Shown: piece by piece, positions 1-64,000 of the stretch
Layout: each line of letters starts with the position of its first letter
How positions within the stretch are numbered: the stretch's first letter is position 1
Made by a program: the position numbers and the translations under genes
Notes under the pieces: model-generated
What the model saw: only the letters and a program-made list of their open reading frames with translations
Database searches by the model: none
What the model was told of the DNA's origin: nothing
Assembly (NCBI GenBank): GCA_026396515.1
Contig: JAPLWQ010000002.1
Coordinates: 9,075 to 73,074 of the forward strand
Length of the DNA stretch: 64,000 bases
From: Candidatus Magasanikiibacteriota bacterium
GTDB taxonomy: Bacteria; Patescibacteriota; Patescibacteriia; Magasanikbacterales; GWA2-37-8
Direction: 5' to 3'

Positions 1-9
1 ATTTAATAG

Positions 10-2013
10 TTATGGTGTGGTGCTTGCCGTGCTCGAGGCAACGGGCGTGGGCGAACTTGAAACAGTACTGCTCGCCATTGGCGCGCAATTTGTTAAATCA
101 GGACATGCCGCCGGATCAACGCCCACCATGCAAATTTTTGGCAGCGGCCGGTAATAGCTGGAAAAAACGCGTTCAATCTTTTCCGTGGTAGAAGTAAAGC
201 GGGTATAGGTAAAACTGGCGACAGCTCCGCGGAAAGCATTCTGGCATATTTTCTCACCGGGTTTCAAGGTGGTCGTATATGTTTCCTGCGGCACTCCTGC
301 CGGAATCCATTTGCTTACCAATGGATGAGTAAATGAACCCGACCTGCCATCCGGCTTTCCCCAAAGAGTAAAAGTGAGGCGCTGTTTCTTGTAATCTATT
401 ATCGTTTCCAAAAGAAGATAGCTTCCCGTATCATTTAAAAACTTAAAATCAAGTATCGGTTCATATAGAGTCGCGTCGGTGCCCGGGTTGCCATTTACCG
501 GATCGGCATAATAACCTACCACCAGCGAGTGATTGGTGCGCTCGGTTATCGGCATCCCGGAATTCATAGCCATACGAAACAGCGTGGTGCCGATCTGACA
601 CATACCTCCGCCGATTTCCTTTTTTATCTGATTCCCTTTTATCACTTCTTCCGGCAAATATCCGTTCTCTGACGTAAACGGGCCGGCATAACGAATTGAA
701 GAAAATACTTCACCCGGAGCGATAATAGTGCCATTCAATCTTGCCACGGCGTGAGCGATATTTTTAATTCTGTTTGTATGGCTGTCATAAAATGTGGAAA
801 AGCCGGAACCGATTACTGAGGTTATGCCCAAATTATTTACATCAGCCATCTTGATTTTCGGCTCAGCCGAATCCACGATCAGAGAAATCGTGGCGCTGGC
901 ACTGGCCGACCCGTTATTCCGGCCCTGCATTAAACCATTTATCGCCGTTAATGTTTTATCAATATTTAATGCTTGACCGACACTGCCGCTTCTGAACTCC
1001 TGCACCTTTCCATTTTCCATTACGAACTTTGATTCCTCGGCCGGTTTGTCCAGCACATATTTATAATTATCCAAAAACTTTCTTGCTTTTTCATCATCCA
1101 GAGCCAGCCAAACATTCCCCGCGTCATCTACTTGCGGAGCAAGCGATGCGCCAATATCTTCGGAGGAAATCCGCCCGGTTTTTGTTTCAGCCGTTTCCGG
1201 ATCCGCATAGGTAAGAATAATATCGCCATATCCGAGAACTTTTGTAATTTTTTCTTCAAGCCCCTCCAGATATTTCGACTCGGTTTTTGGCGTGACAATT
1301 TCTTTTGCTATTATTTGCGGCTCCAAATTCAGAGCGGACAAACGCATTGCGGTATCAACAACGATTTTGTCATAATTAAAAACTTCTCCGGCCCGCTCTT
1401 TAATCACCTCATACTTTAACGGGTCGCGGGATGTAATTTTAATTCCGGCGTTTTGCGGTATTTTTTCCATTGAAGACAGCTCACTTTTTATTATTTCAAT
1501 AAATTTATCTTTTTGAATATTAACCGGTAAAAAAATACGCGAATTTTTCATCCTCAAAAGAAGCGGGTCAATATATTTCCTCCACGCGTTTGTGCCGCTT
1601 CGTCCGGCATCAAACGCCACTTTTTCAATACTGTCATGACCAAGTGAAACCAGCTCAATTACGGCATCGCTTTCGCGGATTGTTGTGTCAATTTGAAAAC
1701 GCTTTTCAGCGCCGGCATCATTATAAATATACACAATCCCCTCCTTGTTTAATCTGTCATTTATGCCGTCTATAAATACTCTTATTGATTCTTCATCCAT
1801 CCCGCCCAAGGGATAATCGCCTAAGTATACGCCCGGATAAACCTTGCCGGCGTATTTTTTTGTATAACCGAAAACCGAACCGCAAAATACCAATGATATA
1901 AATATAAATACGGCAATAAAATAAAACACGGCCCAAAATATATGGCGCCGCGGCTGCTCGGTGACTGTGCCGAGTATTACCGAACCCTGACCAATTTTTT
2001 CTTCTTCTTTCAT
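10..2013 (-). CDS. VanW-domain membrane-anchored protein
   Basis: 667-aa complete ORF (TAA at 10-12). N-terminal TM helix. C-terminal half has a VanW-family signature block (GGGMCQIGTTLFRMAMNSG ... SLVVGYYADP). Confidence 0.6.
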   Translation of the reverse strand: MKEEEKIGQGSVILGTVTEQPRRHIFWAVFYFIAVFIFISLVFCGSVFGYTKKYAGKVYPGVYLGDYPLGGMDEESIRVFIDGINDRLNKEGIVYIYNDAGAEKRFQIDTTIRESDAVIELVSLGHDSIEKVAFDAGRSGTNAWRKYIDPLLLRMKNSRIFLPVNIQKDKFIEIIKSELSSMEKIPQNAGIKITSRDPLKYEVIKERAGEVFNYDKIVVDTAMRLSALNLEPQIIAKEIVTPKTESKYLEGLEEKITKVLGYGDIILTYADPETAETKTGRISSEDIGASLAPQVDDAGNVWLALDDEKARKFLDNYKYVLDKPAEESKFVMENGKVQEFRSGSVGQALNIDKTLTAINGLMQGRNNGSASASATISLIVDSAEPKIKMADVNNLGITSVIGSGFSTFYDSHTNRIKNIAHAVARLNGTIIAPGEVFSSIRYAGPFTSENGYLPEEVIKGNQIKKEIGGGMCQIGTTLFRMAMNSGMPITERTNHSLVVGYYADPVNGNPGTDATLYEPILDFKFLNDTGSYLLLETIIDYKKQRLTFTLWGKPDGRSGSFTHPLVSKWIPAGVPQETYTTTLKPGEKICQNAFRGAVASFTYTRFTSTTEKIERVFSSYYRPLPKICMVGVDPAACPDLTNCAPMASSTVSSSPTPVASSTASTTP

Positions 2014-2019
2014 ATTTGC

Positions 2020-2463
2020 TTACTCTTCAACAATTGTAATCGGTATCGTTTGGTCAACCTTAACTTTTGGCAAACGCACGGTCAGCAAACCAAAATAGTA
2101 TTCGGCCTTAGCTGCCTCCAAATAAACATCCACCGGTAAAACAATGCTGCGCGAAAATTTACCCCAATAGCATTCGCTAAAATGATAGTAAGCGCCATCC
2201 GGCACCGGCGATTTTCTGTCACCACGGATAGTGAGCAGGTCATTGTTTAGATGTAATTCTATATTGCCTTTTGGCGCGCCGGCCATTGGCGCGACAATAA
2301 GCAGTTCGTTGTCTGTTTCCGCCACATCAACGGATAATTGACCCTCGTGGTGATCTTCAATTTCAGAAGCATTTTGCAGGGACGAAAAAAAAGATAAATC
2401 GCCATTTAGATCCTCTGGCATTTCCACCGGTAATGAATATTTTTTGGTATTAGCGGGCTGCAT
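2020..2463 (-). CDS. Hsp20/alpha-crystallin small heat-shock protein
   Basis: 147 aa. Alpha-crystallin domain pattern (GQLSVDVAETDNELLIVAPMAG ... LTIRGDR ... GKFSRSIVLP ... GLLTVRLPK). Confidence 0.8.
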   Translation of the reverse strand: MQPANTKKYSLPVEMPEDLNGDLSFFSSLQNASEIEDHHEGQLSVDVAETDNELLIVAPMAGAPKGNIELHLNNDLLTIRGDRKSPVPDGAYYHFSECYWGKFSRSIVLPVDVYLEAAKAEYYFGLLTVRLPKVKVDQTIPITIVEE

Positions 2464-2576
2464 AAAAGAATGTCATTCCATATTATTATAGTACATTCTG
2501 AGAAAAAAGGAAATATAAAAGGCCGGGAAGGAACTACGTCCTGCCCGGCCGGAAAACTGCGAAAAAACGACGAAAA

Positions 2577-3395
2577 TCAATCCATGCGCCAAGGAAAAGC
2601 GGTCTGGCCGATATCTCGGTTCTCGGCGCAAAGTTCGAGTGACAACTCCACATGGTCTTTATCCCAACCAAGAAGAGGCACTCGCTTGGGCCACGGTTCA
2701 TTCTCACCCAGATTGGCTGTATAGCCGTGAAGCCAAACGAACGGAACTTCACTACCATCCATGGCCACAAGCCAATTAGGAAAATGCGCCGCCGCCGACA
2801 TTATCGCGGCGTGAGGCGACTCCTCGGCACTCCGAACATTAACCGGCTTTGCGCCGATGTGACGCGGAGAAAAATCGATGGTTTCCCAGCGCAGACAAAC
2901 ACCCGGATGGCGTGCGCCCGGAAGCAATGAGGGAAGTCCCTTATCATTTCTATACGCGTGAATGTTCTTCTCGCGCATATTGCGGGCGATCACTTCCCAG
3001 AGAGACTGGTAAGTCCCTTGCACGGTTTCGAGATAAACCACCAGCACCACGGCCGACAACTTCTTTGACGGCCATTTTGGCGGGTCGTGGTTGAATGCCG
3101 AAAATACCGATTCAGGAATCTTCCAGAAAAAGCGCTCATTCCACTCGAGCACATTAACAAACTGATTAGTCGGACTGACGAAATATTCTGAATTGAAATT
3201 CAGCATCTGCGGAGGCAAGGTGATCCGGTCGTGCTGAGCGACAAACTGCCCCTCAGCAATGCTGCGCAGATTTTTTATGATCCGCACAGCCTCTTCCGAA
3301 TCCGCCCTCATCAACTGATCCTGAATCTCCGCTGTCAGCGAATTGAAATCCCTCAATAACGAGGGGTCTACGCGATGGACCTCGGAACTTCCCAT
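2577..3395 (-). CDS. hypothetical protein
   Basis: 272-aa ORF with locally elevated GC (~50%). Strong SD (GAGGGAGGGGAAG) immediately 5' of the ATG. No recognisable motif. Confidence 0.4.
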   Translation of the reverse strand: MGSSEVHRVDPSLLRDFNSLTAEIQDQLMRADSEEAVRIIKNLRSIAEGQFVAQHDRITLPPQMLNFNSEYFVSPTNQFVNVLEWNERFFWKIPESVFSAFNHDPPKWPSKKLSAVVLVVYLETVQGTYQSLWEVIARNMREKNIHAYRNDKGLPSLLPGARHPGVCLRWETIDFSPRHIGAKPVNVRSAEESPHAAIMSAAAHFPNWLVAMDGSEVPFVWLHGYTANLGENEPWPKRVPLLGWDKDHVELSLELCAENRDIGQTAFPWRMD

Positions 3396-3495
3396 CTTCC
3401 CCTCCCTCTTCCTACCGCAAAAAGCGGCATATTTGTTTGTAAAATGAACAATATATTATGCTACTTAAAAATACTGATTTTGTCAAGTATCAACT

Positions 3496-3538
3496 AAAAA
3501 CAAAAATCCGCCCCTGGAATATTTGATGGGACGGATTT
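3496..3538 (-). terminator. rho-independent terminator downstream of 3557..4357
   Basis: Imperfect hairpin AAATCCGCCCC..GGGACGGATTT. On the minus-strand RNA it is followed by UUUUUGUUUUU. Lies directly 3' of the stop at 3557. Confidence 0.45.
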
Positions 3539-3556
3539 GCCTGTCTTCAAAAATAA

Positions 3557-4357
3557 TTATTCAACCGTAGCAGATGGCGTAGAAGTCGCCGACGGCTTTA
3601 CCGGGAAAACTGTTTTTAATTCATTTTTCGCTGATTCAACCGCCATTTTAAAATCGGCGATCGCCTTGTCGAATGCGGCCTTTCTTACAGCATTAAGCGC
3701 TTTCACCTGATCGCTTACTTTCACCACTGCCGCGCGGTCGGTTTTAAATTTGTCCCGGGCAGCTTCAATAGAGCTCTTCAGGTCAGTACGCACTGTTGCG
3801 GACTCAACACCGGCGGCACAATCGGCTACGGCCTTATTCTCGACTGCTTTGATTGTCACTTTGTATGTAGCAAGTGCTGCGTCCATACCTGCCTTGCGGT
3901 CTGTTATTGCCTTATCAAGACCTGTGCGGTAATTTGTTATCGCCACATCAATCGCAGCGCGTCTAACTACCACAGCAGCCTCAACAGATAATTGAAACTT
4001 TTCTACGGCCGCCTTCTGCTCGTCAGTTGTGGCTTTGCCGAGTAATTTTTCATATCCGGTCACGCGCCGGCTGTCTAAATCAGTGCGCTTTTCAATCAAT
4101 TTGTTATCTCTCTCGGCATGACGTTTTTCGAAGAGGCCCTCTTGTTCTGTCCGTTTGGCTGACAACTTGTTTTCCAGTTCTGCTATTTTTGTTTCTTTCG
4201 CCGCATTATAAGATGCCAGGCGGGAGCAGAATGTTTCTGAAACCTTAGAAGTGGTTGTATCTGTATCGGCGACACGCGCCATGGCGAACGTCGGTGTTGC
4301 GACCATCGTTCCAATCACGGCAACGGCTAAAGTTAATGATATATATTTTTTATTCAT
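3557..4357 (-). CDS. secreted alpha-helical (coiled-coil) protein
   Basis: 266 aa. N-terminal signal peptide (LTLAVAVIGTMVATPTFAMA). The rest is A/K/E-rich helical heptad-like sequence. Last gene of the ECF sigma operon. Confidence 0.5.
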   Translation of the reverse strand: MNKKYISLTLAVAVIGTMVATPTFAMARVADTDTTTSKVSETFCSRLASYNAAKETKIAELENKLSAKRTEQEGLFEKRHAERDNKLIEKRTDLDSRRVTGYEKLLGKATTDEQKAAVEKFQLSVEAAVVVRRAAIDVAITNYRTGLDKAITDRKAGMDAALATYKVTIKAVENKAVADCAAGVESATVRTDLKSSIEAARDKFKTDRAAVVKVSDQVKALNAVRKAAFDKAIADFKMAVESAKNELKTVFPVKPSATSTPSATVE

Positions 4358-4865
4358 ACAATGTAGTTACACTGTCAAATGCCATTAAGGCCTCGGCATC
4401 ATAATCACCCATACTGGCGTCTTCAGCTTCAGCATCGGCAATCGCTTCAGTGTCTATTGTCTCGTTTATTATCTCGTCAACGGACTGCGCGACCTCGGCG
4501 GAAGCAAATTCCGTGGGCGCGATTACGTTCTGCGTCGCTGCCTGCTTCTGAACTGTCGGCTGATTTAATGGCGCAACAGAGAAACGCCAGTAACCGATCG
4601 CGGCAATCACGACGACTGCGAGCCCGACCGGCACTGCGACTTTCCAAAATGAATTCATAATATTTTTTATATGTTCAAAGAGATTATTGGTAAGGGCCTG
4701 ACCTTTGTTTGCCCCCATATTAGTTAAACGAGTGTCAGATTTTTTTGTGACAGGGGTATTGATTTTATTTAACACAGACCGCAAACTTTCAGCCGTCGGC
4801 TTAATCTTTTTTGCTTCGGAATAAAGCAACTGCTCAATTTTATCAAATTCGTTCTCCATATTCAT
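4350..4865 (-). CDS. putative anti-sigma factor (single-pass membrane protein)
   Basis: 171 aa. One central TM helix (VAVPVGLAVVVIAAIGYW). Sits immediately downstream of the ECF sigma gene and overlaps the next gene by 8 nt. Confidence 0.4.
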   Translation of the reverse strand: MNMENEFDKIEQLLYSEAKKIKPTAESLRSVLNKINTPVTKKSDTRLTNMGANKGQALTNNLFEHIKNIMNSFWKVAVPVGLAVVVIAAIGYWRFSVAPLNQPTVQKQAATQNVIAPTEFASAEVAQSVDEIINETIDTEAIADAEAEDASMGDYDAEALMAFDSVTTLYE

Positions 4866-4928
4866 TTACCCCGTTAAATATTATTTCAACAAGTATATTC
4901 TAAACAAATTTTTACTTTTTAATTTCTT

Positions 4929-5504
4929 TTACGGCGCTTCTTCTGGGCCATATTTAACCGGGTTTAATATTGTTTTCAATAATTTGAGGGCTCGGGATTG
5001 GCGCTGCCGGACAGCATCCTCTCTTATTCCAATCTGCTCGCTGATTTCTCTGGCGGAAAATCCGTTAAAATATTTTAAAATGATAATTTCCTGGTCATCC
5101 TCATTCAATTTGTCTAAAGCTCGCCTCACATAAACCGACATTTCCAAACTCTCAACTATTTCTATTTGGCCCGCACTTTTATCGGGTATGTTTTGCCATG
5201 CGTCTTCATCATCGTCAAGGCGGATGGTTTTTTTCTTGCGCCAGTAATCAATCAGCGAATTTCTGGCCACTGTAAAAAAATATTTTAAAGGCGTGGCAGT
5301 CGCTTCCAGGCGGTCTTTAGCTTCATATACTTTAAGAAAAACCGTCTGTGCCAAATCATTGGCCTGATCTTTGTCTCGCAACCGGCCATAGAGATAACGG
5401 AAAACCGGGGTGTAGTATTCATCATAAAGCAAAGCAAATGCTTGGGAATCGCCTTCTTTTGCCCGAAGTATTAATTCTCGCGGATCACTACCGTTTTTAA
5501 GCAT
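4929..5504 (-). CDS. RNA polymerase sigma-70 factor, ECF subfamily
   Basis: 191 aa. Region 2 (DLAQTVFLKVYEA ... YFFTVARNSLIDYWRK) and region 4 HTH (LKYFNGFSAREISEQIGIREDAVRQRQSRALKLL). Confidence 0.8.
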   Translation of the reverse strand: MLKNGSDPRELILRAKEGDSQAFALLYDEYYTPVFRYLYGRLRDKDQANDLAQTVFLKVYEAKDRLEATATPLKYFFTVARNSLIDYWRKKKTIRLDDDEDAWQNIPDKSAGQIEIVESLEMSVYVRRALDKLNEDDQEIIILKYFNGFSAREISEQIGIREDAVRQRQSRALKLLKTILNPVKYGPEEAP

Positions 5505-5566
5505 ATCTAAGATAGATAACGAAAAAAAGCGCTATTTGTGACAAGGCCGCTAAATTAGCCATTTTT

Positions 5567-6631
5567 TTATGGCTGTAAAATATCTTCAGTCCGGCCGTCA
5601 ACAGAAATGATTACTGATTTGACGGTTGAAAATTGTTTAAGTGTTTCTTCTATTTGCGCTCTGATAGCCCCTACCCGGCAAGAACCGCCGAGGGCTTCTT
5701 CTATTTTCTTGTCAAAATCAACTTTTGCCACGTTATTTTCAATGGTCAGGCTTTGAATACCAACACCCATGTTTATGTTCGATAAATAACCGGCGGACTT
5801 TTCACTCTCGGTCGGACCTTTGAGCAACTCTTCTATCGCCGCGCGCCCTACCGCCGGTGTACTGGTTATAATGCGCTCAACAGCGTAAACCTTGCTGCAA
5901 TCAAGCATATTCGGATCTTTAACGGTATTATTGAAAAAAACACTTACCGTCTGGCCGAACACAATCGGATATATTTCTGATTTATCATTTTCCCTAAGAT
6001 CAGACGGATTATCATTTTTTAATACAAGCGTGCCGGTGGCTGTTTCCGGCGCATCAAATTTCAACACGGCTTCAAACGGTACGCTATTTGTGGTCATCCA
6101 CTCGCCTTTTGCCTGAGCCGGTGCAATAGCAACCTGCTTGCCGTTTGCATCATATATTTCCACGCGAGCGGTCGCTTCAAAATACCATGAGCCCGGCATT
6201 GTGCCATTTATTGTGAGAGATCCAAGAATCGGTTCTTTGAGCGTAGGAGACATTATGCTGGTTTCACGCGGTGTTTCACCTCCAACCGGACACTCGCCGC
6301 GAAACATCGCCCATTCTTCACATTGTTTACCGTCGGGGAATATGCACATTCCATATTCGCCCCCGTTTGCATCCTTTTTTATTTCAAGGTTTCCACCTTT
6401 TTCATCACAATTTACAGACGCCGGATTTGCCATACCGACATTATTTTGTTCTGTCGATGTCGCCCGCAACTCACAACCGGTTGTCGGCATTGCCGCGCTG
6501 GGATTGCCGTGCTTGACCCAAGCTCCATTTTGACAAAGCCAAGTATCTTCCGGGGTGGAAAACCTTAGGACCAAAAAAATAACGCCGACGAAAACGATTG
6601 CAGCCACCAGACCTGCTAATACTTTTGCCAT
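5567..6631 (-). CDS. membrane-anchored DUF333/GerMN-domain protein
   Basis: 354 aa. N-terminal TM. DUF333-like Cys motif (NPASVNCDEKGG ... GMCIFPDGKQCEEW). C-terminal GerMN-like domain. Confidence 0.5.
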   Translation of the reverse strand: MAKVLAGLVAAIVFVGVIFLVLRFSTPEDTWLCQNGAWVKHGNPSAAMPTTGCELRATSTEQNNVGMANPASVNCDEKGGNLEIKKDANGGEYGMCIFPDGKQCEEWAMFRGECPVGGETPRETSIMSPTLKEPILGSLTINGTMPGSWYFEATARVEIYDANGKQVAIAPAQAKGEWMTTNSVPFEAVLKFDAPETATGTLVLKNDNPSDLRENDKSEIYPIVFGQTVSVFFNNTVKDPNMLDCSKVYAVERIITSTPAVGRAAIEELLKGPTESEKSAGYLSNINMGVGIQSLTIENNVAKVDFDKKIEEALGGSCRVGAIRAQIEETLKQFSTVKSVIISVDGRTEDILQP

Positions 6632-6933
6632 ATATTATTATTAAAATTTGAACTGTCATCCTGAACGAAGCGAAGGATCTCTTCAAAGTTTTATGAAAGA
6701 TTCTTCATCCGCCAGCCGGCGGGACTCAGAATAACAATTGTTATTATAGCCATCGACCTGAAAAATGGCAAATATTGAAGACATCCGCACTCAAGCCACG
6801 CTACAACAAAAAATGTCACCCGAAGGCGGCATCTATATATGATATTTCTGTCCCAAATACAGGCCCTTTTTCCAAAAAACACTCGAGGTTATTTTTTACT
6901 CAATAACGAGGAGCCTCACGGGAAGTAAAGTCT

Positions 6934-7431
6934 CTACGTTCTTTTCATCAAAAAAAACATCTCAAAAATAACGAAAATTAATATTGCACCAAGTAGCCCA
7001 AAAACAATAAACACATACGTCGGAATCCCACCACTCTTTGCCACATTGAAGCTAACTGCCACTTCTTGATTAAGATTCTTATAGTCATTAAAATTCGCAC
7101 TAATTTTATACATACCCGGCGCAATGCTTTCTGGAATTGATATTGAATCCATAAATGAAGCCTGCGTTTCAATCGCTTTTAGCACTTTTAAATACGCCAC
7201 TTCATTCCCACTCTTATCATATATGTAATATTCTATCCGCAAATCTTTTCTATTGTCATTTTCCGGCCATTTTACCTCTGTTTCAAAATAAACCTTTTCC
7301 CCCGCTTTTACTTCCGAGTATTTTTCAGGTATGCCGATGGTAATGCTCATAGCCGACGCAAAATTAGGCAGCATTACTACCACAAATATGATTAGTATTT
7401 TAAAATATTTAAATTTCATTTTTATATCCAT
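6934..7431 (-). CDS. surface protein with signal peptide and C-terminal TM anchor
   Basis: 165 aa. Signal peptide, beta-rich middle, C-terminal hydrophobic helix followed by KRT. Confidence 0.4.
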   Translation of the reverse strand: MDIKMKFKYFKILIIFVVVMLPNFASAMSITIGIPEKYSEVKAGEKVYFETEVKWPENDNRKDLRIEYYIYDKSGNEVAYLKVLKAIETQASFMDSISIPESIAPGMYKISANFNDYKNLNQEVAVSFNVAKSGGIPTYVFIVFGLLGAILIFVIFEMFFLMKRT

Positions 7432-7492
7432 TTTTCAAAAAACGTATCGGATATGGCACCGGTCCATAATTAAACTTCGAATATTGATATAT

Positions 7493-8530
7493 TCAATCCG
7501 TCTTTCTTACCGTAGCTTGTAAATAGGTTTTTTCCTTTTCTTTAACTTTGCTTAATAAAACGTCGGCATTAAATACTTGTCCTCTATATGTTTTATGGAC
7601 CCATTTAAAAGAATTCGACCCTTCTTTCATCGCTTTTTCAATCATCTTCCTTGCTTTTATACCGGAAAGTTGCCCATCGGGTTGTTTTTCCGGGGACAAT
7701 TCTTCTGGGGTAAGGGATATAAATTGCTTCTCATCTTTGAGATTGAAAAGTTTAATTGTCGCAGGATTTCCAGCGGTAAAATTCCAATTTGGGGGCACTA
7801 AGGTCATAATAGCATCATTGGAAGTTTCATAGAGTAATCTGTATAATTTATTCTTTTCTACAACAAAAGCGCGAATAATTATTAAAACCAAAAACAATGC
7901 TACTATTGTAACAACTGAAAGTTCAGAGTTTAGATATATCAAATTTTGCGAATCCTCGAGAATATTTTTGCGAATGCTTAGAGCCATTTCATTCTCAACC
8001 GCTATCCAATTTTGAATATTCAAATAGATTTCATTTTTATATTTCCTGTATTCCTCTCCAACCGCCAAAGAGTAAGCTGTATCAATATCCCCTTTCCCCA
8101 ATGCTTCCCATACTTGAGCTTCTATACCAGATGTCTTAATCTCCGCTCTAACCATATTCATTAAATACACAGCGGTCACATCTTTTACCGATTGAGGTCT
8201 TTGGCTTTGCCCTAATAAAACGATTGCTGCCTTTTTTTCTATACGAATATTCATCTCACCCAGCATCTCGTCGTAAGATGATTTTAACTCCTTTATCGAC
8301 TCATAATCTCCTTTTTGTGCATATAGCAGGGCGGAATAGATTATCCCGGCAGTTTCAGTATCATAATTTTTTGTTGTTAAAGCCAATTGTAGCAAAGGAT
8401 CTTCAACGTCTTTTATGTGTCTAACATTATTTATTATTTTGCTTTGAAGTGAATAATTTACAGAAAGGTTAATAAATATTAAAAAAATAAGAAAGATAAA
8501 TCCGCCCAAAATTTTCGTATTATTCTTCAT
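7493..8530 (-). CDS. membrane sensor protein: periplasmic helical domain + cytoplasmic PAS, no output domain
   Basis: 345 aa. TM1 near the N-terminus, ~160-aa extracytoplasmic region, TM2, then a PAS-like fold (LYETSNDAIMTL ... GQLSGIKARKMIEKAMKEG ... YRGQVFNADVLLSKV). No kinase, HAMP or GGDEF motifs. Confidence 0.5.
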   Translation of the reverse strand: MKNNTKILGGFIFLIFLIFINLSVNYSLQSKIINNVRHIKDVEDPLLQLALTTKNYDTETAGIIYSALLYAQKGDYESIKELKSSYDEMLGEMNIRIEKKAAIVLLGQSQRPQSVKDVTAVYLMNMVRAEIKTSGIEAQVWEALGKGDIDTAYSLAVGEEYRKYKNEIYLNIQNWIAVENEMALSIRKNILEDSQNLIYLNSELSVVTIVALFLVLIIIRAFVVEKNKLYRLLYETSNDAIMTLVPPNWNFTAGNPATIKLFNLKDEKQFISLTPEELSPEKQPDGQLSGIKARKMIEKAMKEGSNSFKWVHKTYRGQVFNADVLLSKVKEKEKTYLQATVRKTD

Positions 8531-8534
8531 ATTA

Positions 8535-9458
8535 TTACTTCTGATTATTTATTATTTTTTTAATATAATCAATTATTGAAAATCCAAAAATTTCGTTTGC
8601 GTTTTCTTCCGCAATAACACAACCCATAATTGATGGAACATAGGCATGAGCGCCAAAAACTTCATCACCCATGTAATTTGTATATTGAATAACTTCCTCT
8701 ATGTGTTCTTCAACAGATTCGTTATTGCCATATTTTTTTACATGTTCTAAGCATTCTATCGCTCCATCACTTTCAATTTCCTGTATCAATACCCCACGCT
8801 TATTACTCTTTCCAATATATTCTGAACCGCTCAGAAGTAATCCAGTTTCGTCAATGAGGTAAACTTCATTACCTTTTCCTTTCTCCAATGTTTCTTTCAT
8901 TAAGCTGCTTATCTTATCCAGTTCAACATCAAAGGCAATTGCACCGATTACTTTATCTTTTTCTATCCTATCAAAAATAGGCCCAAGAACCGAATAGTAA
9001 TCTCTTTTTTGGAATGGATCATAATATCTCATGAAAATAATTTTTTTATCTTTTGAAACAAAATAAGGAAGTGTACTGTAATCTATTGGCGTAGGACCAC
9101 TTTCCGCAATAAACATTATCCCCTCTTTAGTAAAAATTGCTATCCTATGAATTATCGGACTAAGCTCATTTATTCTTTTTTTTGCTGTTTCTATTTTTGC
9201 TGTATTGTTTGGATCTTTAACAACTTCCTTAAAAACACCAACAGAACCTATAATCTCTAATTTCTCCCTTTGAGACTCAAGAAAATTATTAGCTTCCGCT
9301 GCTTTTTCATTTGCGAGTATCTGCAAGCTTTCTTTATGAGCGTCTATTACCTGTCGTTTTTGAACATTTAAACCAAAAAAAACCAGCCCAACTAATAAAA
9401 TACCAAATATCACGCAAAGCCCTAATGCCAGCTTATTTTTCTTTATAAATTTTTCCAT
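8535..9458 (-). CDS. membrane-anchored extracellular Cache-like sensor domain protein
   Basis: 307 aa. One N-terminal TM, then two Cache/PAS-like extracellular modules. No transmitter domain. Confidence 0.4.
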   Translation of the reverse strand: MEKFIKKNKLALGLCVIFGILLVGLVFFGLNVQKRQVIDAHKESLQILANEKAAEANNFLESQREKLEIIGSVGVFKEVVKDPNNTAKIETAKKRINELSPIIHRIAIFTKEGIMFIAESGPTPIDYSTLPYFVSKDKKIIFMRYYDPFQKRDYYSVLGPIFDRIEKDKVIGAIAFDVELDKISSLMKETLEKGKGNEVYLIDETGLLLSGSEYIGKSNKRGVLIQEIESDGAIECLEHVKKYGNNESVEEHIEEVIQYTNYMGDEVFGAHAYVPSIMGCVIAEENANEIFGFSIIDYIKKIINNQK

Positions 9459-9470
9459 AGTTTATAGATC

Positions 9471-10496
9471 CTATTTTTTGCGTTTATGTTTAATAAATTG
9501 ATAGATAATAATGCACGCACCAATACCGCCAATGATTAAAATGGAAACAATCCAAGCCCATGCTAATCCTTTTTTCACTTGGACGGGAACGCTCTTTACT
9601 TCAAATGCCTGTTTGAATTCATCTTTAATATTTTCACCATAGGTCGTTGCCAAAATCAAAGTATATTTTCCGTCGCTCAAATTCAGATTTATAAACTCTT
9701 TTGTCACAATCTTTTCCGTTTCAACTGTAACTTCGCCGGTATCAGTATAAACGACTTTACTGCCGGCATCTTCAATACGATAAACCATATTAACCGGCGT
9801 CGGCACAGTGCCAAAGCTCGAAAATTCCGTCCGGGCAACCAAATCGCTCGATTTATTTATAATACGGCTATCAATGCCCAAAGTAATGTCAAACAACTGC
9901 TCAACGACCTCACCAACTGAAGAACTGACAATTTCCAGGGTGGAGGTTGGCTCCTCCGGCGTCGGGATGACAGTTGCCGGCGTAGGGGTTGGCGCTTCCG
10001 ACGGCGGTTTAATTTGAACCATGGGAGAAACTATTATTGCCAATTGATTGCCACCGGCAAACATATTGGAACTATTCTCATCCAAAGCCATGCTGTCACC
10101 GGCAAATTCAATCACGCCCGAACCGCTTTTTGTTGCCACAAAAACAGCTGATCCTAAACTGGTGACCTTATCAAAACCTTCCGGATAACCGGCGGTCCTA
10201 ATTAGCACGCCGGATGAATTGCTAAAATAGTCATAGCCGCTTTGTCTAAGCGGCATCCAATTTCCCGCATACGACCACGTTTTTAATACTACTAAGTCGG
10301 CCGGAAATTTTATACTGGATTTTACAGTATAGTTCATAACCCCATGAGGGTTAACGCTTATATTCACGCGAAACGACTCTCCTTCTTTAACATTTATTTT
10401 AACAGGGGAAATAGAAAAATTCGTAGCGGCTTGCGCCTGTCCGGCAAATATAAATGCAATGCTAACCGCCAAAAATATTATAAAACTTTTTTTCAT
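9471..10496 (-). CDS. cell-surface protein, cohesin-like beta-sandwich, C-terminal TM anchor
   Basis: 341 aa. Signal peptide. N-terminal ~140 aa resembles a cohesin module (FSISPVKINVKEGESFRVNISVNP ... VIEFAGDSMALD). Pro/Thr linker. C-terminal TM followed by KHKRKK. Confidence 0.35.
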   Translation of the reverse strand: MKKSFIIFLAVSIAFIFAGQAQAATNFSISPVKINVKEGESFRVNISVNPHGVMNYTVKSSIKFPADLVVLKTWSYAGNWMPLRQSGYDYFSNSSGVLIRTAGYPEGFDKVTSLGSAVFVATKSGSGVIEFAGDSMALDENSSNMFAGGNQLAIIVSPMVQIKPPSEAPTPTPATVIPTPEEPTSTLEIVSSSVGEVVEQLFDITLGIDSRIINKSSDLVARTEFSSFGTVPTPVNMVYRIEDAGSKVVYTDTGEVTVETEKIVTKEFINLNLSDGKYTLILATTYGENIKDEFKQAFEVKSVPVQVKKGLAWAWIVSILIIGGIGACIIIYQFIKHKRKK

Positions 10497-10505
10497 AAGA
10501 CATTG

Positions 10506-11120
10506 TTATTTTTCAGTTTTTCCCCAATTAACCATCAGTAAATTAAAATCCAAAATATCAACCAATCCATCCTGATTAGTATCGGCCGAATTGCCAATGA
10601 TATTTTTACCCCAATTAACCATGAGGGCATTAAAATCTAATATGTCAATTTTGCCATCTCGAACAATGTCTGTGCGCTTTATAGTGTTTACATACCAATC
10701 TGTTTGAGTGGCGAGGGCAACATTTACGGTAACGATATAATTTTGGGTTGAACCATCGGCGGCAGTGACAGTGTATGTTTGCGGACTTGAAAAGTTGTTA
10801 GCTGCCCCGCTGGCTGGATTAACTGACACTCCGCTCATTATAATGGTTGGCACCAGTGCAGTAACCGATGTTCCATACGGCATGGTTAAAACGATGGATT
10901 TTGAACTTTCAATTATTGTTGTTACGCCTACTTGGCCGGAGATAACGAAAGCTGTAATAACCTTGGTAGAGCTGTATGTCGTGCCTCCACCGCCACCACC
11001 ACCGCCGCCATAACCAAAAGCAATAGATATTGGTTTAATAATTGGTGTAAACAATACAATTGACACAACAATAAAAGCAACAATAAACAAATTGTAATTA
11101 TTGGGTAATATTTTTTCCAT
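10506..11120 (-). CDS. dockerin-domain secreted protein with Gly9 linker and Ig-like domain
   Basis: Two dockerin calcium-binding repeats (DIVRDGKIDILDFNALMVNWGK and DTNQDGLVDILDFNLLMVNWGK). Start placed at MEKILP (11118-11120), or MSLLKR at 11136-11138, because the track's N-terminal extension to 11318 runs through two copies of an intergenic repeat. Confidence 0.6.
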   Translation of the reverse strand: MEKILPNNYNLFIVAFIVVSIVLFTPIIKPISIAFGYGGGGGGGGGTTYSSTKVITAFVISGQVGVTTIIESSKSIVLTMPYGTSVTALVPTIIMSGVSVNPASGAANNFSSPQTYTVTAADGSTQNYIVTVNVALATQTDWYVNTIKRTDIVRDGKIDILDFNALMVNWGKNIIGNSADTNQDGLVDILDFNLLMVNWGKTEK

Positions 11121-11145
11121 TCTTTTTAATAAACTCATACAAATA

Positions 11146-11248
11146 AGCCCAAGTAGAGTATACCTGAGCTTCAAGAGCTTCTTTAAATTAGTAACAAAAA
11201 ATTTACAAAAAAAGCCCAAAATTACATATTTGAGCTTCAAGAGCTTCT
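11146..11248 (-). promoter_or_regulatory. two tandem copies of the AAGCCCAAA-N-TTGAGCTTCAAGAGCTTCT upstream motif
   Basis: Copy 1 about 11146-11182, copy 2 about 11212-11248. Same motif recurs at 15495-15532, 26496-26532, 26580-26618 and 27560-27578, always 5' of minus-strand genes. Confidence 0.5.
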
Positions 11249-11346
11249 CTATTAAATAAAGTATAGCATACTTCACTACACTTGCATATCTGGAAATATT
11301 TCCCTGTGGATAACTCACTCATGGTAGTTATGATATTGAAAAACAC

Positions 11347-13011
11347 TTACTTTACCTCGATTTGATACATTTGAAGCTGCGCGTCATTAATGAGCATCTT
11401 TAGCCTTGGAGAAGCCAAAAATTCATAGTGTAAGTTATCCACGCTGTTCAAATCCTGAAAGTAAATAATATATTTAATGTCTTGTACCTCAAAATAGTCG
11501 ATCATTTCATTTGGAACCAAAGATTGTCCATTCTTTATAACCTGATCAAGCTGAAGATAAGCTGCGTTTAACTCTTGATCGTAGATTCCTTCAAGCTCAA
11601 CACTTTTACTGACCACGGCCTTTGTTCCAAAAAATCGTTTAGCCGGATTAGCAACCAACAGATTGGCATTGAAATTCAACGATAAATAGCCGTGCCAAGG
11701 CAAAAATAAAACATGGTAGTCTGAGTTATCAACCTGAATAATATTTTTTGCCTGATACCAAGCTTCCGGATACCAGACCGCCCGCACCTGATTCCTAAAT
11801 CCACCCCACAATAGATAGCCAAACAAAACAGGGACGAACAAAATCACTATGGGAAAATATGCGACGAACTTTTCCTTTTTTTTCTGCAACCACTCAATAC
11901 AGATGCCAAGCCCTATTCCCGACAGAACCGCATAGCTTAAGGCCAATAAGCCGACAAACTTTTGACTGTCGCGAAATCCTCGCCAAAAAGGAACATGCTC
12001 ATACAATGATATATTGAAATTTTTGAATACCGTATCCCCTGCTCCGGTGGAAAAAACAAAAGCCAAAATGCCTAAGGTGGAAAAGAATATTACCCTTGGC
12101 CTAAGATCCTTATTTTTAAAACCATAAATTACGCCGATTAAAATTAAAAACCAAATGATAATAAGAGCTAGCCAAAAAACTTGATAGTCCTGCGGCCAGG
12201 CGAATTGTCTTGACCAAGGCTGGTTCTCGGCCCAAAAACCATTTAAAGATAAAATATTGACCGTAGTAGATATTTTATCGTGGCCACTGGCGGCAAAAGC
12301 CAACCAATGTTGGCGGTCAAATCGTTGTTCAAAAGCTTGCCCGCGCACTATTACGGGGATCAGCCAATAGCTGCCGAGGATTAAAAATAGTGACACGCCG
12401 CACAATAAATTCTTAAAAGTTAATTTTAAAAGGACAAGGTTATTTATGGCTAAATATTTAATAGCATAAACCAAAAACCAGACCGCCATAATCACAGCAA
12501 GCATGGTAAAAAAATGAAGCGAAAACAGACTGATTAAAAGAATAGAGACAAATAATTTTATACTACTTTTAAAACTTGGTGATTTCGTAAACTTTAAGAG
12601 CCAATGAACAAATACCGGCAATAGAGCATAGGCCATCAAATGCGTCCAATGGCCGGCTAAAAAACGCGAGTAAACAAAAGGATTCACGGTATAAAGCAAA
12701 GCCGAAAATATGCGGACTGTTTTATTTTCCGACAAAGGTAAAAACTTATATGAGAAATAGCCTAGGCCAAAAAATAAAATAAAAAGGATAATTTTTTGAA
12801 TTATCCATGCGGGAATGAAGCCACTTACAAAGTGCAATATATAGTAGAACGGTAACGCATTATTATAATTGGTTCCAGAAAATAGTGCTTTTATCTCCGG
12901 AGTAAAGACCATGTCCAAAGTCAAAATATAGCCGGGCAGTAGCATCTGCCAAAGAATGAGTATAGCAACAACTGAAAATATAAATATATTTCTATCGGGT
13001 AAATGCTTCAT
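11347..13011 (-). CDS. polytopic membrane protein, GT-C/YfhO-like putative glycosyltransferase
   Basis: 554 aa. At least 10 predicted TM helices, then a soluble C-terminal domain. Architecture typical of GT-C glycosyltransferases. Confidence 0.4.
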   Translation of the reverse strand: MKHLPDRNIFIFSVVAILILWQMLLPGYILTLDMVFTPEIKALFSGTNYNNALPFYYILHFVSGFIPAWIIQKIILFILFFGLGYFSYKFLPLSENKTVRIFSALLYTVNPFVYSRFLAGHWTHLMAYALLPVFVHWLLKFTKSPSFKSSIKLFVSILLISLFSLHFFTMLAVIMAVWFLVYAIKYLAINNLVLLKLTFKNLLCGVSLFLILGSYWLIPVIVRGQAFEQRFDRQHWLAFAASGHDKISTTVNILSLNGFWAENQPWSRQFAWPQDYQVFWLALIIIWFLILIGVIYGFKNKDLRPRVIFFSTLGILAFVFSTGAGDTVFKNFNISLYEHVPFWRGFRDSQKFVGLLALSYAVLSGIGLGICIEWLQKKKEKFVAYFPIVILFVPVLFGYLLWGGFRNQVRAVWYPEAWYQAKNIIQVDNSDYHVLFLPWHGYLSLNFNANLLVANPAKRFFGTKAVVSKSVELEGIYDQELNAAYLQLDQVIKNGQSLVPNEMIDYFEVQDIKYIIYFQDLNSVDNLHYEFLASPRLKMLINDAQLQMYQIEVK

Positions 13012-13017
13012 ACTTGG

Positions 13018-14202
13018 CTATGATCGACCCAAAACAATTTCTATGTCAGTTGGTAAATTCGGATCCTCAAGCATTTCAAGATTATTATAACTGAGGGCTA
13101 AATAATCTTTAACTATATTTGCTTTGGCAAGATTATTCACCGAATATTTAATTATTGTTGTTTGATAATCCTTCTTATCGGCATCGCCGATTTGACTGAC
13201 AACAAATCCTTGACCCTGCATGTCAGCTTGCAGTTTACGAGCTAGACCGCTGGCGGCTGTACCATTTAGAATAGAAATACTAATTTCACTATTGGTAATC
13301 AAAATTTGATCCTCTCCCAGAGTGATAATAATTTCGTCCGTTAAACTCCGATCTTCCCGATTATCCAGCCCGCTTGAATTTGGCAGCGCGGCTAATAATT
13401 CCATAACTATATTTGCGCAAGTACTACAATACTGTAGCGAAGTAAATTGACTGGGCACACTATCAATTTGTCTAATATCAACATTGGGGGTGCCTATTTT
13501 CCTAAATTTTTCAGCCAATATTCCTGCCAAACTTACTTGATCTGTAGTATATTGGACTATCACTTTAGCGCTATCCCAATTGGTTTCTATGTTTTGATAA
13601 CTACTATCAGTTGACAACAATTGATCAGTGCCAATTTTTTCCTTGGCTAAGTTCGCACCCTCTAAGCGACTATCCACCAAATCACTAATCAATTTGTCAT
13701 TAACCCTGATTCTTTTTTCCATTTTTAGATAAAAAAATGAAAGACAACCCACAAACACAAACAAAACTAAAAAAACTGCTCCTATAGAAAAACGAATTAT
13801 TTTCTTCCTATCCCATAATTCCATTGGTTTGGTAATGGTTACTATTTCAGTCTTATCTTTTGAAAAAATTGAATCCTTGAAATGCTGAACGATCTGCAAG
13901 ACAACGCCCAAGGCCAGCATATAATAAGCATAAACAGCCATCTCTTCGGCTAAGGATTTCTTTTCATAAGCCAATAAAAAAGGACAGGTAATCAAAAAGA
14001 TTAATCCCAGGCCAACAAACACCCGGCTATCCCAGCCAAGTAGTAAAATGGCTATCGCTAAACCAATGATAAAAGATAAAAATATATTGCCTGAAAGTAG
14101 ATAGACGGTTATCAAAATCGTGATAGCAATACCAGTTTTTACTATGTGTTCCTTGAAATCGTTACAAATTATATTGATAATACGTAAAAAAAATCTAACC
14201 AT
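13018..14202 (-). CDS. membrane protein with C-terminal LytR_C domain
   Basis: 394 aa. N-terminal TM helices. C-terminal ISILNGTAASGLARKLQADMQGQGFVV ... DIEIVLGRS matches the LytR_C pattern. Confidence 0.5.
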   Translation of the reverse strand: MVRFFLRIINIICNDFKEHIVKTGIAITILITVYLLSGNIFLSFIIGLAIAILLLGWDSRVFVGLGLIFLITCPFLLAYEKKSLAEEMAVYAYYMLALGVVLQIVQHFKDSIFSKDKTEIVTITKPMELWDRKKIIRFSIGAVFLVLFVFVGCLSFFYLKMEKRIRVNDKLISDLVDSRLEGANLAKEKIGTDQLLSTDSSYQNIETNWDSAKVIVQYTTDQVSLAGILAEKFRKIGTPNVDIRQIDSVPSQFTSLQYCSTCANIVMELLAALPNSSGLDNREDRSLTDEIIITLGEDQILITNSEISISILNGTAASGLARKLQADMQGQGFVVSQIGDADKKDYQTTIIKYSVNNLAKANIVKDYLALSYNNLEMLEDPNLPTDIEIVLGRS

Positions 14203-14243
14203 AGAAACTTAAGCCAAAATATTTATATTTTCTTTATTACTTA

Positions 14244-15467
14244 TTACTTCTTTTTAAACTGGAAATCATCAAATAAACTCTGAGCACTATCTATCACCGC
14301 AATACCAATACCACCACCCCTAAACTCAGCATCCCTCATCTCACCTAATTTTTCGTATTTTTGACCATCAGTAGAAAAATAAAATTCAATCAGGTCGCCA
14401 CCGGACTCGGCTCTGAGCCAGTATTTCTTATCCCGAGCAAAAGTCATATTAGTTAGTGATCCTTCGACGGCTAAAGTCGCATCGGGCAGCGAGCCTTGCT
14501 CTTTGGGTGACCAGCCGGCTTTATTTCTTTTCAAAATCTGCCAATTACTTTTCTTTTCTCCGCCGATTAATAAATAGTAGCCATAAGTATTGTTGTAATC
14601 ACCACGGACAAAAAGCCCCGAACGACCAGCTGATTGGGGTGAAACAGTGGCTGAAAAAATATAATCATCGGTATTTTCTATATCTTTGAGAATGGCTACA
14701 CTAGCGCCGATATTGCGCGCTAATAGTATTGGCTTCCCCACTTGATCGGCTAAGCTGAAAAACATACTGGGATTCAAAACTCGCCATTGATTAAGAAAAT
14801 CTAGATTGTTGATACTTTTCAATATATCCAATCTAGCTAGAAATATTGAACCCGGCCGAGAGAGCGCATAAAATCTGACTTTGGCTACCTGCGACCAATC
14901 AAAAGTGCTGTCTTTGGCTTCGGCAAAAATAAATTTCTCTCTGGGAATCTGAATCAAATTCCAACCATTTTTTAAATTGGCCAGAGAATAGCGATAATAA
15001 CTTTTCAAATCTAAATCCCCAAAATCGATAATCGCTGTTTCAAAAGCATCAGTATCAGTGACGTGAAGCATAAACTCTATCTGCTTCATATTGGTCAAAT
15101 CCAAATTTTTTTCTAAAGTAATAGTCACAGCCTTCCGGTCCGTACTGATCAGACCAATACTTCTGGCTCCTTCGTAGAATATCTTTTCATCAAGCACGCC
15201 GTTTCCTTGCCACGTCGTGGTTTCGCTTTTTTCAAAATTACTAATTATAGTAATAGCATTTTGACTATAAGCACTACTATCTAAAGCAAAATCCGCATCA
15301 GCTATGGGCTGAACTTCTACCACCTGACCAGACTCGACGACATTATCAGCTACCGAAGCGGAAAAATATTTTGGCATCACAAAAAATTTGATGACTACTA
15401 AAATTATACCCAAAATAAAAACTACTAGCAAAATAGTCACATACTTTTTATTGCTTTTTTCATCCAT
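14244..15467 (-). CDS. membrane-anchored protein with two beta-sandwich domains
   Basis: 407 aa. N-terminal signal anchor. No catalytic motif recognised. Preceded by an upstream motif copy and a TATAAT about 8 nt before the ATG. Confidence 0.4.
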   Translation of the reverse strand: MDEKSNKKYVTILLVVFILGIILVVIKFFVMPKYFSASVADNVVESGQVVEVQPIADADFALDSSAYSQNAITIISNFEKSETTTWQGNGVLDEKIFYEGARSIGLISTDRKAVTITLEKNLDLTNMKQIEFMLHVTDTDAFETAIIDFGDLDLKSYYRYSLANLKNGWNLIQIPREKFIFAEAKDSTFDWSQVAKVRFYALSRPGSIFLARLDILKSINNLDFLNQWRVLNPSMFFSLADQVGKPILLARNIGASVAILKDIENTDDYIFSATVSPQSAGRSGLFVRGDYNNTYGYYLLIGGEKKSNWQILKRNKAGWSPKEQGSLPDATLAVEGSLTNMTFARDKKYWLRAESGGDLIEFYFSTDGQKYEKLGEMRDAEFRGGGIGIAVIDSAQSLFDDFQFKKK

Positions 15468-15494
15468 AAATTTAAATTATAAATTTTAAAATAA

Positions 15495-15532
15495 AAGCCC
15501 AAACAAAATTTGCTTGAGCTTCTAGAGCTTCT
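15495..15532 (-). promoter_or_regulatory. upstream motif copy (AAGCCCAAACAAAATTTGCTTGAGCTTCTAGAGCTTCT)
   Basis: On the coding (minus) strand it reads AGAAGCTCTAGAAGCTCAAGCAAATTTTGTTTGGGCTTTTATTTTAAAATTTATAATTTAAATTTATG, i.e. motif, TTGTTT, 19 nt, TATAAT, 8 nt, ATG of 14244..15467. Confidence 0.5.
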
Positions 15533-18398
15533 TTAAGGGGGGTATTCTGTCCACCCTATTTACTTTCCTTATTGTATACCAATGATATGCGTTTGCCAAT
15601 AGATACAATAGGCAAGCCAGCAAGGTCAGACCTGAAATTACCAGACCAATATAAAAGAATTTCTGGGGCTCAAATTCAATATAAACCGAGAAGTCATAGG
15701 TACCGTCGACATTCTTGGCAATCTTTCCCTGTTTCTCCAATTCACCTACATCAATCCACCAAGAATTGGCAAAACCATTAATCAATAAGTGCTTTTCGTC
15801 CAAGACCGGTTTTCTAAACAATACGTCATAGAACTTGCCACCATTTAAATTTTCATTTTGAATGGTGCCTTGATTATTTTCACTAATAAATTTTCCTGTT
15901 CCCTGTGTAGCCAAGGCTGGCTGAATATATATTTTCCACCCCGGATGAAAACTCTCGGAAAATATCAAGGGAAAAGATTCGCTGGCGCCGTGGACATTAA
16001 CAATATATTTCGTGGGGTTGATTTGCTTGTATTCCAATTGGGGTGTTTTGATTGGCTCGGTCAAATTTTCAGCCGAAAGCACAATATCGCCGGAGTTGAT
16101 GGCGTCTACTACTGTAGTGCCTATATACAGATTGAATAGATGCTCGCCTTTTTCTAACTCTATCTGAGCAAAATATTTCCAGCCATCTTTATCTGTCCCT
16201 TTGGTGTTTTGCTGTAATATTCTATCAGCTACTTGGATATTAATATTTTTGTTATTAGCCAAAACACTGTCCGACTTCAAATATATTTTGTAATTTGCTT
16301 TGATTGGAATATTTAATTTATAATCCTTAAAAAATAAATTGTTGGCATACAAGTCCAAATCGCTTTGCATTTTTTTTTGTTCTTTAGCATCGGTCGTCAC
16401 ATCAACCGCCAATTTCATTTCGGCTATTTTGGCTGGATTGGCTTGTATGGCAATTAAAACACTGCTAATCTTTTCTGAAATCAATTTAGCATTATTTGAC
16501 TCATCTAATTTAAAATCAGAAAAAAGAATTCCATTCTTTAAGGGGTAATTATTGAATGAAAGAGCTTGATTAATAGATTCTACATCGTTTCCTATGTACG
16601 AAATAGTTTCTGACGAATATATATGTGGCAAGAAATAATTATCTTTAACCCTATAAAGATCTAATTCACCAAATTTATTTTCAAAAATTAAATCATCTCT
16701 TGCTAAAAGCATTTCTTTTATTTTTTCTGGAGGGATAATATCGTAGTATTTCCAATCTATATCATTTCTTTGAACAATATAATTTACATTAATTATCGAT
16801 AACATACCAGTGAATGCGTTCTTATCTGTAAAACTATCATAAACCAATTCTGTCAATCTTTTATACCCCCAAGATCCACCCCTAGTTTCTATACTAGGCC
16901 TATTTATTAAAGCGTTTGCAATACTTCCTTTTGGGCTACCCCATTTGAACACGCCAAAGTATGAATCAGGAAACATAAGAACTCTAAAATCTTGAGGCTG
17001 GGTATTCAGGTAATCTCCAATTTCATACCAATACGATGGCACTGTTTGAAACTTTTTATTATCAAATATCTTGCCCTTCCACAGAGGAAAGGAATTTAAT
17101 AGAATAAGACCAAAAGCCAAAGAAACAAAGATTACAGGTAGCGCTTTATGAAAAATTTTGCGCTCATTTTCAAACTTCTTTTTGAGATACGCATATATAG
17201 ATGAAATAAAACACCCAAACAACACCGAATAGACAAAAGCAATAATCGCTACGGATTTGTATCCATTTCTAAAAATACTAAATAATGGAACATGCTCATA
17301 ACACCATAAGTAAATTCTGCCGGTTATAGAAGTACTTGTAATAGGGTAGGCGCCTACCGCCATTGCCGAGAAAAATACCAACAGTAGTAATAAATATAGT
17401 CTTCCACTTTTTGAACGTATAAAAAATAGCCCGAAAATTGACAAAATAGCAAAAAGAAATGTACCAAATATTATAATAGGGCTTGTGCTGTAATAATTTG
17501 CAAATGATATATTCGGCACGCCTTTATATTGGCCGTAGAAACCCATATCTCCCAATAATCTAAAAGTTTCTAAATTGCTTGAGTGCCGATTATATATTTC
17601 TGTGGTCTCTACCCCCAGTGCCTCTTCAACATAGCCGTGATTTGATATACTGTTTTTTGCAAGTGGCATTATCCACCATGCAGATATTAGTAATGTTAAA
17701 GTTAATAATAGAATATTAATTTTTATAATACGTAAGTAATTAATATTTTTATTCATAATCAGGTAGACTAAAAGAAAAATAGAAATAGCAATTACATCGA
17801 TAACAATGAGTGTCAAATTAATATTTGAGAGAATAATTGTAGACAAGCTTAATAAAACTGCATAGTAAATATAAGTTTTCTCTTTTTTAAATCCATTTAT
17901 ATATAAACCAAGTAATAACGGAAAAACTACATAACCTATCACCATCGTTGACGCTACTATCAGCATCCTTATCAGGAAAAAACTATACATATATGTCACT
18001 GAAGAAATGATCCTAAGCAATCGTTTTTCTTTTCCAAAAAAAACTCCAATAAAATAATACATTGATGTTCCGGCAATAAATAATAGAAAACCGAGCCAGA
18101 TTTGCTTCACTACAAACGAGGAAATATTTATCTCAAACAAAGATACATTTAGAATATTATAAAAATTAGCTACGGCAAAAATTGGAGCGCCAAAGATAAA
18201 ATTTTTATCCCATAAAAAGGTCTTTCTTAAAAATGAATTCAAAGGGTTAATATCGTACCCTATGTCTGTCTCAGAGATAATCACATTGTGATATCTAAGA
18301 AATGGAATTATCGACAATATTAGAAAAAATATAACAACAAATATAATCGGATGATTGAGTAAGTACTTATACCACTTTATTATTATCGTAGTTATCAT
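15522..18398 (-). CDS. large polytopic membrane protein, GT-C-like, with large extracytoplasmic C-terminal domain
   Basis: 958 aa. About 13 TM helices in the first ~450 aa, then a ~450-aa soluble domain and a terminal TM. Resembles arabinosyl/mannosyl-transferase-type GT-C enzymes. Confidence 0.4.
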   Translation of the reverse strand: MITTIIIKWYKYLLNHPIIFVVIFFLILSIIPFLRYHNVIISETDIGYDINPLNSFLRKTFLWDKNFIFGAPIFAVANFYNILNVSLFEINISSFVVKQIWLGFLLFIAGTSMYYFIGVFFGKEKRLLRIISSVTYMYSFFLIRMLIVASTMVIGYVVFPLLLGLYINGFKKEKTYIYYAVLLSLSTIILSNINLTLIVIDVIAISIFLLVYLIMNKNINYLRIIKINILLLTLTLLISAWWIMPLAKNSISNHGYVEEALGVETTEIYNRHSSNLETFRLLGDMGFYGQYKGVPNISFANYYSTSPIIIFGTFLFAILSIFGLFFIRSKSGRLYLLLLLVFFSAMAVGAYPITSTSITGRIYLWCYEHVPLFSIFRNGYKSVAIIAFVYSVLFGCFISSIYAYLKKKFENERKIFHKALPVIFVSLAFGLILLNSFPLWKGKIFDNKKFQTVPSYWYEIGDYLNTQPQDFRVLMFPDSYFGVFKWGSPKGSIANALINRPSIETRGGSWGYKRLTELVYDSFTDKNAFTGMLSIINVNYIVQRNDIDWKYYDIIPPEKIKEMLLARDDLIFENKFGELDLYRVKDNYFLPHIYSSETISYIGNDVESINQALSFNNYPLKNGILFSDFKLDESNNAKLISEKISSVLIAIQANPAKIAEMKLAVDVTTDAKEQKKMQSDLDLYANNLFFKDYKLNIPIKANYKIYLKSDSVLANNKNINIQVADRILQQNTKGTDKDGWKYFAQIELEKGEHLFNLYIGTTVVDAINSGDIVLSAENLTEPIKTPQLEYKQINPTKYIVNVHGASESFPLIFSESFHPGWKIYIQPALATQGTGKFISENNQGTIQNENLNGGKFYDVLFRKPVLDEKHLLINGFANSWWIDVGELEKQGKIAKNVDGTYDFSVYIEFEPQKFFYIGLVISGLTLLACLLYLLANAYHWYTIRKVNRVDRIPPLKKL

Positions 18399-18420
18399 TT
18401 TCTTCGATTACATTATATAT

Positions 18421-19122
18421 TTATTTTCTCAATATAAAAATATTATTTGCCGACAAGCTTTTAGATACTAGACAAATAAATCTATCAAAAACATTATCCC
18501 AGACAGGAACCGATTTTATTCGAATTATTTTTAATCCTTTTAGTTTTAACAAATCTTTTAATGCTCCGTACGTAAATATTCGGATATGTCCCTCTGTTTT
18601 ATTTAGCTGACCGAAGACTTTAATCATTCTCCCCAATTTAACTTCCGAGGAGTTTTCAAGAAAGAACGGTGATATTCCAAAAAGCAACATGATTCTATTT
18701 AGGTAATATCCCAGATTTGGGGTTGATATAATTATAATACTCTTCTCATGCATAAGTTCTTTTATCTCATCTAATAAACTATCAGGACTAAACAAATGCT
18801 CAAGTACTTCTCCGCAAATAATTACATCAAATTTTTCCTCCGTATATTTATCTGCTAATTTTTCTTCGTTTAGATTTATCTTTTGATAATCATCAATTTC
18901 AATATTGATTTTGTCATAGAAATCACACCCATAATATTTATCTTCATTTCGCTTATGTCTAAATATTTCACAATTATGCCCGCAACCGATGTCTAATATT
19001 TTTATTGGAAGAGAGAAATGTTCATTTTTATACTCCAAATATTGATTAATAATGTGTTTTAATCTAATATTCATCCCCGAGGCCGTCTGTCGTTTAGATA
19101 AAAATTCTTTTGTATTTTTCAT
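18421..19122 (-). CDS. class I SAM-dependent methyltransferase
   Basis: 233 aa. Motif I ILDIGCGHN, acidic motif DVIICGEVLEHL. Confidence 0.7.
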   Translation of the reverse strand: MKNTKEFLSKRQTASGMNIRLKHIINQYLEYKNEHFSLPIKILDIGCGHNCEIFRHKRNEDKYYGCDFYDKINIEIDDYQKINLNEEKLADKYTEEKFDVIICGEVLEHLFSPDSLLDEIKELMHEKSIIIISTPNLGYYLNRIMLLFGISPFFLENSSEVKLGRMIKVFGQLNKTEGHIRIFTYGALKDLLKLKGLKIIRIKSVPVWDNVFDRFICLVSKSLSANNIFILRK

Positions 19123-19133
19123 AATATTTGCAT

Positions 19134-20393
19134 TTATGAAATAGTTTTGATTATTTCTTGGAAAACTCTTTCGGAACTTTTTCCATCTTGATATCTATTA
19201 AAATCCCTATTAACTAACAATCGCCTCTGCTTATAGTTATCCACTCCATTTAAAATGTCCTGCACGTATTCTACTACTTCGTCCCAATCATTTGCCTTCG
19301 GTCCGGGAGTTACCGAATTGTAGTCGTAATAAAACCCACGCAACTTTTCGTATAGTACTAAATCAAACGGAGTAAATACTACTGGCCTATTTAATAGTAG
19401 AAAGTCAAAGTAAACACTTGAATAATCAGTTAATAAAATATCTGTTTTGGGCAATATTTCATAGATATCTTCAATCTGACTTAAGGATATGTTTTTTGCA
19501 TTTGCGAATAAATCAGCAATTTTTTTTGATTGCTTTTCATCGCAAGCGTGCAATTTGATGATAAAATTAGCATTGTTCCTTTCTAAAAAGGAATCGAACT
19601 TCTCCAAATTGAATTTGTACTGACCAAAAAAGTCGAAGTTTTTGTCATATTCCCTCCATGTCGGTAGATAGAATAGTAATTTTTTCTTGTTTTTACTTTC
19701 TATTTTTTCAAATAAAACATCATTCCTTGGCTGACCTGTAGTTTTAATATTTTTATGTCCAAAAATGGGTAGCTCTGCATAGATTTTTTTATTCTTATCG
19801 GTGGCACTAATTATCAAATCTGATTCTCTGCCTATATATTGCAGAATGATCCAGCTTATGATTCTTTTGTTAAAACTGGAAACCTTTAGTAATTCTTCGG
19901 AGGTTTTTCCATACCACGCTTGAATAATTTTATTTTTTAATTGAAATAAATAAGTAGCAATACTTGCATCTAAAGTTAGCCGTTTTAGGGGCGTTCCATG
20001 CCACAACTGAATAATTTTACTTTTTGAAGAAAATAAATAGGAGGTAGAGTTAACATCAAAAAATGATGTTGTGAGAACTAAAACTTTTGCCACAATACTA
20101 TAATATATTCCGTTTACTGAATAGAATTTGTAAACCTCAAAATTTTCTTTTCGTAATTTTTGAACTATATAGTCACTTTTTGTTAACCATATCGGACGGA
20201 TAATTTTTTCATTAACATTTACATATTCAAATAATGCTCTTGAATTATCGTTATATTTTGTCCCGTTGCCGGTACCAAAAATCCATATTTTGTTATTTTT
20301 TTTAACCAGTAAACCAACCAGATACAATGGCAAAAAAATAATTTTCAATAATAGTGCGGATAATTTGATAAAATAATTATTGCAATTTTTCAT
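19134..20393 (-). CDS. CDP-glycerol glycerophosphotransferase (TagB/TagF family)
   Basis: 419 aa. Conserved blocks HGTPLKRL, YLPTWREYD, ILLTDYSSVYFDF. Confidence 0.7.
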   Translation of the reverse strand: MKNCNNYFIKLSALLLKIIFLPLYLVGLLVKKNNKIWIFGTGNGTKYNDNSRALFEYVNVNEKIIRPIWLTKSDYIVQKLRKENFEVYKFYSVNGIYYSIVAKVLVLTTSFFDVNSTSYLFSSKSKIIQLWHGTPLKRLTLDASIATYLFQLKNKIIQAWYGKTSEELLKVSSFNKRIISWIILQYIGRESDLIISATDKNKKIYAELPIFGHKNIKTTGQPRNDVLFEKIESKNKKKLLFYLPTWREYDKNFDFFGQYKFNLEKFDSFLERNNANFIIKLHACDEKQSKKIADLFANAKNISLSQIEDIYEILPKTDILLTDYSSVYFDFLLLNRPVVFTPFDLVLYEKLRGFYYDYNSVTPGPKANDWDEVVEYVQDILNGVDNYKQRRLLVNRDFNRYQDGKSSERVFQEIIKTIS

Positions 20394-21099
20394 TTATTTT
20401 CAATTTATACAATATTTGATTTGCAAATAATGACGGGAGAAGATTTTCTAAAAATATGAATGGTTTATAGCCCAAACCACACGAAACAATTTTTAATTCA
20501 ACTTCAAAACCATGGTAATTCGACCAATAAATAAAATCTTTCAATGTCCAAAATCTGATATGCTCTTTTACATTCTGCTGGATCATAACAAGCGGAAATC
20601 TACCGAACAATAATCTTAGCCTATGAAGAAGAAACCCCGCATTCGGAATCGACACAAAAACTGATTTATCAAAATGATTCTTTATAGCTAGAATAACTTT
20701 TTCAGGATCCTGAATATGTTCCAAGACCTCTGTCAGTATTATGTAATCAAATTTCTTCTCGGCTAAAAAATTTGTAAAATCCTCAGCTAAAACATTCATC
20801 TCAAAAGCGTCAAATCCTTTTTTTTTAACATATTCAACCGCTTTTTTTGAAATATCTATGCCGACAATTTCTTTTGGTTTATTGTTTTTACTTAAATATT
20901 CAATGATTGTTCCGTCGCCGCAACCAATGTCCAGTATTTTGCTGTCTGGCTCGATATATGTAGAAATTATTTTGGCTCTGCCCAATGAAGGCGCATGAAA
21001 ACCTCTATTTTCCCAATACTCATCATAATCTTTAAAATTATTATCAAGAGGCATCGGCTTGAATATTCCTTGCAATAATATCGAAATTTTTTTTATCAT
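20377..21099 (-). CDS. class I SAM-dependent methyltransferase
   Basis: 240 aa. ILDIGCGDGT and DYIILTEVLEHI motifs. Overlaps neighbours by 17 nt and 4 nt, consistent with an operon. Confidence 0.65.
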   Translation of the reverse strand: MIKKISILLQGIFKPMPLDNNFKDYDEYWENRGFHAPSLGRAKIISTYIEPDSKILDIGCGDGTIIEYLSKNNKPKEIVGIDISKKAVEYVKKKGFDAFEMNVLAEDFTNFLAEKKFDYIILTEVLEHIQDPEKVILAIKNHFDKSVFVSIPNAGFLLHRLRLLFGRFPLVMIQQNVKEHIRFWTLKDFIYWSNYHGFEVELKIVSCGLGYKPFIFLENLLPSLFANQILYKLKINEKLQ

Positions 21100-21503
21100 A
21101 TTAGTTTTTTAACTTTGTCGATAATATTTTCTTTTAAACAGGTCGTTGATATATCGGGTGTTCTTTCGAGATATACAACCTCACAACACTTTTTCAACTC
21201 ATCAAATTTTCCCTCCCAATCGTTACCCATAACAAAGATGTCAATCTTTTTATTTTTTATATCCGCTACTTTCTGCTCCCAATTTTCTTCTGGGATGACT
21301 TCATCTACATACCTAATGGTCTCTAAAACGGCCTTTCTTTGCACATAAGGCAAGAAACAATCTTTATTTTTCATCCTGTTGAATTCGTCGGTTGATAAAC
21401 CCACAATCAAATAGTCACCAAGGTCTCTCGCTCTTTTGAGTAAGTTTATATGACCAACGTGCAATAGGTCATATGTACCATACGTAATCACAATTTTTTT
21501 CAT
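21096..21503 (-). CDS. tagD: glycerol-3-phosphate cytidylyltransferase
   Basis: 135 aa. Nucleotidyltransferase motif ITYGTYDLLHVGHINLLKRA and the short length typical of TagD/TarD. Confidence 0.8.
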   Translation of the reverse strand: MKKIVITYGTYDLLHVGHINLLKRARDLGDYLIVGLSTDEFNRMKNKDCFLPYVQRKAVLETIRYVDEVIPEENWEQKVADIKNKKIDIFVMGNDWEGKFDELKKCCEVVYLERTPDISTTCLKENIIDKVKKLI

Positions 21504-22198
21504 ATTTTTTTAAATACTAATTCCCAGCTATAATAACCAGGTATTGGTATTCTTATCTTTCTTAATATTCTAAATAATAGATTATTATATAGTTTTCTAT
21601 TTCTAATACCCAATCTTTTTACAAAAAAATCGATAATAGGAAATCTTTCGAGAGTTTTTTTATTTTCTAATAATTTAAATTTATTACGGTCAAATAAATC
21701 CAATAATTCGCAATCTTTTTTATATTCTCTTAAATGTGTTGGGTCTAAAACCCATTTCCCATTATTTCTATAAAAATACCATCCGTACCACTTTTTAAAT
21801 ACGGTCGAAATATAGATTATCCCATCTTTTTTTACAACTCTATGGATATTGTTCATCATCTTATTGTCGTCTATGTGTTCTATTACCATGGTAGATACAA
21901 AAAAATCAATGCTATTGTTTTCAATAGTTTTCATCTCTTCTGCATTATCAACCATTGCAGTTATGCCGACGTCAATTTTGCGTACAAGATCGATTCTGTT
22001 TTTCGACAAATCTATAGCAAAAACTTTCTTATCAATCAAATATTTATTTTTAATTAAAGCACTTAACAAATTGCCATCGCCACAACCGCAATCTAAAAAA
22101 GTAGTGAAATTATGATTTAGTAAATACTTTTTTAATAATTCTGAGATGCAATCAGAATAATATTGTGGGGCAATCTTTGAATATTCTTCTATATTCAT
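21500..22198 (-). CDS. class I SAM-dependent methyltransferase
   Basis: 232 aa. FLDCGCGDGN and DFFVSTMVIEHI motifs. Confidence 0.65.
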   Translation of the reverse strand: MNIEEYSKIAPQYYSDCISELLKKYLLNHNFTTFLDCGCGDGNLLSALIKNKYLIDKKVFAIDLSKNRIDLVRKIDVGITAMVDNAEEMKTIENNSIDFFVSTMVIEHIDDNKMMNNIHRVVKKDGIIYISTVFKKWYGWYFYRNNGKWVLDPTHLREYKKDCELLDLFDRNKFKLLENKKTLERFPIIDFFVKRLGIRNRKLYNNLLFRILRKIRIPIPGYYSWELVFKKI

Positions 22199-23040
22199 AT
22201 TTTCTTAATTTTATTTACTAAATACCCGGCTCCGCCAAAGGCAAATTTGAAAAAATTGTACATAATAAATCCGCTGCCTAACATGGGATGATAGATAAAC
22301 TTTTTCCAGTTTTTAAAATACACACTCCTGAAAAATCCCAATTGCTTTTTTGATTCGCTTATATTTTCTTGTTTGTACTTTACAAAATCCTTTCCATAGT
22401 CGTAATATTTTTTCATGTGCTTCCAAAAATTAGTCGGCTCCCCCAAATGCAAGGCTTCCGCCTCAATAAATCCAGTTTTAAAACCGCCTCTATTTAGTTT
22501 ATTTTGAAAATCATAATCCTCTCCGGCCGTTATTTTTTCATTAAATTCGCCGATTTTTTCGTAAACTTCTTTTCGTACGAATCTTGCGGAAGAATGGGTA
22601 ATGTCGTACTTATACATATCCACCTCAAATTTTCTTATATGCGCAATCCAGGAAATTCTCACATCAGGAGAATTGTGAACCACCACTGCGCCAAATCCTT
22701 CGTTCGCTTTTTTTACGCATTGATCAATGACTTCCTTGTCTAAAATAAAATCTGAATCTACTTTATAAACATATTCACCGTTAGAATTTTTAACTCCAAA
22801 ATTTACTTGCGCGGATCTTTCCGGTCCCCAATTGAGTAGTTGAAAGTTATAAAGTTTATAAAGTTCTAAAGTTGACTGTTTAAAAGCCTCGGCGATTTCT
22901 TTTGTACTGTCTACACTATTATTATCCACTACAATAATTTCTATATTTTTGTATGTCTGATTTTTTAAAGATTCCAAACATTTTTCAAGAAATTCACTTG
23001 AATTTTTTGTCGGAATTATCACTGAAACTAAACAACTCAT
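22195..23040 (-). CDS. family 2 glycosyltransferase
   Basis: 281 aa. VSVIIPTKNSSEFLEKCLESLKNQTY ... IEIIVVDNNSVDST and a DxD block. Confidence 0.75.
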   Translation of the reverse strand: MSCLVSVIIPTKNSSEFLEKCLESLKNQTYKNIEIIVVDNNSVDSTKEIAEAFKQSTLELYKLYNFQLLNWGPERSAQVNFGVKNSNGEYVYKVDSDFILDKEVIDQCVKKANEGFGAVVVHNSPDVRISWIAHIRKFEVDMYKYDITHSSARFVRKEVYEKIGEFNEKITAGEDYDFQNKLNRGGFKTGFIEAEALHLGEPTNFWKHMKKYYDYGKDFVKYKQENISESKKQLGFFRSVYFKNWKKFIYHPMLGSGFIMYNFFKFAFGGAGYLVNKIKKI

Positions 23041-23052
23041 ACTTTATAAACT

Positions 23053-24195
23053 TTATAACTTTATGAACTTTATAAACTCTTCGTAACTATTTTTAAAATT
23101 AATCTCCTTACTCCATTCCCAGGCATTAATTCTTAGACTCTTATATTTTTCTTCATCACTTAACAAATTAACTATATTAACCGCTAAATCTTCTGGGGTA
23201 TTTTCCTTGCAGATTAGTCCTGTTTCGTTATTCATGACTGCATCGCGCAGACCATCAACGTTATAAACAATGGCCGGCGTACCCTGACTATTTGCTTCTG
23301 TGACAACTAATCCCCAACCCTCTTTAACCGAAGTAACTGCGATTAGATGTGATTTTTGCAATAATTCAATTTTCTTTTCTTTACTTACTTTACCAAGGTA
23401 TTCCATGGAATCTGCAAAGGCACTGACCTTCATCATCTTCAATACCTTAGCTCCATAGGTACCCTCGCTAGAGCCGGCGATAATCAGTCGCAAGTCAGGC
23501 ATCACTGCTTTTGCAATTTCAAAGGCCTTAATGATATGATCCGTTCTTTTCATGGCCTTAATTGCCCCGAGGCTTAATATTGTCGGGTCTTTATACTTTA
23601 TAACTTCATAACTTTCTAACTCTTTAACTGGCTCAATCTCAATGCCTTCGCTGATTATTTTTATGTTTTCATCTTTAAAGCCATATTTCAATAAATCTTT
23701 TTTGGTGCTGGCGGAAACGGTAATAACTTTTCTGTCAGAGAGTAACCATAGATAGACCGGCTCCAACAGATATCCAAGTAAACTAAGCGGGAAGAACATC
23801 TGATAAAACCATATTTCTCGACAGAGTTGGTGGATAAAGAGAATATTTTTTACCTCACCCCGACCCTCTCCTTGCAAAGGAGAGGGGGAACAAACATAAA
23901 ACTTCGCAAAGAATGGGATTGTATTTACTTCGTCAATTACCAAATCCGGCCAACCGACTAAATTTTTTTTGTAGTATTTATAGGCCCGCCAATAAACTGT
24001 CCATTTATTGCCCAGTCGTATGACTTTGTACCCATCGATTATTTCTTCGTTTAAAGCCCCCTGAAAGCCCGCCACGAGTAGTATCAGCTCATTACCGTCT
24101 TCTACCAGCCTTTTTGCCAAAGATTCGTTGACTAACTCCGCACCGCCGGCTAACGGATTTTTCCTGTCTTTCCATGTTAGCCATAGGATTTTCAT
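23053..24195 (-). CDS. family 4 (GT-B) glycosyltransferase carrying an in-frame palindromic-element insertion
   Basis: 380 aa. C-terminal GT4 signature (KEGWGLVVTEANSQGTPAIVYNVDGLRDAV). N-domain contains an atypical 14-aa segment CSPSPLQGEGRGEV encoded by a CCTCACCCCGACCCTCTCCTTGCAAAGGAGAGGGGG element at about 23853-23888. Confidence 0.7.
   Translation of the reverse strand: MKILWLTWKDRKNPLAGGAELVNESLAKRLVEDGNELILLVAGFQGALNEEIIDGYKVIRLGNKWTVYWRAYKYYKKNLVGWPDLVIDEVNTIPFFAKFYVCSPSPLQGEGRGEVKNILFIHQLCREIWFYQMFFPLSLLGYLLEPVYLWLLSDRKVITVSASTKKDLLKYGFKDENIKIISEGIEIEPVKELESYEVIKYKDPTILSLGAIKAMKRTDHIIKAFEIAKAVMPDLRLIIAGSSEGTYGAKVLKMMKVSAFADSMEYLGKVSKEKKIELLQKSHLIAVTSVKEGWGLVVTEANSQGTPAIVYNVDGLRDAVMNNETGLICKENTPEDLAVNIVNLLSDEEKYKSLRINAWEWSKEINFKNSYEEFIKFIKL
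23853..23888. repeat. palindromic element copy (CCCTCTCCTT-GCA-AAGGAGAGGG) inside the GT4 CDS
   Basis: Perfect 10-bp inverted repeat flanked by CCTCACCCCGA. Same element family as the copies at 31581-31883, 42496-42585, 36678-36711 and 37268-37301. Confidence 0.65.
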
Positions 24196-25151
24196 ATCAT
24201 TTGGTTAAAATTACTCTTCCTGATAACATAAGTCGGACGTTTTAAGACTTCATCTTGGATGTTGGCGATATAGAGGGCGACCAATCCTAAGCAAGAAAGA
24301 ATAATCCCCACTAAAAAAACTAATAAAATAGCTAACTGGGCTGGGCCGGAAAAGCTCATGGCAAAGCTATTATGAACAATGTATCTACCAACAAATAATA
24401 GAAACCCGGCTAAGCCAAACAAGACAATGATAGCTACGCCTAAATATCCGGCCAGCTTCAGCGGGAAAAGGCTATGGTTAACAATGGTGCATAACGCCAA
24501 TTTAACAAGCTTCATTTTGTCATAACAAGCCAAGCCGTTTTTTCGGCCATTCGAATCAAAATTAATATATTCCCGTTTAAAGCCCAACCAATCAATAAGA
24601 CCCCTGGTCATCCGGCCATGTTCCGTAAAGCGACGAAAAGCCAAAACTACTTTTCTATCAAGCAGTCTATAATCAGTGGCATTAGGAGTAATTTTCGTAT
24701 CGCCAATGGTATCCATAATTTTATAAAATAGCAGCGAACCGATTTTTTTTACTATACCCCCTCCTATATTTCTATTGCGCACGCCAATTACTACTTCGGC
24801 TCCGTTTTGCCATTTCTCCATAAAATTAGGCACCAATTCAACCGGATGTTGTAAATCGGCATCAATCATAATAACCGCATCTCCCCCCGCCGCATCAAGT
24901 CCCGCGGAAAGAGCAAGCTCCTTACCAAAATTGCGCGAAAATTGAATAAATTTGACATGACTATTTTGATTAGCAAAATTCTCTAAAACTACTGCGCTAT
25001 TATCCTGGCTCCCATCATCAACGAAAATAATTTCGTAATCGTAATTATCTAATAAACCATTTAACGTCTTTAGCAGTCCAGCATAAATCAAGGGGATATT
25101 TTCCTCTTCATTAAAAACCGGAATAACTATAGAAATTAATTTTTTGGACAT
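24192..25151 (-). CDS. polyprenyl-phosphate glycosyltransferase (GtrB/ArnC-like GT2 with C-terminal TM helices)
   Basis: LISIVIPVFNEEENIP ... YEIIFVDDGSQDNS ... IMIDADLQHP, plus two C-terminal TM helices. Start placed at MSKKLISIV; the track's N-terminal extension to 25235 overlaps the upstream gene by ~100 nt. Confidence 0.7.
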   Translation of the reverse strand: MSKKLISIVIPVFNEEENIPLIYAGLLKTLNGLLDNYDYEIIFVDDGSQDNSAVVLENFANQNSHVKFIQFSRNFGKELALSAGLDAAGGDAVIMIDADLQHPVELVPNFMEKWQNGAEVVIGVRNRNIGGGIVKKIGSLLFYKIMDTIGDTKITPNATDYRLLDRKVVLAFRRFTEHGRMTRGLIDWLGFKREYINFDSNGRKNGLACYDKMKLVKLALCTIVNHSLFPLKLAGYLGVAIIVLFGLAGFLLFVGRYIVHNSFAMSFSGPAQLAILLVFLVGIILSCLGLVALYIANIQDEVLKRPTYVIRKSNFNQMI

Positions 25152-26476
25152 AAATAATATATCCTGATAAAGTAAAAAATCAGCAGGAACAGCGCAAGTA
25201 GCATCGACCCGTTCATTATCCAAATAATTTGCCATAAACTAGTATGGAAAATGTATATAAAAACTATTTGCAATAGAGACCCAATACCAACTAAATATGC
25301 GCCCATGGCTTTTCCCACGGAAAGAAAATAGTTTGCCAGCAAGGCTACTAAGGAATACAAAAACATTGATAAACCAAACCAGCCCAGATATTTGCTAATC
25401 GCCAGGAATTTGCCACCGATTAGAATATTAATTATCAGATCAGGGATTATGAAATAAAAAATGACAATGCCCAGACCTATCAGGGCGGTTAAGCAAATGG
25501 CTTTTTTAAGGATTTTCGCCGGGTGTTTTAAACTGCTGTGCGCATCAGCCGCCATTGGAAACATTACTCCCGCGACCGGCCCGGCCATAAAATATATTAC
25601 ATTGCCGAGCATGGCTAAAGCGCCAAATTCTCCGGCTGTTTGAGCTGAAAAAAAATGCTTAACTAAAATTATATCTACATTGCAAAGCAGGGCAATAAAC
25701 AAAAGGCTAAAAAAAACCGGGAATGAATAGCGCCCAATCTCTTTTACTTGCACTTCCTCCTTTTGCCGTTTAAATAGAAATTTCAAGGGATAAAAATATA
25801 AAAGATAACTAACCAAGGCAGCCAAAGTGATTGCCCCAACCGCCCCATTTATGGCAAAGCCCAGCTTAACAAGCAAAACGGAAAATGCAACTTTAAGCAA
25901 AGCCGAAATTAGAGAAATAACAGATAATTCCTTAAATTTCTGCAGGCCGCGAATAATACCTAAATTTATTGAACTCGGAAAGCTAAATAGAAAAACAATT
26001 CCTAAAATCAATAATGGCCAAACGGAATCCAAATTTATAAACCGGGCAATTTGCCCGCTAAAAATCGCAAATAATGCAAAGAATGCGACGGCGGCGACTG
26101 AAGTTTTCTTGGTTAATATTAAAAATAGGGAATAGATTTTATTCGGCTGATTCTTTGCTTTAAAATCGGCGGTATATTTTACTAAAACCGTTGCTAAAGT
26201 TGCGGTTGGAATAGCGGTGACGGTAAAAATTGCCAACAAAGTTTGCAGTTCGCCATATACCGCTACCGTTAACATTCTGGCCATTAAAAATTGATAAAGA
26301 TAATTGACCGCCCCAACCGCCAGAGAACCACATAATAAAATCACAATATTAGACAGAAATCTATCTTGCCTGATCCTATCCAGGGATGTTCTTACGATGC
26401 GGCTGATCATGGAACTACTTAATCTAAAAGTAAAACCCAAACGTGATATGTTTGCGCGTCTAATACTTCTGTACAT
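25136..26476 (-). CDS. polysaccharide-biosynthesis flippase (Wzx/MOP superfamily)
   Basis: 446 aa, about 12-14 TM helices, MOP-flippase architecture. Two upstream-motif copies lie 5' of it. Confidence 0.6.
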   Translation of the reverse strand: MYRSIRRANISRLGFTFRLSSSMISRIVRTSLDRIRQDRFLSNIVILLCGSLAVGAVNYLYQFLMARMLTVAVYGELQTLLAIFTVTAIPTATLATVLVKYTADFKAKNQPNKIYSLFLILTKKTSVAAVAFFALFAIFSGQIARFINLDSVWPLLILGIVFLFSFPSSINLGIIRGLQKFKELSVISLISALLKVAFSVLLVKLGFAINGAVGAITLAALVSYLLYFYPLKFLFKRQKEEVQVKEIGRYSFPVFFSLLFIALLCNVDIILVKHFFSAQTAGEFGALAMLGNVIYFMAGPVAGVMFPMAADAHSSLKHPAKILKKAICLTALIGLGIVIFYFIIPDLIINILIGGKFLAISKYLGWFGLSMFLYSLVALLANYFLSVGKAMGAYLVGIGSLLQIVFIYIFHTSLWQIIWIMNGSMLLALFLLIFYFIRIYYLCPKN

Positions 26477-26495
26477 TATTTAGGTAATTATAAAA

Positions 26496-26618
26496 AACTC
26501 AAACAAATTCTGCTTGAGCTTCTAGAGCTTCTGAAAATTTTTATCCCGTATATTTAATTGGTTGCAATACTACATAAAAAACCCGAACCAATTAAGGTTG
26601 CGGGCTTCAAGAGCCTCT
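26496..26618 (-). promoter_or_regulatory. upstream motif copy (26496-26532) and degenerate copy (26580-26618) 5' of the Wzx gene
   Basis: AACTCAAACAAATTCTGCTTGAGCTTCTAGAGCTTCT, and AACCCGAACCA...TTGCGGGCTTCAAGAGCCTCT. A TATAAT lies about 10 nt before the ATG at 26476 on the minus strand. Confidence 0.5.
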
Positions 26619-26682
26619 GAGTATTTCTATCTTTTATTATAGCACAATTGTCTGTTGTGGGTTATAGGAAATATCCACAGAT

Positions 26683-27519
26683 TTACGGATTTTTCGGCAA
26701 CCAACCCAAAACATGGTAGCCGACGAATTTTCCTGAGTCATCAAAATTGGGAGTAAAGTATTGTTCGCTTTCTACAGGTTTGCCTTGTGCATTATTCCCT
26801 CCTACGCGCACTACACGGTATGGCAATTCTCGAGTACAAAAATTGTCAAAAGTTTTTTTGGCTTCCACTCTCGCTTCCTCCGGCAAAAAATCAAAGTAGT
26901 TTTTACCAATAACCATTTCCGGCTTAAATCCAAAGAGTGTTTCCACTGACGGACTCACATATTCACCTACCCCGTTTTTGTCTATTCTGAAATAATAGTC
27001 GCAGGCGTTATCCAAAAACTTTTCTCCATTTTCGCCTAAATTATTTTCATCAATTTTGGCATCTCTTATCGATGTCGATATCAATATATATTCTCCTTTT
27101 TCGGTTGGTCTATATGCTTTAAAAAAGACGGAGACTGGTATATTCCGGCCATCCTTGGATTTATGAATGGTGTCCAACTGAAAAAATCTCCCCTCCTTCA
27201 GCAACGACTCCGGCCCAAAGAACTTTTTGCTTATCTCTTCCGGCATAACAGGGCAGATTTGTATGATGTTTTTACCAATCAATTCTCCATACGCATAGCC
27301 CAAAATTTTACAAGCTGAATCGCTGACATTGGTTATTATACCTCTGTCGTCGATAATCATTAGATAATGAGTGGCATCATCTGCCAATTTGATACTGCCG
27401 ATGGAATTAAATATCCCGCACTTTTTGCATTTAATTTCTAAAAGTCCATCAAAAAAAATACCCTTTAATAGAAGTTTTCCACACTTACACCGATGCTCGT
27501 ATAAAAATGATGTATTCAT
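26683..27519 (-). CDS. zinc-ribbon + tandem PAS-domain protein (no output domain)
   Basis: N-terminal CxC...CxxC ribbon (HRCKCGKLLLKG ... IKCKKCGIF), then two PAS-like modules. Start placed at MNTSFLYEHR (27517-27519); the track's extension to 27594 translates the (TA)n tract and the upstream motif. Confidence 0.5.
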   Translation of the reverse strand: MNTSFLYEHRCKCGKLLLKGIFFDGLLEIKCKKCGIFNSIGSIKLADDATHYLMIIDDRGIITNVSDSACKILGYAYGELIGKNIIQICPVMPEEISKKFFGPESLLKEGRFFQLDTIHKSKDGRNIPVSVFFKAYRPTEKGEYILISTSIRDAKIDENNLGENGEKFLDNACDYYFRIDKNGVGEYVSPSVETLFGFKPEMVIGKNYFDFLPEEARVEAKKTFDNFCTRELPYRVVRVGGNNAQGKPVESEQYFTPNFDDSGKFVGYHVLGWLPKNP

Positions 27520-27543
27520 ATATATATATATATATATATATAT
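27518..27543. repeat. (AT)13 dinucleotide microsatellite abutting the start codon of 26683..27519
   Basis: A 26-nt perfect alternating AT run, immediately followed on the coding strand by GAATAC. Confidence 0.85.
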
Positions 27544-27559
27544 TGAGAACAGCATATAT

Positions 27560-27578
27560 TTGAGCTTCTGGAGCTTCT
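27560..27578 (-). promoter_or_regulatory. upstream motif copy (TTGAGCTTCTGGAGCTTCT)
   Basis: Same GAGCTTC-N2-GAGCTTC core as the other copies. About 40 nt 5' of the ATG of the Zn-ribbon/PAS gene. Confidence 0.45.
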
Positions 27579-27785
27579 TGGCTAATAACAGCATACCATA
27601 AACCTCAATTTCCTGGTAGCGCTGAAAGAGCCTGCTATTCCTTTAATATAACACTAACAAATCGCACAAATTTTGTCTAATTTGAAGGTAAGGCCGCCAA
27701 CCGGTGAATTATGGAAGGCAATCATCGCCGTCGATCACCGCCACATGGCTTATTGCCCCCCTCCCCGCAAAAAATTTCTTTTTTT

Positions 27786-27817
27786 CCAAATAAAAAATCT
27801 CCCCTGACGGGGAGATT
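27786..27817 (-). terminator. rho-independent terminator (GGGGAGATT stem, T-tract on minus strand)
   Basis: AATCTCCCCTGACGGGGAGATT hairpin. The plus-strand A-tract AAATAAAAAA gives UUUUUUAUUU after the hairpin on the minus-strand RNA. Confidence 0.5.
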
Positions 27818-27825
27818 AGTACAAG

Positions 27826-27888
27826 CTACTTCTTATTCTTCTTTGGTTTCTTTTTCTCTCTCTTTTGAGAGTTGTTGCCTTTGGCCAT
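27826..27888 (-). CDS. candidate 20-aa lysine-rich small protein (MAKGNNSQKREKKKPKKNKK)
   Basis: ATG...TAG small ORF between an extended -10 (TGCTATAAT at about 27915-27923, minus) and the intrinsic terminator at about 27796-27817. Not in the ORF track (under 60 aa). Coordinates are approximate. Confidence 0.3.
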   Translation of the reverse strand: MAKGNNSQKREKKKPKKNKK

Positions 27889-27957
27889 AGAAATATTTAA
27901 ATATATAACAATGCAATTATAGCACAACCTATCTGTTTCGACAATAAACTATATTTT

Positions 27958-27990
27958 CATTGACTAAATGCAAAATAATTGATATACTCG
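27958..27990 (+). promoter_or_regulatory. candidate sigma-70-type promoter for the ABC-F gene
   Basis: TTGACT-like -35 element, about 17 nt spacer (AAATGCAAAATAATTGA), TATACT -10, about 30 nt 5' of the ATG at 28018. Exact position is within 3 nt of that shown. Confidence 0.4.
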
Positions 27991-28017
27991 CACATCACTA
28001 CAAATATATTTTATATT

Positions 28018-29478
28018 ATGGATCACGGCAACGTCATCGTTCGCTTTGACGAAACATCATTCAGTTACGGACATAACAAGCCCATATTGGAGACGGCCAG
28101 TTTTTCAGTGCGCGAAAACGCTAAAATCACTATAATGGGCCAGAATGGCGCCGGTAAAAGCACTATTTTCAAACTGATTACCGGAGAACTAAAACCAAAT
28201 GAGGGCGGGGTGCACACCGGCGTTAAAGCGACCATCGCGATTGCCACTCAGGTAATGAAACAGGAAAATCTTGATAAAACCATTGAATCATTTTTTTCCG
28301 GCGCTTTTACTGAAAAAAAATATGATCTGCCAAAACGCATAAAAAATGTTTTGGATGTGGTTAATCTGGCCGCTCCGCTCGACCGCAAGATTAGGCAATT
28401 TTCCGGCGGACAGCAAGCTCGTCTGATTCTCGCCTATGCGCTTATTCAGGAACCGGATATTTTACTGCTCGATGAACCGACCAACAATCTCGACGCGCAA
28501 GGCATCGCCCATCTCACCCAATTTTTAATTGAATACCCGAAAACTTGTCTGGTCATTTCGCACGATGCCACGTTTTTAAATTCTTTCACGCACGGCGTGC
28601 TATATCTTGATTCCTACACCCATAAAGTCGAACAGTACCTGGGCGACTATTATGATGTGCTCGGAAAAATCGAAGCCCAGATTGAACGCGAGCGCATGAA
28701 AAATGCTCAGCTTAAAAAAAGCATCCAGGACCGCAAAGACAAAATAAACTTCTTTGCCCACAAAGGCGGAAAAATGCGCAAACTGGCCAGCAAACTCAAA
28801 GGTCAGGTGGAAGAAGCCGAAGAAGAAATGGTTGATGTGAGGAAAGAAGATAAAACTATCAATGATTTTATTCTGCCTGCTCAAACGGATGTCATCGGCT
28901 CAATTGTTAAAATTAAATCTGTCGGCATTATGGTCGGCCACGAACCGGTGCGCAAGGAAATTAAGCCGGCTATTAGCGTCCGCAAAAAGCAACGCTTGCT
29001 TATCAAAGGCCCAAACGGAATTGGGAAGAGTACTTTTCTGGCCGCGATAGCTGAAGGACGCGAAGCCGGAGCGGTTATTTCAAAAGACGTGCGCGTTGGC
29101 TATTATCGGCAAGATTTTTCAGGACTTAATTTTGAAAAAACGGCTTATCAAACGCTCGAAGAGACAATGGCTGAACCATGGAACCAAGAAATCTATGCCA
29201 CCGCCGCTCAATTTTTACTCTCCGCTGAAACTCTAAGGAATACGGTTGGCTCATTATCCGAGGGGCAAAAAGGGTTACTCTGTTATGCCCGTTTTGTATT
29301 GCAAAAACCCGGCCTTCTGATAATGGACGAACCGACCAACCATATAAACTTTCGCCACCTTCCGATTATTGCCAAAGCTTTGAATGAATTTGAAGGAGCA
29401 ATTATTCTCGTTAGCCACGCTTACGAATTTGTCGAACAGATAAAAATTGATCAAACTCTTGATTTGGGAGCGTTATAG
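28018..29478 (+). CDS. ABC-F family ATPase (tandem ABC domains, no TMD)
   Basis: Two full NBDs: Walker A GQNGAGKST and GPNGIGKST, signatures LSGGQQARL and LSEGQKGLL, Walker B LLLDEPTNNLD and LIMDEPTNHI. Start taken at MDHGNVIV; the track's 27979 start is a TTG inside the promoter. Confidence 0.8.
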   Translation: MDHGNVIVRFDETSFSYGHNKPILETASFSVRENAKITIMGQNGAGKSTIFKLITGELKPNEGGVHTGVKATIAIATQVMKQENLDKTIESFFSGAFTEKKYDLPKRIKNVLDVVNLAAPLDRKIRQFSGGQQARLILAYALIQEPDILLLDEPTNNLDAQGIAHLTQFLIEYPKTCLVISHDATFLNSFTHGVLYLDSYTHKVEQYLGDYYDVLGKIEAQIERERMKNAQLKKSIQDRKDKINFFAHKGGKMRKLASKLKGQVEEAEEEMVDVRKEDKTINDFILPAQTDVIGSIVKIKSVGIMVGHEPVRKEIKPAISVRKKQRLLIKGPNGIGKSTFLAAIAEGREAGAVISKDVRVGYYRQDFSGLNFEKTAYQTLEETMAEPWNQEIYATAAQFLLSAETLRNTVGSLSEGQKGLLCYARFVLQKPGLLIMDEPTNHINFRHLPIIAKALNEFEGAIILVSHAYEFVEQIKIDQTLDLGAL

Positions 29479-29492
29479 ATCATTTAAATATT

Positions 29493-29520
29493 AAAAACGA
29501 GCACGTGTGCTCGTTTTTTT
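29493..29520 (+). terminator. rho-independent terminator of the ABC-F gene
   Basis: AAAAACGAGCACGTGTGCTCGTTTTTTT: perfect 8-bp GC-containing stem followed by T7. Confidence 0.65.
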
Positions 29521-29523
29521 AGA

Positions 29524-29787
29524 GCGGAAGGGGTGGGCGCTCCGGCGTTCAAACCCACCACGCGAGCCAAATTATTGGCTCGCTCTTTACACTCACTTCA
29601 TTCGCGGAAGGGGTGGGATTTGGCTTCGTCTCTCGCTTGCTTCCGCTCGCTCGGACTAGCCACCGCCTCGCGGTCGCGCTCGCCCGCCTGCGTCGCGCGA
29701 CATCGCTCCGGCGTTCAAACCCACCACGCGAGCCAAATTATTGGCTCGCTCCTTACACTCACTTCATTCGCGGAAGGGGTGGGATTT
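29524..29787. repeat. tandem partial duplications of the tRNA-Ser 3' end and its flank
   Basis: An ~82-nt unit occurs at about 29541-29622 and again at 29706-29787, where it is fused to the intact tRNA. The unit is TCCGGCGTTCAAACCCACCACGCGAGCCAAATTATTGGCTCGCTCYTTACACTCACTTCATTCGCGGAAGGGGTGGGATTTG. A third copy of the terminal GCGGAAGGGGTGGG lies at 29524-29537. The copies are separated by a 78-nt segment of about 68% GC. Confidence 0.6.
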
Positions 29788-29861
29788 GAACCCACGGTCC
29801 GGTTTAGAGCCGAACGACACGTTAGCACCGTGTTGCTTTAGACCAGCTCAGCCACCCTTCC
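29771..29861 (-). tRNA. tRNA-Ser (anticodon GCU), type II with long variable arm
   Basis: Minus-strand sequence GGAAGGGTGGCTGAGCTGGTCTAAAGCAACACGGTGCTAACGTGTCGTTCGGCTCTAAACCGGACCGTGGGTTCAAATCCCACCCCTTCCG. It folds as 7-bp acceptor, 3-bp D-stem, anticodon stem ACACG/CGTGT with loop GUGCUAA (U33, GCU, A37), 6-bp variable arm, T-arm GTGGG-TTCAAAT-CCCAC, discriminator G. CCA is not encoded. Confidence 0.8.
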
Positions 29862-29981
29862 AATGTTTACCCTGTAAATTTGTGCTATAATTATAGCAAT
29901 AAATTGGCCGAAAGTCAACCCTGTTAAACGCCCTTCGGGCTATTCACCACCGGCGAATTATCTAACAGGTAAAGAAATACT

Positions 29982-31571
29982 ATGCTTCAAAAAATCGCAA
30001 AAATTGCCTTAATCCTTGCCGGATATTTCCTGGTTATTTCATTTGTTTCCAATACTTTTGACGGCGATTTCGGCTGGCACTTACGTTTCGGCCGCGATGC
30101 TTTTGCCGGCAATTTTCAATATTTAGACACCTATACATGGCCTCACTTCGGACTGTCATGGACAAACCACGAGTGGGGCGGAGATTTGTTGTTCTGGCTG
30201 TTATATTCGTCTTTCGGCTATTTTTCTCTGGTGCTTCTAATCTCAGCCGCAATATGGGGTGCATTTTTGCTGGCGCAAAAAATATTTTTTAAAAAAATCA
30301 GCATCAGCGGAATAATACTTTCTCTTGCCGGCATTGCCTGCCTAAAATTTTTATTGGGTCTTCGTCTGGCATTCTTAGTATTAATGCTGTTTACGCTTCT
30401 CTGGCTAACTTTGGAAAAGTTGCCGAAAATAAAATCATATTTTCTTTGGCCGCCGCTTCTGTGGCTATGGTCGGCTCTCCATGGCAGCTGGGCACTCGGT
30501 TTTATTATTATCAATATATATACATTCGGCAATATTATATATTTAATGATAAAAAATAAATTTCCCCGCTTGGCCGGCAAAGACACGGGTTGGACCGGTA
30601 AAACCATTCTCGCTTCATTTTTCTGGCAGGCAATCTCGGCGCTGTTTCTGCTCTTCAATCCCTATGGCACAAAAATATGGACAGAGGTCGGCGAATATTT
30701 TACATCCGGATATTTTAAAACAATAATTACCGAGTGGATTCCGAGCTATGCCTATCCTGTCTATGTTTGGCCGCTTATTATCGCGGCATTTACCGCGGTA
30801 TTCGCCGTCTGGGGCTGGCTTACTAAAAAGGTAACATTAGCGCAATTGCTTTTTTTCTTCGCCATTTTTTATTCTGCCTGGCAATACAAACGCAACAATG
30901 TCTATCTTGTACTAATCTGCATACCGGCGCTGACTATAATATTTGGCTTGGCAAAAGAAAAAATTATTTCCGCATTTAACTTAAAAACGACAGTGCAGGA
31001 AAGAATAGCGCTTGTTTCCGCGGCACTAGCAATAATGCTAATTGCGCTATTCGCGCCTTCAGTCAGAATAAATAGCGACATCTGGAAAGACCGCGAACTA
31101 TTATTGCGCTATCCATTTCCATACGATGCGGTTGAATTTCTGACCAAAGAAACAGTTGGCCGGCAAATTTATCTGTTTAATGAATTTCATTGGGGTGGAT
31201 ACTTGAACTGGACGATGCCTGATACCCTCATATATTTTGACGGGCGCGGCACGGCCACCTGGAAATACAGCAATGATGAAACACGCCTGGAGCGGTACAG
31301 AAAAATAAAGTACCAGGCCGGCGGTTTTAATGAGCTCGAACAGGGTCCGGCAGAATATGTGATACTTAGCCAATATTATGCCAGCTACAAAAAACCGAAT
31401 ATGATTAACAAAATTATTTTCGGAGAAAAAGGCATTGCCGAAGCGTTGGTGCCGGATCCGCCTCAATTGGAAAAAATGCTGAGAAAAAGCGGAAGCTGGC
31501 AGATAATTTTCGAGGATAAAATCGCGATTGTTTGGAAAAGAGTCAATAAAACCTCACCCACTACCAAATAA
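29982..31571 (+). CDS. polytopic membrane protein, GT-C-like putative glycosyltransferase
   Basis: 529 aa. About 12 TM helices in the first ~350 aa, then a soluble C-terminal domain. Aromatic-rich loops (HEWGGDLLFW). Confidence 0.4.
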   Translation: MLQKIAKIALILAGYFLVISFVSNTFDGDFGWHLRFGRDAFAGNFQYLDTYTWPHFGLSWTNHEWGGDLLFWLLYSSFGYFSLVLLISAAIWGAFLLAQKIFFKKISISGIILSLAGIACLKFLLGLRLAFLVLMLFTLLWLTLEKLPKIKSYFLWPPLLWLWSALHGSWALGFIIINIYTFGNIIYLMIKNKFPRLAGKDTGWTGKTILASFFWQAISALFLLFNPYGTKIWTEVGEYFTSGYFKTIITEWIPSYAYPVYVWPLIIAAFTAVFAVWGWLTKKVTLAQLLFFFAIFYSAWQYKRNNVYLVLICIPALTIIFGLAKEKIISAFNLKTTVQERIALVSAALAIMLIALFAPSVRINSDIWKDRELLLRYPFPYDAVEFLTKETVGRQIYLFNEFHWGGYLNWTMPDTLIYFDGRGTATWKYSNDETRLERYRKIKYQAGGFNELEQGPAEYVILSQYYASYKKPNMINKIIFGEKGIAEALVPDPPQLEKMLRKSGSWQIIFEDKIAIVWKRVNKTSPTTK

Positions 31572-31580
31572 GGACTAGCC

Positions 31581-31883
31581 GACTCCACCCCAACCCTCCT
31601 CTTATCAAGAGGAGGGAGGCAACGCTTCCTTCTCCTTTGCATCGATTAAACCTCACCCCAACCCTCTCCTTATTAAGGAGAGGGAGGTGACGCTTCCCCT
31701 CTCTTACAAAGAGAGGGGTTAGGGGAGAGTCATCAACTCCACCCCAACCCTCCTCTTGTTAAGAGGAGGGAGGCGACGCTTCCCCTCTTTTACAAAGAGA
31801 GGGGTTAGGGGAGAGTTTGTTAAGAGGAGGGAGGTGACGCTTCCCCTCTCTTACAAAGAGAGGGGTTAGGGGAGAGTCAGATG
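31581..31883. repeat. tandem array (about 3.5 units of about 80 bp) of double-hairpin palindromic elements
   Basis: Unit is CTCCACCCCAACCCTCCTCTT-NNN-AAGAGGAGGGAGGYGACGCTTCCCCTCTCTTACAAAGAGAGGGGTTAGGGGAGAGT. Each unit has two perfect 10-11-bp inverted repeats. No unique spacers, so not a CRISPR array. Lies between convergent genes 29982..31571 and 31907..32608. Confidence 0.75.
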
Positions 31884-31906
31884 TTTCCTCTTATTAAGGG
31901 AAACTA

Positions 31907-32608
31907 TCAAATAGCTCTGGCCAAAGTAATCGCCCAAACTGTTTTTGAGCCACCGATTTTCAGCACTTTGGCACACTCATTTAATGTCGCGCCGGTAGTA
32001 TAGACATCATCAACTAAAATAACGGAATTAGGCACTGCGTCGCTTTTTACAGCAAAAGCGCCGTCCACATTTATTTCCCTTTCTTCTTTTGTCAGTTTTG
32101 CCTGTTGAGCGGTGGCGCGCAGCCGTGACAGGATACTATCATTAACTTCATACTTTCTTTGCGGAAAGATTTTTTTTATTTCCTGATAAATTATATCCGC
32201 CAATATTTTGGCTTGGTTAAATCCCCTCTCTCTTTCACGGCGGGGGAAAAGCGGTACGGGCAAGATCACACCTTCTTCAGGAATAGGAATACCCGATAAA
32301 TACCGCCCGATCAGCATTTGCCAGACCGATTGAATGTCATGCGCGTATTTATATTTAAAATCGCGTATCAATTTCGCTGACGGCTCGGCCTCCGTATAAC
32401 TCATTAAAGCCGAGACGCCGTCTAAATTGAAAAATCCGCGGCAGCCAAGGCAAAGCTCACCGCTGTTTTGTTTTCCACAGCCCGGACATCTTAGCACCGG
32501 AGATATTTTTTGTTTTTCAAAACACTTTTCACACCACCAGACGCCTTCTTTTCCGCATTCGGCGCAATAAACCGGAAATAGAATATCTTTAACCAGCTTT
32601 ATTATCAT
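31907..32608 (-). CDS. comF: ComF family protein (phosphoribosyltransferase-domain competence protein)
   Basis: N-terminal 4-Cys zinc finger (CAECGK ... CEKC ... CPGCGK ... CLGC) and C-terminal PRTase motif VILVDDVYTTGATL. Start taken at MIIKLVKD (32606-32608), just after the upstream terminator hairpin. Confidence 0.7.
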   Translation of the reverse strand: MIIKLVKDILFPVYCAECGKEGVWWCEKCFEKQKISPVLRCPGCGKQNSGELCLGCRGFFNLDGVSALMSYTEAEPSAKLIRDFKYKYAHDIQSVWQMLIGRYLSGIPIPEEGVILPVPLFPRRERERGFNQAKILADIIYQEIKKIFPQRKYEVNDSILSRLRATAQQAKLTKEEREINVDGAFAVKSDAVPNSVILVDDVYTTGATLNECAKVLKIGGSKTVWAITLARAI

Positions 32609-32612
32609 ATTA

Positions 32613-32640
32613 CAAAGACGCCCTTGCGGGCGTCTTAAAA
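32613..32640 (-). terminator. terminator hairpin at the end of the T4SS-like operon
   Basis: AAGACGCCCTTGCGGGCGTCTT: perfect 9-bp stem, loop TTGC. Followed on the minus-strand RNA by UUUGUAAUAU. Sits between the stop at 32652 and the comF ATG. Confidence 0.5.
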
Positions 32641-32651
32641 AATCATTTATG

Positions 32652-33248
32652 CTATTTAACCCATTCAAATTTATCCACTAGCCAAATGCCTTTTGTTTCC
32701 ACCAGCCAAACCTTTGCCTTTTCATTCGTTTGCGTTGTGCTTGAACCCTTGGTAGTTATTCGCTGGGCAGACACTTCTACCATGGCTTTTCCGCTGGCGT
32801 ATTCAACGACATCAGACGCCACCGCATTGGTGGTTACACCGAGAAACACCGCCGGTTTGCCTGTGCCAATCTTTTTTTCAAGTTCAGACCAATAACTCAT
32901 TGTCACCAATGTCTCCACTTCGCGGATATTAGCAAAATCACTATCCGAAGAATATGTGCCATAGCGCTCGGTGAATATTTTTGCCATTTGCTTCGCCCCG
33001 TTTTTTAGCGCTTCTTCCGTAGTAAGCGGTTTCACCGGTATTCCAGTCGGTACGACAACCGGCGGCGGGGTGATCTGTACAGGAAAATTAGTTGAATCAA
33101 TCTGACCGGTCTGGTCTTCAGCCGGCGGCTGTTCAACCGGCGGCGCCGCTTTTTGGCGGACAAAAACAATAATACCGACGCTGATTCCCAGTATAATCAA
33201 AACAATCAAACTGATAAAAATAAACAGACGGGAGCGAAGTGTGGTCAT
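32652..33248 (-). CDS. bitopic membrane protein, possible VirB8-like T4SS component
   Basis: 198 aa. N-terminal TM, Pro-rich linker, about 110-aa globular C-terminal domain. The VirB8-like assignment rests on architecture and operon context only. Confidence 0.3.
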   Translation of the reverse strand: MTTLRSRLFIFISLIVLIILGISVGIIVFVRQKAAPPVEQPPAEDQTGQIDSTNFPVQITPPPVVVPTGIPVKPLTTEEALKNGAKQMAKIFTERYGTYSSDSDFANIREVETLVTMSYWSELEKKIGTGKPAVFLGVTTNAVASDVVEYASGKAMVEVSAQRITTKGSSTTQTNEKAKVWLVETKGIWLVDKFEWVK

Positions 33249-33289
33249 ATGTTTTCAAATATTTATGCTGCCGGTCCGCGCCGGCGCCA

Positions 33290-35158
33290 TTATTTATTTT
33301 CTGCAACAAATTCTTTTTTTGCTTTTTCAATGGCCAGAAGCTGTTCGGGGTTGGTAGTGACTATCTGATCTTCGGTATATGATGCCACCACTTTAATGGC
33401 GGCGTGTTTCCGGCCGGCAAAAAATATTCCTTCGCCTACTCCGGACTCAAGCAACAAATATTTTTCACTATCGGTCAATACAAATACTTTCTGAATCAGA
33501 TCAATAGACGCCGGCGACTGACGCAATAATAATTGCAGGGCCGAGTTGGTGACGATCGCCTGCCCATATTGCGATTTCAAAAAGTCGTTCACATCCTGAG
33601 TGATAGTGGTAACGCCGAGATAATATTTACGGCAGCGTTTCACCAGAGCATAAATGAAACGCGCCGAATCTTCGTGCATCATCAGCCACCAGGCCTCGTC
33701 GATCACCAATATTCTTTTCTTGCGCTCCGAGCGCACCACATTCCAAATATAGTTCACAATGGTATATATGGCAATCGGCCGAAGTTCATCTTCCAAATCC
33801 CGCACCGAATAAATGACCAGCTGATTTTTCATATCAACATTGGTCGGCGAGTTGAACAAGCCGCTGAAAGTGCCTTCAGTATATTTTTGCAATTTTAAGA
33901 CAAGCTCTTCCGACCCTTGCATTCCCTCCAATATCTCCACCAAATCCTGCATAATCGGCGGCTTAACCGTGGCCAAATCGGCATCGGGCGTAATATCCTT
34001 CTTGGCGTAGGTTTCAATCAATGCACGGTCAATAATAGCGTCTTGTTCAACGGTCAGACCGCCAAGCATGATGCGCAGGAGCCCTTTCACAGTAATAACC
34101 GCTCCGCGGATCACGTCTTCGGTGGATATTTCCATACCCATCGGCCGGGGCAGATCAAATGGATTAATTTTAGCTTCTGATGAAAGAGAAATGTTAACAT
34201 AAGTACCGCCGACAGCGTCGCTTAAATGCTTATATTCCATTTCCGGGTCGATAACAATCACATCCACGCCCATCATCATGGTACGCAGAATTTCCAGCTT
34301 AATGGCATAACTTTTCCCGGCGCCGGAAGTGGCGAACACCACCATATTGGCGTTTTGCAGGGAAAACCGTTCAAATAAAATCAAGCTGTTGTTGTGGCGG
34401 TTAATGCCGTAAAGTATGCCGTCATCAGATGTCAGCTCGGCGGATATAAAAGGAAACGACGCGGCAATCGGAGAGCTGTTCATGTTGAAGGCAACATACA
34501 ATTCATCATTACATAAAGGCAAAGTGGAATTATAGCCCTGCTCTGATTGATACAAAACCTTTCGGGTCATAATCAGCTTGCCGCCGAAAATATTTTCAAT
34601 ATCCTCGGTGGTCTGGTCCAATTCTTCTTTTTTTCGCGCATAAATTGTGGCGTAAAAACAGAATTGAAAAAAATGTTCGGTGCCCTGCGTTAAATTATCC
34701 CGCAATTGCTCAATATCGCGCAAAGCTGTTTCGCGGATCGGATCGCGCGGTGCGCCTTTTTCCGTATCGGCATTAATCTGCGCTTCCAAGGCGCCGACTT
34801 TATTTTTTAATTGTTTTAAAATGACGGCTGATTTTACCGGATAGAAAAACATGGCCAAATCCATGGTGACGGAAAGATTGATAACGGGCGAGGCCCAGCC
34901 GATGGAAATGTAGCGCGGATAGGCGGTGATAAAAAGCGTGCGGCAAAAAGCATCACCAAGCTGAACAAAACTTGACTCCACGCGAAAAGCGGAAGGCGCC
35001 ACCAAATCGCGGATGGACACCACGCCTTCACGATATATTTTTTCCTCTTCAAGCGTCACCAGCTCTTCAGATGCTTTTCTCTTAAGCTCACTGGTTTCGG
35101 TCTGCAGGCGGCTGGTGGCCTGTTTTTGTTCTTTAATCGCCGATGGTTTAAATGCCAT
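33290..35158 (-). CDS. virB4: VirB4/TrbE/CagE-family type IV secretion ATPase (C-terminal 622-aa part)
   Basis: Walker A FATSGAGKSYAI, Walker B RILVIDEAWWLM, and VirB4-type N-proximal block (LGDAFCRTLFITAYPRYISIGW). Confidence 0.75.
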   Translation of the reverse strand: MAFKPSAIKEQKQATSRLQTETSELKRKASEELVTLEEEKIYREGVVSIRDLVAPSAFRVESSFVQLGDAFCRTLFITAYPRYISIGWASPVINLSVTMDLAMFFYPVKSAVILKQLKNKVGALEAQINADTEKGAPRDPIRETALRDIEQLRDNLTQGTEHFFQFCFYATIYARKKEELDQTTEDIENIFGGKLIMTRKVLYQSEQGYNSTLPLCNDELYVAFNMNSSPIAASFPFISAELTSDDGILYGINRHNNSLILFERFSLQNANMVVFATSGAGKSYAIKLEILRTMMMGVDVIVIDPEMEYKHLSDAVGGTYVNISLSSEAKINPFDLPRPMGMEISTEDVIRGAVITVKGLLRIMLGGLTVEQDAIIDRALIETYAKKDITPDADLATVKPPIMQDLVEILEGMQGSEELVLKLQKYTEGTFSGLFNSPTNVDMKNQLVIYSVRDLEDELRPIAIYTIVNYIWNVVRSERKKRILVIDEAWWLMMHEDSARFIYALVKRCRKYYLGVTTITQDVNDFLKSQYGQAIVTNSALQLLLRQSPASIDLIQKVFVLTDSEKYLLLESGVGEGIFFAGRKHAAIKVVASYTEDQIVTTNPEQLLAIEKAKKEFVAENK

Positions 35159-35162
35159 ATTT

Positions 35163-35849
35163 TTAAGCGTTTTCCGCGTTTAATGTTTCAAGCGGAGCGA
35201 GCGGTTCTGACAAAGCGATATCCGGATTATAGGTGGTATAAAATAATTCAATCAGCGACTGCGTGTCCAGCCGCACCACTTCCAAACCCATACTGGTCAG
35301 GCCAGATTCAATCTGGCGCACGCGCATATCCAGATCATATTTTCTTTTCATAAACCTTTCTTCTTTCAGACGCACTGTGATTGCCGGATTGATAACTTCC
35401 GAAGCGCGCGACCAAAAACCGCGCTTTTTATTTGATAACGGGTCATACGGCACAATCACATAGAACAGTTTGCTCATAATCTTCCCCAAACTGACCAATT
35501 CGGAAACAAATGAGCGGTAGTCGGCAATCTGCATCCTTAATAATTCATTCGGTTGTTCGCGCTCTTTCCTCGCCAATTTTTCCAAATACGGTTTAACATT
35601 CAGCTGACGGGATTGAATAACAATCTGTAAAGGATGGTCTAAACCGTTTAAAAAAGATACATATGAAAAAACAATGGCTTGCTGTTCGTCCTCATTTTTA
35701 AGCGAAAAATTAATACTGGATACCATAAGCACAGACCGCAGGGTGCCGTCTTTCATCACAACGGTATCGTTCTTAATTTCGGCGATAGACAAATTTTTTT
35801 GCGTGGTTGGAATCGCCGCCCGTTTATTTGATGCTTTTTTATTTTTCAT
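35163..35849 (-). CDS. VirB4 N-terminal domain encoded as a separate 228-aa ORF (split or frameshifted virB4)
   Basis: IAEIKNDTVVMKDGTLRSVLMVSSINFSLKNEDEQQAIVFSYVSFLNGLDHPLQIVIQSRQ resembles the extreme N-terminal CagE/TrbE/VirB4 block. Its stop lies 4 nt from the ATG of 33290..35158, in a different frame, at an A5 run. Confidence 0.45.
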   Translation of the reverse strand: MKNKKASNKRAAIPTTQKNLSIAEIKNDTVVMKDGTLRSVLMVSSINFSLKNEDEQQAIVFSYVSFLNGLDHPLQIVIQSRQLNVKPYLEKLARKEREQPNELLRMQIADYRSFVSELVSLGKIMSKLFYVIVPYDPLSNKKRGFWSRASEVINPAITVRLKEERFMKRKYDLDMRVRQIESGLTSMGLEVVRLDTQSLIELFYTTYNPDIALSEPLAPLETLNAENA

Positions 35850-35869
35850 ACGTTCATTAAAACACTAAA

Positions 35870-36334
35870 CTAATCTTCTGCCTGATAATAACCGCCTGTA
35901 TTAACTGTTAAAGACAGATCGCGAATCCGGCTGTATGAAAGGCGCGGAATCGGTTTCGCCGCTTCCGGAATCGTTACCACGCCCTCGGCCTGAAGGCGCT
36001 TTATTTCGCCGGTGTTATAAATTTTATTCCAAATGCGCAAAGCCGGCCGGCGCAGCGTCTGTACTATGTTTAATAAAAAATAGTGGAATGCCTGCCCGTT
36101 GATTTTTACAAAGGCGATGATGAGCGAACCGCCTCCGATTACGGCGGTTAAAAAAATGAATAAAGCAAAATCGGCCAATTTGAAGGTGACAAATAATACC
36201 AGGCCGGCCACCAGCAAAATAACAAACTGCCGGGCGGTAATCGGACCGAATATTTTATCCTCCACATCAATAAATTGCGGGACAACAAATTGCGTTTGCA
36301 TAGCTATATTACAACAATTCTTTTTCCATCTCAA
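35870..36334 (-). CDS. small two-TM membrane protein, VirB3/PrgI-like candidate
   Basis: 154 aa with two hydrophobic helices, positioned directly upstream of virB4 as VirB3 homologues usually are. Confidence 0.35.
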   Translation of the reverse strand: MRWKKNCCNIAMQTQFVVPQFIDVEDKIFGPITARQFVILLVAGLVLFVTFKLADFALFIFLTAVIGGGSLIIAFVKINGQAFHYFLLNIVQTLRRPALRIWNKIYNTGEIKRLQAEGVVTIPEAAKPIPRLSYSRIRDLSLTVNTGGYYQAED

Positions 36335-37505
36335 TTATCGCCTGAATCTCGGGTATCTGTATTCTGGCGGTATCGGCCGATAATATTTCTGATAATTTTT
36401 TCTTTGTATTCAGCGCTTCGGTAACGGCTCCGGAATAATCAATAAACAGCGGGCTTCGGCGCCAGGCGGCTAAGCCGTCGAGATACCAGACATATGATTC
36501 TTCCCGCAAATTGAGAAATTTTTGTTTGAGACGAGACGCGGCTTCGGCCGGATTCGATGATAGACGGCGAAAATCGGTTAAAGACATGAACTCTATTTCA
36601 TCAATCGGGCCCAGATTTGACGGTCTTGCCGGCGTGATATCGCGGACAATCGGTCGGACCGGCGGAGCTGAAGTTTCCCTATCCTTACTAAGGAGAGGGC
36701 TGGGGTGAGGTAAACCTGTCCGCATTGTCTGTGGCGCTCTGACAAATGTATTTACCGGGGAAGATGTTGAAGGCAGGACATCTTCACTCTCTTTCATTAA
36801 TGCTGTCGGCATGCCCATTGGTTTAACCAACGGCTTGCCCACTGTTGCCGCCGGCGGAATTTCTTCTTCCAATAAAGAAGTAGCGTCATTTTTTCCAAAA
36901 CGGGCGGTAGGCGCCGGAGCCGCCGGTTTTGCCGGCATCGGAGTTTTACGATCTTCAATTATTTTCAGAACGGGAGGTACTGGTTTGGGCATCGACGGCT
37001 TAATGATTACTGCCGGTTTAATTTCAGGTTTTGACTGAACAATTTCCGCTGCCAGGGCTTTAATTCCCCCCGGATTCAAAGCAATTTTTTTGGCCGCGGC
37101 CAACTTTGGCGGTCGCGCTATTGGTTGAATTTTTGGCGGTAATACTGGCTTTGCCGGCACATTTTCTGTTTCAATGATTTCTGACGCAAGCAATTTTATG
37201 GCAGCCAAATTCGGCACGGACTTTTTTAGAACCGGTCTTGACGGCTGAACCGGCGGAGCTGATACCTCCCTCTCCTTACTAAGGAGAGGGTTGGGGTGAG
37301 GTAAGCCAGTCCGCATCGTCTGCGGAGCAGGCGCCGGTGTAACCGGGGTAATAGCCGGCTTAAGAGCGGGCGCAGGCTTATTTTTGCGCGCCTTAAAATC
37401 GGCCAAAGAAATTTTTTCAATGGTTCCGTCCGGTTTTTTAACAGTAATCATGGTGTTATCCGCCATATCAAACGCTCCATTTAAATTTATTATCCGCTTC
37501 GTCAA
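36309..37505 (-). CDS. proline-rich repeat protein of the T4SS-like operon (contains two in-frame palindromic elements)
   Basis: 398 aa, extended P/A/K-rich sequence. An internal ~30-aa duplication (QTMRTGLPHPNPLLSKEREVSAPPVQP and QTMRTGLPHPSPLLSKDRETSAPPVRP) is encoded by palindromic element copies at about 36678-36711 and 37268-37301. The true start may be MADNTMITV at about 37466, which would remove the overlap with the upstream gene. Confidence 0.45.
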   Translation of the reverse strand: MTKRIINLNGAFDMADNTMITVKKPDGTIEKISLADFKARKNKPAPALKPAITPVTPAPAPQTMRTGLPHPNPLLSKEREVSAPPVQPSRPVLKKSVPNLAAIKLLASEIIETENVPAKPVLPPKIQPIARPPKLAAAKKIALNPGGIKALAAEIVQSKPEIKPAVIIKPSMPKPVPPVLKIIEDRKTPMPAKPAAPAPTARFGKNDATSLLEEEIPPAATVGKPLVKPMGMPTALMKESEDVLPSTSSPVNTFVRAPQTMRTGLPHPSPLLSKDRETSAPPVRPIVRDITPARPSNLGPIDEIEFMSLTDFRRLSSNPAEAASRLKQKFLNLREESYVWYLDGLAAWRRSPLFIDYSGAVTEALNTKKKLSEILSADTARIQIPEIQAIIEMEKELL

Positions 37506-38583
37506 AATACATCAGTTCGGCAATTTTCTGATCATTATATTTCATTGCCGCGCTCTGCAGAGCGGTAAGCACACTGTCCAAGTCAACATACTCGCCTTGA
37601 GCATTTTTCGGAAACACGGCTTCAATTTTTTTCTTTATTTCAGCGTAAGACGGTTTAGCCGGAGCCGGCGGTTTTGGTACGGCAATAGTTTGTTCAATTT
37701 TTTTTGGCGCCTCTAATTTTGGCGGCACCGGCGCAGTTTGTTTTGTAATAACCGGTGCATTCTCCCGGGGCTTCGCATTGGTTTGCATTGCGACAGAAGA
37801 AGACCTTGTCTCAATTGGCATTTTGGGCTTTTCCACCGGAGTGGAATTGCGGACGCCTGTGACTTTTGTCGTCACGGTATCGCCACCCGGGGAATCCGGA
37901 ACAAAAGTGGACGGGTTGGTATAAACAAACACCAAGTCGGGCATCTCTTCAGCCGGTGTGTTCACAAAAAATCGCACTAATTCAACAAATTTCATCACCG
38001 CCTCATCAATTTCAACGAAAGTATATTGTTTCTGATAAATATCTTCATTTAGACCCTTGGGAAAAAACAATTTTTGCATCCGTTCATAAAATTGGGCAAG
38101 GAGCAGCGTCTCTCCTCTGCGGCTGTCAAGAAGAGCTATTTCATCAATCACATTTCTAATCGTGACATCCTGTCCGCCTAATTGTCCTATTACCCACTCG
38201 GACTTCGTGAATGAATCCTTTGCTTTGGAAAAAAATCTTTCAATTTCTTCAGGCAAAGTCATTCTCGTTTGCATATACCACATCAGCCGGTCAAACACAT
38301 CAAACCCAAGCCGGATGGCCTCCGGGGTTTGCTGCTCAATGGCTTTTTGCACGACTGCCTCTCCGGTCGTCCCAAGATACTTCCACGTTCCATACACATA
38401 CAAGCGCCAATAAGTTTTCAGGTATGGCTTAATCTCCTCGTAGCTTTTTCCATCAAAAAAATCGAATAACTCCACGCGGATAATATCCATGTTGCCGGAA
38501 TTAAAACACTGGGTCTCAAAGAAATCCTTTTCCAATTCGGAAAAGTCAATACCGGCTGATAATTTTGGATGATATGACATCAT
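37468..38583 (-). CDS. hypothetical cytoplasmic protein of the T4SS-like operon
   Basis: 371 aa, TGA stop. N-terminal globular domain and a Pro-rich segment (KPPAPAKP). No recognisable motif. Confidence 0.4.
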   Translation of the reverse strand: MMSYHPKLSAGIDFSELEKDFFETQCFNSGNMDIIRVELFDFFDGKSYEEIKPYLKTYWRLYVYGTWKYLGTTGEAVVQKAIEQQTPEAIRLGFDVFDRLMWYMQTRMTLPEEIERFFSKAKDSFTKSEWVIGQLGGQDVTIRNVIDEIALLDSRRGETLLLAQFYERMQKLFFPKGLNEDIYQKQYTFVEIDEAVMKFVELVRFFVNTPAEEMPDLVFVYTNPSTFVPDSPGGDTVTTKVTGVRNSTPVEKPKMPIETRSSSVAMQTNAKPRENAPVITKQTAPVPPKLEAPKKIEQTIAVPKPPAPAKPSYAEIKKKIEAVFPKNAQGEYVDLDSVLTALQSAAMKYNDQKIAELMYFDEADNKFKWSV

Positions 38584-38585
38584 AA

Positions 38586-49400: not shown

Positions 49401-51812
49401 TGATGCGGGAATAATATATGACAGTGGGTTTGCATTTGAATAATTGCTCGCCACTTCCTGATAGGCGGCATAGCCCACGCATTTGGCGTCGCACTGGTCG
49501 TTCCAGGTTACTTGACCGCCGGCCACCACTGCCGGCGTGAATTTGCCCGGTATTATTTCTTGCGTGAGAGCAGAGGTATATAAATTGCAGTTTTCTTCTT
49601 CAGGCAGACAGACCTGCGCATAATCATTGCATTTTCCCGCGTCTGCCGGGCGCAGTAAATTTAAGTCCGCGAGATTTTTCGGCCAACTGACGCCGTCAAT
49701 TAAACGCGCAAATGTCTGAATATATTTATTTGGTAAAGTGGTGGCGTCGGCATCATAGCAAAAAAGATAATTCGGCGCTTTTTTAAGATAGATTAATGTT
49801 TCAGAATCAGATGCCACTTTGAAAGCGCTGCAACCGTCATCGGTTGTCTTACAAGTTGTGGCTTTTTTGTTAAACGAAATGCTGGTGTTGGTGAAACTAT
49901 TTGACGAGGTGCTGATCACGGGCAAATACCAATCAGTGGTTGTGGGGGTAAAATAGTGCCTCGCGGTTATATAGTGGGTGCAACCATCATTTTCGGCATT
50001 GCATTGTTCAGTATCGAGCGTGCGGGTTAAATACCCTATTGTGTCGCCCGCTGAATTGGTAAACGCCCGGCAAGTGTTATATTGCGCGTCGCAATAATCG
50101 GCCTTGAATTTCCAAATCGGCTTCTCTCTTAAACAATACCCCCAGCTTGAGCAAGAACCATCTTTATTAAAACCAACGCAATGCTGAATGTCAGCGCAGG
50201 TTTGTAAACGCACGCCATCAGCGGAGATGGCACTATAGACAAACGATTTGCACCGCATCTTTGGAAGTTTGATCACCCAGTGCGGGTTGATAAGATGATA
50301 ATAAAGAGAACCCTCAGTGTAGTAGTTATCAACAACCTCTTTCAGAGTTACTGGGTTTTCTTGCGGCGAGCTATAGGCGGCAATTTCAAAACCAAGCGGC
50401 AAGACGCGCGCTAATCGCAAATAGCGGATATTGCGATGACAGTACGCCGATTGCGAACAGTCAAATTTTTGATTATTGGCAGCGTCTGATTCGGGAATCA
50501 ATTTCCAATCACCGTGCAAAAACCCGCGCTCCATCGCCTGTTTGATAGTGAACGGTTCGCCGGTGTTGGCTTGCTGGAGAATCTGCATGAATGACTGGTC
50601 AACAATGCAGGCCTCAGGCGACAAATTGTCTTCCGAGCATTCAGCCATGTTCGGAGAAATATCATAATTATCCAAAGTTGTAATTTTCGGTTTTAGCAGT
50701 TCGCTGAACATTTCCTGAGCCGCGCGGCGGTTGCCGGTGCCGGCGCTGCCGGATGAATAGTAACTCGTTGCCATGCTTTCGGCAGAATTATCATCTTCGC
50801 ATTGATCCCAACCAACGCCGGAAATGCTTAAACCCGGGTTACACACCTTCGCGCCACCCGGCAGCATACCTTTGGTAATAAAGTTATTAATGACCGTACC
50901 AAGCAAAGTATTTACAAAAGTGCTGACTGTGTTTAGAGCCAGGCTGGCGCCTCCTTTTTCCAAAGCTGCAGCCGTCATTGTCAATTGACTCGCCTTTTCT
51001 TCTCTTGTTTTATTTGCTGCCGATTGTGCGGTAAATTCTTCACGCATTACAGTGGCCGGAGCGATATTCTTGCGTGAAATAATTTCAGTCATAGCAAAAA
51101 TGCCGCTGCCTTCTTCACGGTCAAGCTGGGCACCGGCTGTTGTTTCGGCGGCCATAGTATCCATTTTTTCTTTTCCGGAAAACCAAACGCCAAAATCACT
51201 GTCTTCTACCTGCACACCCATACCAAGACGGCTGGTTAACCCTTCCACTGAAGCATATTTGCTCCGAATATTTTCAACATTATATGCGCTCTTCAGTTGC
51301 TGCCAAGTACAACGTGGTGTGGGCGGGCCGTAATTAAAATGGAAGCCAAGCTTTAACATCAAATCAAGTCGCAGGTCGGGCAAATTACACAAATCTAGGC
51401 CGAGATCCTCGCTTAGAGTGGCAAGCGCTTCACCAAGCGCGTCGCCGGCTGTTTGCGCCAGGTAATTGCCAAAACTCTCTTGGCTGGCAAACGGGCCTTG
51501 ACCAAAATCGCCGGCAGCCAAATACACGGCCATGTCATAAGCGATTTTATTTGTAAAATAGTTCAAGCCGTTCATTATGGCAGACATTACCATCAAGAGG
51601 CCTTCGGTTTTGATTTTTTCTAACAGCGTTTTTTCCTTTTCACCGGCTGTTTGTTGAAGAGTCCAAGGTTTAAAATAACCAGCCCATCCCACATAATCAT
51701 GATATTGCGCTTTAGCAGGTGTTGGATAAAGCAATATTAAGCCAAAAATAAAAGTGAAGACAATGCTTGCAAGCACTGCTCCCAGTCCGAATTTTTTAGA
51801 TTTGGAAATCAT
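43461..51812 (-). CDS. giant cysteine-rich secreted/surface protein
   Basis: 2,783 aa (about 8.35 kb). N-terminal signal/anchor (LGAVLASIVFTFIFGLILLYPTPAKA). Hundreds of Cys in repeated CxxC/C...C patterns. A segment resembling a carbohydrate-binding beta-sandwich (ISNWSGSAGSVSVATS ... ILSFWAKGN). Starts 7 nt after the upstream gene; TAG stop. Confidence 0.6.
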   Translation of the reverse strand: MISKSKKFGLGAVLASIVFTFIFGLILLYPTPAKAQYHDYVGWAGYFKPWTLQQTAGEKEKTLLEKIKTEGLLMVMSAIMNGLNYFTNKIAYDMAVYLAAGDFGQGPFASQESFGNYLAQTAGDALGEALATLSEDLGLDLCNLPDLRLDLMLKLGFHFNYGPPTPRCTWQQLKSAYNVENIRSKYASVEGLTSRLGMGVQVEDSDFGVWFSGKEKMDTMAAETTAGAQLDREEGSGIFAMTEIISRKNIAPATVMREEFTAQSAANKTREEKASQLTMTAAALEKGGASLALNTVSTFVNTLLGTVINNFITKGMLPGGAKVCNPGLSISGVGWDQCEDDNSAESMATSYYSSGSAGTGNRRAAQEMFSELLKPKITTLDNYDISPNMAECSEDNLSPEACIVDQSFMQILQQANTGEPFTIKQAMERGFLHGDWKLIPESDAANNQKFDCSQSAYCHRNIRYLRLARVLPLGFEIAAYSSPQENPVTLKEVVDNYYTEGSLYYHLINPHWVIKLPKMRCKSFVYSAISADGVRLQTCADIQHCVGFNKDGSCSSWGYCLREKPIWKFKADYCDAQYNTCRAFTNSAGDTIGYLTRTLDTEQCNAENDGCTHYITARHYFTPTTTDWYLPVISTSSNSFTNTSISFNKKATTCKTTDDGCSAFKVASDSETLIYLKKAPNYLFCYDADATTLPNKYIQTFARLIDGVSWPKNLADLNLLRPADAGKCNDYAQVCLPEEENCNLYTSALTQEIIPGKFTPAVVAGGQVTWNDQCDAKCVGYAAYQEVASNYSNANPLSYIIPASGKSCGAADAGCSAFTNLTTDQGGLEQTEYFSYLRLCMLPDANKQKNFYVYESSETSGYQLKTYTFEKDASGGPKQIFHDTNELALYESEASPCNSISYLAGTANPDCHQFNDDSTNTYYAMLSKTVIVSDQCTPYRLNSPELVSGFSPTDLRCPYDFEPTSVGKRAGDAIELKENSCYYMGFTGNTNGAGDAQSCTKEAESCRAYKGNAGNNVRSLASDSFESTISNWSGSAGSVSVATSTESTQLGGHSLKISANVSSGGKVAIRTGFNIQQDKSYILSFWAKGNLSLDDIQIGEESGEASAYFSGPVTVSDVWRYYSFGPVEYNGPANTGKLRFLISLTGGETKLMYIDNVNLKEVTDYIYLVKNSLSVDPICDSNLSDNLPGEALSCMAYVDPAKNTYYLTNFSYLCREEAVGCTALLDTQNTPEQPLASAYNVWLKGESGTVAEITIEGTKFSCQVPVGKDGCYTNILGINDLENLYDLQGSDITLTNSTIIIPPDTPTTSPIYLVASKDVTCKAENMGCQVLGKGKFSPSGNTFTTAFGSATHYEVFEDTAVKNDPALYDTSLCRAEEIGCKSWKSGESVYYFKDPVQNGKLICKYVEPSAISYTTPAFNFPNPFGGPDIVIPEMEHNFSFGGWVWKDVGICTGGGKLCMSDSDCGEGKTCLFKNQVPCASDYSSATDGYGLWSNGNVGKYKGFVGECPVEQNGCTEFVDHSSATDEKKCALSGKKCENNSDCSEESEEDICIVNSANAYYLLDNTNLSEQMSLCNGQVSAAEGCVLIDNTNQPTKMYNTALTNQESLDKKEALVNPVASSTANDANIIIKVIHDRVCGEWAYCDLKQEFEDEETGEASSRCFHLGVCNKAGAVDAVAGKVVKDCAETVPLWTTKGQILSAALYRSVFNAWNSLDFSGYSTYGFYQVPDLTARKVGDTFRMVYVNTQYSFYGGGGSGTECIKPTATDNHNGDSCGTTAYSGHCYNGECLRSWAGYYPEYSSSLGCRAYSEMMSPFPYYVFKDSNADMLEFKDGFEDVNVCKTNNGNQTQLCEAECGYRKIKTDGAEVYEPISRPIEGNYICSTGLKAGLYCSGPESTGCGEGNSCSTIKSFQILNGWMGYCMERDETYRINGTNTANCMTWWPLESPPGVPNSWDQDPKAGYQINEGKKDRFMCLNNLPPTDLHHFGTVFTPKSHNGAAYDATLSMPKNNSYYMFLPDTIYDYEHNVINPEGDDDWVALYGLDDNTWVTGCYDNNGGTDWEVNQPTSGFTSSADLNLFKFDMPGGKKSHGMFCPLNASTLAYDTDVKFYCDYTLIDDATGRTICGTTEGGVLYHSGFSQFQDTRPAYVGKNLFSSGHPTYLNRREIERIDVHFDENSYMPKSKGWVSFISDMTDADEGERYFVSEENWAMNGGDSSYHSVELESTCEGKQYKAWEWKSWAGDSTPQWANSNKNKLITNGVCTDQFREEQLEVEDEDQGISVRVVWDDQYNLRGIWMNFENQVNTDAHTIGFFFVIHFTNGACKKYAQVSDTGADENNGKMYFKPFTNRLASGASLTLGTDGTGNDLSSRQRVRTPTLNESNYGLMEADPIAEDLNAVFINPFTVADQYHTVFSQAGSDEYSYAASKYGVFEAGVPLTVVDNMMDSICDTDCQSKISYTQSTIEGSATKPIASMLRTMFAKVYEFDKLADGSASDGGFDGYAKNAGDGKSGSYDAANPTRAAEISLNIYPPRVAAPSADSWVLDKISVDGKIGGNIYLMSGSQAHIKFYAWAHGNQMPIRRIVVDKGDSFGDTQIDSLISDSLGNRKFACSEKICDDTDEGSQFPCNSDGDCDPANTYYTCGDTSSDIKKFGNTDDTGCKAKPWDFVTDFNCPFGSMGIVESSSTGYVDIGFESSIPISSLGIDWAYIRQNFYGAEYVCVAHPRVYVLDNWGWCAGSCDYSSNTHVKGPGCYSEAGSGSTNQCDKTLSEPWVNYDGYVIVVPLPQ

Positions 51813-51818
51813 AAGCTG

Positions 51819-52649
51819 TTATTTCTTTTTTCCGGACATTATTTCATTGATAAATTGAGCCGTAGCCGTAGTATTGGCCGTATTTGTGGCCGTAGTGATG
51901 GAGCTCATTATCGTACTGGAAGAAAATATTTCCGTTGCCATTTTTATTAAATCATCATCGGATATTTTATCAAGCACTGATTGTTCAACTCCTGCCTCGA
52001 GAAGTATTAGGCGCACCTGTTCAGGGCTGGAAATAAGCTCTTCAAGAGAGGTGACGGCAGTCATGTCGCCGGCCGGCGTACTGGAAGAAAAAATTTCAGC
52101 CGCCATCTGAACCAATTCTTCATCTGATATTTTATCAATCACGGATTGCTCAACGCCTGCGTTGAGCAGTACGGTGCGCATCTGTTCCGGACTGGAAACA
52201 AGCTCTTCAATCGTGGTCGGCATTTTGTAATCGAACAAAGTTGGCAGATCGGGTTTGCCGGCAACGGTTGAAGCACTCTCTCCTACGTTGCCAATACAAT
52301 TTTTTCCTTCAGCGCAATTCGGATTTTTCCCCTGGTCAATTTCTTGTTTATCTGTCAACCCATCGGAATCGGAATCTGCCAAATACGGGCTGGTGGTAAA
52401 AATATACAATTCATCATAGTCACTTAAGCCATCCATATCGGTATCGCGGTAGCGCAGTGCTTCTGGAGTGTTCACTTCCTGGCCGATCATCGGCGGAATG
52501 GATGTGTTCAGAGCGAACGGGCTGTATAGAGTATTGCGCATTTGGATCAAGCCGAGCGTAACTGCGAGCAAAACAAAAGCTGACAGCAAAACCAAACCGA
52601 TCTTCTGTTCTTTGGACAGTCGTAACTTTTCATCAGCCATATATACCAC
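51819..52649 (-). CDS. membrane-anchored protein with thrombospondin-type-3-like Ca-binding repeats and a duplicated C-terminal module
   Basis: 276 aa. N-terminal TM. DTDMDGLSDYDELY ... DSDSDGLTDKQEIDQG (DxDxDGxxDxxE repeats). Two copies of an ~45-aa module. Putative promoter TTGGCT-16-TGATATAAT about 40-70 nt upstream. Confidence 0.5.
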   Translation of the reverse strand: MVYMADEKLRLSKEQKIGLVLLSAFVLLAVTLGLIQMRNTLYSPFALNTSIPPMIGQEVNTPEALRYRDTDMDGLSDYDELYIFTTSPYLADSDSDGLTDKQEIDQGKNPNCAEGKNCIGNVGESASTVAGKPDLPTLFDYKMPTTIEELVSSPEQMRTVLLNAGVEQSVIDKISDEELVQMAAEIFSSSTPAGDMTAVTSLEELISSPEQVRLILLEAGVEQSVLDKISDDDLIKMATEIFSSSTIMSSITTATNTANTTATAQFINEIMSGKKK

Positions 52650-52756
52650 TGCGGTTTGAACCGCCGGGTGTTAAACCCAATTATATACAATATTATTATA
52701 TCACAATAAAGCCGTTAGCCAAATACTTTGATAGTGGATAAGATTCGGGATAAAGC

Positions 52757-54301
52757 TCATTTACCATTCCGGGTCGAAGAGTACAGCCGCAGCTCGGCAA
52801 GATAGACATTACCGTCGGTATTTTGAGGAAAATAATATGTGGCGAGCCGGCCGTACGTTGAATCGAGATATTTAAACAAATTTCCGCGCGGGTCTTCCAC
52901 AGCTTCACCGCGGTATCCGGCAACCCAAAAACGGCCGGAACCCTCTATAAGGCTATCTATAAGTATTACATTTTTTTCTGTAATGATCGGGTAATCACTG
53001 TATCTCCAGCGGATTTGCCAATCATCCGTAAGTGTATTTTTATACGGAAAAAAGAATTTTACTTCCGGGCCGCTTTTAAGATACTGCGTCCAAAGCACAT
53101 GACTATAGTGGTCGGCAACGACTATGTCCCCCGGACGAGACTCATTTAATATTATTTGAGCAAAACTTGGAGCGAAATATTTAAAAGCCCGGCTATTGTC
53201 CATTCGGCTATTATCCGTAATGTATGAAGGGATGATGAATAAGGAAAATATGACTGCCGCGCCTCCCACAACGCCTAACCACGACTTGCGTTTTAAGTTC
53301 GCTAAGACTACAGCGAACATCAATATCATCGGAATGGTAAAAATGATATAGTAACGCTCGGTGTAAATAAACTTCAGCACCGCAAGCATAACCCAGCCGG
53401 AAATAACCAATATCGCGAGTATTCTGTTTTTCGTTTCACCATAATTACGCCAGAAATAAATCATTAGGGCGATAATAAATATGGATAACATTGCCGGTAC
53501 CGCGTTAATACCGACAACCCCAAAAACAATTGTATATAGATACTGAAATAAAGCGAAAATGTCCCCATGGGAAAAAAATCGGCCGTAAAAAGATTCCGAA
53601 CCAACGCCGACGAAATCGCCCCAGCGCTCAAAAACCATTAATGCGGGAATATAGCCGACGGCAACCGCTGCCGCGCAGACAATAATTTTTTTGATTTCAG
53701 TTTTTTTGTAATAGTAAAGCAAAATATAGGCAGGCACAATCAGCGCGGCCGACGAATAGTGCGTATACAAAAGCAATAAGGTAAATATCGCCAGCCCGAT
53801 AAAATCGCTTTTCTGTCCTCTTTTAATCGCACGCAATAAAAATAGAATAAAAAATATAGCGATTAAAACCAACACGGAGTAGGCGCGGATTTCAGTAGCG
53901 TACTGAATGTTTAATGGAGACAAAGACATGAGCAAGGCGGCAAACAAGCCGACTTGTTCATCAAATATTTCTTTGCCCAAAAAATATATGGCGGCAATCG
54001 CTGCCAAACTAAAAATAAAGGGCAATATCGCAATAAGCGCAACGCTCCCCGTGCCGACAATTAGAAGCCAAAAATGCAACAGAACAAAAAACAAACACGG
54101 TGTTGTATCTAACCCGGATAAAGCGACCGTACGCGTTAAATTTTGAGATGAAAAATAAATGGAAACCGTTTCATCGTACCAGGCTATTTTAGGACCAAAA
54201 ACACCCGCTTCTGGAATAATTGTTAAAAATTTCGGCAGACGAACAATAAACCCGACGGCAATAATAAGAAAAAGCAGTATTAATGCCCGTTTTTTATTCA
54301 T
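52757..54301 (-). CDS. GT-C family glycosyltransferase (ArnT/PMT, GT39/GT83-like)
   Basis: 514 aa. About 11 TM helices, then a C-terminal soluble domain. N-terminal loop pattern typical of dolichyl/undecaprenyl-phosphate sugar transferases. Confidence 0.5.
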   Translation of the reverse strand: MNKKRALILLFLIIAVGFIVRLPKFLTIIPEAGVFGPKIAWYDETVSIYFSSQNLTRTVALSGLDTTPCLFFVLLHFWLLIVGTGSVALIAILPFIFSLAAIAAIYFLGKEIFDEQVGLFAALLMSLSPLNIQYATEIRAYSVLVLIAIFFILFLLRAIKRGQKSDFIGLAIFTLLLLYTHYSSAALIVPAYILLYYYKKTEIKKIIVCAAAVAVGYIPALMVFERWGDFVGVGSESFYGRFFSHGDIFALFQYLYTIVFGVVGINAVPAMLSIFIIALMIYFWRNYGETKNRILAILVISGWVMLAVLKFIYTERYYIIFTIPMILMFAVVLANLKRKSWLGVVGGAAVIFSLFIIPSYITDNSRMDNSRAFKYFAPSFAQIILNESRPGDIVVADHYSHVLWTQYLKSGPEVKFFFPYKNTLTDDWQIRWRYSDYPIITEKNVILIDSLIEGSGRFWVAGYRGEAVEDPRGNLFKYLDSTYGRLATYYFPQNTDGNVYLAELRLYSSTRNGK

Positions 54302-54434
54302 ACCCCGTAGAAGAATTTTGAATTAATCACCATATTATGAATTGCCATATTAAACATCTGATAAGTTACTATTTTCTTTGCTCCTGTTTATATTTATTTA
54401 TTTTGCCCTTCGGGCAAAATCGTTCAAAATTTCT

Positions 54435-55274
54435 CTACGGGGCATATTTATTTTTTGAGAAGAAATCGGCCAGATAACTCCATTGACTCACCGAAAATTC
54501 TTGCGCCCGGACGGTTTTTTCGAGACCGAGAGAGGCAAAAGTTTGCTCCAACGCTCCCCTATTTTGTTTACCGATGGCCGGCAGAAGATTTTTTACTAAC
54601 AATTTGCGACGGTTGGCGAAACCGGCTTTAACAAGGCGGAAAAATCCATCGGACTTTATGGGCTTCATAACTTTATGAACTTTGAGAACTATGATAGCTG
54701 AATCAACCTTCGGCATTGGCCAAAAATTATCACGCGGTACGAAATCAATGATTTCGGCGTCCGCATAATATTGAACGGCAACGGATAACAAAGACATCTC
54801 CCCTGGCTTGGCGCAAATTCTTTCCGCCACTTCTTTTTGCACCATCAGCGCCATTTTTTCCGGCGGATTATTCACCTCAAGAAAAGCGCGGATTACCGCC
54901 GATGTAATTTGATATGGCAGGTTGGCAATAACTTTGTATTTTCCCTTTGGCAAATCATTTGCCTGTCGCAAAACATTTCCCCAAATAGTATTTACATTTT
55001 CCGGCTTTCTATCCTGCCAATACGGCACTAGTTTTTTTTCAATTTCAAAGGCAACCACCTGTTTTGCCCGTTCAGCCAAGGCAAAAGTGAGCACGCCAAA
55101 ACCGGGACCGACTTCCACTACGGTGTCGGTTTTTTTCAAATCACCGGCTTCAATAATCTTTTCAATTATTTCCTGATTCACTAAAAAATTCTGGCCGTAT
55201 TTTTTGGACGGTTGTAGACCATAATTCTTACAGAGTGAATAGAGATAATCCGGGTTAAATAATTTTTGATTCAT
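54435..55274 (-). CDS. rsmA: 16S rRNA (adenine1518/1519-N6)-dimethyltransferase
   Basis: 279 aa. KKYGQNFL, SAM motif VVEVGPGFGVLT, IANLPYQITS. Confidence 0.85.
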   Translation of the reverse strand: MNQKLFNPDYLYSLCKNYGLQPSKKYGQNFLVNQEIIEKIIEAGDLKKTDTVVEVGPGFGVLTFALAERAKQVVAFEIEKKLVPYWQDRKPENVNTIWGNVLRQANDLPKGKYKVIANLPYQITSAVIRAFLEVNNPPEKMALMVQKEVAERICAKPGEMSLLSVAVQYYADAEIIDFVPRDNFWPMPKVDSAIIVLKVHKVMKPIKSDGFFRLVKAGFANRRKLLVKNLLPAIGKQNRGALEQTFASLGLEKTVRAQEFSVSQWSYLADFFSKNKYAP

Positions 55275-55282
55275 AAAATTTA

Positions 55283-57013
55283 CTATTTATTTAACCCTGC
55301 GTCAGTGTACCGGTTTGAAGCATTCCACAGGAGCCAACCGGCAGATGAATATTTTTCCGCTACAGCAATCTGCGCCCGAATTTTTTCCGCGTCATAAACC
55401 GCGCCCAAATTAAAGGCCTGGAGCCACGGCCTCACTTTTGCTCTGTGCCCCTCAACTTTCGGCATGCCTTTTTCAAAACCGTTTTCAAACACAAGTGCCG
55501 GATACTCAGCCGGATTAGCCAACCCTAAATGTCCGGCCGGATAGTGCGACGGATACATCATTGGGCAGACATAGTCGGCGTTCTCCACCGTGTCGGCCAG
55601 GCGCTGGCCGATATTCATGTCATCCTCGCCATTTTTTTCCATAACAAAGCCAAAAAGGTCGAGTGACAGCCAGACCGGTTCAGCCGATAAACGACGGCTC
55701 ATAAACCTGTAAAACTCACCCATTATTTCATATTTTTTGCTATCACCAACCGTATAAACCACCTCGCTCATATTGCCATCGGAAGGAAAACGGACATAGT
55801 CAAAATTTATTTCATCAAAACCGAATTTGATCGCTTCTTTCGCAACCGCCAGATTATATTCCCAAACTTCTTTGCGCGTCGGGTCCACCCAGGCCAGACC
55901 TTTTTTATCGCGCCACACGCCGCCGCTTTTTTTCTTTATCGCCCACTCCGGTTTTTTTTCCGCCAGTACCGGATCCTGAAAAATTGTCTGGCGGGCAATC
56001 ACATATATTCTGTTGTCATGCAATTTATTTATGAGCGCGCGCACATCACCCAGACGATCATCCTTTGTACCCAATTCATTCACCAGTGAAAGCTGGCTGT
56101 CATAAAGAATCAAACCGCTGTAATCTTTTATATCAATTACTACAGCATTAAGTTCCGTTCGCCTGATTAAATCTATTATCTCATTAATTTTAGCCACGCT
56201 GCCCGCGGAATAGGCGGTAAGATATAGGCCTTTCACTGTTTTTAGCGGATTTTTCGCGCCTCTTTCATAGCGCGGTTCAAAAAAAGAAATAACGAGACGG
56301 GTATTATTTTCTATATCAATAACGGCTGCGCGCCAAAAATATACGATTGCTATGGAGGCGGCTATGGCAACAGCGATGATAAAAAAATATTGCAGCCAAT
56401 TTTTTTTCTTTTTTATTTTTTCAACAACCAACGCACCCTGGCGCAAAATTTTTAATTCACCCTCAGTCGCGCTGACTATTGTGGTCGGCGGATTATATGG
56501 CAGAGTGCCGGCATCAACAATCGCGTCCGGAATATGTTCCCGGCCGGTAAATTGACCCTCCACTACCCGCGCATCGTATACATCTCCGGTACCGGAAATA
56601 TTAGCCGAAGTTGCGATAATCGGCCGGCCGACTTTTTGGCAAAGTTCTTTAAGCCAAGGGTCGGCAGGAACGCGTATGGCTATTGTATTATCTTTTGCCG
56701 CCACGCCTTGGGCTGAGTCGCTTCCTTTATACTGCCCGACAATCGTCAGCGGTCCGGGCCAATAATTGCGCGCCAATTCATTTATTAAATTATTCCACAC
56801 CAAATATTTTTTAGCGGTTGCCGTATCGGGCACGATGATAAGCAAGGGGTTATTGCTCGGCCGATTTTTTATGGCAAAAATTCTATCAACCGCTTGCTGG
56901 TTTGTCGCGTCACAGCCCAAACCGTATGATGTTTCCGTGGGTAAAATAACAATATTGCCGCCCAAAAGTAAGGCGGCAATTTCCGGCATATTTTCTTTTC
57001 TTAATCGGAACAT
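55283..57013 (-). CDS. TsaC/YrdC (threonylcarbamoyl-AMP synthase) domain fused via a TM helix to a glycoside-hydrolase-like TIM-barrel domain
   Basis: N-terminal residues 1-200 have YrdC/Sua5 motifs (ILPTETSYGLGCDATN, RIFAIKNRP, IIATSANISG). One TM helix (LQYFFIIAVAIAASIAIVYFW). C-terminal ~350 aa resemble GHL10/GHL15-type putative glycosidases (EINFDYVRFPSDG). Confidence 0.55.
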   Translation of the reverse strand: MFRLRKENMPEIAALLLGGNIVILPTETSYGLGCDATNQQAVDRIFAIKNRPSNNPLLIIVPDTATAKKYLVWNNLINELARNYWPGPLTIVGQYKGSDSAQGVAAKDNTIAIRVPADPWLKELCQKVGRPIIATSANISGTGDVYDARVVEGQFTGREHIPDAIVDAGTLPYNPPTTIVSATEGELKILRQGALVVEKIKKKKNWLQYFFIIAVAIAASIAIVYFWRAAVIDIENNTRLVISFFEPRYERGAKNPLKTVKGLYLTAYSAGSVAKINEIIDLIRRTELNAVVIDIKDYSGLILYDSQLSLVNELGTKDDRLGDVRALINKLHDNRIYVIARQTIFQDPVLAEKKPEWAIKKKSGGVWRDKKGLAWVDPTRKEVWEYNLAVAKEAIKFGFDEINFDYVRFPSDGNMSEVVYTVGDSKKYEIMGEFYRFMSRRLSAEPVWLSLDLFGFVMEKNGEDDMNIGQRLADTVENADYVCPMMYPSHYPAGHLGLANPAEYPALVFENGFEKGMPKVEGHRAKVRPWLQAFNLGAVYDAEKIRAQIAVAEKYSSAGWLLWNASNRYTDAGLNK

Positions 57014-57014
57014 A

Positions 57015-58088
57015 TTATTTTTTAAGCCATTTCAGATATGCTTCACACAACGGCTTTAAATCCCCTTCCAACACGCCTTCCGGATCAGCCGATTCATAAT
57101 CGGTGCGATGGTCTTTGACCATATGATACGGGTGCAACACATAGGAACGGATCTGATTCCCCCACTCGGCTGATTTGTATTCACCGCGCAAATCCTGCCG
57201 TTCTTTGGCACGCTTTTCTTCTTCCAACCGGAACAGCTTAGCTTTTAAAACTTTCATCGCCGTTTCTTTGTTTTGTAATTGTGAACGTTCATTTTGGCAA
57301 GACACGCTAATGCCGGTCGGGATATGCACGATGCGCACCGCCGAATAAGTTGTATTGACGCTTTGCCCGCCGTGTCCGCCGGACATAAAAGTATCAATGC
57401 GCAAATCTTTCGGGTCGACGGCTATATCAACTTTTTCCGGCAACTCCGGCAGAACTTCCACCAACGCGAAAGATGTGTGGCGCATTTTTTCCGCGTCAAA
57501 CGGCGAAATGCGCACCAGCCGGTGCACGCCATGTTCGGATTTCAAATAACCAAAAGCGTAACGCCCCTTCACCTCAAACATTATAGATTTGTAGCCGGCT
57601 TCGGCGCCACGAGATTCATCTATCACCCGCGTTCGCCAGCCCATTTTTTCACAAAAACGCAAAACCATTCTGGTCAGCATCTCGGCCCAATCTTGTGCTT
57701 CCGTACCGCCCGAGCCGGCGTGAATCGCTACCACCGCGCCGCTTGCGTCATATGGGCCGTTGAGTAAAAGATAAAATTCATAATCAGCAAACTTTTTTTC
57801 CAACGCTTCGGTCTGTTTTTCAATTTCACCCGCCATATCGGCGTCATTTCCCCCGGACAGTTCAATAAGATCATTTACCTCCCGGCCAATCTCGCTCCAT
57901 TTTTCAATTTCTTTGCGGATATCATTATAGTCGGCAGACACGGCTTGCGCACTTTCAGGATTATTCCAAAAATCAGGCGCATTCATCTCGGCCGAAAGCT
58001 GATCCATTTTTATTTTGAGTTCATCAAGCTTAAGCAGCTCAGCGGTTGCTTCTATTTTTTCGCGCAAATTTTTCAGACGTTCATTCAT
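57015..58088 (-). CDS. prfB: peptide chain release factor 2
   Basis: 357 aa. SPF tripeptide (RISPFD) and GGQ (SGGHGGQSVN). Single uninterrupted ORF, so no programmed +1 frameshift. Confidence 0.85.
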   Translation of the reverse strand: MNERLKNLREKIEATAELLKLDELKIKMDQLSAEMNAPDFWNNPESAQAVSADYNDIRKEIEKWSEIGREVNDLIELSGGNDADMAGEIEKQTEALEKKFADYEFYLLLNGPYDASGAVVAIHAGSGGTEAQDWAEMLTRMVLRFCEKMGWRTRVIDESRGAEAGYKSIMFEVKGRYAFGYLKSEHGVHRLVRISPFDAEKMRHTSFALVEVLPELPEKVDIAVDPKDLRIDTFMSGGHGGQSVNTTYSAVRIVHIPTGISVSCQNERSQLQNKETAMKVLKAKLFRLEEEKRAKERQDLRGEYKSAEWGNQIRSYVLHPYHMVKDHRTDYESADPEGVLEGDLKPLCEAYLKWLKK

Positions 58089-58091
58089 ATA

Positions 58092-59465
58092 TTACCAGCC
58101 GAACATTTTGCCGATTTCTTCCGGCGTTTCACGCCGGCGTCCGACTTTCACTTCGCCGTTGGCGGCAAAAATTTTCGCCGGAGAAGAGAGCAGACAATGA
58201 TGCGATGCTAGGGAATCCTGATAAGCGCCGGTATCGCAGATAGCAATATATAACTCATCGCAATCTTCCAGCCGTGGAAGCAAAATATGATCGCCGGCGT
58301 TATAGCGGTCGTCGCTGTCGCAGGAAGAACCGGCCAGCCAGACTTTTTTCATTTTACCCAGCCGTAAATTATTGACCGGCACGATATGCCATTTCTGATG
58401 AATCGCCCACGTATCGGATAGGTCGTTGATAAAACTACCGTCAATTGAATACCAATATTTGTCGTCTTTATTTTCCAACAACTTCTCACTCAATATTTTA
58501 TAGATGGTAATCTGCGTCGGCGCCACCACATAGCGGCCCCACTCGGCGATAATATTCGGATGTTTGATACCGAGGCGTTCACTCTGACGCTTGGCGGTGC
58601 GAACCAAATGGCTGATAATGCTTTTGGCCGTATAATATTTCATTCTTTTTTCATATGGCACGCCGACGCCGCCGCCGATATCCAGAGTATCCAGGCCAGG
58701 ATTTTTTTCTTTCATCGCGGCATACAAATTCAGGGCGCGCTTCATCGGCCCGACCAGGCCGTCAATCCGGTTGATCTGGCTGGAAATATGATAATGCAAA
58801 ATAGAAAGATTGCGGATTTTACCGAACTTCAACAGTTCATCTTCAGTAAAACCGTAGCGGTTGTATTTCTTGTCCCAGTGACTCTGCACGCGAATATTCA
58901 GATTCACCCGGATTCCGACCGGGCCGTTAAATTTCTTCATCCGTTCCAATTCCACATGATCCTCAATAATCGGGATAACGATCAGGCCCTTGCCGCGCAA
59001 TTCTTCAATCAAACTCATGTACTTTTCCGTTTTCGGTCCGTTGCAGATAACCCGGATTTTAATGTTAAATTTATCCTGCTCAATCATTCTTTTCACCAGA
59101 AAAAGCTCGTTAGCGCTGCAAATTTCCAAATTCGCCCCTTCGGCCACCGCCGGCAAAACAAACTCGCGGTTCTGATTAACCTTCATGGCATAATGGTAAA
59201 AAAATTTTCCTTTATAACCTAAAACCTTTATATAGGCGTTAAAGGTATCGATCAAATCGCGCACCCGGTTTTCAATCAGCGTGGGAAAAGCAATTTCCAC
59301 CGGCGAGCCGTATTTTTTTACAATGTCATAAATGTTGTACTGGAAATTTCCTTCTTTGACCACCAGCTCGCCGTCCGGGCTGATGTCAAACTGGTCGGTG
59401 TTGAATTCTTCAATACCGAGTTTCCAAAATTTCTTATAGCGTGAATTGTTATTTTTCTTTTTCAT
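58092..59465 (-). CDS. PLP-dependent decarboxylase, Orn/DAP/Arg decarboxylase family (likely arginine or related polyamine-pathway decarboxylase)
   Basis: 457 aa. PLP-lysine motif YAMKVN, Gly-rich loop LDIGGGVGV, C-terminal CDSDD block. Confidence 0.65.
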   Translation of the reverse strand: MKKKNNNSRYKKFWKLGIEEFNTDQFDISPDGELVVKEGNFQYNIYDIVKKYGSPVEIAFPTLIENRVRDLIDTFNAYIKVLGYKGKFFYHYAMKVNQNREFVLPAVAEGANLEICSANELFLVKRMIEQDKFNIKIRVICNGPKTEKYMSLIEELRGKGLIVIPIIEDHVELERMKKFNGPVGIRVNLNIRVQSHWDKKYNRYGFTEDELLKFGKIRNLSILHYHISSQINRIDGLVGPMKRALNLYAAMKEKNPGLDTLDIGGGVGVPYEKRMKYYTAKSIISHLVRTAKRQSERLGIKHPNIIAEWGRYVVAPTQITIYKILSEKLLENKDDKYWYSIDGSFINDLSDTWAIHQKWHIVPVNNLRLGKMKKVWLAGSSCDSDDRYNAGDHILLPRLEDCDELYIAICDTGAYQDSLASHHCLLSSPAKIFAANGEVKVGRRRETPEEIGKMFGW

Positions 59466-60562
59466 ATTAATTTTGTCCGCCTATTTAAACTTTCCACAAT
59501 GCCGATGAGCAGCATATTGGCGACCAGCGATGATCCGCCATAACTGACAAACGGCATAGTCACGCCGGTGACAGGCAGAAGACCGACGTTAGCTCCGATA
59601 TTAATAAAAAATTGGGAAAAAAACAAGATGGCGGTTCCGCTCGCGACAAGCGCGACAAAATCATCTTGAGCCCGGCGCGCGATAGTGAGCAACCGGTAAA
59701 AAAGCAAACCATAAAGCGCGAGTACAACCGTAACTCCGGCCAGACCAAGCTCTTCACCGATCACGGAAAAAACAAAGTCGGTCTGCGTCTCGGGCAAAAA
59801 ACGCAATTGGCTTTGTGAGCCAAACCCCAACCCCCGGCCGAAAGCGCCGCCCGAACCGACAGCAATTGTCGCCTGAATAGTGTTGTAGCCGGAACCAAGA
59901 GGGTCGCGTGCCGGATCAACGAACGTCAGTAAGCGTTCTTTTTGATAAGGCGCGAGCAGATAGGTCCAGGCGACGAAACTGAACAGCACCAGAGCGAGCA
60001 ATGACAAAATAAGAAATAATTTTCGTGTTCCAATTAGCCACATCAAACCAAACCAAACCAAGCCAAGCAAAATTGCAGAACCCAAATCCGGCTGAAGCAG
60101 AACCAGCACTATCATAAGTAAGGCAATCGCACCGGTGCCCAGAAAAAAAAGCGGTTTTTCAAAACGCCGGCCGAAATGCGCAGCCACATACGAAATCATA
60201 AGGATCAATCCAATTTTCGCAAATTCAACCGGCTGAAGAGAAAAACCAGAAAAAGCGAACCAGCCGGTAGTGCCGCGGATAGTGCTTCCAAAAATTAATA
60301 CCGCCAGTAAAAATAGCACGGTAAGCAAATATATCCACTTGGCATATGCTTTAAAAAAAGTATGAGCGACAAATGCCGCCCACATCATTGCTACCACGCC
60401 GATGCCAAAGGCAATCAGTTGTTTTTTGGTATAAATTAATGCCGCGCCCCGTGATAAGTCAACACTATAAATGGCGGCAAAACCGATGGCACACAAAAAT
60501 ACGACAGCCACAATCAGCGCCCAGTCAAAACCGCGCCAAGATAATCGGTCGAATATTATCAT
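59462..60562 (-). CDS. SEDS-family peptidoglycan polymerase (FtsW/RodA)
   Basis: 366 aa, 10 TM helices. Conserved LQPDLGSA, FVDPARDPLGSGYN, FVFSVIGEELG blocks. Confidence 0.75.
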   Translation of the reverse strand: MIIFDRLSWRGFDWALIVAVVFLCAIGFAAIYSVDLSRGAALIYTKKQLIAFGIGVVAMMWAAFVAHTFFKAYAKWIYLLTVLFLLAVLIFGSTIRGTTGWFAFSGFSLQPVEFAKIGLILMISYVAAHFGRRFEKPLFFLGTGAIALLMIVLVLLQPDLGSAILLGLVWFGLMWLIGTRKLFLILSLLALVLFSFVAWTYLLAPYQKERLLTFVDPARDPLGSGYNTIQATIAVGSGGAFGRGLGFGSQSQLRFLPETQTDFVFSVIGEELGLAGVTVVLALYGLLFYRLLTIARRAQDDFVALVASGTAILFFSQFFINIGANVGLLPVTGVTMPFVSYGGSSLVANMLLIGIVESLNRRTKLI

Positions 60563-60565
60563 ATG

Positions 60566-61576
60566 CTATATCCCCTTCGGTGCAAGATACACTGCTTTAT
60601 CGTAGAGGTCAATAATCGGGAATACTTTGATTTCGGAGACGCTAAGATTTTGTACAAAATTCCTCAAATCAATCTGGCGCGACTCAAGCGACTGAAAATC
60701 CAGCAAATCAAACTTCATGATTCCGACCAGAGGCCCGCTTTGATATAGGCCGAGATAAAAAACCGGATTTTTATAGCCGTAAGCCGTATCGTTTTTCAAT
60801 GCGAATCGAAGCGAATTGGCGGCTGCCTCACCGGTACTGCCGGCAAAACCAAAAGTAAAGTTTTCAATAGTAAAATTCAAACGCTCTTCTTGCCAGGAGC
60901 GGGTGTCTGCCACCTGATGAGCGGAAACCCTGCGCCACCGAAGGTTGTCAATAACGAAATTCGCCGAGCCGGAATATTCGGCGGAATCCAAACCGAAGAT
61001 CGCCACCGGACGGCTCTCCATCGGCAGAAGCATTGTGGTATGCCGCGCCGTAGTGGTGCTGCCAAAATCAAAAAAATAATCAAAAATAGCAATGTACCGC
61101 TCGTTGGGGTTAGCCACTTCCGCCAGTGCGTCTACTTTTTCAGTACCCCCGGGCAGAACATATGAATTGAGAATTTCAAGCGACGAAGGTGAAAAACGAG
61201 GGTGCAAAGCGGTAAAATCAATTGAAGCGGCGAGCTGCTGCTCAACTATTGGCTTCACGGTAAGATCATATACCAGCAACTCCACCGCTTTCCAAATCGA
61301 AAAACCGATTGTAAGCGCGCAAAATGCAAAAAGAGACGCCACAGCCAACCTGTATAGCAGCACTTTATTTTTTACATACCACATCGCCCATTTGAACTGG
61401 CCGGAACCGAATTCATTAGTCGGGTCGGTATATTTGGATAAACTGGGTTTGACCGGCTTCCCATTTTTTATGGGCGCCGGCGCGCCGGCGCCGTGGCTAT
61501 CCACATAATTATCGCGATTTTGCTGGTTGTAGAAATTGATCATATCAATGTTATTATGAGCTATATTATACCACAT
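60566..61576 (-). CDS. hypothetical membrane-anchored protein
   Basis: 336 aa, a single TM around residue 80. No recognisable motif. Probably co-transcribed with the FtsW/RodA gene. Confidence 0.4.
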   Translation of the reverse strand: MWYNIAHNNIDMINFYNQQNRDNYVDSHGAGAPAPIKNGKPVKPSLSKYTDPTNEFGSGQFKWAMWYVKNKVLLYRLAVASLFAFCALTIGFSIWKAVELLVYDLTVKPIVEQQLAASIDFTALHPRFSPSSLEILNSYVLPGGTEKVDALAEVANPNERYIAIFDYFFDFGSTTTARHTTMLLPMESRPVAIFGLDSAEYSGSANFVIDNLRWRRVSAHQVADTRSWQEERLNFTIENFTFGFAGSTGEAAANSLRFALKNDTAYGYKNPVFYLGLYQSGPLVGIMKFDLLDFQSLESRQIDLRNFVQNLSVSEIKVFPIIDLYDKAVYLAPKGI

Positions 61577-61609
61577 AAATCACTTGCCGTATAAGTTTAA
61601 ATGTGATAA

Positions 61610-63907
<2,298 letters not shown>

Positions 63908-63917
63908 AAGACGTAAA

Positions 63918-63945
63918 ACCCCGGCCACAAGCCGGGGTTTTAAAA
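63918..63945 (+). terminator. rho-independent terminator of gyrB
   Basis: AAAACCCCGGCCACAAGCCGGGGTTTT: 8-bp GC stem followed by TTTT. Confidence 0.6.
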
Positions 63946-64000
63946 AATTTCAGCGGGTCGTAGGCGTTTCGCAAACAGTGTCGTCCGGCTCCGGCAGCCG

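Follow-up and report, generated by a model that had tools for sequence, protein, structure and literature searches.

In the window, by which we mean the whole 64,000-nucleotide stretch of DNA analysed here, two adjacent genes most probably form an ordinary two-gene VirB4 of the kind found throughout Patescibacteria, in which a TrsD-like protein and a short VirB4 ATPase would be translated as two separate polypeptides (probability of about 0.88). An earlier note on this DNA had left three readings of the pair: a genuinely split gene, a programmed slippage site, and a pseudogene or assembly indel. The two-gene arrangement has already been published, and it is covered by families in both NCBIfam and Pfam.

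The upstream gene, hereafter ORF-N, runs from 35849 to 35163 on the minus strand, encodes 228 aa and ends with a TAA at 35165-35163, according to ORF calling and translation. ORF-C (35158..33290, minus strand) starts with an ATG in the +1 frame relative to ORF-N and encodes 622 aa. They are separated by a 4-nt spacer, AAAT (35159..35162, minus strand), which together with the ORF-N stop codon forms an A5 run. The junction reads GCT TAA AAA TAT G, and the string gcttaaaaatatgg, which includes the run, was confirmed in the window sequence. The earlier note had described two adjacent ORFs of about 850 aa in total, whose stop and ATG lie 4 nt apart in different frames at an A5 run, and every element of this description was found in the sequence (228 + 622 = 850 aa). 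Both proteins are identical to entries from Candidatus Magasanikbacteria MAGs, and the current database labels are "hypothetical protein" for the 228-aa gene and "DUF87 domain-containing protein" for the 622-aa gene.

ORF-C comprises the second part of the VirB4 N-terminal domain (approximately residues 1-244) and the C-terminal ATPase domain. It matches the NCBIfam model NF045971 (VirB4-like conjugal transfer ATPase, CD1110 family) with 356.2 bits against a cut-off of 325 (E = 3.5e-106), covering positions 158-730 of 752, and it covers positions 292-890 of the 894 in the VirB4_plasma model. The Pfam families P-loop_TraG, AAA_10 and DUF87 are all matched over their cut-offs. Residues 245-601 match the VirB4 CTD in PDB 4AG5 (E = 7e-47), residues 271-576 match residues 446-741 of TrwK, and residues 45-582 correspond to 221-772 in a fused enterococcal VirB4 of 796 aa. 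Translation places Walker A (ATSGAGKS) at residues 276-283 (34310..34333, minus strand) and Walker B (ILVIDE) at residues 483-488 (33695..33712, minus strand); six of the eight Walker A residues are invariant in a 22-sequence alignment. Profile matches and motifs agree with the earlier description of this ORF as the second N-domain block followed by Walker A and B. A complete N-terminal domain on one polypeptide of ~800 aa is absent in ORF-C, where the first ~200 residues are missing and are encoded by ORF-N instead. The best 120 homologues of ORF-C are all 620-650 aa long. Its AF2 model, obtained from 22 sequences that are 81-91% identical to the query, was too poor for a fold search (pLDDT 44.8, pTM 0.33).

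ORF-N (35163..35849, minus strand) appears to be the detached first part of the same N-terminal domain. The Pfam family PF26593 ("TraC-like") is precomputed for a database protein identical to ORF-N and for all of the best 120 of its 3501 homologues in a large protein database. The NCBIfam TrsD/TraD family (NF041427), whose model was built from Bacillota plasmid proteins, is matched over positions 16-182 of 201 with E = 6.9e-8, at 32.6 bits and thus far under the curated cut-off of 200 bits. ORF-N also matches N-terminal positions of two full-length VirB4 models (90-219 of 894 in VirB4_plasma and 10-95 of 752 in the CD1110 model), which supports its earlier description as the extreme N-terminal VirB4 block. 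Its family profile aligns with S. aureus TraD, columns 11-206 pairing with residues 32-217 of 227 (hhalign probability 80%, E = 1.4e-5). Sequence searches of the PDB with ORF-N alone and with a 53-sequence profile found nothing relevant. Its AF2 model has a pLDDT of 84.7, and a Foldseek search of the PDB with this predicted structure returned R388 TrwK/VirB4 as the first match; the top 14 matches were all TrwK/VirB4 with probabilities of 0.99-1.00, and the 15th reached only 0.20.

The best 120 of the 3501 ORF-N homologues, which reach down to 70% identity, measure 217-245 aa. Among cluster representatives, with ~2,000 weaker ones beyond them, the best 150 extend to 35% identity; all of the 150 are at most 452 aa, and none has a BLASTP match to ORF-C. 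We considered whether longer homologues (300-450 aa) might be PrgI-TrsD or TrsD-VirB4 fusions and rejected this: they gave weak Pfam matches only, and their extra sequence is disordered and rich in P, Q, A and S. Some members of the family carry disordered C-terminal tails of 100-220 residues ahead of the stop codon.

When the two ORFs are placed on fused VirB4 proteins, they are collinear and do not overlap. On a fused VirB4-like protein of 1344 aa from Rubrobacter, ORF-N residues 13-205 align to positions 118-316 (hhalign probability 97%, E = 4.9e-11; phmmer 2.3e-11) and ORF-C residues 35-605 align to positions 357-956 (E = 3e-59). The earlier note had proposed such an alignment as a check that the ORFs tile without gap or overlap. 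Collinearity and the lack of overlap held on the Rubrobacter protein, but a stretch of ~40-60 residues, within which the break falls, aligns to neither ORF. Among the fused proteins compared with the ORF-N profile by hhalign, only that of Rubrobacter gave a significant full-length match; the 796-aa enterococcal VirB4 (E = 0.12) and F TraC were insignificant. The two ORFs together are ~75 residues longer than the CD1110/PrgJ-type N-terminal region, so that not every fused relative is tiled to the exact residue. Similarity between ORF-N and ORF-C themselves is undetectable, and therefore the two are not paralogous copies.

The same division is seen in other systems. In Patescibacteria, 2,272 TrsD homologues have been reported, of which 1,664 adjoin virB4 (Quinonero-Coronel et al., 2025, Microb Genom; PMC12102498). 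The window does not differ in kind from the pairs described in that study: it belongs to the same phylum, has the same PrgI/VirB3-TrsD-VirB4 order, and has a VirB6-like gene nearby and comF in the locus. TrsD is not discussed in the main text of Guglielmini (2014). [quoted passage not shown] The Inc18 (pIP501-type) plasmids of E. faecalis have the same arrangement, with TraD and TraE (TrsE) of 209 and 653 aa. Both of these systems reside on conjugative plasmids with a MOBQ relaxase, whereas the window looks chromosomal. Published work on pELF and pNP40 deals with TraD proteins that are unrelated to this one.

In a plasmid collection, the closest matches to both ORFs were on megaplasmids of Bacillota, all of them from cultured isolates (ORF-N 30% identity, 2e-22; ORF-C 33%, 2e-114). 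Pontibacillus sp. ALD_SL1 (NZ_CP062975) encodes proteins of 274 and 621 aa, the N-part directly before the ATPase and an unnamed hypothetical upstream, while Clostridium perfringens pJFP838A encodes PrgI followed by proteins of 312 and 641 aa in the order seen in the window. The N-part proteins of both are longer than that of the window and carry an N-terminal hydrophobic, probably membrane-spanning segment that the window protein does not have. In one of these plasmids the genes share 11 nt, whereas in the other 130 nt lie between them. The ATPase genes of the Pontibacillus, C. perfringens, S. aureus and E. faecalis pairs start at Rubrobacter positions ~355-390, so that the breakpoint region is common to five split pairs from four bacterial lineages. 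The fused VirB4/TraC/TrwK proteins (R388 TrwK, PDB 7O41-7O43 and 8RTB/8RTD; the pCF10-type PrgJ-like protein of 796 aa; F TraC of 876 aa) are one polypeptide where the window has two. They share with it the ATPase domain, the Walker motifs and the VirB3/PrgI partner, and have the same N-terminal content when the two ORFs are summed. The opposite change, a fusion of VirB3 with VirB4, is known in some lineages.

We then compared 81 loci whose downstream DNA could be read, namely the window and 80 related MAG loci, mainly from the neighbourhood of Magasanikbacteria, Uhrbacteria and Falkowbacteria, at 54-83% identity. The earlier note had suggested inspecting orthologous loci, and all 81 proved to be split into two separate genes, with ORF-C directly after ORF-N and without a single fusion. 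One locus (L021) had looked like a fusion, but its two genes are separated by a stop codon and 24 nt. The intergenic gap varies from 1 to 235 nt (median 9) and exceeds 50 nt in 14 of the 81 loci, where several of the long gaps resemble inserted repeats or hairpins.

These junctions bear on whether programmed frameshifting at the A5 run, or bypass of the stop codon there, might yield a single VirB4 of ~850 aa. The run does span the stop codon in the window, and ORF-C follows in the +1 frame just 4 nt downstream. In addition, about a quarter of the related loci have their second gene in frame 0, and a ribosome that read through one stop codon there could in principle join the two products. We nevertheless regard such recoding as very unlikely, since the junction is not conserved: besides the range of gap lengths, relative frames 1, 2 and 0 occur in 36, 23 and 22 loci, TAA, TAG and TGA are all used as the ORF-N stop codon, and the junction sequences differ (TAATATG, TAATTTATG, TGATTGTATG and others). 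Across the 81 loci, the junctions show no slippery motif common to them, nor a conserved slippery heptamer with a structure downstream of it. ORF-C has its own ATG in 81/81 loci, with a conserved MAF(K) beginning. The disordered tails that precede the stop in some members of the ORF-N family also speak against recoding, as do the 11-nt overlap and the 130-nt gap in the finished plasmids.

It is extremely unlikely that virB4 is a pseudogene here, or that the assembly of this MAG contains a homopolymer of the wrong length. MAG assemblies do contain homopolymer errors, and the two ORFs would stand in a different relative frame if the A5 run changed by one base; however, deleting 1 nt leaves a TAA in the frame of ORF-N. 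The same structure recurs in 80 independently assembled loci and in finished plasmids of isolates, and the lengths are steady (ORF-N 224-231 aa in 79 of 81 loci; of 74 loci with a complete ORF-C, 71 have one of 618-645 aa). Between the window and L005, third-position changes dominate in both genes, with 85 synonymous and 41 non-synonymous codon changes in ORF-N and 270 and 56 in ORF-C, a pattern indicating strong purifying selection on both. Of the readings in the earlier note, that of a genuinely split gene was retained. The comparison rules out a programmed slippage site as well as a pseudogene or assembly indel, because the 81 loci are all split, with variable junctions, because both ORFs are under purifying selection, and because the same pair is found in finished plasmids of Bacillota.

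A different objection concerns what ORF-N does. Its likeness to the VirB4 N-terminus could reflect ancient paralogy or convergence of fold, in which case ORF-N would be an accessory component of the T4SS in its own right that acts elsewhere, for example in a chaperone-like or regulatory role, and does not complete VirB4. Published work noted the "remote homology" of TrsD to the VirB4 N-terminus and left its function unassigned (PMC12102498). The same study found that the TrsD homologues of Gracilibacteria are not next to virB4, and some homologues have the long disordered tails or the N-terminal hydrophobic, possibly membrane-spanning, segment described above. We consider this unlikely all the same. 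The region missing from ORF-C is exactly what ORF-N matches in fused VirB4s, collinearly and without overlap, and the breakpoint region is shared among the five split pairs. Moreover, ORF-C follows ORF-N directly in every one of the 81 loci, and VirB4 itself is the best fold match of ORF-N.

The pair sits in a string of genes ordered VirB6-like, two genes without an assigned function, PrgI/VirB3-like, TrsD-like, VirB4, a 198-aa protein and ComF, all on the minus strand. Immediately upstream of the trsD-like gene, positions 35870..36334 encode a small membrane protein of the PrgI family (VirB3-like; Pfam PrgI, 3.5e-9, over cut-off), whose true start is probably an internal ATG. PrgI occupies the same position in the related loci L001, L003 and L005 and in C. 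perfringens pJFP838A. The first gene of the string (38586..41555, 989 aa) is a candidate VirB6-like channel subunit: it has a weak match, below cut-off, to the NCBIfam CD3337/EF1877 mobilome membrane protein (2.9e-5), and a syntenic gene of 1051 aa in L001 has a weak match to TrbL. Between it and prgI, at 36309..38583, lie two genes of 371 aa (38583..37468) and 398 aa (37505..36309) for which Pfam and NCBIfam searches gave no match. Two unannotated genes stand in the same place in L001, L003, L005 and L006, in L005 with a short ORF on the opposite strand between them.

Directly downstream of virB4, positions 32652..33248 encode a 198-aa protein with a hydrophobic N-terminal stretch and no family match in Pfam or NCBIfam. 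A gene of 194-198 aa also follows virB4 in L001, L003 and L005, which makes it a conserved neighbour. The string ends with a ComF-family gene (31907..32668; competence, phosphoribosyltransferase-like; NCBIfam comF 1.4e-28; Pfam Pribosyltran), and comF is common in T4SS loci of the class ABY1 (PMC12102498). Upstream of the VirB6-like gene lies the best sigma-70-like match, TTGACC-18-TATAAT at 42070..42099 (minus strand; 11/12). Judging from this consensus match, it is possible that it serves as the operon promoter.

In the two-gene reading that we favour, ORF-N would supply the first ~200 residues of the full-length VirB4 N-terminal domain and ORF-C the remainder together with the Walker A/B ATPase domain, each polypeptide being made from its own start codon to its own stop codon within one gene string. 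The 4-nt gap suggests that the genes are co-transcribed and that their translation is probably coupled. The TrsD-like protein and the short VirB4 would then associate non-covalently, which would make the VirB4 N-terminal domain whole again. Structures of the R388 system show this domain together with VirB3 and VirB8 in one inner-membrane complex. The split itself may go back to a monoderm (MPF-FATA) ancestor in which the gene underwent fission.

Beyond the published description (PMC12102498), this work adds an explicit collinear tiling on a natural fusion, the shared breakpoint, the junction statistics and the fold match. For annotation, the 228-aa and 622-aa genes should be read as one two-subunit VirB4 motor and not as a frameshifted pseudogene. 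The T4SS of Patescibacteria has been reported as essential for epibiotic growth (PMC12102498, PMC12857230), and the TrsD homologue of Ca. Southlakia epibionticum ML1 is listed as essential (PMC12102498). For structural and genetic work it is useful to know that the membrane-proximal subdomain of the motor is made as a separate polypeptide. More tentatively, and with more doubt than confidence on our part, a single ancient fission with one breakpoint, placed in a stretch of the VirB4 N-terminal domain where fused and split forms do not align, might be common to the pGO1/Inc18-type plasmids, the Bacillota megaplasmids and essentially all Patescibacteria; the position of the break in the same region in all five split pairs is compatible with this. 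If so, the split would be a discrete character that traces the origin of the essential T4SS of Patescibacteria back to one particular monoderm (MPF-FATA) sublineage, and the detached subdomain would act as an adaptor, separable and possibly regulated, that links PrgI/VirB3 to the ATPase hexamer.

In the window, virB4 is encoded by two adjacent minus-strand ORFs, a TrsD-like ORF of 228 aa (ORF-N, 35849..35163) and a short VirB4 ORF of 622 aa (ORF-C, 35158..33290). The junction reads AAC GCT TAA, AAAT, ATG GCA on the minus strand: the ATG of ORF-C is in the +1 frame relative to ORF-N, 4 nt past its TAA stop codon, and an A5 run is formed by this stop and the following AAA. The earlier note had described the lengths, frames, spacing and A5 run in these terms, and the sequence bears them out.

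ORF-C is a VirB4 ATPase that lacks the first ~150-290 profile positions, because it reaches 356 bits against the NCBIfam CD1110-family VirB4 model (cut-off 325, E 3.5e-106) over only positions 158-730 of 752, covers positions 292-890 of 894 in the Mycoplasma-ICE VirB4 model, contains the Pfam domains P-loop_TraG, AAA_10 and DUF87 with Walker A (ATSGAGKS) and Walker B (ILVIDE) motifs, and matches the crystal structure of a VirB4 C-terminal domain (4AG5) through residues 245-601 (7e-47). The second N-domain block and Walker motifs proposed for this ORF are thus present. Its AF2 model (pLDDT 44.8) was too poor for use. In a Candidatus Uhrbacteria MAG (JACQWH010000029.1), the orthologous short VirB4 is 1289 aa long and its ORF begins 87 nt past the TrsD-like stop codon; a 664-aa intein interrupts its Walker A P-loop (GAGK / S...VHN / SFAIK; Intein_splicing 4.8e-16, LAGLIDADG_3 5.9e-20).

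ORF-N matches VirB4 positions that are absent from ORF-C (CD1110 model, 10-95; VirB4_plasma, 90-219), as expected from the extreme N-terminal block first read in it. It aligns with NCBIfam TrsD/TraD under the curated cut-off (E 6.9e-8, profile 16-182 of 201), a database protein identical to it carries Pfam PF26593 "TraC-like", and its family profile covers nearly all of S. aureus TraD (probability 80%, E 1.4e-5). When its AF2 model (pLDDT 84.7, pTM 0.72) was compared with the PDB using Foldseek, the top 14 matches were all TrwK/VirB4 chains of plasmid R388 (probability 0.99-1.00, TM ~0.5, 200-230 columns), and the next match had a probability of 0.20. No similarity was detectable between ORF-N and ORF-C.

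A natural fusion of 1344 aa is encoded on a plasmid of Rubrobacter marinus. Residues 13-205 of ORF-N, represented by a 53-sequence family profile, align with positions 118-316 of this protein (hhalign, probability 97%, E 4.9e-11; single-sequence phmmer, 2.3e-11), and residues 35-605 of ORF-C with positions 357-956 (BLASTP, 3e-59). These positions place the two ORFs as collinear and non-overlapping, with no domain missing. The break falls where ~40 residues of the fusion are unaligned to either ORF; they correspond to the C-terminal tail of ORF-N, which is modelled at low confidence (pLDDT <50 at 224-228), and to the N-terminal ~35 residues of ORF-C, which are charged. In a fused enterococcal VirB4 of 796 aa, residue 221 pairs with residue 45 of ORF-C. 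The split falls within the conventional VirB4 N-terminal domain rather than where the N- and C-terminal domains meet.

Such a layout could reflect a genuinely split gene, programmed slippage at the A5 run, or a pseudogene or assembly indel. In a large protein database ORF-N has 3501 homologues, and its top 120, down to 70% identity, all measure 217-245 aa; the best 150 cluster representatives, down to 35% identity, are all of 452 aa or less, and none shows similarity to ORF-C (0/150). The longer representatives have disordered P/Q-rich tails, and the best 120 homologues of ORF-C span 620-650 aa. Related loci were retrieved from different GTDB species (80) and from metagenome contigs (3), and junctions were measured at 81 loci, window included. 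None is fused. The genes are separated by 1 to 235 nt (median 9), the downstream one lies in relative frame +1, +2 or 0 in 36, 23 and 22 loci, the first gene stops with TAA (56), TAG (15) or TGA (10), and the second has an ATG start without exception (81/81), usually ATGGCTTTTAAA. Such a pattern is what fits a pair of genes with separate initiation. The variation in gap, frame and stop, together with the invariable ATG, rules out a conserved slippery site, and the same split in 81/81 loci rules out a one-off indel. In comparisons with orthologues of ~82-90% protein identity, codon changes fall chiefly at third positions (against locus L005, 85 synonymous and 41 non-synonymous in ORF-N, 270 and 56 in ORF-C), which points to purifying selection on both genes and likewise speaks against a pseudogene. 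Of the three readings, only the genuinely split gene stands.

Several gaps contain apparent inserted repeats or hairpins, which indicates that the junction tolerates insertions. Gaps of 100-235 nt with apparent palindromic or tandemly repeated inserts were seen in L018, L034, L053, L055, L064, L071 and L078, that of L071 carrying AACTCCGCTCGAGGCGGACCCGCCTTGGGCGGGGAAATAA twice; these inserts may be small mobile repeats that landed between trsD and virB4. Many TrsD-like proteins bear N- or C-terminal P/Q/A/S-rich extensions of 100-220 residues, apparently disordered, in which we found neither Pfam domains nor similarity to VirB4; the distant homologues P0136, P0255, P0141, P0139 and P0186 are examples. 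Among about 30 of loci L013-L084, many GTDB species-representative MAGs (TPA assemblies) are titled "uncultured Gammaproteobacteria bacterium" and one Candidatus Udaeobacter; on Patescibacteria-type loci, these titles are probably mislabelled.

Split pairs like that of the window are also found on finished plasmids from cultured Bacillota: a Pontibacillus plasmid (274 + 621 aa, the ATPase annotated as CD1110-family VirB4), C. perfringens pJFP838A (PrgI + 312 aa + 641 aa), an S. aureus pGO1/pSK41-type plasmid (traD of 227 aa + 670 aa) and an E. faecalis Inc18 plasmid (209 aa + TrsE of 653 aa). All five ATPase genes, the window's included, start at positions ~355-390 of the Rubrobacter fusion, as would be expected from one ancient fission or from a linker that is uniquely permissive. 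In the TrsD-like proteins of the Bacillota megaplasmids (L007:3923-4747, Pontibacillus; L009:3905-4843, pJFP838A) the N-terminus is strongly hydrophobic and probably spans the membrane (the Kyte-Doolittle score over 19 residues peaks at 2.1-2.7, at residues 1-2), whereas the Patescibacteria and staphylococcal versions lack such a start.

The pair belongs to a minus-strand gene string in the order VirB6-like candidate (989 aa, weak family match), two unknowns, PrgI/VirB3-like, TrsD-like, VirB4, a 198-aa protein and ComF. The window's proteins are identical to those entered for a Candidatus Magasanikbacteria MAG. L001, L003 and L005 share the order from PrgI onward; the larger upstream genes are only partly comparable. 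The ComF-family competence gene (31907-32668, minus strand) forms the tail of the string and shares 17 nt with the end of the 198-aa gene. The best promoter-like match, a near-consensus sigma-70-like TTGACC-18-TATAAT (11/12; 42099..42070, minus strand), lies ~500 nt upstream of the VirB6-like gene, and only weak, low-scoring consensus matches surround the trsD-virB4 junction. Upstream of prgI, a 398-aa proline-rich protein (36309-37505, minus strand) without a family match contains a near-exact internal repeat of ~27 aa (QTMRTGLPHPNPLLSKEREVSAPPVQP and QTMRTGLPHPSPLLSKDRETSAPPVRP); its predicted TTG start gives a 38-nt overlap with the upstream 371-aa ORF. A strong bidirectional terminator-like hairpin occupies 43381-43413. 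Just upstream of the string, a giant ORF of 2783 aa (43461-51812, minus strand), whose sole match is one carbohydrate-binding CBM_4_9 domain (1.1e-7), may encode a surface or adhesion protein.

The split-virB4 observation correctly describes an arrangement that has already been catalogued, given that 2,272 Patescibacteria TrsD homologues, 1,664 of them with a VirB4 association, have been counted (Quinonero-Coronel et al., 2025; PMC12102498) and that the family is modelled in NCBIfam (TrsD/TraD) and Pfam (PF26593). The same study lists the TrsD homologue of Ca. Southlakia epibionticum as essential and reports comF from ABY1-class T4SS loci, as at the window's locus. Our small additions are the collinear tiling on a natural fusion, the common breakpoint, the recoding-excluding junction statistics and the TrwK fold match.

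The two polypeptides jointly hold the sequence content of one VirB4. In the R388 structures 7O41 and 8RTB, which lead the fold matches of ORF-N, VirB4 sits in an inner-membrane complex with VirB3, VirB6 and VirB8, from which we infer that the TrsD-like protein would dock non-covalently on the short VirB4 and complete its membrane-proximal subdomain beside PrgI. With only 4 nt between them, trsD and virB4 would be co-transcribed and their translation probably coupled, which would favour equal (1:1) output of the TrsD-like protein and VirB4.
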